Shown piece by piece: positions 1 to 64,000 of a stretch of DNA of 64,000 nt. The DNA is from Octopus vulgaris (taxonomy: Eukaryota): positions 67,704,001-67,768,000 of the forward strand of contig OX597832.1 in assembly GCA_951406725.2 (NCBI GenBank). The letters are read 5' to 3'. The notes under the pieces were generated by a model, which was not told the origin of the DNA, ran no database searches, and was given only the letters and a program-made list of their open reading frames with translations. Each line of letters starts with the position of its first letter. Position 1 is the first letter of the stretch. The position numbers were made by a program, and so were the translations under genes.

Positions 1-32
<32 letters not shown>

Positions 33-398
33 TTATTTGTGAATGTGTGAAGTTATTTGCATTTAAATTTGAATGCTTCTCTGCATGAGTTCTCTCCCAC
101 TCAAAATATTTGTGGCTGAACATTTCTGTGAGAGTATGCGTGCGTAAGTATGTATACATATTTATACACATACAAATATATAATTATTTATTTACATATG
201 TATATTTACACATGTTTATATGGGTGTTCATATCACTGTAATTAATGAATATTTACAATTCTATATACCGTGTTTCATTGAAAATCTACTGTAAAAACGG
301 GGAAAGGATTGAATATCAAGGAATTCTGTATTTTTGATAAAGCAATAATTACTTATCAGCATACAACACTATATTACATTCCTACATAGATACAGTGG

Positions 399-432
<34 letters not shown>

Positions 433-456
433 ATATATACAGAAATATATATATAT

Positions 457-660
457 ATTCTTTTATTCTTTTATTTGCTTCAGTCATTTGAGTGGGGTCA
501 TGCTGGAGCACAGCCTTTAGTCGAACAAATTGACTTATACTTTGTTTGCCTAGTACTTATCCTATCGGTCGTCTCTTTTGCTGAAATGCTAAGTTATGGG
601 GACATAAACACACCGACATTGGTCGTAAAGCGATAGTGGGGGGACAAACAGAAATACAAA
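457..660 (-). mobile_element. 3' half of the same tRNA-derived SINE
   Basis: cttcagtcatttga..catgctggagcac..ctttagtcgaac..gctaagttatggggacataaacacacc matches 13641-13780. Confidence 0.8.
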
Positions 661-963
661 CACACACACACACCATATAGTCGTTGACAGCACCAGCAAC
701 CAATGGTTTCTGGGTAATTTGCCTTCTTCTGTACTGGACAACCGTCTGGATCTATGCCCGGGACATACTGTAAGTAAGGGGGTATACTACTCCTTTCTAA
801 ACGTTGACAGTGCCAGAAAACCAATGATTTCTGAGTAATTTGCCTTCTTCGGTACTCAACAACCGCCTGTATAGAGACAGCAGCTAGTCGACCTTACTTA
901 CAAGTATGCCTTAGACACAGATTAAATGTCGATAAACCAGCTGGAAAAGATGTTTTCCGGCCG

Positions 964-1003
<40 letters not shown>

Positions 1004-1290
1004 TATGTGGGCACAGGATGTCATGAAACGTGTACAATAAAAAAATACGAAATACGAGTTCATGGAATATGAATCATTTTTTCGGACAATGTAAGATACA
1101 AATGGAAAACTTGACAAACAACATAAAGACCGACCCTTCATCAGTTGTTGGCTGCTTTCTACTCTCGTATTTCGAGCATTTAGCAACAGTATACGCTTTC
1201 GATAAAACAGTTGCTCCTGCAAAGCAAACTAAATAAAATTTGGAATTTTGCGAATGGTCAAAATTGGTAACACAAACAGGACAGTGAAAA

Positions 1291-1411
<121 letters not shown>

Positions 1412-1975
1412 ACAATGAGGGTATTTATGCCTCCTATAGAGATATTTATCGAAGATACTGATTTAATATATAAAATTTTGAAGAGACAATACTTCAATGA
1501 ATATATATAAAACATCGCAAGATATCAGACATTTTTATTGAATTAGAAAATCGAGGGGTCTATTAGACACAAATTAATTCATTAATTAATCAACAAATTT
1601 ACCAACAATTGTTTCACTTCTGAAATAAAGATAAAATTTGAAAATAAAGAATAAAAGACCAAAAGAATATATAAAATATACATTAGAATTTTAAATAACT
1701 GATAAGGAAAATCGTCTGGGTTTATAAACTCATGGAACCCTATTTTAAATATGATAATAAGAAAGGTAAAAATTTAAAAAATTAATAGTATTGATAAGGA
1801 TATAATTAAAAGTTCTTATAATAATAGACATAACATTAATTAATAAAGTAAGATATATTCCTTGCATAAATTCTAAGAAAAACTATGTTGATTAATTAAT
1901 AAATTAATTTGTATCCATGGGATCTCTCTGTTTTCTAACACAATATATATGATGTAATACATGTATATAGATGTG

Positions 1976-2033
<58 letters not shown>

Positions 2034-2041
<8 letters not shown>

Positions 2042-2379
2042 AGAGATAGAAGTCCACATGCAATTCATCAAATCCTAATATACATCACACCATATCATAG
2101 AATTTTATTTTAATACTTACTATTTCAGTTCCAAATTACTCTTCTACACGGGTTTCATGAGCTGGGTTTAACATTCACTGATGATTGGGGTTGCAGTCAG
2201 TTAAGACATGTTTCTGAAAAAAACTGAGTGTCTAGTGAACGTTAAACGCACCTCATGAAATCCGTGTAGAAGAGTAATTTGGAACTGTAATAGTAAGTAT
2301 TAAAATAAAATTCTATGATATGGTGTGATGTATATTAGGATTTGATGAATTGCATGTGGACTTCTATCTCTAAATAACA
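2034..2379. repeat. ~145-bp inverted repeat (fold-back), PLE pseudo-LTR with inverted 5' end
   Basis: 2034-2178 pairs with ~2233-2379. CUGAUGA (2178) ... GAAA (2257) is a hammerhead remnant lacking the 5' strand of stem I. Confidence 0.85.
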
Positions 2380-2460
2380 TATATATTTCCTTATTGAGAA
2401 TAATACAATTTATTTCAATCACTGTGACACCGGAATTTTTATTCCCTAATAAATAAAATA

Positions 2461-2515
<55 letters not shown>

Positions 2516-2517
<2 letters not shown>

Positions 2518-3068
2518 AAGGTTAAATAGGTATCATTACCATTACAAATAATAGTAATGATAATGATAAAGTGGCTAGCTTGTTTAGTATAAGTAAAATA
2601 TAAGTAAAATATAAACAAAATGCAGTAAGGGTATTAAAATACCACTTGCTATAAATAGAGCCATCGCACTAATTTCACAAGTTACTCAAAATTAAAATAA
2701 ACATGGCGAATGCAATAAACAAAGCAAAAATAGGCTTACCTTGTATGAACGACAGAAGTAAGGAATGCGTATATTCCAGGATCAATTGATTTCGCTTTCT
2801 GTATAAAAAAATCATATTTGAGCTCGTTAGTCGAACTTAACGTAACAACAAATATTTCTGAAGTATTCATCACATTACACCGAGTGTGTTCTTATTTTTG
2901 AATGCTCCGGCGTCATTCAAAACGAACATATTGTGAGCGAGTTGTATTTAAATACCCTTATTGAATTTTATCTATATTTTACCTATAAAGGCGTAAACTT
3001 GCTAGCCGCTTTATTATTATCATCATCATTATTATAAATACTGGTAATGATGCCTATTTAACTTCAAA
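2516..3068. repeat. Diverged ~135-bp inverted repeat (MITE-like or inverted PLE end)
   Basis: ttaaataggtatcattacca..gtggctagc..aagggtattaaaatac (2516-2650) versus its reverse complement at 2936-3068. Confidence 0.7.
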
Positions 3069-3653
3069 TCATACTCGCTCATGAAATGTAGAACTTGGAA
3101 CTGACTTATAAAAGCATTTATTATACTGTATGATATAGTATGTTTGCATAACGAAGTACCACATACCTGCAGATCTTTAGTGCTTCATGCCTATGTAGTG
3201 ACAGGGGAGCTAACTGCTCCACAGCGAATGAGGTCACCATACTAGGTATTCTAGTTTTGATTGAAATTAAAAGCTCATTAGTGGTGACCACTCTGTCGCT
3301 GAATGTTTGGCCAAATCCAGACTGTAAGTATTTACCATTCGAATCAATGGCAGATTGAGAAAAATGGTAATTTGAAAATTATAAAATAACGAATGTGGTT
3401 GTTTGTGTGTGTGTGTGCGCGCGCGCTTGTCCCCCGCTATTACTTGACAACCACCGTTTCTACGTTAATGTAACTTAACGGTTCGGTAAAAAAGGACACC
3501 AATAGGATAAGACCACCTCTTAAGAAGAAAATAAGAACTGCCTCATTTTGTTCGACTAAAAGTTCCTCGAGGAATATATATTGGTTCAGATGTTCAGAAT
3601 CAAAAAGACAAAGATAGGTGGGGGAACAAGAAGCAGGTGTATTATATCTTTAC

Positions 3654-3698
<45 letters not shown>

Positions 3699-4506
3699 AA
3701 CATGTACACGAGTATTTGATACTGAAATAAAATATATGAAATACGTTATGTAACACTTTTAGAAAATTAATTTCATTGTTTGCCGAACAGAAATGAGAGA
3801 AGATGGGAGAAGCATCAGATTAAATGCTTTTCTGCAGTAATTTTTTCATTACTGCCTTGGACACTTGCGCAAGTTGTAGCATCATCATCCTCCATACGGG
3901 AGAAATATACGTTTGGGTATGTGAAACCAGACAAAGTAGACTATTCTTTACTCACCAAATATTTATGTGCCAACATTTTATCTATTACTTCGATATAAAT
4001 TTCTTGAAATATCTCGGAAAACGTGATTATTAATCTGACTTCTTAGTGAATAGGGATCTTTTTTCTTTCTTTTCTTTGAATTAGGATGTTTGTTGAGCTA
4101 TAATTGGTATGTCAATAGAATTTCGAGGAAAGAGACTTGCTAAGAATGAGATTTATATGTTGGTGAGAAGCAGCATGTCAAAATATATTAAGTTGAAACA
4201 GAAGATTAAATTGATCTTGGTTTGAATAGAGAAGCCAAATGTCTGGACATGTTCCTTTCAGCTGGTCGTGAGAGGTTATTCCTGCAAATCACTTTGACAA
4301 CCTATTCTTTGGAGAAGAACAATGCGCGCACACACATTCGCATATAAGTATAATCAAGCAGGAACACATAATTGGATGGCCTTGTACAAGTATACACATG
4401 CATTCTCACAGAATTGGCTACACACTAGGCAGCCGTATGCCTACGCATGTACACACGTATATTGAGAAATACATGCATACAAACATATATAGGTGTGTGT
4501 GTATAC

Positions 4507-4569
<63 letters not shown>

Positions 4570-4614
4570 TAGAGAGAGAGAGAGAGGGCGTGAGAGAAAG
4601 ATACAGAAACATAG

Positions 4615-4720
<106 letters not shown>

Positions 4721-5204
4721 TGGTAGATCGATAGATAGACGTAGATATTTACTTTGTGTGTGCATGTGTGCAGGAACTAAGAATGGATAGGAATGTGTTT
4801 GAGCTGGTGTGAATGTATTTGTGCATGCATCAAAGGAAAATAGGTATATGTACAAATGTGAAAAAATATTGTATAGCAAGGTGTATGTGTATGTCTGTGT
4901 GTGTACGGGTGTTTGTGTTTGAGTACGTGAGCGTATGTGCGTGTAAATAAACCCTCGAACACACATACGCCGGTGGGAAGACAGTTATAGTACGTATGAT
5001 TGCCTCTACGCACATTCACACACGAACGAAAGTACATATATTATACGCATTAATACAAACTCATTCAAATTTATTATATACACGCATATCAGCGCAATGC
5101 TTCAATTCGCGATGGGAAACAAAATTTGAATAGTTAACAGAAACGCACACATAAAGATTCGGTCCCGAACAATCACATATCCAAACATATCCACATAATA
5201 AGCA

Positions 5205-5240
<36 letters not shown>

Positions 5241-5641
5241 CTATCTCTCTCACCACCACTACCATTACCACCATTATCATAATCTGGACATGTCCGGTTT
5301 TTTGTCTGGCTCCATGAAGATAACGTTTAACATTCGGAGTTATAAAAGAGACAAAATCGCGTGACTGTAAGCAGCTGATCTGTGAAGTATTAAACTGGAA
5401 ATACACGGGCTTCTCGGGTATGTGCACGCTGAGGTGTTAGTAGGTACCTATCACCATTGCTGGTAATTCCCTGCAGAATCATGCATGGCCGTCTGAAGGC
5501 ATCTGTGAGGAGAATGAGTTTACCATACTGCCTTCCTTTGCTCGAATGTTTGCATAAAAACATACACGCACATAATCTATCCACGCACTCGGACAAACAA
5601 ACATTCAAAGCACATAATTCCGTAGTAATGTATAACAGAAT

Positions 5642-5675
<34 letters not shown>

Positions 5676-5749
5676 AGATTAATACATATATACTGTAATA
5701 CACAAAAATAGATATGTTATTTAAATACACCATCAAACTGATTGACTCG

Positions 5750-5825
<76 letters not shown>

Positions 5826-6631
5826 AACGCGCAAACAAATACCTTTAGACGCTGCATTAGTTTTGCACTCAAGATGAATTTAACAAAAACATATTTCATC
5901 TGAGATACTCTGGAGACTCGCTAGGCTTTGATGTTAATTTCATCCGATAGACTCAGGAGAGAAAAGTATTCAATTTACTTTCAATAATGTCATTAACATC
6001 ATCATCACCGTCATGAACAGTGGCAGAAGCAGAAAATATAGGATCATTAACATTGTTGTGGCCAACATCCTTATTACCACCAGCAGCAGCAGCACCGCTA
6101 CCACTACCTCTACCATCACCATTTCTATTATCTTCACCACCTGGAAAACTACAACCGACACCAGCATCTCGGTTGACGTCATTAAGACCCTTGTATTCCT
6201 TCGGTTTTTGGTAAATTTGAATATTCCTCAATCCGTTGAAATTCTAGATACAAGGCAGTATAATGTGCCAAAACTAAGAAAGGAATTTATCTTCCAACGA
6301 ATGATCTGATCCAATTTTCTAATGCATAAGGTATTCATGTAGAACAAACCACAAGACCCATGTGATGGTTTTTAAACTGGTGAAGATTTAAAATTAACAC
6401 CAACAAATATCAAAGCAAAAATTTTAAAGTATTACATCAAGGGAACTTTTATGATGTTCCAGCAATTGAGCCAATCGACCACCAGACTTGGACTGGCTTG
6501 TGTTTTTTTCATCATGACAGAATGAAAATGCAAAATCGAGACTACAATAGAAGAGACATGTACCCAAGACCGGGCAAAATTCCCGAAGATGTGTTTGAGT
6601 AGCTTTCACCAAAGGGCTTCACCTCTACATT

Positions 6632-6704
<73 letters not shown>

Positions 6705-6807
6705 TTATTTATACACACACCTACACCCATGTTTGTATATATTTTTGTATATATATATATATATATATGTATAAATATATATATATATATATATACTTAT
6801 ATGTATC

Positions 6808-6838
<31 letters not shown>

Positions 6839-6921
6839 GTATATGTATATATATATGTATATGTATATGTATATATATGTATATATATGCATATGTATAT
6901 ATGTGTATATATATATAAATA

Positions 6922-6964
<43 letters not shown>

Positions 6965-7126
6965 GTATATATATATGTATATATATATATGTATATGTAT
7001 AAATATTTGTATATGTATATGTATATATATATATGTATATATATATGTATATATATGTATATAAATATATATGTATATATATATATATATCTATGTATAT
7101 ATATATGTGTATATATATATAAGTCT

Positions 7127-7157
<31 letters not shown>

Positions 7158-7188
7158 TATGTATATATATACATATGTATGTATATAT

Positions 7189-7238
<50 letters not shown>

Positions 7239-7260
7239 GTATATATATATGTATATATAT

Positions 7261-8000
7261 GTAAGTAAAATTACATTTAATTCATTAATAGCGAAACAAT
7301 TGTCCCAAAATAATCTGTATTTTTGTTATTTTTTATTTGCCCTGTCCGTGTGAGCTAACAATCGTACTGACTTTCATGGGAAACATGTATTTTCGTGGTT
7401 GAAACCTTTTGGATTAACTGGTGCTAGAGTGAGCAATATAGTGACCACTCTCTTATATTTATTTTGTAAAAATATTATAATATGTTATAAAATATTATAA
7501 TAATCCAGGTTTCTCGGAGCACTAGGCCACTTGGTGTTGAATAAATATACTATTAAATTAGTATCTAATTCTCTCACCCTTATTAATTAATTATAATTAT
7601 GCTGCATTTATTTCTAAATGCTGTATCTGTTTTCCGTGAATGTTTGGCGCGCTGTTGGTTGGGGCATTTGAATTATAACGTCGGATGTAATCAATTGAAC
7701 CACACGCGTATTTATCGTTATGGTAAAATCTGGCGTGTGATTGAGTGGATTTCATCCAGATAGTTTTGGCTGACGAGCTACAAATGGATTTTTTTTTGTA
7801 AGTAAAATTACATTTAATTCATTAATAGCGAAACAATTGTCCCAAAATAATCTGTATTTTTGTTATTTTTTATTTGCCCTGTCCGTGTGAGCTAACAATC
7901 GTACTGACTTTCATGGGAAACATGTATTTTCGTGGTTGAAACCTTTTGGATTAACTGGTGCTAGAGTGAGCAATATAGTGACCACTCTCTTATATTTATT
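7261..8000 (+). mobile_element. ORF-less, terminally redundant hammerhead-containing element (PLE pseudo-LTR / retrozyme-like; 537-bp monomer + 203-bp repeat)
   Basis: 7261-7463 repeats apparently exactly at 7798-8000. Embedded in a (TA)n-derived tract and contains a canonical hammerhead. Confidence 0.8.
7757..7854 (+). ncRNA. Type I hammerhead ribozyme (canonical core)
   Basis: Stem I UUUUGG/CCAAAA (+CAGAU/AUCUG), CUGACGA 7770-76, stem II GCUA...UAGC, GAAA, palindromic ACAAUUGU, cleavage after C7841. Confidence 0.85.
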
Positions 8001-8210
8001 ATATATATATATGTATATGTATATATATGTATATATATACGTATATGTATATATATATATATATGTATATATATGTGTATGTATATATATATATGTATAT
8101 GTATATATATATATGTATATATATATACATATACATATGTATATATATGTATATATGTATATATGTATATATGTATATGTATATATATATATGTATATGT
8201 ATATATAAAC

Positions 8211-8256
<46 letters not shown>

Positions 8257-8373
8257 GTATATATACATATACATATATATATACATATACATATACATAT
8301 ATACATGTATATATATATACATATATACATGTATATATATACATATATACATATATACATGTATATATATATA

Positions 8374-8443
<70 letters not shown>

Positions 8444-8789
8444 TTCATGTATGTGTATGTATTTCTGTATGTTGTGTGATTATGCTTATAATCCACACGC
8501 AATGTCAAATAAATTATGTATGTTTTGATGAAAAAAATAATTTTAACATTCAGAATTGTCACTTCTCCCCTTGTTTATGTAATTCAGAGAGCAATATAAT
8601 CACAATGAATTATTATACCAGATGTTTTTGCCATATTAAATGAGCGCTATAAGTTGTATTTTTTGTCAAGATATCAGCATTTGTTGCGGTAATTTTGTTA
8701 TGTCTTTGCAAATATATTTTATTGATTATATCTCATGATTGTACGTGTGTAAATATGGAATACATGCATATGTGTGACAACGTACACTA

Positions 8790-9347
8790 ATGGTTGAATA
8801 CACACACACATTCTCACAAACACGTATATATATATATGTATTTACTATAAATGCATTTACTAATACTAACATTAATTTAGCTAATACCATCCAACCCTCT
8901 AGAAATATTAATAACAAGGTTATTGTATCTGAAGTCAATTCCAATAGAATTAAATTTATGTCAAGTAACTCTAAGATTAAAAATTCTATATACCAGTGTA
9001 TAATCAGTACTCGTAATAAAGTACGATTTTACATTGGAAGCACATCGTTAGAGTTATCTAAAAGAATTTCTATCCATTACTCAACATTTAGGGATAGAAA
9101 TAAACGGAATAGTACCGGTCTCAGCAAACTGATTTGGGATTTAAAAGACCACAATGAGCAATTTCATTTAGAATGGTTGATCCTCTCAATTTCGATACCA
9201 TATGACAAAGGCAAGAAATACTGTCTTCTCTGCAATTCTGAGCTATTTTTCATTATTTTTTCTAAAAATACTCTAGTAAACACGGTTATAGAGCGAGCAT
9301 ACAGATGTAAGCATTGGCAAAAACATACATTTAGTGCATATAAGTAG
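8790..9347 (+). pseudogene. GIY-YIG endonuclease domain of a 5'-truncated Penelope-like element
   Basis: SIY...FYIGST..LSKRISIH, STGLSKLIWDLK and C-terminal CLLCNSELFFI, typical of a PLE endonuclease. The N-terminus of the ORF is microsatellite-derived. Confidence 0.85.
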
Positions 9348-9548
9348 TTTCTATAATTATATATAATTTAAACTTTAATTTCCTTTATATTTAACATTCA
9401 CTATTAATATCCCTACTCTCTCTGTTAGCTACTTATGACGTTATATCATATAACGTTTTTTTAAACAATATTAATAGCGTTCTGTCTATCGCTATACAAA
9501 TCCATCATTTTTTGCTAAAATGTCGTATTGACGAGTTTCTTTTTTTTC

Positions 9549-9634
9549 ACTTTCCCGAAGAGAAGATTGCATTGTTTATACCATTTATTCTTTTGAATAG
9601 TATCAGTGGAATTTTCGAAACATTTGTCGAAAGT
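9549..9634 (+). ncRNA. Type I hammerhead-like motif in PLE 3' pseudo-LTR (core CCGAAGA, U4C)
   Basis: Stem I ACUUUC/GAAAGU, stem II GAAGAUU...AAUUUUC, GAAA-CAUUUG-UC; ~200 bp downstream of the GIY-YIG stop. Confidence 0.7.
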
Positions 9635-9822
9635 AAAAATATTTGTTTACACCTGCGTTAACTCCAATTTTTATTCATAGTATTCAAATATTCAACGTAA
9701 ACACGAAGTTTCTACCTTTATAAACAAGGAGTTACAACATCTTTACTTGTGAGATTTTTGCTGCCCTGGTAACTATTTATTTATTTTCCGTGTTAATTGT
9801 TAACAAGGTAAAAATACACTCA

Positions 9823-9859
<37 letters not shown>

Positions 9860-12800
9860 CCATACATACGTACATACACAAACACACACGTGCACGCATG
9901 CACATACACACATATACACACATATGCATGTTGAGTGTTCTATAGTTAATTTATGTGCTTGTTTGTATATATGTTATATGAGCGTATATTTACTTAATAT
10001 GGTGCCTCGAGGTTTAACGCAACTAAATGTTTTCTGTGACCAGTGCAAGCGCGTTTTCAGCCACATAGAGTTATCTAAGAAAGAAAAATAATTCGACGTA
10101 GGAAGGATTCGATATGAAAGACACATGGGTAAAATTATAAATACAATAGAGTGTAAAATTATAAATACAATAACAAGCTGGAGAACATAAGGACATCATC
10201 AAGATGATAATGTTGACGCTGATGGTGATAATGATGACAATATCGAGGGCGGCGGCAAATAAAATTCTATATTGAATACGAATCCAAATGAATTCTATGG
10301 GATAAATAACGTTTAGAGAACAAAATAGGAAAGTGGTGTTTTTACTGTCTTATAAAACGATATTCTTTCAAAAATATACATAAAAATAATGCAAAAATAA
10401 TTAAAATTGTTAATAAATATTCTGATGTTATCATTGTTAATGAGATCATGAAATACCTTTGAGGAAATAAAATATGAGATTATGAAGATAAAGCTAACTA
10501 ATCAACAGAGATAATTTCTGTATCAGAGCGGAGATAAGTCATTTACATTACAGAAAATTTAAATCTTACTACTAAACGAATTAAATTGTAAGTCGTCCGG
10601 TTAGATATGTGATTGCTGCTATGTTATTGCATAAGCAGTAAACACAGCCGTGACCCGCAAGTGAGTGTAAGCAGCCGGCATGCAGCACGCTTTTGCTAAT
10701 GATTTTGGGTGCTTCAATGGCCGCTAGCGGCCATTGATATATGTCCGAGCTTCCCATTCTGATCCAGTGGCTCATCAAAACTTCAACAGGTTGTTGATGA
10801 GTGTGTTTCACCAGCACTCGACCGTAACTTGTTTCATCTGAGATAGTTTCGTGTGATTATGAACCCAACACGCAAACCAGTAGACGATGTACGTTTACCC
10901 TAAGAAATAATGGCAGATAAACTGAGAAAGGCGTTCCGTAGAATAAGATGTTACTGTTGTTCTGGTATTTGTTCACGTTTTCGGTGAAACTTTATGGCAG
11001 ATAATAATAAATGATCATTTTGACTCTAGATAAGACCTTCCCTTCAATTTTGATTTTCAAATCTCTTTCGTATATAATATATCATTTCACTCAGCTGAAA
11101 ACTAATGTGTGTTTGAAAGGAGTCTTGGATAACCTTTCTAGCTAATCATGAAGTGGCGTTGGGTACGGAAGAACAAATAACTGCCTGCCTGCAAACTAAG
11201 TGAACTGAAAAAAAAAATGAACGTTAAGCACACAACGATCACGCATGTCACTTTTCTCCAACTGTCGGTTTTGGTGAACATTAGCCATTTTTTGTGCAGT
11301 GTCCTAGATATGATGCCTTGGTCTTCTCTTTGAATACCTACTATTTAGTGCATTGGCTTTTTTCATTTACTTATTTATTTTTCATTTGATAATGTAGCGT
11401 GATACTACAGAAAGATTTGTAGCAATGCTGCAATGAATAATCTACGAAACCACAGTCATATATACATACATACATAAACACATGTATGCATACACACATA
11501 CATACGTACATTATTGCCAATCTTGAGAAGCACCGTTTGACAAAACCGAAAGGAACACGTCTAATCACAATATAAGAGCTCGACATATGTAAAACATTAT
11601 GAACGTTCGTGTGTGAATGAATAGATGTGTAGAATTATAAAGGAACATTCATTTATTGTATTATTTGTTTTTAATTTGCTGTGTAAATGACAGCGAATAA
11701 CAACATTACATTTTTGCAGTATTTATTTACGTAGCTTCATTTACATTCCAATATTCCGTCCTGCTGGAGTCAACTTGTATTTCTTTCCTCTCTGGAGGTG
11801 GGAATTGAGAATTCTACTTGTGTTAATATTGTAAAGACATCCTACATATGTCATCCTACACACTAGAGAATACTGTGAACATAAGAACTTAATATTACAT
11901 TATTATGTTACTTAATGGATTTTCTTTGTGTTACGAAATCACTGTTCTTGCTAATATTATTACGCAAATTGTGGAAATGAGGAATTGGCTGAAACATTTC
12001 AACCTCTGACAGAATGCCTTGGTGTATTTGTTCCGGTCCTTACATTCTATATTCAAATTTGCCTTTCACCTCTTCTCGGTTTTTAAGGTAATGTGCCAAT
12101 TATGCATCGCTCTCGATGAAATCAACGAATTTGATCCCTGCATAATATCTGTCTTTCTACCTAAATACGAAATAATTATTAAGGGCAATGAATTGGAAGG
12201 ATTTTTAGAGCCTCGAGCAAAATTTCTCGCTGTATTTATTGCATCTCTTAAAATTTTGATTTCAAATGTCGCCATCGCCCAAATTTGATGCTCATCCTTC
12301 TGGTGTCGATAAAATAAATGATCAGTCTACTATTGGGAACTCTCTAATTGACTGATAGCCCCCACCCCTCCCACTTTCAAAACTTATTAGAATCTCCTGA
12401 CATCCCAAGCTGCAAGCCTCACCACCAGATGAAATGCAATGTCAAGTCTTTGATAGGGATAAATAAGATTCCTATTTAACCAAAATAAAACTTGTTTACA
12501 AACCTGTCTGTGTAAGAAGTATTGGTCCATATCCGTTGGTATCAAACTCGATATTTGATCCTTCCGTGCTCAATAAAACAAAGTACCAGTCAGTTACTGT
12601 GATCGATATAATCGAATATTTCCCGACATACAAATTTCTGGCGTTTTGTTTAGTTTATGCAACTGTTGAATGATGCAATACGTAAAACACAAGGAAAATA
12701 TGTTCCCTGCGATATTTCTACGCCCGGGAAAATTGCGAGTTTCTATCAGGTCTCAATTTCCTTCGATGTGGATTTGCTAAATATCTCTCACTCAATATAT

Positions 12801-13640
12801 AAATATATATGTGTGTGTGTAAATGTGTATGCATATGTGTCCTAATATATATTCATATGTGTGTACGTGTGTGTATGTATGTGTGTTTGTGTGTGTGTGT
12901 CTTGTATCTTACTCTCGCGTAAAATATATTTATTTCTCCTCTAGGCACAAGGCCCGAAAATTTTCGGGAGGTGGGAGCAGTCGATTAGATCGACACCAGT
13001 ATGCAACTGGCACTTATTTATTGACTCCGAAAGGATGAAATCCAGTCTACCTTGACGGAATTTCTCGAGTAAAATCTATTGACGCTGATACTGGATCTGT
13101 TTGAGAAATTTAGGGTAATTGGTATTAGTGTAAAGAAATGAGGGAATTTGTTTGGCAGAAGCATCGGATTAAATACTTCACAGAATTCTCTCCGTTACGG
13201 TTAGAAGGGAAATACATTCGATCTGGAGTCAATACAAAACATGGATCTCAAGTAAAGAGAGTGTAAGCAATTCAACTAACTTCCCTCAATATATTCTACC
13301 CACATCCATTGTCTCTCCTCAAGTCTATCAGTGACAACGTCGCGCGGCATATTATGGTATCATCACCATTGTCACAATTGCCGTTGTCATCTTTGTCTTT
13401 ATCATTATCATTATCATCATCATCATCATCAGTCATCGTTACATCATCATCATAATCATTATCATTGCTGTCGTCGATGTCGTAATCCTCATGAACTTCG
13501 TCACTTTGATCATCGTCGTTTTTCTCCTCGTCTTCGCCTCTTTTTTGTCCGAAGTCAGCATGTTCATTAAGAGAGTTCCATGTTCGATCTGCAGAATGCC
13601 CCGAGGAAAGGTTTACATGGACTGCAAGGAAGCGTTTTAT

Positions 13641-14028
13641 GTACTTATACTTTTGTTTGTTTCAGTCATTTTAACTGCGGCGATGCTGGAGTATCACCTT
13701 TAGTCGAACGGTTCTTTTGTCGAACCGCTAAGTTACAGGTACATAGACACACTAACGTCACTTGTCAAGCGATGGTGGTGGGAGACGGATACACACACAC
13801 ACACACACGCATACACACACACACACGCGCACACACACACACACATGCACACATATATATATGACGGGCTTCTTTCAGACTCCGTCTACCAAATCCATTC
13901 ACAAGGCTTTGGTCGGCCCGGGGCAATAGTAGAGGCCATTTCACCAAAGTGCAACGCAGTGGGTGGGACTGAACCTGGAACCATGTGGTTGGGAAGCAAG
14001 CTTCTTGCTACACAGTCACGCCTGCGCC
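13641..14028 (-). mobile_element. Full-length tRNA-derived Octopus-type SINE with internal (TA)/(GT) microsatellite
   Basis: Minus-strand head GGCGCAGGCGTGACTGTGTAG (A-box-like) and GGTTCAGTCCC (B box); tail ...GACTGAAACAAACAAAAG. Many other copies in the window. Confidence 0.85.
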
Positions 14029-15299
14029 TTAGTCTAAATTTCCCACAGACTGGCATTGCCTACCTTTCTTCCCGAGTTGATGAAATCAAATACTACTTAA
14101 ACACGAGAATCTATGAGACTCACACGCGCGAGTTAAACACGAGTGTCTCTGTTAGCACCAGAGCAAGATGTTCAAGTTATCTTTTCTGTAATTATAAGAT
14201 ACTGAGTTCGATTTCAGTGCATCACCAAGGTAATAACTGTTCACTATAAGCATAATCTGCAGTCAAGCCATGTGGATGCTAAATGAGTAGCCGAATTGGG
14301 AAAATGTGTAGAATCCTGAAGGATTGACCAACCTATAATTAAAGATCACTTACTTAGTGAAACAGATTGGACCTCTGCGTTATATTAAAAGTATGCTTGT
14401 ATGTGGAATATTCAGCCACTTGAATTTAACTAGATGTACAGATGATCGAACAAAGTGATGTTAATCGTTGATTGATTACAAATAGACAACGATTATTATG
14501 ACCATAAGTGGTTCTTAAGTAAATCTCATTTGTTTACATCAAGACGCTTCATTAAAAATGAGACATCAATTACACAGGATACAGAAACATAAATATTTAA
14601 AAACGGCTCAAATAGAGGAAATATTTGTATTAACTTAATATCTGCGTGATATCAATGAATAATGTTATAATTTAATTAGAAATTTATATAAAAACAGATG
14701 TGATATCTAGTGCTGGCATCATAATTAAATAACGATTGGATATTTGTTGTTGATATTATAATTTGATAACAATTTGATATTAAGCAATGAGCTTTCATTG
14801 CTGATATTTTCTGAGACACCTTTATTATTTATTAATTTACCTTGGGTGCAAATAGTTTTTGCCTCATTACTGTAAGTGCATAGATTGAGTACATGATATG
14901 TTTAAATGATATTTAACATTCAAAGTGTAAAGGCATATTCCAACGCCCTGTAAAGTAATGGGCTGTACACCCCTTTTGTTTTTATGGGAATTTTAGATGT
15001 CTTGGTCCGTCATAGTACAAAAAGTATCTGTTTAAGCTGAATAATTTCGAAAATAAATTATAGATCTTCAAACTTTTTGTATGAGATATTGCGTGTATTT
15101 ATGGCACGTGTAACATGGAATTAACTCATTCCGATCAAAATATACAGTAAATAACGAACCTCTTGTTGCCTTGGATATGCAACAATCTTAAACAGAGATA
15201 TGGGAGAGGCCTATTGTGTGTATAACTAAATAAACTTAAGATGTTATACTCTTGATTCAGTCGGCATTTCCACCATCCTGGTTGACAAACGGACACCAC

Positions 15300-16858
15300 C
15301 CATGCACACCGTTCAAGAAATGCATGTCTACGCATCTTTAGCCACGACATTTCCAATCATCCACTGAGCAGCGGCTGACAGTAGATGGAGCGTTTGACGA
15401 GTGAAACACTACCTTACACAGAAAAGAATTATGCAAGCGCTCGAGTTTGATCAGGCACGAAGCAGAGCAAGGGACGACGGTAGTAGATGAGGGAATCGAT
15501 GTACGGATTCATCACATCCGCCCGATCTTTAAGGATCAGCTACCTCACTGCTCATTTCTGGGTGAGACTGGCCAACCAGCTCGTCGTCTCTTCTCAGTTC
15601 TTGTCCAGTTGGAGGTTCGGAACAAACCGGATCCCGAGCAATTTGACGATCCTTCCATCTAGGGCCTTAAAATAGAGTCACACCACATGGACCAGCCTCA
15701 CCAGGTTCAAACCTGCAAGTCCACCGATTTCTCCTGGTTAATTGTTACTATTTTCACCGCTTGTCGTCCGTTAAATTAGTGCCGATCACAAGGATTACGA
15801 AGGTATCAGACACTGTTTCGGTGACAATGTCCACATAAGGCGAAGCGAACCTCCTACATGCTAGATCACCTGGGATACCTCTCAAAACACCCAGCTTCTG
15901 TAAAAATGGATTGAGATCCAGAAGGTGCCGAAGGGGCAAGAGTCAGCATCCTTGACGAACTGAACTTGCGACGATAAACGATTCTAATCCGTGACCATAT
16001 ACGTTCTCCATCAAACAAATGTCGCTCTACATAGCAGCGATACAGCCTCTAAAAACGGGAGTGAAATTGGCCCTCGCGAGGACAGCCACCAAGTATTCGT
16101 GGTTTACCCCATCGAAAGGTTTTGATTTGTCTTAACAGATCAGAACCCCGCCCATGCCACGTCCCTTTCCTAACCTCTCAATGATGTAGCGCATGAAATA
16201 TCTGCTTGTGATAGCACGAGACCCCGGGCCACGGACATGTATACAGCATTTATACAACCCATTCTTTTACCCACCATGATGACCGGAAAGATGTTAGAGA
16301 AGAAACACTGGGTGTTTACTTACCAACCAGGTCCGCTGGGGCCTGGTGGTTCAACAACCATAACTGGTTGGGGCTCATTTCAGAACAATGGTGGTGGTGG
16401 TGGTGGTGGTGGTAGAGTAGGTAACAACCGTAATCGTCCTCTTACTGTTGCTGCTGTGAATTCATGTCTCATTTATTTTGGAAATTTAGGGCTTCATAAA
16501 TGGAATTCATTCCATTTGAGTGTAGAAGCTGGAGGTTTCCAACTTGGTTTGCTTCCACTTTGAAAACTACCTCTCACTTTGTCTTCCATACCTGCTTGCT
16601 GGGTGATCGAGGGCATAATTTTTTATAAGACAATTATAAACATAATATAAAAGCACACACCCCCCCCTCAAGAATAAGAAATTAAATTTTTTTTTTCATT
16701 TCATAGAAATTGAACCCCCGGAGGGGCGTAAACTAACGAACAACACGTATTCAACGGTGGTAATTTTAAAAGGCGTTTTGTTACAATATAAAGAATCAAA
16801 AACTTTTGAAGACAAAAATTGAAGCAATATACTACCGAAAGAAAATGCATCCTGGTGC
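15300..16858 (-). mobile_element. Internally deleted, decayed Tx1-like LINE
   Basis: Minus-strand translations DKSKPFDGVNHEYLVAVL, ASPYVDIV and MSWLKMRRHAF are homologous to ORF2 at 22.5-23.4 kb. 16700-16858 resembles the 5'UTR (cgcccctccgggggttcaatttc) and abuts an (AAT)n tract; this 5' extension is less certain. Confidence 0.7.
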
Positions 16859-16927
<69 letters not shown>

Positions 16928-17045
16928 CAACAACAACAAAAACAGCAACAACAGTAATAATATTTTATTTCATGATATTTCTGTGTGAAGAAGAAAAATA
17001 CCACAAAACTCAAAACACAGCAGTAATTCAAACTGCAGAAAAGGC

Positions 17046-17103
<58 letters not shown>

Positions 17104-17127
17104 TAATAATAATAATAATAATAATAT
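16859..17127. repeat. (AAT)n/(AAC)n microsatellites
   Basis: Direct reading. Confidence 0.95.
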
Positions 17128-17919
17128 ACAACTGATTCAATGACCAATACCTAATTGATTGAACTGTTAAAAGTTTGACAGCGAAATTATACGTTTATTT
17201 CTTCTAGTTTTACAGATTTGTCAGTTTTATGTGTCTTTGGTGTATTCACGCCGATACGGCACTAATCTCAGGAATTATTGTCCATTTCTTGAACCTTAAA
17301 AGAAATTGCCATTCTTTAACCGCTTCTATTGTTAAAGATTCTTAAGACGGTGGAATGGCAAAATGGGAAGAGAGAACGAAATCGGAATAAATATCTTTTA
17401 GGTAATTTTAGTTCGTTTTTACTTTTGGTTAACAGTAAGAATTTGTATTCTATTTAGCTTTTCGTAATTCTGCGAATCAATATTATATCCATCAAGTAAC
17501 ATTTGGGGAAGTTTTCATCGATTATATTCCTCTACCTAAAACTACGTGTCTTCAGTGAATCCCTGAAATGGTTAACTTTTATATATTCCACGTATGAATC
17601 ATTGGACAGCGGCCATACTAGGGCATCGCTTTAAGGGGTTTAGCCGAACATAATAACTCCAGTATTAATTCATTTTTAGCCTTGTACTTATTCTACAAGA
17701 CATTTTAGCAAAACCACAAAGATACGGGGACGTAAACAAACCAACTCCTACTGGTGGTAGTGTCTGACATAACGCAAAACAAGGCACACACACACATTAT
17801 ACATGTATATATGTAAGCATACATGTGTATGATTATACACACACACATATATGTATGTATGTATGTGCATCAGCATGGCCGCAGCTCTGAGCAGTAACAA
17901 GAGAGAAAAAAAAAATATA

Positions 17920-18262
<343 letters not shown>

Positions 18263-18270
18263 ATATGTAT

Positions 18271-18973
18271 AAAACATTACGTTATATAATTAGGGCTCAG
18301 TGAAAAAATTTATTTTACCACACACCGAACTTTTTGAAATAGCGGCCATAAAATTTTAGCTATTTCCTCTACTATAAGAAAAGTGTCCCAGACAATGTAT
18401 ACTCAAAAATAATTCACCCAGATATAGAGGGAAAAATAACAAAAGATCACACGTACATCGATTACTTGAGAACGCTGTTTCTGGATTAGTTGGATATAGA
18501 GATCAACATTTCCGTCATCAGCCCAAGATATCTTTAGATTTGAATTAGAGAGCATTAAAAATCAAACATACCCGTCTGATATGAGTAATCGCAGACAAAC
18601 CAACTTCGGCCGCTAGTACTAACGAATTCAAAAAGTACGAATGAGGCTTTACATCCTCTCACGTCCACCCACATGAGTTATAGAGCAACAAGTCCCTACA
18701 GAGGGATCTGTAGTTTATTATCAGGGACAGAGAATTATATTGTCAATAATAAAAGGGTAAAATTAATTAATTATTAATTAATAATTTTACCAAGTAGTGT
18801 TCAGTATGTAAAACAACCATTTACGGTATATTTAAAACATTACGTTACATAATTAAGGTACAGTAAAATAATTTACTTTACCACACACCGAACTTTTAGA
18901 AATAGCAATGTTGATCTCTATATCCAACTAATCCAGAAACGGCGTTCTCAAGTAATCGATGTACGTGTGATCT
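18271..18973 (-). mobile_element. ORF-less PLE pseudo-LTR-like unit (~563-bp monomer, 73-bp redundancy, 67-bp inverted 5' piece)
   Basis: 18271-18343 ~ 18834-18906 (direct); 18907-18973 is the reverse complement of 18444-18510; contains a hammerhead. Confidence 0.75.
18465..18527 (-). ncRNA. Type I hammerhead ribozyme
   Basis: Minus strand: CUUGGG CUGAUGA CGGA..GUUG...CAAC..UCCA GAAA CAGCG UU CUCAAG; first stem II pair is mismatched. Confidence 0.7.
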
Positions 18974-19060
18974 TAGTGGTTAGCCATATTGAGATGGCTA
19001 GTATACTTTACGTTGTCGAGTGGTTACTGTTTACATCTTGTTCAGAGATTTATTATTGCT
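18972..19060 (+). repeat. 5' copy of 89-bp terminal direct repeat of the Tx1-like LINE
   Basis: Matches 24629-24717 with 4 mismatches by eye; contains hairpin TAGCCAT-attgag-ATGGCTA. Confidence 0.93.
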
Positions 19061-19373
19061 TGCAGACAGTTTTTCGAAATCAGTGACGGAAGTTACTAGA
19101 AAAACTCATAAGTATTTGCAATCAGGTCTTCCTTTCATCGAAAACCGGTGTTTTGACTCGTCTAGGGACCTCTCTTTCATCTGCGTATTGAGAAGTTAGC
19201 TGCCTATTTTGTCGTTTTTTGTCCGTCGTTGTTTGTGTTTGCTCGTGAAATGAACAGTTGTCCGTTGTGTGACAGTAATTTTCGCCCTACGGGGCTGAAA
19301 ATTCTGTGTATAAACATTGTTATTACCTTCGGGGTAATTTTTTTTTTTTAAATTGGTTCTCATAATTTGAGAA

Positions 19374-20798
19374 ATGGAGTTCGACTTGGCGTCGAGGAGC
19401 GACTTTCCCGTGATGGGAAAAGGCGTACAGAAGGATATCGAGGTTAGAAAACAGTCTTTTACGGCCGCAGTGGGCGGAACCGTAACGGAAGTGGAATTCA
19501 AAATAGAACAGTTGTTCGAATACCGGAACTTGGTCAAAAAGGAAGGCAACGAAATAAAACTGGTACCGCCGCAAGCTATATTACAGGAAATAAAGGCCAA
19601 GACAGTCGTGTACAAGGTTTACAGTAACAAAGAGAAAAAAATAATGGACGTGAAGAACGAAATAGTAGAGAAGTGCTTGTCCCCGGTGTGGAGAAAAATT
19701 CGCTACGTCGGTCGAGGTACCCGCAGCGCTACCGTTGAAGCACATTTCGACTCGGCTGATGTGGCAAGAGAGATTTCATCGATGACCTTAAAAAGTGAGG
19801 ACATCATGTTACTACCTACCTATATGGGCAAAAGAACTGCGAAACTATATGTAGAAGACATTCCAAGAGGATATGATATAATGTGGGTAGCAGCGGCGGT
19901 TCTGCACGACGTAGAGCAGAAAGTCTCAATTCTGCAGATGAAAAGGAAAGAGGAGGTAAACTGGAAGGGACAAGCGCTCGAACTCCTCGTTCAAGCAGAA
20001 AATAATGTGCTAGAAAACTTACCCGATATGGTATTTATTGAGGAGGGAATTACAATGAGAGTGTCAGTGGAGGGGCGCAGACCTAGGTGTTTTAAATGTG
20101 GTGAAAAGGGTCACGTCCGCTCGAACTGCATAAAAAAAAAGAAAAACAGCGAAGCCCCTCCTCAAAGTGCTTCAAACACAGAAAAAGAAAAGGCGGAAAA
20201 AGACCCCAAGACTGCGACAAGGAAGGGAATCGAAACGGAAGATAAAAATAAACAAATGGAATTTACACAGGTGACACACAAAAGAAAAAAAGAAAATAGC
20301 CTGGACTCCCCTCCCCAAACAAAGAAAAAATCAGCAAACACCGCAGAGATACATACAAAACAAATTCCCCAGCCCTACCCCCACGGCACTGTATTCATTT
20401 GCCAAGCCCCTCCCCATAAAACAAGATTGGAAAAAATTGATTTAAAAAATGAAAAGATTGTAGCTTTCGACGAGAGAAACGATAGAGTGTTCAAGTATTT
20501 TAAATTTTCAAAACTGAAATTATTCAGTAAGTCTGCAGACACGAAGTCGACCACTCGTTTTGCAAAAATAAAGGAGGACGAGTGGAAGGAAAAAACACTC
20601 CAAGAACATTTTAAAAATAACCTTGTCAGAGACGTAACTAACGAAATACTGGAGGGCAAACTTACTATAACCCCGGCAACCACACCTACCCAGAGTCCGA
20701 TGGCAACGCCGGTTAAGAGCCCTGCAGCTACGACCACAAGGGAGGAAGAAGGGGAAGCATGCAGATTTAAACTGTCATGCTCCCTGTCCCAACCGTAA
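19374..20798 (+). CDS. LINE ORF1 (gag-like nucleic-acid-binding protein, 474 aa)
   Basis: Uninterrupted 474-aa ORF with zinc knuckle CFKCGEKGHVRSNC (CX2CX4HX4C), ending 22 bp before ORF2. Confidence 0.88.
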   Translation: MEFDLASRSDFPVMGKGVQKDIEVRKQSFTAAVGGTVTEVEFKIEQLFEYRNLVKKEGNEIKLVPPQAILQEIKAKTVVYKVYSNKEKKIMDVKNEIVEKCLSPVWRKIRYVGRGTRSATVEAHFDSADVAREISSMTLKSEDIMLLPTYMGKRTAKLYVEDIPRGYDIMWVAAAVLHDVEQKVSILQMKRKEEVNWKGQALELLVQAENNVLENLPDMVFIEEGITMRVSVEGRRPRCFKCGEKGHVRSNCIKKKKNSEAPPQSASNTEKEKAEKDPKTATRKGIETEDKNKQMEFTQVTHKRKKENSLDSPPQTKKKSANTAEIHTKQIPQPYPHGTVFICQAPPHKTRLEKIDLKNEKIVAFDERNDRVFKYFKFSKLKLFSKSADTKSTTRFAKIKEDEWKEKTLQEHFKNNLVRDVTNEILEGKLTITPATTPTQSPMATPVKSPAATTTREEEGEACRFKLSCSLSQP

Positions 20799-20820
20799 GT
20801 TTTTTTCTCTCTCTCCGACA

Positions 20821-23800
20821 ATGGCAAAGCTGGGTTGTGTGAATGTGCGTGGAATGGGGTCGAAATGGAAACAAATTTGTCTCCTGAACGACCTCACGGC
20901 ACACGGAGTGAACGTAGCTATTGTAATCGAGTCCAAGATGAACGGGGCCCAAGCGTTCTCGCCTCTTCTAAATGGTTTCGAGAAATTTATTTCTCCTAGC
21001 CGAGGAGGAGGAAGGGGCGTGGCAGTCCTTATCAGGAAGAGTTTGGACTTGCAGGTAAGTACTGTCTTTCTGGACCCAGAAGGCAGGCTGGTCGTTCTGG
21101 ATGTGACCCACGTAAGTAAACAGTTCTTCAGGTTGGTAGCTGTCTACGCTCCGAATGAGTGTAGGCAGTCGGGTTTTTTTCGGAATCTGGAGCACTTTTT
21201 AGTGACGTCGAAAACGGTAGTCTTAGTAGGGGACTTTAACACTGTCCTCGAAGCGCGGGTCGACAGTGTTGGCTCAACTAATAGGAAAGGGAACCCTAGC
21301 CTCAATTGTCTACTAGAGAGCTTTAATCTAGTAGACCGTTATCGACTGGATGAGCCGAGCGTTCCACAGTGAACGTGGAGTAACAACGACGGCTCACGCA
21401 GATCGTATATAGATAGGATATTCGTTAGGAAAAGAGATAAGGATACGTTTAGTTGTCCACAGTTTCACATTGTGCCTTACACGGATCACAAATTTGTGAC
21501 TTGTAGGGTGCAATTAGATAAGTGTTATAGACAGGGACCCGGGTACTGGAAGCTGAACAAGTCTATTTTGAATTGTGAAGACTTCCGTACCCGGATTAAG
21601 GTGTTAGGACAGAGGGCATTATGTGGCACCATCATTAACAATAGATGGTGGCACTCCCTCAAAAGAGCCATTCGTTCAGAGTCCATTAGATTTAGCAATC
21701 AGCTAAGGTTAGATAGGTCTAGGATAGAGGACGATTTAATTAAGAATCTAAACGAGGCAATGGAATCTGGCTCTGCATCCGGAGTGATGGCGGCAAGGAC
21801 GGTATTGTACCGTCACCTTAACTCCAAACACGAAGGTTGCAGAGTTAGAGCTAAGCTACGCGCAGGGAAACGAGAAGGTATTAACGTTGCCGGATGGGCC
21901 CGTCGAGTGGAGAGTCAGAGAGGCAACAAAGCTTCAATCAAGTCTTTAACTGACGAACAGGGACACAAGATCTATGGACAGGAGGAGATGCAAAAGGTTC
22001 TTCACCAGCATTTCGCCCGCGCGTTTGGGGTGGTGGTTCTCTGGAGCGGGGGAGAGCCTTAAAGGACTTCCTAGCCGGCGGACCGCGGCTCTCGGGGCGT
22101 GAGGTGGAGTGCCGTGAAAGAGCGATCACTCCCGCGGAGATAGAGGGGGTACTGGCCGGATACGCCGGGGAGAAGTCGCCGGGGTTGGATGGTCTGCCCT
22201 ACGAGTTTTATCAAAATATGCCGGACTTGTTCGGGGGAATACTGGCGGGCGTCTACGCGAACTGGCAGCAGAACGGGAGAATTTCCAGTTCTGTAAGCCG
22301 GGGAGTGGTGACGCTAATCCAGAAAGACCCGAGCAAGGGGGATAACATTAGTAATTACAGGCCCATAACTCCACTTAATGTAGAGTTAAAGATTTTGGCC
22401 AAGGTGTTGGCAAAAAGGTTGACGACTGTCGTGGAGAAACTTGTAGGGAAAGCACAGACATGTGCAATTCCAGGCAGGTCGATCCAGGACAATCTTCACC
22501 TTATACGCTACACCTTAGATAGGGTGGGTAAATTAACCGGCAAGGGCGGGGTAATGGTCCATTTAGACCAAAGTAAATCGTTCGATGGGGTAGACCATAA
22601 GTACCTGGCGACGGTCCTCGAAGCGGCTGGACTGGGCCCTGAATTTCGCGGGTTGATCTCCGCTATGTATAGCGGCATCACGTCCACCGTCCAGATAAAC
22701 GATTACCTAACGGAACCGTTTTCGATCGAATGTTCAGTTCGTCAAGGGTGCCCCTTGTTACCACTTTTGTACGTGTTTGCTCTCGAGCCATTGCTGCGAA
22801 AGTTGGAGAGGCTGGGAAGTAACCCGGATGAGATCGGAGGCGGGAGGACGGTTTCTGCTTATGCGGATGACGTCACCCTCATCGTGTCCAATGATGCTCA
22901 GCTACCTTGTGTAGAAGATGCTATCAGAGGATACGAGGCGGTGGCAGGATCAAAAGTTAACAAGGACAAGTCGATTGGCTTACGCCTCGGCACCTGGAGG
23001 AGCAAGTCGATATCGTCCAGTGCCGTGGGATACTGGACAGATGGTCCTGTTAAGTTGCTAGGAGTTTGGTTTGGGCCAGACTCCCAAACGGAGAGGAATT
23101 GGAGTGAGGTGACGTGCAAGGTGGAGGCCATAGTACGGACCTAGTCCAGAAGGTTTCTGTCCTTCAAAGGAAGGGCGGAGGTGGCACAGATGTTTATTGC
23201 ATCTGTAATCACTTACCGCCTGACCGTTTTCCTTGCCCCGATTCATGGCTTAGCAAGTTGGAGCGAATCCTTTTCCGCTTTTTGTGGAAGGGAGGAAAGC
23301 CACTTGTGAGGCGCTCCGTTTGCTGCCAGGAACCGTTAAAGGGTGGGTTAGGAATGCCTTGGTTGATGATGCGCAGACATGCGTTGAGGCTGAAGCATAT
23401 CTGGCACCGACTGGAGGGTGATAAGGTGTGGAGTCCGCTGGCAGGGGAATTTTTCCCGAGACCGGCTTCCTTAGTGAATTTTAAACCCGGTCGCATCAAA
23501 AGACGGAATCTGACATTATGGCAAAAGGAGTGCCGACAGGCACTCACGCTGATCCACAAGGCGGACAAGGCCGGCTGCGGAAATAGCACCTCGGTATTTT
23601 ATAGCAGGCTGGTAGAGGCAAAGAACGACGACGTCCTAGGAGGAGCTCTGGGGTTCGACGAGGACCAGCTTACCAATCTGTTTAAAAAGATTTTCAGGAC
23701 AGGGTATTTGGATAATTTCCAAATATCCCTGGCCTGGCAGTGTTATAGGAATGCTTTACCTGTTCGCGAGAAGTTATCGCGGTACGGAATTTCAGTGCCA

Positions 23801-24188
23801 CCGACATGTCCAAGATGCGGGTTGGACGATGAAACCGTCCAGCACGCTTTTGTACACTGTCGGCAGTTGTCAGACTTGATAAGTTACGCAGAACACGTGT
23901 TATCACATCTGGGACGAGTACAGCTGTCGGCTGAGTCTATGATTAAGATGATACAGCGAACTGGACTCTCGAAGGAAGGTGAGGCAAGTAGTACAAGAAT
24001 GCATGTGGCGAACAAGAATGGAAGGAGTCGCAATATGATACTTTGTCTCAGGCCCCGGCTTGCTCACTTACTTCAGATATCATCTGAAGGACAAAATGGG
24101 GCTGGAAAAGAAGACCTTACCACGAGGTGTGTATGAAAAAAGATGGAAGGGAGTGGCGAAAAAGGTAGGTGTCAGAAACCCAGTTTAA
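20821..24188 (+). pseudogene. LINE ORF2 (APE endonuclease + reverse transcriptase + C-terminal Zn finger), disrupted
   Basis: APE motifs NVRG, VYAP, GDFN, IDRIF, TDHK. RT motifs KSPGLDG, NYRPI, LDQSKSFD, VRQGCPL, YADD. Zn finger CPRC..ETVQHAFVHC. In-frame stops at 21370-72 and 23142-44, frameshifts near 22030, 23230 and 23990. Confidence 0.92.
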
Positions 24189-24440
24189 CTAAGGATGGAG
24201 AAGAGGAAAGGAAAGTTGCGGGGCCTTATAGGTTGCTGGGGTTTAAAATATATCGGTAAGATTTCAATCTAATGTAATGTTATATTAGTCAATGCAAATG
24301 ACAATTTAAATACAGTTTTTTGTATAATGAATAATCCATATATTGTGGAAATTTTTAAACGAACCACTTAACTGTTTTTTGTATGTACGTCCTGTATTGT
24401 TCTTCTATGTACTGATTTTATAATCGTAATAAAGAATTAA

Positions 24441-24521
24441 TCGTAAACCGGTGATTACCGTACGTTGACAAGAGGCAGATACCTCGAAACTGCAGTCCGT
24501 GCGTATCGCTTAGATTTACGA
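24441..24521 (+). ncRNA. Type I hammerhead ribozyme, U3-A8 core variant
   Basis: Stem I CGUACG/CGUGCG, extended by GGUGAU/AUCGCU and UCGUAAA/UUUACGA. Core UUGACAA (24465-71), stem II GAGG-cagaua-CCUC, GAAA, palindromic stem III ACUGCAGU, predicted cleavage after C24497. Confidence 0.8.
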
Positions 24522-24628
24522 GGGAGGGATGACCTCCCTTTGCAAATACCATAAGTGCACAGAAAGTGTGCCTAAAGCCAGCTGGAGACGATGATCTCCT
24601 GAGGCTAAAAGCTATAGTAACACCCACC

Positions 24629-24717
24629 CTTAGTGGTTAGCCATATTGAGATGGCTAGTATACATTACGTTGTCGAGCGGTTACTGTTTACATTTCGTTC
24701 AGAGATTTATTATTGCT
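24629..24717 (+). repeat. 3' copy of 89-bp terminal direct repeat of the Tx1-like LINE
   Basis: Matches 18972-19060; followed directly by a short (AT)n. Confidence 0.93.
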
Positions 24718-24719
24718 AT

Positions 24720-26009
24720 ATATATATCACAGAATGAACACAATCCTCCAAACACACACGATCATAAAAAGCAAAAGACAGCCTAGATCCATGAAAAGTC
24801 TCCTTACACAAGCCCGAATTCACTCTTCAACACAGAAGCCGACAGTAAAAAAATGTGGAAGACCCAATTGCGGGATATGCGACTATCTAATTGAGGGATC
24901 AGAGTTCTCCTTCAAACAGGGACAACGGTTTACAGTGAAAAGCAACTTCACATGTGCTTCGGAGAACCTAATATACTCACTAACCTGCTCCGGGTGTCAA
25001 GAGCAGTACATAGGCCAAACAAAAAATGGTTTGCGTAAACGAATGGCCCTGCACAGATCCCAGATAAAAATTCCCCAAAACAGAAAAATAGCTTTTAGCC
25101 AACACATAGATACTTGCGCCAACAAAAAAACACCAAACTTCAGAATTTTCCCCCTCTACAAATTTAGGGACGATACAACCTCGAGACAACGAATAAGTAA
25201 AGAAAATCTCTTTATTACAAAATACAAGCCACTTCTTAACGGGTCTACGACAAACAATTAATATACCTCAACTTTAGAATAAAAGAAAAATATATATACA
25301 CACACAAATATTACACTCCATAGAATCCATTACTAATCAGCCCCTTCATAGCTATACTTACACCCATTCATATTCTCCCTTCTCTGTTTTTTTCTTCTTC
25401 TTCTTCTTCCTCTTCTTCTTCATCATCATCATTATCATCATTATCGTCGTCATCATCATCACCACCATCATCACCACCATCTTCTCCTTCTCCTCCTTCT
25501 TCTTCTTCTTCTTCTTCTCCTTCTTCTTCTTCTTCTTCTTCTTCTTCTTCTTCTTCTTCTTCTACTTCTCCACCCCCTACCCCTTAACTTTGTCACTAAT
25601 GTTTTTTAGTATAACACCTACGCTAATTCTATAAACAAGCCTGTCAATATAAATATTCTCCTGAATTGAACTGAGACTGCCAGCCGCCACTGACCATTCA
25701 AAATACGACCATCAGGGCACTCCCAGATTCCCCCCCTTTCCTCACCAGCCTTCTTCCTCTACTACCCTACCAAGAACTCACAACGACCCCCAACACACAA
25801 GTGCAAACAAGGGAGTCAGAGAAAGGCAGAATGCCACTTAAATCTGAACACTACTATAGAAATATTCTTTTAAAAAAACTTTTCTTCTAATTTTTCTAAA
25901 TTTAATTATTTAATCGTTACAGTTGAAAAGGTCTCAAAATGACCGAAACCGGTACTGAAATGTTTACTATAAAATTATTTTAGCATTTTCTATTTTTTTT
26001 ACTTGTTTT

Positions 26010-26013
<4 letters not shown>
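24720..26013 (+). mobile_element. 5'-truncated Penelope-like element: GIY-YIG ORF (to 25261) plus 3' pseudo-LTR
   Basis: CGRPNCGIC..FTCASENLIYSLTCSGCQEQYIGQT..LRKRMALH..ENLFI..PLLN; ends in a hammerhead-like motif and (TA)n. Confidence 0.85.
25916..25962 (+). ncRNA. Minimal type I hammerhead, U3-A8 core variant
   Basis: CAG UUGAAAA GGUC-ucaaaau-GACC GAAA CCGGU A CUG, with palindromic ACCGGU stem III. Confidence 0.65.
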
Positions 26014-26072
<59 letters not shown>

Positions 26073-26153
26073 TATATACATATATTGCATATATGTGTTT
26101 GTGTGTGTCTGTCTGGGCGTTTGACTGTGTGTATCTGTACCTCTCTCTATATT

Positions 26154-26198
<45 letters not shown>

Positions 26199-26439
26199 CA
26201 CTGTAGTATTATACTACTAGTAAAAAATAAACATGAAAAGAAACACCGTTAACCATTTTGTCCGATTCACTGCCAGCTCACCACTTTCCTAATAATAGTA
26301 ATAGAATGATGTTTTTTTCGGCACTTCAGCAATAGCAGTGTTGTTTTACTTAGAGGCAGCATATCAGCGCATGATTTGCAACAAATTTTGACTTGAGATT
26401 CTAGCCGGATAAAACGCATGCCTTTTCACTGTCTAGATG

Positions 26440-26473
26440 GATGATGATGTTTGATGATGATGATGATGAGTAT

Positions 26474-26557
<84 letters not shown>

Positions 26558-26636
26558 AAAGCAGATGTAGCTGTAGCAGCAGCGGCAGTAGCAAAAGTAG
26601 CAATTGTAACAACAGTAAGAGGAGGAGGGGAGAGGG

Positions 26637-26677
<41 letters not shown>

Positions 26678-26713
26678 AGGAGGAGGAGGAGGAGAAGGAG
26701 GAGGAGGAGGAGG
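26440..26713. repeat. Compound (GAT)n/(TAG)n/(GAG)n trinucleotide microsatellite
   Basis: Direct reading. Confidence 0.95.
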
Positions 26714-28567
26714 ACCGTCAAAATTAACAACACCATCATCACGATGTACTATTCAGAAAATTCAATCTTCAATTTTGGCCAAAACTGGTTGTCACTTAGT
26801 GATGTCATTAAAAGTACTAACACTGAACGATTGTAAAAGAACGGGTGAAAAGATGGCTGCATGAATTCGCAGAAGACTTGGTAAGAGTGCTGAGAACAAA
26901 TAAAACCTAGGATATATATTATTAAAATCTATCACGTGATAACAAAAATGACATCTCAGAGAAAATGAAATCTACGGATGACTAAGCTGTAACATTTTAT
27001 TTCCAGAAAGATCATTCTATTATTGACACACACAGGAAAAGAATTGAGCGTCTGAATTTAGAAAGACGGCCATGGAACAAATTATGTATGGCAAACGTAT
27101 TATGCGATTTGTGCAAGGAAGAACACATTAAAGAAATTGTGAAAATGTCTGCTATTTGGTGCTTGCATATAAAAATGTGTTATCAGTTTACATGCTCGAT
27201 ATACAAGGTCTTCTCTTTGGTATCTGGATGAAAAATATATGAAAAGTTGTGTGCATTTGCATGATATACAATGAAGAACAGTCGAAAGTAAATGGTATCT
27301 GGATTGAGAGATTCTGGCATAAAATACTTTTCTTGCAATCTTTTGCAATATATTGATGGTCACTGAGAAAAGGGCATTGTGATATAAAACTTAGATTTTA
27401 CCACATCGGTGAATGAAGAAATGACAAATATTGAAATAATAGACTTGTTCTCTGAGGCATATACATCTCTAACGCTGAATCGCGAAACACGGTGTACAGT
27501 ATTAAGCTATGTGGGATACATTTATTGTATGACTGGAATAAAAGACATTAATTGCATCAAATCTTTTGCTCTACGTGCTGTATGATTTGTTTCAGTAGTT
27601 AATTTGCTCTCCTTTAACAGAATTAAGGGCTTGTACACGAACTAGTATTCAACACAAAGCCTTGATTCTGTCCGAATGGAACCAAACATGTATGAGGTGC
27701 TCAATAAGACTGTAATAGGGGATTGTTGTATTTCATTAATTCGCGGGAAATCTTGCTACAAGATGATCTTCTGTTCTTGAGAGAAAATCTTTTATTTTTC
27801 TATCTATTCTAGGGGTTGTTACTCTTCTCCTACCACAGTTGCCAACCCATTTTGCAATCAAATCCTCGCTCTTTTCCGTTTTCTTTTTTCTTAATTACAC
27901 TAATTGTCTGAGTCCAAACATTCATTTTCTTTGCTATCCCTCAAATACACTTCTATTTGTCTATTTTGATAGGGACTAAGCTCTCTTTGTTTACCCATCT
28001 CAGCCTGGAATTGAAATAACACGAATTGTTACACATTAAGTGCAACGAAATACATGAATTTGTAACTAATACAACACAGAGTAACTGAAAAGTCATTAGA
28101 ACAAAATCAAGCACCTTATACCAACCACTACTCAAGTAAAACTGAAAGAAAATTCATTGTTGTCACACAACAGAAGTTCATCACTGCGGGATGTCACTAG
28201 AAGAAAGTTAGATTCAAGCAATCCGTACTGAATAATTTAAAAAAAACAACTTTCAAGGACAATAGTGGTTTATTGAGATGTAAGGTTGTGGGATTTTTAC
28301 GTATCGAATTACGGTCTTTTTATATTTCACGGACGGCGACCACGGTTGACGAGTGTGCGAATAAGAATTCCAGAGTTACAGAATGGAAAGATACTTACCA
28401 CTTCCGAGCGGAACGTCGGGAGTGGTAAATATCCAAACGAGGTGTATACATAGGGCTACTCTTCAGGCCAAGTATATCTTGATTAAAACATATGTAGCCC
28501 GGATCTTAACTACTCTATTTCATAAATCTTGTATGCATACATAGATAGATAGATAAAAATATAGATA

Positions 28568-28686
<119 letters not shown>

Positions 28687-29080
28687 TTAGATAGATAGAT
28701 AGACAGACAGACACAAAGACAGCCATACAGGCACACAGACAGACAGATAGATAACCTCTTACTTATCGGGAGCTTTAGCAACAGAGAGGTTATTTAACAC
28801 ATATCGACATACATATAGATACCTACATTCAACAATAAACAGATAGAATGAAAGACAAGATGACTGGCAAAGAGCTAGCCAGAGTGATAAACAAGTAATT
28901 AAATAGAATTATCACTGAATACCATAACACAATTACCCGTTAACTTGGTAGATTTGTTGTTACCGTTCTGTTATTCCATATTAATTTGTACATAAAAACA
29001 TAGGGCAGTTGATTCCCCCATTGATAATTAAAATTATGTAACTTTTTAAATGATTAATATTTGCCTGTTGTTATTAGTAT

Positions 29081-29164
29081 TAGTACATAAGCGATAGTAC
29101 ATAAGCGATAGTACATAAGCGATAGTACATAAGCGATAGTACATAAGCGATAGTACATAAGCGA
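29081..29164. repeat. Perfect 14-bp minisatellite (TAGTACATAAGCGA)x6
   Basis: Six identical copies counted directly. Confidence 0.97.
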
Positions 29165-29467
29165 TATATATATAAGATAAATTTATTCATGTATCTTATA
29201 TGTTAATATTTCGAATCGTTCAAGTGGATTTTAGCAACTGAAATATTGTATTAATATAGAAATAGTTATGCTCTACTTGTAATTCTATAACGTTGAAATA
29301 GTGATTAAAAACTATCAAAACCTCATCATTTATTTCTATCAAAATCTGGATTGAAATGGTTCTACATAATGGATTCAAATTATTATTTTTGGTGATCTTC
29401 ACGTTAAGTTTTATTTTAGACACACACTAATATATGCCATTGGTTGTCAAGTGGTGATGGGGCGACA

Positions 29468-29510
<43 letters not shown>

Positions 29511-29697
29511 GCACGCACACACATACACACACACACTTTTTATTTTCTGATGCGACTTAGAACATTTCTATGTAATGATTGACATCACAGCCCGTTGCAT
29601 ATAGGAATTTAATGAGGAACCAAATAACCAGCATTAAAATTTCTGGCAAAATATCTTGCATGCTAACTATCAATATATTTTGTACGTATAAATTCAA

Positions 29698-29736
<39 letters not shown>

Positions 29737-29761
29737 CCTACATACATACATACATGTCTAA

Positions 29762-29801
<40 letters not shown>

Positions 29802-29930
29802 GTGTACAGAAAACACGAAAAACACTTGTTTTATATAAATGTTCCACCTTTTTGTTCAGGCACAAAATTGTATTTCACAAGTTCTAGAGAGGAGCAAAAG
29901 CGCTAATAATAATGAAGAAATAAAAGGTTG

Positions 29931-30104
29931 AACAACCGATGATGGTGTGTTTACGTCCCCGTAACTTAGCGGTTTGTCAAAAGCGACCGATAGAATAAGT
30001 ACTAGTCTTCCAAAGAATAAGTCCTGGTGTCGATTTGCTTGACTAAAGGCGGTGCTCCAGCATGGCCGCAGTCAAATGACTGATACAAGTAAAAGAGTAA
30101 AAAG
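29931..30104 (+). mobile_element. 3' half of tRNA-derived SINE
   Basis: ggtgtgtttacgtccccgtaacttagcgg...cagcatggccgcagtcaaatgactga..aagtaaaagag. Confidence 0.85.
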
Positions 30105-30116
30105 TATATATATATA

Positions 30117-31739
30117 CAGTTGCGGCGAAAATGTTCAGAACGGCATTGTTTTCGTCAGAAAAGTAAGTATAAGTTTTTATCAAAGTAGTTTTATATTCTA
30201 TAATATTTACAGACAATAAATACCATTTTAATTGTTATTGTCTGAGATTGTGATGTAATTTGAGAGGATAATACAAAAGTTATGGATGATTTAGTGATTT
30301 ACTGCAAACCCATGGCGGCCAAAATGATGAGAACGGTTGAAAAAATAACAAAATAATCAAAAATGACAGAAAATACTAGAATTATTCAATATTTAGTGTG
30401 AAGCCCTTTAGCTTCAATCACACTCTGACATCTTTGACTGCATGAGGAAATTAAATTTTCAATTTCTTGCTGGGTGATCTTATTCCATTCTTCCTGAGGG
30501 GCATTCCTTAATTGCTCAGTTGTTTTAGGATTTCTGGCTTTCGAACGTTCTCCTAGAATATTCCATACATTTTCAATAGGATTGAGATCTGGGCTTTGAG
30601 CAGGCCAATCCATATCAATAACCTTTTCAGCCTTAAGGAAGTTCATGACCACCTTAGCCTTGTGACATGGGGCATTGTCCTGCATGGATATGGGTGGTCG
30701 CTTAGTTGAAATTCTCAGCACAGGCAAGACATGATATTTTACAAGTTGTTTATAAACTCCTGCATTTACCTTTCCATGTAATCGCACCAAAGGGCCCACA
30801 TCATCTCCAGATATCATCCCCCAACCATGACACTTCCTGCACTGAATTTAACACTAGTCTTAAGGCATTTAGGCGGCAATTTTTCACCTACTTTTCTACG
30901 AACGTGCCTTTTCCCATCTGAGCCAAATAACATAAACTTAGATTCATCACTGAAATGCACCAGTTGCCATTTTTCTTGAGACCACAACACATGTTCGGTT
31001 GCAAAGGTAAGACGACACTTTTTATTCTTGGAGCTGATCTATGGCTTCACTGCAGGTGCTCTTGCTTGTAGGTCATGTTCAACTAAACGACGAGACAGTT
31101 TTTCGAGATAAAGTTTTCTTCAATACAATGCTCATTTTCCGAGAAACAGCAGCAGCAGTTTTAAATCTGTCCTTTTTAACCAACTTTACCATAGCACGAT
31201 CTTCTCTCTTGGTCGTTTTTCGTGGCCTACCTGTAAACCTTGTTGCTTCATACGAATCACAATCATCATAGACCTTAAGAATACCGTGTACAACACTTTT
31301 TGACTTGTTAACAATATTTGCAATAGATCCAATACTTAAATTATCCTTCCTTCGAAGCTTAATAATCTTCTGACGAATTGGTAACGGAGTAAGTGGCATT
31401 ATATTAACAAAGTACACTGCAAATATTCTTACTCATGTTTAGTAAACGAACTGTCACGTAAACAAATTCAAAACATTAGAGTTCGCCGGTTGAATATACT
31501 AAAACACGGTGTAAAAGCAACCGTTCTGATCATTTTGGCCGCCATGGGTTTTGCAGTAAATCACTAAATCATCCATATCTTTTGTATTATCCTCTCAAAT
31601 TACACCAGAATCTCAGGCAATAACAAATAATATCGTATTTATTGTCTGTGAAAATTATAGAATATAAAACAACTTTGATAAAAAAAATGATATCTTTTTT
31701 TCTGACGAAAACAATGCCGTTCTGAACATTTGGCTGCCA

Positions 31740-31742
<3 letters not shown>
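30117..31742 (-). mobile_element. Full-length Tc1-family DNA transposon, IR/DR type, ~220-bp TIRs, TA target
   Basis: TA|CAGT...ACTG|TA ends; TIRs ~30117-30338 and ~31518-31742, each with two copies of gcggc(c/g)aaaatg..agaacgg. Confidence 0.95.
30386..31399 (-). pseudogene. Tc1 DD34E transposase, frameshifted
   Basis: Paired-like HTH and GRPRKTT linker, FSDESKF, QDNAPCH, WPAQSPDLNPIENVW; split across frames. Confidence 0.93.
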
Positions 31743-31802
<60 letters not shown>

Positions 31803-31859
31803 CATATATAAATTATATATATATAAAGATATATATATATATACATATATATATATTTT

Positions 31860-31900
<41 letters not shown>

Positions 31901-31949
31901 AAGATATATATACATATATATATAATTTATATATATATATATATATATA

Positions 31950-32041
31950 AAATTTTAAAATTGTGTACATTTAAACACAAAAGAAATTACCTGTTAGAGG
32001 GTAATTTCTTTTGTGTTTAATTGTACACTATTTTAAAATTT
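31950..32041. repeat. 42-bp hairpin inverted repeat
   Basis: aaattttaaaa.tgtgtaca.ttaaacacaaaagaaattacc and its reverse complement, 8-nt spacer. Confidence 0.9.
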
Positions 32042-32978
32042 GAATAAGTTGTCTATTGACTACTTATACATGCTAGGCCACTGGTAGTGATATTTATAAC
32101 GAATATTCGCTACCCTACATTTGTATATATATATAGACCTGCTTACAAGAATTTAGATATGTGAAAGGATTTGCAAATGTATATATAAGAATGTGCTTAT
32201 ATATGTGTATGTGTCTTTTTTATTCAAAAGTTTTAAGACGACAAATGCTTAATATTCTATGCAATTATATTTAGACAAGTGACCTGTTTCTGCCTCGTAG
32301 AATCACGAAACTTCTCCCGTTGAATTATCTGCCATTCACCAGTTGTCACCACTATCCAGGAATCTTCATGAAGTATCTAAGCGAATCCATTATTAAATAA
32401 TAGTTTCGGTTGATTTTTTTTCTCTCATTTACGTGTTTCGCACACATTATACTTTCTTATTACGTATTAATCTATTTGTGTTGACTCTGGCTCTTTGAAA
32501 CCGGAGAGTATAATGCATAACTGTGTGCAGGTATCCATTTCACGTCATAAATGCTCACTTTCGAGATAACATTTTAAATATGATATCAAAAGAAAAAAAA
32601 ATCCATAATAACAAATGTAATATTTTTCAAAGTAATAATGGATCTGTCTTAAATCTCTCTATGATGTAGGTGTTCATATTTATCAAAAGGATAAGCTTAC
32701 CCTTCCTGATCATCGCGGATTAACGTGCATTAAGATAAAGCAATAACCTTGCAAAGCTCCAAACCCTCAGTAGCCTATGAAGTGACTAGCCCGAGATCAT
32801 TTCATCCAGTGAGAAGTAGTTTGGTAGGGTAGATTTTATAGTATACGAAACAATTATAAATTCAAAGACTAGCAAATATGGAATTTAACAGAAGGTAATG
32901 AAGGAAGAAAATTTTGCGAAGTAAAATTGCAGTTGCCATAATCCAGAATACTGCGGAACTAATCAATTAATGAGTGGG

Positions 32979-32981
<3 letters not shown>

Positions 32982-33056
<75 letters not shown>
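32982..33056. repeat. (TC)n microsatellite
   Basis: Direct reading. Confidence 0.97.
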
Positions 33057-33058
<2 letters not shown>

Positions 33059-33736
33059 AGTCAGACACTAGCTTCGTCCTCACTGCCCTTAATTAACAAG
33101 TGGTTCCTCTTAAATTCTAATGATTTTCCAGTTGCATATATTTAAACGGAGCAATTTTAGCAATGCTTTGTCCATGTCTTTTCGTTATTCATCTCAACAT
33201 ATATGTGCCTATAATTATACGTTCATCAATGCGCAAGATTTTGTGCCCATCTGTGTCTACCGCCATTACATTTATGCGTCTTTATAATTAGATGTATGTA
33301 TATATATCGCCAAAAAGAACGTTTAATGACCCATTTTTAATGACGTAGCTTGCAACTTTACTTCCATTTTATGTTTACAATTATTAAGAAGTGAATGTTG
33401 CCAAATATTGAGTTGCATTAAATCATGCTTTTGGAGGGTCGATGAAATAAGTACCTGTTATATACTGAGATCAATGCAATCGACTTATCTCCTCCCTCAA
33501 ACTTGCTGGACTTTCGCCAAAATTTGAAAATAAATATTGCGCTGCATCATATGACAACCTTTCTTATTGTCCAAATTTTACAGAAACAGACTACGGATTT
33601 CTTGTCTCATTGTTTACATTCAGATTATTGAATTTACACGCACACATACACTCATACACACACACGCACCCACATATATATATTTAAGGTATGGATCAAT
33701 GCAACACAGACAACTGTGTTTGTGCGTGTATATATG

Positions 33737-33788
<52 letters not shown>

Positions 33789-33792
<4 letters not shown>

Positions 33793-33992
33793 ATCCAAAC
33801 ATGAACAAAGAGAAAGCACAACAACGTGAGGACGTGAAACAAGTATAGTGTCATTGGACGCTCAGGAAAGGAAAGAAAGAAGGAGGATTTAACGTTTCGA
33901 GCGGAGCTTTTGTGAGGAACATAGAAAAAAGAAAGGTTCATGGAAGGGAAGACGGAGAAAGAAAATCGCCAACGATACACACGCGGTCACAA
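33789..33992 (-). mobile_element. Short PLE pseudo-LTR-derived fragment with decayed hammerhead
   Basis: Minus strand ..agctccgctcGAAAcgttaaa resembles the motif at 35826-35860; flanked by (TA)n. Confidence 0.5.
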
Positions 33993-34978
33993 TATATATA
34001 TATATACGTTTATCTTCAAGGGACCTCACATTGTTTTAATGATAAACCTTGTCTGGGTAAAATTACATCTGCGTTTGGAAATGTGCAAAATTAAGTCTGT
34101 AACACGATTGTGATTAAAATTCAACTGATGCTCCTAGTTATAATTTTCGTTTTGTCAATTACACTTTTTGTAAATAGTGCGTGGGCACAGTTGTTTCTTA
34201 TAACTTACAATACATACGTTCTAGGAAGTCTGTCTCTAACTTAGCTTAAAGACTATGCCTCAAGGGTGAGTTTCTTGTTTACTAACTGAATAACGAAATG
34301 ATGCAACATTTTGCAATTCTCAGCTGCATTAGCATCAGGAATGTCAGGTGAATAACCTTTTTCATCATTAGTTTCAAACCATGAAATGGTTTTCTGCGAA
34401 AGCTGCTTGAGTGTCTCTTAGAATTGATATTTCAAATAAACATTTCTTGATGTCTCAGACAAAATATTTTAGATATTAGAAGCATTTCCCTCACACACAT
34501 GAAGCACACACATACAGACACACACTGAAAAAAACATCATCACATACACGCGTACATATTCACACAAACAGACATACATATGTGAGTGTATGCATATATA
34601 TGTGTGTGCATAATATTTTTCAACAAACCACAAAGTCTTTGTAAGTTACGGAGAGAAGGCTACAATGGAAAAATCATAGCATAATAATAATTGTATGTCA
34701 TAATAATATATATTCTCCGATTTGAAGTAACAATTTTCTAAATACAAATGAGCAAATATATTTTTGAATACAAATGAACAAAAAATTATGAGCTACCCTA
34801 GCAAGAATCGAACCCACAAATCAACGCTTAAACGGCTCCTTGCGCATTGGGCAACGTAAGCGTTGCTTTTTGGGTCCGATTCTGGCTAGGGTTAGCTCAA
34901 CATTTTCCAGTCATTTACTTGTATTTAAATATTGCCTTATTCATCTCTAGACAGGCCTTGTGCCAAAATTTGAAACCA

Positions 34979-35032
<54 letters not shown>

Positions 35033-35233
35033 ATATTTGTATGTGCGTGTGTGCGTGTGTGTGTATGTGTGTACCGATATACCAGCACCTTGCGATAATA
35101 ATATAATAACATAATAACAATCAACTTCTTTCATTGAAATTCAAAACGGCTGAAGACTGAAATCACGCCTGATTCTTGGAGTAGCAACGAATTTGAATCA
35201 AACATTTTACATCTGTATGTATCTGTCTATCTA

Positions 35234-35264
<31 letters not shown>

Positions 35265-35267
<3 letters not shown>

Positions 35268-35948
35268 ATAGGTTAGCGAATACTACTCTCGTTCTCTCCT
35301 CTCTTCACTCTTACCCACCTTCTACTTTCCCCTTTCATCGTCACCCCTCCTTCGTAACCCCACTTCAACCCTACACAATCCAATCACACATTCCCTATCC
35401 ATCCCATTCCACCCCAACCCATCCCTTAAACAAACTTCTACATACACCATCTCTACCTCCACCCTCAACCTAAACCACACCCAACAATTGCTTTCCCCAC
35501 TCGCGAATCCCCACCTCCCAACACCATCACACCACACCACTCACACTACACCATATAACACTATACCACACAACATCACATCACATCACCACGCACACAT
35601 TAGCACTATCCACTTTCCAGCCCCACATCCACAAACATACACATAGACAGATGCACACTTCAAGGTCAGCAGCCCTCTTCCACACACACATACATACTCT
35701 CTTATACATACGCACGCGCACCTTTCTTTTGGGACCATCAGTACTTTATTATCTCCCCTTTTCCCTAACTCTCCTGCGTGACACTTATGTCCGGCATTCG
35801 CCATGATCGCTTCTTTCTGTGTTCTTTTCTGTGGAAGAGCGTAGGCTCGAAACGTTAAAGACTTTTTCACTTCCCGAGCGCTGAAATAACATATTTGTTT
35901 GTTGTCTACTCTACCTGTCTTCGTCTTTTCTTTTTGTGAATTCTCCCT
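35265..35948 (+). mobile_element. PLE 3' region/pseudo-LTR with degenerate minimal hammerhead at 35826-35860
   Basis: C/A-rich 3'UTR-like sequence (cf. 25.6-25.9 kb), then UUU CUGUGGA A GAGC-guag-GCUC GAAA CG UU AAA; bounded by (TA)n. Confidence 0.55.
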
Positions 35949-35986
35949 ATATATATATATGTACGCACACATAAAATATAGATATA

Positions 35987-36026
35987 GGAGTGGCTACGGG
36001 TTCAATCCCATTGCGTGGCACCAGTC

Positions 36027-36084
<58 letters not shown>

Positions 36085-36092
36085 GTCGTATA

Positions 36093-36146
<54 letters not shown>

Positions 36147-36455
36147 GACTGGCTTCTTTTGTTTTCCATCTATCAAATCAACTCACAAGGCTCTGGTCGG
36201 CCCGAAGCTATAGTAGAAGACAGTCGCCACACATGTACTTATGTGTGTGTGTATGTATGTGTGTGTGTGTGTGTGTGTGTGTGCATGCATGTAGGTGTGT
36301 TTTGTCCCCCACCATCTGTTGATAACCGACTTTGGTGGGTTTACATCAAAAAGCGGTTCGGCGAAGAGAATGATAGAATAAATTAGAGGCTTACAAATAA
36401 TAAGCTCTAGAGTCGACTTTTTCGACTAAACGCGATGCTACAGTATGACCGCAAT
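35987..36455 (+). mobile_element. tRNA-derived SINE with internally inverted segment
   Basis: Head (ggttcaatcccattgcgtggcacc) and tail are on +, but the middle (36144-36221) is in reverse orientation. Confidence 0.7.
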
Positions 36456-36783
36456 TGAATGCATACATATTTTATATATATATAATATATAATATATGTC
36501 TGAATTTCTGATTTTCGAACGACGGTTCTCGAAGCAGACATAAAGCAATAATCAGTAGGAAGTAAATGTTAAACAAAAAAAACTTCATAAAAACCTGCAA
36601 CACTGCCCTCTTTCTATCCAAAGATGGTTCTCACGTTTATATTTACATGCCACTATTTATAGCTTTATGCTTCGAGTTATACCCTTTGAAACAGAAATGT
36701 TTTTTCTCATTTCCCAAAGATTTATAAATTCTGATGATGTCAATCTATCAATATATCCATCCATCTATCTATCTATAATATAT

Positions 36784-36859
<76 letters not shown>

Positions 36860-37097
36860 TATATACATATATATATATATAAATAAATATATATATACAC
36901 ATATATATATATACATATATATTCTTATATATATATATTTATATGTGTGTGTGTTTTATTCTTTTATATACACATATATATGTTTATAGCTATATGTATA
37001 TATATATATATATAATTAATTATTATTTATGGTTGAAACCCTTGGATTAATAGAGTGATCAATATAGTGAACACTCTTATATTTATTTATTATATTA

Positions 37098-37143
<46 letters not shown>

Positions 37144-37324
37144 GCCGTACACACATTCCTATGTGCGTATATGTTACTGTGTGTGTATAAATGGTCCCAA
37201 GTTGCCCTTAATAATGTTGACTTTCGTTGTTACATTTCCAAGAATTGAAATAGCAAGTGGTTGATTTGTGATAGTGTCCATGTGACGTAAATTCAGCAGG
37301 TTCTTATAAATCGATATAGTACTA

Positions 37325-37406
37325 AATGATGCTGATATTGGCAGAAACGTTAGCACACCGGACGAAATGCCTAGCGGTATTTTGTCTGCCGTTACGTTCT
37401 GAGTTC
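37325..37406 (+). mobile_element. 5' part of a second SINE family (further fragments at ~12540-12650, 12940-13065, 33420-33530, 47040-47135, 57790-57940)
   Basis: tggcagaaacgttagcacaccggacgaaatgcctagcggtattttgtctgccgttacgttctgagttc; related fragments recur on both strands. Confidence 0.6.
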
Positions 37407-37487
37407 TATCTATCTTATCTATCTATTTGTCTGTCTGTCTGTCTCTCTGTCTCTCTGTCTCTCTCTGTCTCTCTCTCTCTCTCACTG

Positions 37488-37540
<53 letters not shown>

Positions 37541-37612
37541 GTGGATAGATATATAAGACACGTCGGAATATAACTATAAACATATTTATAGATGTATGTG
37601 CGTGTATAAATT

Positions 37613-37664
<52 letters not shown>

Positions 37665-39854
37665 CGTGCGTGCGCGTATAAAGGAATAAAAGAATAATAC
37701 ACATACATATGTATATGATAATGTATGTGTGTATACACATGTACTTATATAAAAAGGTTACACACACATACACACAGATATATTTTTCCGTGCCTTCGTG
37801 TATGTATATGAAATAGTTATAGTGACGTATTTATGTACACATAGGCTCAAACTTATCCATAGTAATACAGTTACATGCACTCTCAACACACACACGTCCA
37901 CACAATACCTTTCACACTCACATACACAAAATCTTTCACTTTCCCATACATAAACTCGTAAACCTACACCAACAGACAAACACTTCCACAAATACGTGCA
38001 ACCGCTGAAACGATTAAAGCTTTAAAAAAATATAAAGTCTGGCAAGGCTAGTAATTTATCGTAAAACTATTTCCTATAAATATGTCTTTTAGCGCTATAT
38101 CTGATTAGGCTGAATTACCCTTGGTGAAAGTAAATTATGATTGATTGATACAATAATATTGTTTAAAGACTTTTCATGTCTCTCCTAATCGTCTTTTAAT
38201 TTGTGGTCATGATAAATGCTTTTGTTTCTTTCATCTATTCCACTTTCTTATATGTCTGTTTTTGTTTAAATTGTAAATATTGTGTAAAACAAAAAATTCT
38301 ATGTATAGCGCAACTATTTAAATAAATATCTACCCAGGAGTCTAGACTTTCAGATTTCAACGTTTCATGTGTTTCATACACAAAAGTCAGTTTGGGAGCA
38401 CCTTTCAGTTATAGAATTCTGAAGACAACACTTGGTTTTAGTAAAATAAACTTAAATCTTAACTAATTTATGGACATAGGATATTGTGTAAAATATATTT
38501 GAATGTCACTAATGTAATTTACAGTTTTACGACGTGATGTGTTTTCTGTCAAATACATTCGTTTATTTAAAACAGTGGAATATACTATTTGTTTATTTGC
38601 AGTAATGTAAAATGTAAATTTAGTGTAAAACAACGTAATCTCTATGTACAGTACAGTGATTAAAATGGATATTTTGGGAAATATATTCTGTAAGAGCCTC
38701 GTTTCGATCGAAACGTCGTGAGTGAGATTTTGGTGTGGTCGGATCTTTGTCTGTTGGTTTGTCAGAGGGACCAGTCTTATTCTCTTCATGCTCCATAGAG
38801 TTAATCCATTGTATTGTTAAGCAATCCGTTGCACTGTTAAGCAATGTATGGTCCTCTTGTACTTTAGCAGATCCAGCGAATTAACTCAGTATAGAAATAA
38901 ACACGTTTTACAATTTACGATATTGTTTTATGGAATAGATTTGATACTATTCCGTGTGCGTACAATAAATACGTAGCACTCCATGTACTTTCAAGCGCTA
39001 ATCAACTGAAGTGAGGAAGCTGTTTCAATTTTCAAACATAACTTTTTCATGATATTACATGTGGTATAATGTTACGTAATATTAAGAGCAAAGGTATTGC
39101 GATTTCCTCGTTGGATCAATTAAACTTTCGTGTCCTAAAACTCAAAATAACGTATCAATAACTAATCTCGAATATTCCGGAGTTGTATTTGCCTTGCAAA
39201 TGGTCTCCTCTGAGAACATGAGTTGAAAGTTAAGTAATTAGATCTTGGAAAGGCTTAGTCAGGCAGCTATAAATACAAAATTAATTTTTAGACTTTATTT
39301 TTAATTTATTTTCTGCGGTATCAAACTTATTACCGTACCCACAACTGGCTCTTCTAAGATAAGAACGATAAAACAAAATCTATTCTTCTTCGTCTTTCCT
39401 GTCACGATTTCAATGGCTTCTAATCCCCGAGTCTCTCCACCTCTCGTCACAAATTTTGCGTGCAACCTACGTTACCCTGTGCAAACAATTTTATATGTAC
39501 TTATGTAATATAATTTTTCTGAATCTTCAGATTTTTCAGTATGCTAGACCACTGGTATTAATCAAATTAATATTCAATTTTACACCCTTATTATTTTTAA
39601 TTTAAATTTAACCATGTTCTCTAACCGGCAAAATTCACTGAAGAGTATTATTTTCTGTAGAATTATTTCCGGTATTTTGGCCCGCCAAAATAAAGACTTT
39701 TGTGATTAATATTTATATTTTGTAATTTTTCATTTGTCTTGCTCGCTTACGTTCTGACGTTTGCTAAATTTCCTGGAGAACAATTCTTTCTTAGTGGTAA
39801 GACCATAGGGGATCTACTTCTAGCATAATGGAGGCCCACTTATTTGTCATCCCT

Positions 39855-39909
<55 letters not shown>

Positions 39910-40299
39910 TTCATTAGACACACATACACACTTTCCAGCTACGCATTTTCAATCAAAACGCGCGCATGCGTACAGTGTGGTCTTCTTCTAAAGCAATATT
40001 ATATGTTAAAACACAAGTTACAAACTAGTTCATCTATAATTCTTATTTGGAGAACAATCATTTGCAAACCGCGGAAGTCATCATAGTAAGGCAATCGCAT
40101 TTTTTCTCCGATGAAACTGGACGATGACTTTTTTTTCTCTTGCTTCCCGTTATTTATATACTGGAGTTATTGCGTTTCATTTATGTGGTGATGGATGTTG
40201 TCGTTGTTTTTATATATTTTCACATGTTATGAATGGTTAAATATTTGCTACAGCAGTTCGGTAGCTTATTCTAGCTTCCTTCTGTTAAATACATCAATA

Positions 40300-40334
<35 letters not shown>

Positions 40335-40546
40335 TTATTTATATATTTATACATACATACACACAGATAGATAGATAGATAGATAAATAAATAAATAGAC
40401 AGATAGATAGGTAGATGTATATACACATTCATAAATATACATGCATAAATATAAATACATATATATATATATATAGACATACACATATAATATGTGTATG
40501 TATATATATATATATATACACACATATACATGTATGTATCAATGTG

Positions 40547-40629
<83 letters not shown>

Positions 40630-40765
40630 TACGCACAAACAAACATATTCAGTATATATGCGCAGAGAAATGCAAAGAATGAGGAATGTACGCGTGTATA
40701 AATATACATGAATGCGTAGATTTGTATACGTACAGCTATGCATTGTATATATATATATGAGTATT

Positions 40766-40817
<52 letters not shown>

Positions 40818-41357
40818 GAAATATATATATATGTGTGTGTGTACGTGTGTGTATGCGTGTTTGTACGAATGTATGTGTGTATATGTGCATACATATCGGC
40901 AAATATATTCGTACAAGCATAGCCATTGTGAAAAACACATTGTGCCAATTCCACTGATTCTTTTGAACAGATATATGATGCAAGTAAATCAATAAGCCAA
41001 CAAAATAAAAAAGAAAAAATATTAAATTAAAATAAAAGCTAAAAACATCAATATAATACATCGAGAAAAGTAAGACATTTTCGTATATTGCAAAGAGTCT
41101 AAAGAATTTCTCAAACATGATAAATGGATTGAAGGCATGACAACTTCTGTTTTGTTCAATGGTCTTGTGCTTCTCTTTTGATGCTGAGTGTGTGTAAATT
41201 CTTAAGCTTCTTTAGCATCCAATGGTGTTTTTATGCTTCACTATTCGCCTTCTTTCGCCTAAATTCACAGCATTACTTTAAAACTCCGCATCCAATGTAT
41301 CTTTGAGTTTTCAGAATTCTAAGATTTCTAATTTATACATCAATACAGACACATACA

Positions 41358-41489
<132 letters not shown>

Positions 41490-41551
41490 CACACATACAT
41501 ACACATATATATACATATATATATATACATGCATATATATGTACATATATG

Positions 41552-41585
<34 letters not shown>

Positions 41586-41913
41586 CCCCCCACACACACA
41601 TACACATATATGCAATTATGCACATGTATGCGTTTATAATGAAATGTGTTTTCTTCACTTATAACACTAGACGTTTCTTTGTAAGTAGTTGACTTGTACT
41701 GAATCACACATGCGCAAACAGAAAGAAAGATAATAGTGGAGCTCAAGTAAAAATGTGTATAGAGATTTCTTACCCGACCCAACAGTTAAGAATTAGAATG
41801 TTAATACCACTTCGTTGATATAATCACTTGACTAGATTAAAAGATATCTTGAAACGAATGATCGAACGAAGAATGAGTTCGAATACTACTACTACTGATA
41901 ATAATAATGATTG

Positions 41914-41944
<31 letters not shown>

Positions 41945-42088
41945 AATGATGATGATGATGACGAAAATGATGACGACGATGCAGATGATGCAAAATAAAT
42001 ATCTGGCTTCTTTCTCTGACGGAGTGGACGGAAGTGTGGTATGAACACAGATGTTGATCAATAATGTGTCTGAGATCAGAGCATATTT

Positions 42089-42135
<47 letters not shown>

Positions 42136-42149
42136 AAACAAAATAACAA

Positions 42150-43010
42150 GTTCTAAATTCTCTAAACGAGATATAGATGCTAACAATACTAGACGGTAAC
42201 GTCTTTTCGCCACTATAACATTGCCGTTCTATAAAAAAATTGTTATTACATTTTAACCCCAGGAAAACGTCTTTTCCAGTTGATTAACGACACACGAGTT
42301 GTGTCCGATATATTGTGAGTAAGGGAGCGAATCACTACCCTCCGGCTTGGCAAGATCAGCAGACCACAGCTGCTGGGTCTTTGCTCTTCATCGGTACTGG
42401 ATTCTAGCCTGCTAGAGATGGCAGTCACTCATCCGTACTCACAACATATAATCAACAGAGAAGTGGCAGACAGTCGCTGATCTCGTAATGAGCAAAAAAA
42501 CTCGTTTAAAAATCTCTAAACGAGATATTCGTAGTAGGAAGACATATAGGACACAGTTTCTGTGTCGTTGACCAACTGAAAAAGACGTTTTCCTAGTGTT
42601 AAAATGTAGCAGCATTTATTTAAAGAACAGCCATGTTATAGTGGCAAAGAATGTTACCGTCTAATAATGTTACTACTTGTATCTCGTTTAGTGATTTTAG
42701 AACCAGCTACTTTACTCATTACGAGTTGAGCGGCTGTCTGCCGCTTCTCTGTTTACAATATGTGAGTTTGGACAGGTGACTGCTTTCTCTACCCGACTAG
42801 TCTCCCGTACCGATGATGGGTAAAGACCAAGGAACCATAGGCTACTGGTCTTGCCAAGCTTGAGGGGAGCGATTCGCTCCCTTACTCACAATATATGGGT
42901 CACAGTTTATGTGCCGTTAACCAGCTGGAAAAGACGTTTTCCTGTGGTTAAAATGTGACACAGTTCTCTATAGAATAGCCATATTATAGTGGCGGAAACG
43001 GCTACCATCA
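42150..43010. repeat. ~350-bp tandem-repeat family in two opposite orientations
   Basis: tctctaaacgagata recurs at 42159 and 42513 (period 354). The reverse-oriented block 42540-43010 has period ~349. A fragment also lies at ~912-967. Confidence 0.85.
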
Positions 43011-44010
43011 CTGTCACTATCAGTGTGTGTGTATGTATGTGTGTTTGTGTGTATATATGTACGTATGCACGTGTGTATATATACACACAAATACACACAT
43101 ACATATATATATATACAAATTCGGTTGGGAAGGGAACGACCCTATTCACCACCAGTCGATCTTGAGAAATGTGATTCTGGAGAGTTCCATCAAACTGCTG
43201 GAATTTACTGTGATTTGATCATCTACGACGATACACTATTATTATTATTGTTATTTAGACCCATATTTTTCTGTCTTAATCAAGTACCGTGAAAGACATT
43301 CGATCATGACTATTCATATCTTCGTTTCAATCGTAGCATATTTTCTTTTTCTTTAAGTCTGATTTCAAGAAAATTTGATTTCTATCCTTGCAGATTTGCC
43401 GAAAGTATGCAACTTAATATCGCTAACTTTTCTGACGACTCTAATGATGCAAAGTCAGCTCCCATCTGGTAAAAGTGTCATGGAAAGAATCCATATTTGA
43501 CCATCTACTATTATTTTCATATAAAACAGTCACTCGAATGCGAATGTAACCTGCTATCAAATACCATGGTTTCACCAATTGTTTTAGATGCCCAGTATGG
43601 TCGGGAAGAGGAAAACAGACACTCACACACTCTCACTTTAAACCCGAAAGATATACAGAGAAAGACAGACAGAGTGAAGTAGTGAGAAAAATGAGTTCGA
43701 TTTGCACCTAGCAGGTACGAATTCATAGTTGAATTCCTACCATGGTCCGCTTTGCTTTCCATCCGTTTTGGGCTCGAAAAAATATACCAGCCCAACGCGG
43801 TGGATTTGCGGGATTTTCAGACGGACAAATTGATGCCGTTTATGGATATACCTGGATGTGCTCCCGCTGAGTTAAAATCAAAGCCCGTCACCGATAGGCA
43901 TTGACACGTCTGGTAGGAAGTGTGACAGGCTTATAGTATCTGGAAATGTGACCAGTGATAAGAAGTATGTGTGTGTTTGTAAGTATATGTGTATATATGT
44001 ATGTGTATAC

Positions 44011-44047
<37 letters not shown>

Positions 44048-44661
44048 TATATAGAGGGTACTTTTATCCATAGGTACCGCACGCTAGGAGGGACTCTTGC
44101 AGTCAAAACAACTAAAATAAACAAATTGTACCGAATGCAAAACTTCAAAGCAAGTCATTTAAAAACAGAATTTAGTTACATATCACCTGTGATTTCGCAA
44201 TCAATGCAGAATATGCATTCCATGCTCTTCAGTGCAACGAACTCAAGACATGTAAGGAAAAAACACAATACAGCATACCCGACAGCCAACCGTAGAATTC
44301 GTCGTAGCATGTACGAATGTTTATCTTTACATATCTAAGAAAATGGCGGGCTTATTCGCAATGCATTTCGGTAACAATTTGCCTATTCGGAACAAAAATT
44401 CAGTATTGAACTATTCCGGTGAAAAATATAAATTTAAAATTAAGGATAAAATCTTTATAAGAAATTATCAGTAGTTAGCGTGAAAAACCTCGTAAGAGAA
44501 AAAATCTGTAAATTTTTCCACTTTGAAAATATTTTAAATTTGTATATATATATATATATAATTTAAATAATGAGGGAGATAAATTGAATTAATATCAATT
44601 AAAAACCAGTATCCTAGCGTATAAAAAATCTGAAAAATCAGAAAAAATTTCAACACATGTG

Positions 44662-44790
44662 TATATTAAGGGAAACCACTAGGTGGATAACCATCCGCTA
44701 GAAGATCACATACGAATTTTTTTCTTTTTAGTTAGATCGTATGTGATCTTCTAGCGTATGGTTATCCACCTAGTGGTTTCCCTTAATATA
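44662..44790. repeat. 54-bp hairpin inverted repeat
   Basis: 44662-44715 versus 44737-44790, one mismatch. Confidence 0.93.
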
Positions 44791-44828
44791 TATAAACACA
44801 CACACTCACTCACTCACACACATACACA

Positions 44829-44890
<62 letters not shown>

Positions 44891-44896
44891 CATATA

Positions 44897-44936
<40 letters not shown>

Positions 44937-47912
44937 CATATATACAGTCAATGGATGAGTCTGACTGTTTGTAATGGAGTGTAGTATATAGAGGTATATG
45001 ATAACCAAACACTGGTTATATCTAACCTGGCTAAGGGTTACGGTCACAATCCAAGAACCTTAACTCTCAAGACGGTTCTATACTCAGTTTTAGCTAATTA
45101 GAATGGAGTCACACATTTCGGTAACCTAAGGCGTTTGTCAGAAAAGGAAAAGAAAACTTACCCAGGATTATAAGCAGGAAATTCGAACAGATGTAGTTGC
45201 AAATTGAACAATGTTAAATACCATTATTATGGGTAGATATGAAGCCTATTCCTCATACCTACCCATAATAATGTTTTTTTAACTTTGGCACAACGTGCCA
45301 TATTTTCCGATACAATCTCTCCGTTCGTTGGCAGACATTTCAGCTTATCGACTGCGAAGTGGATGAATGATAAAATCAGCTACGGTGACATTTTGGACTC
45401 AGAAACGTAAATATTTATTCAGGTATGTGTGGGGGTGTATACGTATGTGCGTATATACAGATACACACACACACACACACACGCACATTTTTGTATGTAT
45501 ATACATATATAACTGAGGTTGGTTTATATTAAATATACACCGATACCAGAGAGACGTTCCCGAATGTTCCAAAATAGACCAGCTTGTGTTATTCTATATC
45601 AACTACTTGTTATGAATGAACATTTATGCTATAAACTATTTTCTGTCAATATATTTTACCTAATGCTGATTTAATTATTCCTATTGTCAGCAGATCGATC
45701 CAATGCGAATATAACATTTTTTCCCCTTATATTTCGGTTTATTTGTCGATCTTCTGCTGCTGCTGCTGTTGTTTCATAGCTGTTGAATTAAATATAGATT
45801 GGTAGGAAATGGAGCTGTCGTTGGTTTACAAAGAACTGGTCAGACATCAATTTATTAGGATTATATTTATGATTTTATTTTGCAATATTTTTCATGTGAT
45901 TTAGTACAATCTGGTTTAGCAGCATTTCTTGCGACTCCTTGGTTTCTGAGTTCAAACGTCACTGAATTTGTACTTTGCATTTCATCTCTCACTTTCACTA
46001 TAAACACTAAACAGAAGAATGCTGTTTCTGTTTCCAATTAAAGAAGGGCAACGGATTGACATGGTTCAAACCCGAAAACTCTCCTTCAGACACCAGCAGC
46101 AGATCGGCCTAACCTCACAAGTCGGTAAATGTTCAAATAATGTTCGTTAATTAGATGATAATAAAATATAATTAAACATTAAAAATATAAATGACTGAAT
46201 TGCTACCGATTTCAAACACACCTTTATTAAACGGTTGTTAAAAATCTTAAAGAAGGCATAGAATACCATTTTCAATTTCTTTTTCAATGTTTTAATATCC
46301 TGTGTTCGTAGATGCCTCTTCTTGTATATTTCGTATCATTCTTTTTTATATATCTCCTCTTCTTTTCAAATACCTCTTGTTTTTCATGTCTTATAATTAT
46401 AAAAATTATACGTGCGATATTTGCTGAGATGTGAGCGAGCATTGATACTAAGTTGTCACTCATTAATCTTTCCGCCAACCCACAGAATGAAACCATTTAA
46501 AAAAGAGGTGTATGAATGTTTACAAAACCAAATATAAGAAATTCCATGCACAAACTTTACTTTTTCCAGCTTAGTTGGTGGGCCTTGAAATGTAAGACCT
46601 TTTCTTACCCATAAACCCATAAACATAAATTTAACCCGTTAAATATGAAAAATCTACAGAGCTACTTCCGAATGTTCTGTCTTAAGCAATTACACATCAC
46701 AATAAGAGTTACCAATAATTTTGAGAGGTGTTTTATTTCATCTTGACGGAAATGGTAATTTTGTCGCGGAATGATTTCAATATTTAACCTGAAGAGTTTG
46801 AAGAAAAAAGCAGCAAAGCATTTTCTCTTCCACCATTAGCTTTAGGATATCGCCCTCTCTCCACATTATGGTGAATACATATAACAAAGTGAGACACAGA
46901 GTGTGTGAGTGCGAGGGGTTATCTGCTGAGCCCTGCTACTTTATTTCATCGCCGCCGAATGTAAGAAAGGATAACAATTCTGGGATTTGATCTAAGAACC
47001 TAAACTGGAAATATAATTAACTCAAACATAGAATGGCACGGATTTGGGGAGTAAAATTTGATTAGATTGAGTTCAATACTTCACAAGTGATTTATTTCAT
47101 CGAAACCAAATTATAAAATGCAAAGTCAACCTCGGTGGGTGGAGCATATAATCCCATTTTTTTTGCTTTATATTATATGCAATACCCAAATAAATGGCGG
47201 ATATATTCGCCATTTAGAATATCGTTAATAACCTTACGCAATATTTATTTTAGCAGTAATTTTATATACATATGGCGATATGTGGTTAGCTTTCAAATAC
47301 TCCCTAACTTCTACAGCTTAAAGAAATATTTAGATAGTAGTACTTACTGTCAGTATCTCTTTACGTAAACATCTCATTCTATGTATTCAGCTGCCTATAT
47401 TTACAGATATCATTTTTTGTTATCTTTCCATCAGATGTACACTACATATCATGCTACTTACCTTGTATCATAGAAATACCTTCATACACACACATACTTA
47501 CATACATGCATACACAAATGCAATAAAACACACACACACTTATAGATAGATACGATTGCTTTTTATCAAATAATCACACACAAAGTATATTCGCTTTTTC
47601 CTTCGTTTATCACTGTTCTGATTCTCACTCATGTCCATTGTCCAGAAATCTTTCGTAACACATCTGTAACCACCCTGAGCGACACTTTCCGTCCTCGTGT
47701 GTGGTCTTGTCCTGCTTACACGATTCTGTTATTCATAGAAGAGCAGAACGGACATGAGTTCAAATAAGAACAGTAATAAACAAATGAAGAACAAATAATC
47801 GGTGTGTGTGTTTATCTGGCAAAAGAAAAATCATCATCGCAAATACTACAATATCCGTTTCAACACAGGACTTCACATCAGGAAATTTGCAACTCAAATT
47901 CATATATGTATA

Positions 47913-48007
<95 letters not shown>

Positions 48008-48625
48008 GCTGCTTTCAAACCGTAAAGTCATGTTTCCATGCGCTTGCCAGAACCTCTTCCGTCCCAACCAGAACAAAGGCATTTCGTTTGTTTTTCTCGT
48101 TTGTTTTCTTGTTTATTTTGATGTCTCGTATTGTATTTTTATTTCTTGTTTTGTATTTTCTTGTACATGTATTTTTATCTTGTATTTTATTGTGCAGTTT
48201 TATTGTCACGTCCTGTTTGTGTTACAGTTTTTTCGTGCTTGTTTTACCCCACTGCGAGGTTATTTTATTTTAATTCTCTCGCAGGAAGGCCTAGTATTGA
48301 CGAGTCGTGTCCTGTCTTGCCTTCGGAACACGCTACGTCTACTAGCGACAGCTGATGATTGGGGATTTTCCTTGTGTAGCTTGTCCTGTACCTTGTTTTT
48401 CTGTTGTAAAAATTGTTTTTCCCGTTTTCGCTCTCGTCCTGTTCCACGTCTCTGTCTTTCTGTTGTGAAAAAATGGCTTTTCCGTTTTCGTTTCTGTCGA
48501 GTTCTACGTCTTTTTGTGGTGTCCTGTACTTACGTATATATATATATTTATATATGCATGTATATATACATGTAGATGTAGGTACGTACATATATGTTTG
48601 TATGTATGCATATATTTTATTTATT

Positions 48626-48688
<63 letters not shown>

Positions 48689-48842
48689 AGAGATAATGGC
48701 ATCAGTAAGACCCAAAGGTGTCAAGTAATGCTGAATAAGTGCTATATACAAGACCATAGTTAAGTTCCGGATTCGTTAATATTGCGAATAAAGGGTTCAG
48801 CTTTGGTCCTATGTCAGCGTGTGTATATAAGATTTTTTTGTA

Positions 48843-50486
48843 TAATGAGATAAAAAAAACCAAGGCTGTATAGATATTAGACCATTTATAGATAGAAGGT
48901 ATTACAGCTCTTTCTAGAATATTAATTAATAATAATATCCCTTCATCGGGGACGTTGTGAAAGGAAAAGTTATAGTTTCGATGTGATATAAATAGAGAGT
49001 GAGGTGGAGGAAAGAAAATAGATGTAAGATATGTATGGTTATTGAGTTCATAAATCCGCTTTATAGGCATAATGGTATATATGTGTATTATTCCAATATC
49101 CTTTGAGTAAAATCCATAAGGCCAACAGAGCTTAATATGAGTTCATCAAAATATAAAGTTTATAAGCAATGTAAGATTCTCTTAAAGCTGGTCCTTCCCA
49201 GTAGGGAATTTATATAGAGTGTAGCAGATTCGAGGTTTGTGTTTAAACTGATCTAGAAATAGGGAGTGTATTAGTTTGGTCACATTGAAAATAGTAAGAG
49301 AGGAATGACAAAAAAAAAAAGAGATAAACAGAGGTGAGGAAAGAATTAAAGAGAAAAAGAGCAGATAAGTAAAAACAAAAATAAAGAAAAAACCCTGAAG
49401 GTATGAATAAAGAGAATAAGGTAAAGAAAAATGAAAAATTAAGATATAGGTTGGTCAGTGGTCAGTGAAGGTAGTTTGAAAGTAGGAGTGGGGATAGAGA
49501 GAGAAAGGTATCATAGTATAAATGATAGAGGAATGAGGGTGTTAAGAGGTAAGGAAATACTAAGTGTTGTAGTAGCTTTTAATTGTGAGGCAAATATATG
49601 AAGAATTAAGGAAATATTAGTGTTAATTATTCTGAGAAAATATTTATGTTAAGATGTATATACATGTATATCAGATAAATTATAGTTACAAATACAATCC
49701 TCGTGTATCAACGTTCCTACATGTGCAGTTATCTAAATTTTGCATGTGTATAAATGTTTACATATACCCACATGTATGCATACATGCATACCCTTAGTCG
49801 TATGTATACACGTGTGTATGGGTGTGTACGTGTAAATATGTAAACGAATATAATCAGATGGTTGCATATGTGAGAAACTAGATATGGGTTATAAGTTAGA
49901 GTGTAAATTTATTGGTTAATTGGATTACCTAAGAATTAATGCGGATATGTACCGTATGGTCATTTTGGCACTTGGATTTGTGATAAAATTTAAATTTGTG
50001 ATAAAAGTGGTAGTTGCATGTGCTTAAGGCCTCGTTATGTATATTAAGCAGTGTTGGAGAATTGTGCTTTAATATTTGGAGTGCCTCCTTCAGGCAAAGC
50101 TTGCAGATTAAGCGCTGACCTCGGTAGGGAAGTCCTGAGTCTATTATAGACCATGATAGAGTATAGGGTAGGTTTGCATTTTTGAGATGATGTATGTGGT
50201 TGGCGAGTGTTGTAGATTTACTGTTTATCGTATCTAAAGGAGTGGAGATGAGTGGCATATCGTTGCTTAAAGTTTTTTGTTGAACCTATGTATATGGCTG
50301 TAGAGTTGTGTAATTGGTTAAGGACGGTGCATTTGCAGATTACATTATATCTTCTGCAATGGGTTTGTAGCGGGCAGGTTGTTCCAGGACGGCAATTACA
50401 ATTAGGTGAATTTTGAGGATCGTGTTCGGTAACTGAGGAGGTAGTATCATCAGAAGAGAGGTTATAGAAGGGGGTGAAAATTTCTC

Positions 50487-50535
<49 letters not shown>

Positions 50536-52985
50536 ACCAATATCATTATTGATGTTATCATTAATATCACCGCCATTACTACTATTGTTACTGTTACTTC
50601 TGCTATTTGTCAGGTCATTAGAGATTGTGGTGGTATCTGGGAATTGTTGGTAGAATAGGTTGGGTTGCGGTTATTACCAGGTGTGATAGTATCTATGGTA
50701 GATATGTACGTGTTGATTATTTGTATTAGTATAGTTGTTGCTATGTGAATTTTGATAGTAAAGAGAGCTTTTACTTATTCGAGGCTGCTACAATAGATTC
50801 AAAGTTAGTTGAGTTTGAATAAGGTAGTTTCAGGGTGGATCTATTAAAGATAGAGTGTTATTTATGTTGTCGAGGGAAGTTAGAGTCAAGAATTCTAAAA
50901 AAAGATTTTGCTAGGTTCTTAACGTTAAGTGAGAATGGTGGTGTATACCATAAAATAGAGCAACAGCCACTTTTTTTAGGGGGTCTGGGGATGGAGCTAT
51001 CTAAATTGTTAGATAAATGAGTGTTAGTTAACATATTGTGTAGGTGTGTGATAATCAAGGCCTGTTATTGTTAGTTGTTTTATTTGTTTTAGTATTTGAC
51101 CTATTGTTAAATGAATGTGTGTGGGGTCTATATTGTCTGGATACAATGGCTTCCATGGTCCGATCAGCTGTGTATGTGTTTTGTTGCGGATGTCGTAGTT
51201 GTTGCGTGTTTGAGATGTGATTTGAGATATGTATTGTTTGAGCCTAGTGTTCTGGATATATTCTATTTGTTGGGAGAAGCCGCTAGCAACGAGTGCTTGG
51301 TTATAATATGGTGCGTGATTATTGAAGATTTCTTCAGTGGAAGAGAGGTTAGATATGCGGGTTGAGATTCCGTTGATTATATTATTAAAAGTGGATTTAT
51401 GGTGATTGGAATGGATGTTAAAGTATTTAAGGTACTGGTTAGGTTTGTGGTAAGGGTAGTATTGGGATGTTGACAAGTTTAGGGTTGCGTCCAGAAAGTT
51501 AGCAGTTTTGTAGGCGTTTTCGAATGTGATAGATAGGTTTAGGTTAGAAAAGTATTTATGTAGGTCCTCTCTGGTTCCTTCTAATGAGGATTTATCTATA
51601 CTTTTAGTAATTAATAAAGCGTCGTCCCTCTATAGGCCTCCCTTGATATTAGGGAAGTGCCTATGGAGCTGGTGTAGTATGTAAAGCCCTGAGCTGAATC
51701 TGATGATCCCATCGTTATATCGAATAGGTTGCTACGGTTGATACTATGGTTACTGGCCCGGCACCATAGTTTGCTATCAAAAGAAATAAGGGTATTTCGG
51801 GCGTTAAATATAATATAAATTTCAAGTAGGGTTAGGTTAGTAAAGTTCCTAGCAAGGAGAAGAGCTTGGTTAAATAATTTAGGAGAAATGGAAGAGTAAT
51901 AGTTGTGAATATCAAATTGTAAGAATGAATATGCGTTTTTGTTATTTATAAGATAAAACCATGCAATCACTTCACCAGTGTGGGACCAGAGATTAACGTC
52001 TAATTTTTCTTTGACGATAGGTACTACTCTGTCCAAAATACTTTTGCTTACACCTCCTAGGTCAGATTTTGTGGGACATATTAAACGTATGGAATGTTTT
52101 CTGATAAAGTCCTTCTTGTGATCTTTAGGATTAATGCGTGGTGATGCAGAGCAATATGGTTCCGTTCGGTCGTCGAGTAGCAATTTTCTCATAAGTTTGC
52201 AGTGGTTGTTATTAATGTCATTCAGGGCTGATGTTGGTGCCAGCTTGTACTTAAAAGCTACTACAACACTTAGTATTTCCTTACCTCTTAACACCCTCAT
52301 TCCTCTATCATTTATACTATGATACCTTTCTCTCTCTATCCCCACTCCTACTTTCAAACTACCTTCACTGACCACTGACCAACCTATATCTTAATTTTTC
52401 ATTTTTCTTTACCTTATTCTCTTTATTCATACCTTCAGGGATTTTTCTTTATTTTTGTTTTTACTTATCTGCTCTTTTTCTCTTTAATTCTTTCCTCACC
52501 TCTGTTTATCTCTTTTTTTTGTCATTCCTCTCTTACTATTTTCAATGTGACCAAACTAATACACTCCCTATTTCTAGATCAGTTTAAACACAAACCTCGA
52601 ATCTGCTACACTCTATACAAATTCCCTACTGGGAAGGACCAACTTTAAGAGAATCTTACATTGTTTATAAAATTTACATTTGGATGGACTCATATTAAAC
52701 TCTGTTGGACTTTTGGATTTTACTCAAAGGATATTGGAATAATACACCTATATAACATTATGCCTATAAAACGGATTTATGAACTCAATAACCATACATA
52801 TCTTATACCTATTTTTTTTCCTCCACCTCACTCTCTATTTATATCACATCGAAACTATAACTTTTCCTCTCACAACGTCCCCGATGAAGGGATATTATTA
52901 TTAATTAATATTCTAGAAAGAGCTGTAATACCTTCTATCTATAAATGCTCTAATATCTATACAGCCTTGTTTTTTTATCTCATTA
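48843..52985 (-). mobile_element. 5'-truncated Penelope-like retroelement with ~735-bp inverted pseudo-LTRs
   Basis: 48843-49582 is the near-identical reverse complement of 52251-52985; RT and GIY-YIG remnants lie between them. Confidence 0.92.
49929..52250 (-). pseudogene. PLE reverse transcriptase + GIY-YIG, multiply disrupted
   Basis: IRLICP, FLQFDIHNYYSSI, FDITMGS.D.A, GL*RDDAL (YRDD hit by a stop), NFLDATL, HSNH, WYTPPFS, AIYIGST, CKLCLKEALQI. Confidence 0.9.
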
Positions 52986-53006
52986 CGCCAAATTCATATC
53001 TAAAAA

Positions 53007-53043
<37 letters not shown>

Positions 53044-53078
53044 TTCATTGATCACACTGCGAAGCATTCGCCTCCCGA

Positions 53079-53119
<41 letters not shown>

Positions 53120-53139
53120 CAATATATATATATATATAT

Positions 53140-53772
53140 ATATATATTTCACCTTCCGATCCGTAAAGAATTTGTATTATGTATTGGGCTGCTTACACTA
53201 TTACAATTAAAATCACTATTCCAATTACAAAGAGATATTTTGTCTGGAGAAGGAGATGTAGGTCTAGAATGAGCAGAATCGATGTATGACACTTTCTCTT
53301 TATAGCCAGCTTTTAACAAGACGGCGTTATAGAAGTCTGCCTTTTGGTTAAACTGCCCTAGCGTGATTACTGTAAAGACTAATATACTTAAGATTTGTGA
53401 AAGGTTTATGATATGGGAAGTATGAGTTATTCTGTAAATTGAGGGTAATGTCTAAGAAGTTGGCTTTAGTTAACTCATCGTCAAAAACGATGCGCAAGCT
53501 CATTCTACTAAAAAACCTAACTAATCTATTATTAACCTTCTGTATTTTTTTATTTGAAATGTTTTGGAGGTAAAGTAGACAATCGTCGCGATAAAGACCT
53601 CCGCATCGTAATATTATATTGTCTTGTTGTTGAGAGAGGCGCCCTTTCTTTCCTGATGAGAAGATTGCATCTTACACAGTTTATTCCTTTGGAATAAATC
53701 CATGTTGTCTTCGAAACATATGTCGAAAGTAAAGGAATGTTATTAACATCTTCGTTTAACTCCATTTATTTA

Positions 53773-53775
<3 letters not shown>
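53140..53775. mobile_element. PLE relic: minus-strand RT fragment (~53230-53550) joined to a plus-strand (inverted) pseudo-LTR
   Basis: Minus translation RLVRFFSRMSLRIVFDDELTKANFLDITLNL; the plus-strand part resembles 9540-9680. Confidence 0.7.
53643..53735 (+). ncRNA. Type I hammerhead ribozyme (canonical core)
   Basis: Stem I CUUUC/GAAAG (+CCUUU/AAAGG), CUGAUGA 53653-59, stem II GAAGAU...GUCUUC, GAAA, palindromic ACAUAUGU, cleavage after C53724. Confidence 0.85.
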
Positions 53776-53833
<58 letters not shown>

Positions 53834-54581
53834 TCATAGGTACAGTTACATTACAACCAAGAGAGATGTCGACTCATAGCCATACCAAATTTTATAATAA
53901 TGTCCAAAACTCGGCACATGAAAAACGTTAGTTCTGGAATCGAATAAACTAGATTGTGACTTTTCGTATTTTCTCTAAGTGATATTTTGTCGCGTTCTTT
54001 GATCCGAGAATTTCGTGTACATAATAATATCTGGCTTTCAATTTCGTGTACATAAAGTGCTGGAAGGTACGTCACACATTCTCCACGATACTGGACCCGA
54101 AATATATACTTATGTTACATAACGGCATTGTTAAGCATGAATGCTGCTCTCGAGTTTTACCAGAATTCGTATGAATGTGTAAGATTAACCTCACCAAATC
54201 CTCAGATACATTTACCTGGTGAATATAAGAGAACAGTTTAACAAGTAGTATTTTTATCTGCAATAGGTGGGGTAATTATAGACACTGGAACGATTTTCGA
54301 TCGAAACACCTGGAAAAGCAGAGCAGTAGAGTTGGCTATTACAAGCAAACGTACGCTAAAGCTGATAGTTCTAAATTTCTATTGGTGCAGTCACAGAGGA
54401 CGACTGAGTGATTGGCACCAGAATCCACCATGCAGAAGGTTATGTATGAAACTAGTGGACCAGCACCTATTTGAACCACACTTTGATCTTGAGAATATAA
54501 GGCGAAAGTAGAGCGTACAAGTGGCTGAGGAAAGTACAAATAGAGGTAAGTAGACCCCTCCCGTTCATCGAAATCTTTTTT

Positions 54582-55355
54582 GTCATCATAATGGGATTAG
54601 GAGTGGATTGTATATATGTTCGTGGTCTGGATTCTTCCTGGGGCCAGATTAACTCGCTCATCGAACTCAGTTCACTAGCTATGGATGTGACAGACGTCAA
54701 CGAAATAAAGTTTTCAAACTTATTCGATCTAGCCTCTGTTTTCGAAGACTGTTATATTTACGAATCTCTTAGTCGGCCTGGAATGGGAGGCCTAGTGATG
54801 GTGTTGTTTAAGAAAGATCTGAATCTCGAGGTACGAACGATCTCCCTGGAACCCGATGGTAAATTGGTAGTCCTGTATGAGAGCATAGCGAAAGTGGTTC
54901 TTTGGACAAGTCGCTGCCCACGCTACAGCTGGAGTGGGGTAGCCAGATACCTTCAGGGGTTTTCCTTGGAAGCATCGCTTTTTTGTGACAGTGGACGTTT
55001 GGAAAATGAGGGTGGGGAGGGATGTGCTGTTCCCATTAATTTTGTTGAAATGTGAGTGAATGTGGAGAGGATTTTCTGTGTGAATGGGTCTACTGTGAAC
55101 ATACCCTTGTAAGCCGGAGTAGTTGACAAGGAGGGAAGTGCCCTAAGTGGCTTGCGTGATGAATATGTCTATGATGTCTTGCGTGTCCCTTTGTCTAATT
55201 CCCAGTTAGGGGGAATTTTATTGTTAAATATTTGATGTTAATTTTATTTTAATTTATACATGAATTTTTGTACATAACCACACTTTCCCCCTTGTATTGC
55301 CGCTTGTATTGTGTGCAGCCCTTGTGGCCAATGAAGAAAAATTATTATTATTATT
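54582..55355 (+). mobile_element. Internally deleted Tx1-like LINE relic (APE N-terminus fused to 3' end)
   Basis: CIYVRGL...EPDGKLVVL is homologous to the ORF2 start at 20821; ends cccttgtggccaatgaagaaaa followed by (TTA)n. Confidence 0.7.
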
Positions 55356-56009
55356 GCTGTTCTTATTGTTGTTGCTCTCATTCTTCTTATTAGTAGTAGT
55401 ATTACTAATTTTACTTTTACAATTTGTAAACAAAGGTAGGAACAACAAAAAATATTTCAAAACTAAAGACGAGATATTTTACATTTGAATCTCAGCAAAG
55501 ATAGCAGGCGACGCTAAGATAATAACGAGAATTATCATGCGAAAGAATATGAAAGAAAATGAGTGAAAACAAAAGGTTGGATTGCAAAATTTCGAGATTG
55601 CTCTTATTCCTTGAATGTTTTCTTTAGACGTTTTACATACATTTTGATATATACATGCATACAGAGGTACGTTTATATATATATATATATATATATATGA
55701 GCATATATATTTATGAATGTATATGTATTTGTATATACTTATAATTATATATATATATATACATATATATACACACATATAAAAAATATATATATATGCT
55801 CATATATGCATGTGTGTGTATGTAATGTATAATGTATATATGGAGATACACACATTTCCTATATTTGTATATATATGAGTGTGTATATGCTGATGGATAT
55901 GTAAATATGTTTTGGGTTTATTGTAAAAAAAATTCTATAATATTTTACAGTTGAGTTTTGTAATATGAAAGAATTTGTATTCTTTGTGTATGCGCAATTG
56001 TGTTGTGGC

Positions 56010-56149
56010 TATATGATAAGAACTTTGCTTCTCAACCACGTTGTTCAGGGTTCACTGCTAGTGCGTGGCATCTCTAGCAGGTGTCACTTTAGCTAGGAAA
56101 AACCATCACCCTGTGAGTGAATTTTGTAGACGGATATACAAAGGAGCCC

Positions 56150-56187
<38 letters not shown>

Positions 56188-56270
56188 AATATTAGGGAAT
56201 AAATCCAAACTTACAGGGAAAAATCAGATTTAGGATTGAATCCAATTTTATAGTAAAATATTATATTAAT

Positions 56271-56334
<64 letters not shown>

Positions 56335-56819
56335 GCCTTCATCTATTTGTAATATGAGAACATAACTTTTTTCTCTCTCTTTTTTTCGTTCTTTTCTCTT
56401 TTGAATAAACATTTCTCCCAATGTTCACCATTTTCCTTTCGTTCTTGTCTAATGACCCTCCATGTTTGTTTTCGTTCGGTTTCCTTGTACGTCTCCACTC
56501 TCAAGTTTGACCCTCTATAAATTCTAAATTTTATTTTAGAAATTATGGGACCAATATATATATCAAGACTCATACTACCGTTCAATGCTATAAATAAGTA
56601 GTAGATAGACAACCGATAACTGATGAGGGGTCTTTTCTCTGTGTTTATTGGTACTGTTTTCCTTTCTTCTAGTTGTTTACGTATTTAACTCATCTATTTG
56701 CGTATTTCATTTTATTTGTACCGTTAGTGACGTCTTGTAGCCATATATATATATAAATATATATATTATATATTGTATATTATCTATTATTTCTAATTGA
56801 ACACAACGCATCCATTTCC

Positions 56820-56869
<50 letters not shown>

Positions 56870-57030
56870 TTGGTGTGTTTATGTCCCCGTAACTTGACCG
56901 TTCTGCAAAAAACACTGACATGATAGTTACAAAACATGAAGAAATAATTACTCGCGACGATTCATTAGGCACAAATTTTTAAGGCCTCAGGTTAATCACT
57001 GAAACAAGTAAATGGTGAAAGATAAAAGAT
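56010..57030 (+). mobile_element. tRNA-derived SINE split by insertions in its internal (TA)n (head 56010-56150, tail ~56865-57030)
   Basis: Degenerate head and tail in the same orientation, separated by TA tracts and PLE-like fragments. Confidence 0.6.
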
Positions 57031-59081
57031 AAAAATTCTGCAAAGTTTTCTAAGCTTATGAGTAATGTATATATACATATATACGCAAATATCGAAGGGT
57101 TAAACAATTAAACACCGTATTGGTCAATAAATGCTTTTTGTGGTTTATAAAAGTTAGCAATTGTTTCATGTCGCTAGAAATCTCTCAAAAAAATTAAGCC
57201 AAAGACATGGGGAATATTATCACCATTATTCGTGTGGTTGTCAGTTAGAATTAAATGAAAGAATATGAAAAGGCTTGCGATATTTCTCTATGCTCAAAGC
57301 ATTTACGGCTATGCTTACTCTTTCCTCCAAATCGTACTCCTAGAGGAGAATACCAATGAATGAATAGGGTGGTGATCTTTTAGGCAATACTATACTCAAT
57401 AGTTGTGATTGTTTGCCTACATTAGAAATTATGCTAAAGTTATTGTTGTGTAATTGTATGGTTTCGTAGCTGTATGTTGGGCAATTGTTATCCACTATAG
57501 CCTGGCTTGTCCTGGAGTTGGAATTTGATCCAAGACTTTGTGATGAGGACCTCTAAACTTTGATAAGAATTATGAAGAGAAATATCTGTAGAAAGAGGAT
57601 TATGAAGAAAGATGTAAAGAAAGAGGAGAAAGACGAGAACAAGCAAATATTATAAAGAGACGTCTGGGGGATGGTGAGAGAAGAGGTGGCAGAACGTAAA
57701 ACATTGATTAACCTTACATTATGTAAATTTGGGAATAAGGCCTGCAATTTTGGAATACGCTTTGCAATTTTAGGAAGTTGGATAAGGCAATTACATCGAG
57801 CCCAGTGATCCACTACCGCTTCTTTTATCGACCTTAAAACGATGAAATTGAATGTTGACTTTCAATTGAAATTTACGGTGCCGAAGGAGATGTTGCTAAG
57901 TATTAGCAGCACGTTAACCATTGTTCCAGCTTAACAGCTTAAGTTCACCAGACATAAATAATAGAGTATATTGTGTAGCCAGATCAGCAAAATCACACTG
58001 ACCGTTGATACCAAGTTTAGTTGTTTCATGTTTATATTATACTGCATTTCTTATTGCTCATATCATAATCTGTCGTTTAGTGTTTATATTGTAACTACCC
58101 GTCTTCGTTATTATATCTGGTGCTAACTTTACTTATTATTATTAATTTTGATTAATCCTGTGTCCCTTACGTTCATACTTGTCTATTATTAACTTCGTTC
58201 CAGCGCAGACAACCCCGATTCTTGCAGCTATTTTTACATATTTTATCAACATAATTAAGGCCCTCAAAAAATTGCAAATGTGTTTTAGAAAGACAAGAGT
58301 TAATTCAAATAAATTAATTTACATGTTTGCTTATTAATTTAACCTTACTTTGCAGACACATTAGTTTAGTATAAACATGACTACTTTGATGAATTGACGA
58401 CTAATTTTCCTTTCTGTCCAAAATCAATTAGAAAAAATGTTTAGCCATATTCTATACATAACTTTTTTTAAATAGTAGGAAAGGCTACAAAAAATAACGC
58501 TTCTTTACAAAATGTTTTCAAATTAAAAAAGTTAGGAATGAGGAGTCAGATGACGTAAGCAAAATATTTCTAGTTTATTGAAGTTTCCTGTTTAGTGAAA
58601 CAAAGAGAACAAAACCTGAGTGGCATCTGTATTAAACGAGGGGAGATAATTTCACTGAACTGCATAATTAAATTCATTAATTTGATTTATTTGTTTAGTA
58701 AGCGGGAATATAACTTTTTCTTCGCAGGCAGGGTGACAACTACAGGTGTGCTTCAATTTTAAAAAGACCATATCAGATTAGCTCAGATCATTTTTTATGC
58801 ATAGCAAATCATATGACACTTCTTTTAGACAATATATTGGTAGAAAAACGTACAACATGATAAAATAGAGATGAAGAATAAAAGAGGTTGAGCCAAATCC
58901 TCCGTTGTTCAATAAGACATCAATCTGTTTCACTTGGCTGAATACATTTTATTAAGGTAGAAATCAGCTTCATTAATCCCAGCTATAAAATTTTTATCAT
59001 ACACATATTAGAAAGGAAATCAGAGATACACTCACAGTCGTTCACTCCTATGCATCATGAGTGTGTGTGTATGTATGTATG

Positions 59082-59151
<70 letters not shown>

Positions 59152-59155
<4 letters not shown>

Positions 59156-59725
59156 TGTCCAGTCACTTTCGAGTGCTATTGGTAACATGTAACCCAGTGC
59201 AACCTGTTGCATGGTCGGGCCGTCGGCGACTAAACTGGCAACCCAACCAAGCTTGCTTGGTGAGGAGGGTGTTTATTGGACACACTGAGGGATGAAAAAC
59301 AAAACCCGTCAAAGGGCGGAGGAACTCTTGAGAGTCAATAAATATGTAATTATATATTTACTGTATATCTGCCTTTTTCTCACTAATTTTTATATATTGT
59401 ATATTTTTATAGCTTGCTCATTATATAAATTTTTATATACTTCACATCATATATTTTATGTATATTTTGTACATCAATGTTTTTTCTATATATATATATC
59501 GTATGTTTTATTTTTTATTTTTTCTCCTTATATCAATCTTATCCAGCTTAAAGCTGTATCATGCGCGGGGACAGAAATAATCGGACTAAATACCCAATCG
59601 CGCGGTTAAACAAATGGGAGTGAAGGACTCCCAGCCTTTGTTAGGGCACCCTTCTAGGAGAAGGTAACTCAGGTAACTAGGATAACTCTGACATAAAACC
59701 TACGGCTCAGTGGTTACCGATGATG
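59152..59725 (+). mobile_element. Probable LINE (RTE-like) 5'UTR fragments interrupted by an AT-rich insert
   Basis: GC-richer blocks at 59152-59340 and 59600-59725; motif tctaggagaaggtaactc recalls RTE-clade 5'UTRs (from memory only). Confidence 0.35.
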
Positions 59726-60037
59726 TTGACTTCTTCTTTTCGGATTATGGCTGCTGTTGCTTAGTGAGTGGGATTGACTCAGTGCACAGCCTTTCCTCAC
59801 TTTAAAAAAAATCTTCTTGCACAGGCATTGCACGATAACAACATTGATTGATTGATTAAATTGATTAGCTAATTCATGATTGTTGATGGCGCTGTGAGTC
59901 TCAACTGAGCGTCCGGCTGTAGCCTTAAAAAGCAAATTGCAGATCTTTAGCTGGGTTAAAAAGTCGCATTCGATCACAGCACACCAATAACAGATAAGCT
60001 TCGTGAAATGGCCATGCTCGATAACGAGGGGGCAGCC

Positions 60038-60071
<34 letters not shown>

Positions 60072-60171
60072 AGAAGAAAATGGAAATAATAACAATGGGA
60101 AACTCATGGTTTACACTGGCATGTCTTTAATTAAATAGGTAACAAAGAATTTAGAAGCAGAGATGAGGGTG

Positions 60172-60222
60172 GCATTTACGATCGTTTTGATTTACTGGAG
60201 TAAATAAATCTCTTCAGAATGC
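60172..60222 (-). ncRNA. Hammerhead-like motif, probably inactivated (G12A)
   Basis: Minus strand GCAUU CUGAAGA GAUUUAU..GUAAAUC AAAA CGAUCG UA AAUGC. Confidence 0.6.
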
Positions 60223-60544
60223 GAGTATAGATAGATGCATTATTTAGGATGCGAAAAATGATTGATACATATGTGATGGTAATGTAAACAAAATGGTAAT
60301 TTTTACATTTAAATTTTTTCCTTGCGCTGGTAAATTCACTGGATACCGGTTTGCTTGTAGTAGATTGGTTAGTTTCGTTGGGTAATTATATATATATAGT
60401 CTGTACGTATGACTGTAAGCAATCTATGTCGGTGTCTTTTCAAACACTGTCTGGTTTAAAAAGACACATCAAGCGCCATGATAAGGCGTAAATACAAGAC
60501 GTGGCCAGACTCTGCATGAGGAGTTGGCAAAAACCACATGACTT

Positions 60545-60825
60545 AGGGTTAGATCTTAAGGTCGTGTGTTCAATTCCCATGAGTTCATAGAGCAAGACAC
60601 TTTATTTCACATTGGTCCAGTCCACTCAGCTGGCAAATATGAGTAATACCTGTTTTTTAAAGGGCCAGTCTTGTCACACTTTGTTGTGTCATGCTGAATA
60701 TCCCTGGGAACTACGTTAAGGGCACACGTGTCTCTGGAGCGCTCAGCCACTTGAACGTTAATTGCGTAAGAAATCTGTTCCGTTGGTCGTATCAATTGCA
60801 ACCCTCGTTGTTGTAACCGATAGAG
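60545..60825 (+). mobile_element. Third tRNA-derived SINE family copy
   Basis: B-box-like gttcaattccc followed by gagcaagacactttatttcac..ccagtccactcagctggcaaa; a related fragment lies near 14360-14430. Confidence 0.55.
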
Positions 60826-61129
60826 TTCTCTTTTATATATATACATATATATATATATATATAGTTATATTTTTCTTACGAAAGATACGGAACGCATAGA
60901 ATTGCTCAAATCAAGCCTGAGACGTTAAACAATTATACTAAATAGAATGAAGAAAGTTCATATCAGGTAAACCGCAATGAACACATATGTATACATATGT
61001 TATTAAGAGGAAAATTGTCCAAAACATATATTGATATATTAAAAAAAACATATAAAAATATTAAAAATATATGAATATTTAAAATATATATGGACATATG
61101 AATATAAACACATAGTAATAATATATTGA

Positions 61130-61695
61130 AGATTAGGCCGTTTCATGGGTTCAGTCCGAGTAAAAATGAAACGTAAAATTCATTTTCAGATAAAGCCTCC
61201 TTCATGATCTAAGCTTGGAGTCATTTGAAGTTGGAGTTTATTTCTATTTATGGACGCAATTGTAAATCCCAAATTCGACGTGGTAGAACAAGAAAGCTTC
61301 ATAGAGTGTTTGCTAAATATGGGATAATATTTGTAGTGCTTAGAAAATTTATTTTCAATATCTTAAAGAACAGTTTTGGTAATTTTTTGACTTTGAGAGA
61401 AAGTTGGGGAGTGGGCGAAACAAATAATTTCTCTTTTTCTAGATTTAGAGTGGGTACCACATTAGGGTGTTTAAGTATAGAGGAACTACATTTATTACGG
61501 TTACTAAATGAAGGTTATGAAGTTTGCTATGGTTAAAATTTTTCTTATACTTAAGGAAGAAATCGTATTAGTAATTTCAAGATTAATATCAGGCGAGAGA
61601 TTAGCTAATTTGATTTTGAGTTTGGTATCATGGATGTAGAAAATATGAACATGAAAGCCGCTTGATTTTAGGTCTTGGTTATAAACTGGAGCACA
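61130..61695 (-). mobile_element. Decayed PLE fragment (RT-to-endonuclease linker region)
   Basis: Minus translation ..KFSKHYKYYPIFSKHSMKLSCSTTSNLGFTIASIN resembles the PLE linker also seen at 50.8-50.95 kb. Confidence 0.5.
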
Positions 61696-61697
61696 TG

Positions 61698-61912
<215 letters not shown>

Positions 61913-62229
61913 AGGGAAAATGGTTCCAAACTTACAGGGAAAATTCAATTTAGTAATACTAAATCAAATTTCACAATATATGTATATAAATTACAGAACA
62001 ACCACCATGTAGCAATTCAACAATGATATACTTAAATCTTACTATAATAAAAAAATTAAAGATACGATAAAACATTTATCTAGAACTAAATAAAGTACAA
62101 AATAATAAATAACTAGTATATAATTTATTTAGTTCTAGACGGGGGTTTTCTCTCGTCTGTGTGTATTATTCCGATGTTCTTCTTCCAGCTGTCCTCAAGC
62201 TTACTAGAATAAGGTTCCCAGCTAGTCGT

Positions 62230-63050
62230 TCAGCTATTTTTGAACCATTTCCTCCGTAGCAAATCAACGACACTGTAAAGAAAGCGCATGTGGCCCAAAG
62301 ACGAGATCTGGACAGTATTCAGAGGGTTCAAATAACTTGAAACCCAACTCTTTAATGGCTTGACAAACTTTTCAATGGCTTGAACGGTATAGGCGGCCGC
62401 ATGTTGGGGTGTATTTTCGTGCAAGAATGACACTTCAATAGACCTCAGCGTTTGATACAAATTACCGGTTTCTGCTAATTGGTTGGCAATTCTCTGAAGC
62501 CTACACTAGTATGAGGTTGAGTCTTCAATATCATTTTCGCTTCCGATTTTAGGTGTTTACACTCCATAGTGTATTTTTCGGAATCTGACTCAAAGTGATT
62601 GGCCCAGATCATGTCTCCTCTGACCATTCTCTTAAAAATCAAAAGCTTCGCCTTCATCGCTGTTGCGGTCGAGCAATCAATTTCCAGAACACTATATATC
62701 TGCACTTTATGCGATTCGACCAGCTCTTTCTTGGTACCCAACTGGCAGACTTTATGGAAGAGATGCTTGCAGAACCATAGCTAATTTTCAGAGAGTACAC
62801 TATCTTAGCGATAGTCAATCGTCGTTTCACCGGAACCATCTCTCGAGCTTGTTGAATTTTCACGTCAAGAGTGGGGACTAATGGGTGTCATTTATCCTCT
62901 TCGTCCTTCACCCTTCATGATATTAATTTTTTTAATATTCCGAGAAGCTCATGCCCGTTTCAACACAATAGAGCACTAATCCCGATCAGGGTTGATAGTA
63001 TGCGATGAATTTCAGCCCCTGACAAGGCCTTTGTTGTTCAGGCTTCTGCC
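62230..63050 (-). pseudogene. Mariner-family transposase relic
   Basis: RRLTIAKIVYSLKISYGS, WVPR, GDMIWANHFESDSEK (cf. GDETWVHH) and HENTPQH (cf. HDNARPH), across frameshifts; TIRs not identified. Confidence 0.7.
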
Positions 63051-63918
63051 ACTAGAAACTATTTAATGCATCAGTCTCCAGCCTATCTGAGTCATTGTAT
63101 GCAGTCTTACTGCTATGTGGTGTGCCTTTGTTTTTCACCGTTTCTTCCCTGTTCGTCGGTTTTTGCAATGGCTGAAACGAAGGAACAACGTATATACACC
63201 GGTGTGTATGCGTACGTGCTTGTGTACGTGGGTGTGTGATTATAAATATATTGATTAATTAATTAATCTACCGTTAATTTTAATTAGATTATTCATTTCC
63301 TTGTTATATGATGTTGGGTTGGCTGGCCATTTAAGAAATTAATTTATTCTGATGAAGTTTGTCAGATCTGACGTAAAATTGCTCTCAGCTTAATAAGGAG
63401 CTCCATTTTGAGAACATATTTAACATTACAAATGACATAGATTTTGTCTATTTCCTTTTTAAGATTGTTTGATGGCAATGGCGAAGGAATACTCGCAATG
63501 CTGACTAGCTGTAAGCAGCCTGTTTTGACATAAAAGTGAATTTCTTTTATGTCTATCTCTATAATACACACATCTCGAATATGTTTCTGCGGTAACTGCT
63601 GGACTGCTACCTACAGATCAATGTTGGTAGCCGATTGTGCGAATGGATTATGTAGATGTAGAGGTTATTTTCTTGGTAAGAGAAGGTACCTCACAACTAC
63701 AATTACGTATTGCATGATGTTTGAGGGAATATGTTACAGAAAGCAAACAGAAAAGAGAGAATAGATCATGCCACGTTTGGAGGAAGTTAATTTACATTAT
63801 ACGAACCCTATAGCTTCTACATATAATGATACAACATCATTACCTATTTATCTATCTATCTATCTATCTATCTGTCTATCTATTCATTTATCTACTTAAC
63901 ACGAAAGACAGACAAATT

Positions 63919-63933
63919 GATAGATAGACAGAC

Positions 63934-64000
<67 letters not shown>
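63919..64000. repeat. (GATA)n microsatellite (others at ~4645-4720 and ~28605-28700)
   Basis: Direct reading. Confidence 0.97.

Follow-up and report, generated by a model that had tools for sequence, protein, structure and literature searches.

An L1/Tx1-type LINE inserted at one fixed site of a hammerhead retrozyme in Octopus vulgaris

The window analysed here is a stretch of 64,000 nucleotides from Octopus vulgaris (contig OX597832.1, positions 67,704,001 to 67,768,000 of the forward strand), and all positions below are counted from its first letter. It contains two nested elements, an L1/Tx1-type LINE lying inside a hammerhead retrozyme. The features of the locus were as follows.

18972..19150, plus strand: 5' half of the retrozyme (191-355 of the monomer, and the target duplication), sharing 94% identity with the tandem monomer of 355 nt
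18972..19060, plus strand: 89-bp repeat, first copy (retrozyme overlap, 1.25 monomers)
19137..19150, plus strand: 5' copy of the 14-bp target-site duplication, differing from the 3' copy at one position
19151..24439, plus strand: full-length L1/Tx1-type LINE of 5.3 kb, a member of family F1 (about 60 copies)
19374..20798, plus strand: ORF1, 474 aa, open, with a CCHC knuckle
20821..24231, plus strand: ORF2 (APE endonuclease, RT, zf-RVT), end approximate, broken by stops and frameshifts
24428..24433, plus strand: AATAAA, followed by the last 6 nt of the LINE
24440..24717, plus strand: 3' half of the retrozyme (1-279 of the monomer), running to one of the fixed 3' ends of the retrozyme, with (TA)n next
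24440..24453, plus strand: 3' target-site duplication
24459..24503, plus strand: type I hammerhead with U3-A8 core and short palindromic helix III, by pattern and covariation
24629..24717, plus strand: 89-bp repeat, second copy
24728..25994, plus strand: young 5'-truncated Penelope-like element, separate from the finding, with a GIY-YIG ORF at 24734-25261

An earlier sequence-only reading had described an APE-type LINE with two ORFs, and the gene content agrees with it. The CCHC knuckle of ORF1 was matched by PF00098 (E 3e-4), and such a knuckle in ORF1 is typical of Tx1 clade LINEs. ORF2 contained the Pfam domains Exo_endo_phos, RVT_1 and zf-RVT, and its closest solved relative was human L1 ORF2p (E 3.5e-40); the closest named protein match was from Argonauta (57%). 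The LINE copy in the window is dead, as stops and frameshifts interrupt ORF2. After the AATAAA at 24428 there is neither an A nor an (ATT)n tail, just as had been read from the letters. Target preference of Tx1 LINEs is defined in PMC4494074 as more than 20% of flanks in one repeat, and for F1 the count was 60/60. On its domains and target preference we file the LINE only as L1/Tx1-type.

The element had been drawn from 18972 to 24717, and these boundaries were wrong: the LINE runs from 19151 to 24439 and is flanked by a 14-bp duplication that had been overlooked. A 20-bp imperfect repeat (85%) was considered as the duplication and narrowed to the 14 bp. The sequence before the LINE is the 5' half of the retrozyme, which in LINE-free copies is continuous with the hammerhead. 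The 89-bp terminal direct repeat is real (18972-19060 against 24629-24717, 96% identity). The retrozyme copy of the window measures 443 nt, that is 1.25 units, so its ends overlap by 89 bp, and the repeat is the retrozyme's own overlap and not a terminal repeat of the LINE. Module and end repeat had been taken together as an end design of the LINE, which was not upheld, for the module forms 355-nt tandem arrays and has the same terminal overlap where there is no LINE.

The hammerhead seen earlier is present and well formed, with support from pattern and from covariation across 58 copies. Helix I pairs 24459-24464 with 24498-24503, the core UUGACAA at 24465-24471 is the U3-A8 variant, and helix II at 24472-24485 is followed by GAAA and a 2-bp helix III with a palindromic loop; helix III is palindromic throughout the hammerhead copies. 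The GUC ends at 24497, which puts the predicted cut at 24497/24498, 58 nt past the LINE end, in agreement with the position given before. Rfam recognised a hammerhead neither in the window nor in the 3' module and reported no ribozyme for the 5' region; the identification of the motif comes from pattern and covariation. Among 58 distinct copies, 94% of the cells paired versus 87% in shuffled alignments (0/500 shuffles reached 94%), in a test where related sequences without structure can also exceed the shuffle control; slid controls of the alignment gave 24-46% pairing. The core pair 3-8 was paired in 58/58 copies (UA 27, CG 19, UG 12), which had been chosen by a hammerhead pattern that itself favours 3-8 pairing. 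The U3-A8 core variant is described for Penelope-like elements in PMC4209133, and passages of the same paper state that a short palindromic helix III needs a second copy and that a single minimal motif was uncleaved in vitro. By itself, one minimal hammerhead may lack activity.

The retrozyme is an independent and abundant element. A genome-wide query with 24440-24628 gave 2349 first-look candidates, of which 40 were scored and 30 fetched; overall the first-look counts were 2349-2595. None of the 29 other loci, which make up one tandem array and 21 separate places, has LINE sequence ahead of the module. The hammerhead module had been regarded as a part of the LINE, and this is contradicted by its occurrence alone in 22/22 other places and in 29/29 more. 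Without the LINE, the module continues upstream into the sequence of window positions 18972-19153, which makes a 355-nt unit. A tandem array with a 355-nt monomer is located at 13.62 Mb of G000:C4, and the 21 solo copies have 0.72-1.30 units each. Solo 3' ends are fixed (position 233 in 10, 279-280 in 7) and the 5' ends are variable. Free retrozymes stop at (TA)n or in AT-rich sequence and often carry an inverted piece at the 5' end, and their own insertions are not at the target site of the LINE. Inverted pieces and microsatellite ends are hallmarks of Penelope elements. A distant relative, here called retrozyme B, aligned with a score of 165 against 94 +/- 12 for shuffled sequences.

No long ORF was shared among the 44 retrozyme loci scanned. 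Non-LTR retrozymes are recognised by a unit of 150-450 bp in tandem and solo copies and by a type I hammerhead in each unit, and here we found 355 nt in both arrangements with such a hammerhead per unit. By sequence, the 355-nt unit fits an animal non-LTR retrozyme, which would cleave itself and be expressed as circular RNA; elements of this kind are described in passages of PMC7229834 and bioRxiv 10.64898/2026.07.22.740005. The 2026 preprint ties animal retrozymes to Penelope-like elements, and our analysis suggests that this retrozyme itself is likely spread by such elements. In the one family examined, no Penelope-like element had this retrozyme as its terminal repeat. The adjacent GIY-YIG element was tried as the parent of the retrozyme and rejected, since 0/29 other loci have the retrozyme in register.

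Copies of F1 were counted by a 28-nt LINE end motif with at most 1 mismatch, which had 60 matches genome-wide (reversed control, 0), and all 60 were inspected. All the insertions so counted lie at one fixed site of the retrozyme, whose distance to the hammerhead core is 25 nt in the window. The 3' end lies at this site in 60/60, being directly before a hammerhead unit in 57 and before a duplication and another LINE in 3, so the earlier expectation that the hammerhead follows ORF2 across family copies holds for 57/60. An intact core by regular expression is found 26-35 nt downstream in 49 of the 57, exactly 28 nt in 38; the core is damaged or partly deleted in 8/57 targets, damage which may post-date insertion. 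In the first set of 29 other 3' ends the next element was this retrozyme in 26, retrozyme B in 2 and a sister LINE in 1, and the 29 other 5' ends were preceded by the retrozyme in 27 and by another LINE in 2 (stacked). LINEs truncated at the 5' end also lie between two retrozyme halves (L035, L041, L261). The target sequence is not uniform: it comprises several subfamilies as well as retrozyme B, and the hammerheads at L250 and L251 are quite different again. An endonuclease that recognises a short sequence would account for this variation only in part. The LINEs at L250 and L251 are themselves divergent (76-84% like F1) and lie 29 nt before their hammerheads of different sequence. Contigs from the runs of four organisms contain LINE and retrozyme, with no listed piece bridging the junction with 31 nt on each side; in run X13 three loose ends pass from target into hammerhead, matching an empty site.

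Duplications and flanks bear on the independence of the insertions. Paired duplications were present in 20/21 full-length loci, 11 of them exact, and L094 had no 3' copy. The two copies of a locus differed by 0.5 mismatches, as against 2.4 when different loci were compared (permutation p 5e-5); the duplicated sequence varies with the locus and is longer than 14 bp in some subfamilies. At the 21 full-length loci the divergence of the flanks was about fivefold that of the LINE (distance 0.19-0.23 versus 0.034-0.038). The two flanks of a locus correlated with each other (rho 0.55, p 0.0005), and flanks and LINE were uncorrelated. A tree of 3' ends from 54/60 copies, 6 short or divergent rows being left out, showed the main F1 lineage star-like across target subfamilies; an 11-copy F1 subclade occurred only in target subfamily D (support 93/82, with the bootstrap not settled). 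Flank subfamilies were discordant at L094 (one of 21 loci) and also at L259.

Other elements use the same site. In the sister LINE family F2 (81-83% like F1), whose junctions were read by eye, 16/20 3' ends were before the retrozyme, 2 were stacked and 2 were off target; the 5' ends followed the retrozyme in 15/20 and the 3' end of another element in 5/20. A junction pattern had 34 matches (control 0), of which 30 were fetched, and these included older LINE variants. An ORF1-only element of 1.6-1.7 kb with its own duplication was found at 5/30 fetched junction loci. At L197 it spans 1675 bp between two identical 14-bp duplications and has no ORF2, and its protein is ORF1-like (30% identity over 233 aa). 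The relic relative at 54582-55355 of the window does end in (TTA)n as noticed before, and its part at 54555-54875 is 36% identical in the endonuclease. The 20 loci of the relic's family mostly end in (ATT)n-like repeats and 0/20 have a retrozyme at the 3' end, in line with the suggestion that the association is lineage-specific.

The retrozyme copies that hold full-length LINEs have long upstream parts. At least 110 nt of upstream retrozyme was present in 38/39 full-length LINE loci versus 19/50 LINE-free copies (Fisher p 1e-9; L244, stacked on F2, was omitted). Subfamily-matched medians were 196 (n=13, LINE) versus 76 (n=29, LINE-free; p 1e-5), where none of the 29 LINE-free controls follows a LINE and two LINE-adjacent places are known among candidates outside the 29. 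Full-length LINE copies need or prefer at least 100 nt of upstream retrozyme. Possible causes of this bias are a recognition element in the upstream part, a promoter that is active, or 5' joining that depends on homology. The overlapping flank parts were 95% alike within loci versus 87% between loci, so the upstream flanks are mostly local. The 5' duplication differs towards another common target type in the window and at L076/L038, L110, L244, L257 and L259; the shift in these six loci is a weak sign of an RNA leader, and most duplication mismatches fit ordinary decay. Room for a second hammerhead upstream exists at about 6/27 F1 and 8/15 F2 5' junctions, and most loci have one hammerhead.

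We consider it very probable that F1 is a LINE family lodged at a fixed site of a separate retrozyme, a site that it likely reaches through sequence-specific cutting by the APE endonuclease and target-primed reverse transcription. Following the precedent of Tx1 and R2, the endonuclease would make staggered nicks at the retrozyme site, and reverse transcription of the LINE RNA would prime at the cut target. The LINE RNA would extend into retrozyme sequence at both ends, a run-on that we infer because AATAAA is only 6 nt before the LINE end. The retrozyme-derived RNA beyond AATAAA would then pair with the cut target and replace a poly(A) tail; passages of PMC6795142 give a precedent for read-through RNA pairing with its target, and report for R2 in 28S rDNA that insertion improves when the RNA ends are derived from the target. 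For the LINE, the retrozyme is likely an abundant landing site where insertion does no harm, and it may supply the promoter. The hammerhead, left intact downstream of the LINE, is probably unnecessary for insertion; it may process read-through LINE RNA.

A stronger role of retrozyme RNA is compatible with insertion by cutting and priming, and adds to it. The LINE would be transcribed from the retrozyme, the hammerhead would cut 58 nt past the LINE end, the RNA ends would guide pairing, and the LINE lineage would track the ribozyme domain. The insertion point lies at the base of a long predicted helix I in 5/7 folded targets, divergent ones included, and L250 and L251 keep their distance to the core despite the different target. 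The upstream-length bias, the subclade confined to subfamily D, the shifted 5' duplications and the junctions that could hold a second hammerhead all point the same way. However, passages of PMC4209133 require a second copy for hammerheads with such a short helix III, the LINE carries its own AATAAA, some targets have damaged cores (possibly after insertion), ordinary decay accounts for most duplication mismatches, and the upstream flanks are mostly local. We regard this dependence as possible, though rather doubtful. Slightly less probable again, and offered tentatively, is the wider picture of a LINE lineage that parasitises ribozyme elements, finding the base of the ribozyme domain even where target sequences differ, borrowing promoter, ribozyme and guide ends, and supporting a guild of sister and ORF1-only elements.

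The sequence-only reading had the module and terminal repeat belong to the LINE and be copied along with it, a view for which the module after ORF2 in most copies speaks, and under which the discordant flanks at L094 and L259 could be carried 5' sequence. We think it very improbable, because the module is mostly LINE-free, the flanks of the LINE diverge far more than the LINE and independently of it, truncated LINEs lie between retrozyme halves, and the outer ends follow the pattern of free retrozymes, fixed at 3' and variable at 5'. Moreover, no outer duplication bounds the module; the locus-specific duplication lies inside it, at the LINE ends. That the LINE is also the enzyme source spreading the retrozyme is improbable too, if a little less so: the two occur together and passages of PMC7229834 name LINEs or Penelope-like elements as possible mobilisers, but free copies have (TA)n or AT-rich ends, variable 5' ends and inverted 5' pieces with none at the LINE site, and the 2026 preprint links animal retrozymes to Penelope-like elements. 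Chance nesting or a one-off 3' transduction, raised earlier as the refuting case, would have only the high copy number of the retrozyme in its favour. With 60/60 insertions at one position and orientation, and a chance of about 2e-5 per insertion even with 100,000 target copies (2.8 Gb, two strands), it can hardly be credited. Fixed-site insertion, likely by endonuclease cutting and target-primed reverse transcription, is the reading we keep.

HAL1 are half-L1 elements, and the ORF1-only companion resembles them in having ORF1 only; unlike HAL1, it is site-specific for the retrozyme position. R2 has its own 5' HDV-like ribozyme and a restriction-like endonuclease. Judged from passages on R2, both systems share a site-specific LINE in a multicopy unit with a ribozyme adjoining the junction, whereas in the present case the ribozyme is that of the target, on the 3' side of the LINE. 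According to passages of PMC4494074, Tx1 families target other mobile elements (Tx1L in Tx1D, a piggyBac; Tx1-Mar in Mariner-N4_AMi; Tx1-9_AMi in Harbinger) and Keno targets U2. F1 shares with these target-specific LINEs the two-ORF APE-type structure, one site in another repeat, a duplication of about 14-20 bp, the stacking of insertions with a single duplication between them, and a non-autonomous partner on the same target. The targets named in those passages are DNA transposons, LTR elements, U2, U5, 5S, microsatellites and satellites, and a hammerhead retrozyme differs from them. The octopus, an invertebrate host, also sets F1 apart from the listed families.

With animal retrozymes and Penelope hammerheads, as treated in passages of PMC7229834, the 2026 preprint and PMC4209133, the retrozyme shares a non-coding unit, a type I hammerhead, tandem and solo copies, the U3-A8 core variant and a short palindromic helix III; those passages contain neither a cephalopod case nor a targeting LINE. 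The main text of a 2026 octopus repeat annotation (PMC13282606) does not mention ribozymes, retrozymes or targets. In the main texts of openly accessible papers we found no published LINE targeting a retrozyme or Penelope hammerhead.

Ribozyme-bearing retrozymes join the known targets of site-specific LINEs, in a three-layer parasitism where the LINE and the ORF1-only element live inside the retrozyme, and the retrozyme in turn probably relies on Penelope-like elements. The 60 natural insertions cover many variants of the target; together with one subfamily whose target is shifted and a measurable need for upstream length, they make the shares of endonuclease and RNA-DNA pairing in specificity testable. 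Near-absolute specificity of an APE-type LINE is relevant to targeted insertion tools, and repeat consensus models in such genomes may merge LINE and retrozyme. As a minor observation, the Penelope-like element next to the retrozyme in the window has its own hammerhead-like motif at 25918-25959.

The LINE (family F1, L1/Tx1-type) begins with bases (19151-19163) that are similar to the sequence immediately following the 14-bp target-site duplication in retrozymes of target subfamily D, as compared with the 3' flank of locus L246. Judged by this likeness, its 5' end looks as if target sequence had been captured at some past point. In both the LINE (20793-20820) and the (TTA)n-ending relic (54550-54590), the stretch directly before ORF2 contains a GTAAG-type word and, after it, a run of pyrimidines.

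Further element fragments and neighbours were located in the window:

8790-9347: second GIY-YIG fragment
15300-16227, minus strand: another L1/Tx1-type RT relic, 38-45% to ORF2
18443-18526 (minus strand) and 18907-18971: element with inverted duplicate, carrying a third hammerhead-like motif
24728-25994, plus strand: young, 5'-truncated Penelope-like element with its own hammerhead-like motif
51611-52300: Penelope-like RT fragment

The inverted-duplicate element adjoins the 5' end of the 355-nt retrozyme, and its motif has a CUGAUGA core and a long helix II. The young Penelope-like element lies on the 3' side; its motif (25918-25959) resembles the retrozyme hammerhead in its U3-A8 core and palindromic helix III. 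Genome search gave 2085 first-look candidates for this element, with 99-100% identity in the best copies.

Retrozyme B (L034, L057, L151-L165), about 360 nt long and a distant relative of the 355-nt retrozyme, had 4827 first-look candidates in the genome search, and the LINE lies at its matching position in two of the 60 F1 3' ends genome-wide. Elsewhere in the genome were found:

G000:C4:13620800-13624190 (L009, L025-L030): the 355-nt retrozyme repeated in tandem, about ten units
L115 1695-3178, L197, L196, L205 and L206: ORF1-only element, 1.6-1.7 kb

The ORF1-only element, with several subfamilies about 72% alike, is inserted at the same retrozyme site as the LINE and is frequently stacked with the sister family F2. 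Two F2 insertions were off target (L126 and L112), the former at a partial target word within an apparent Penelope RT gene.
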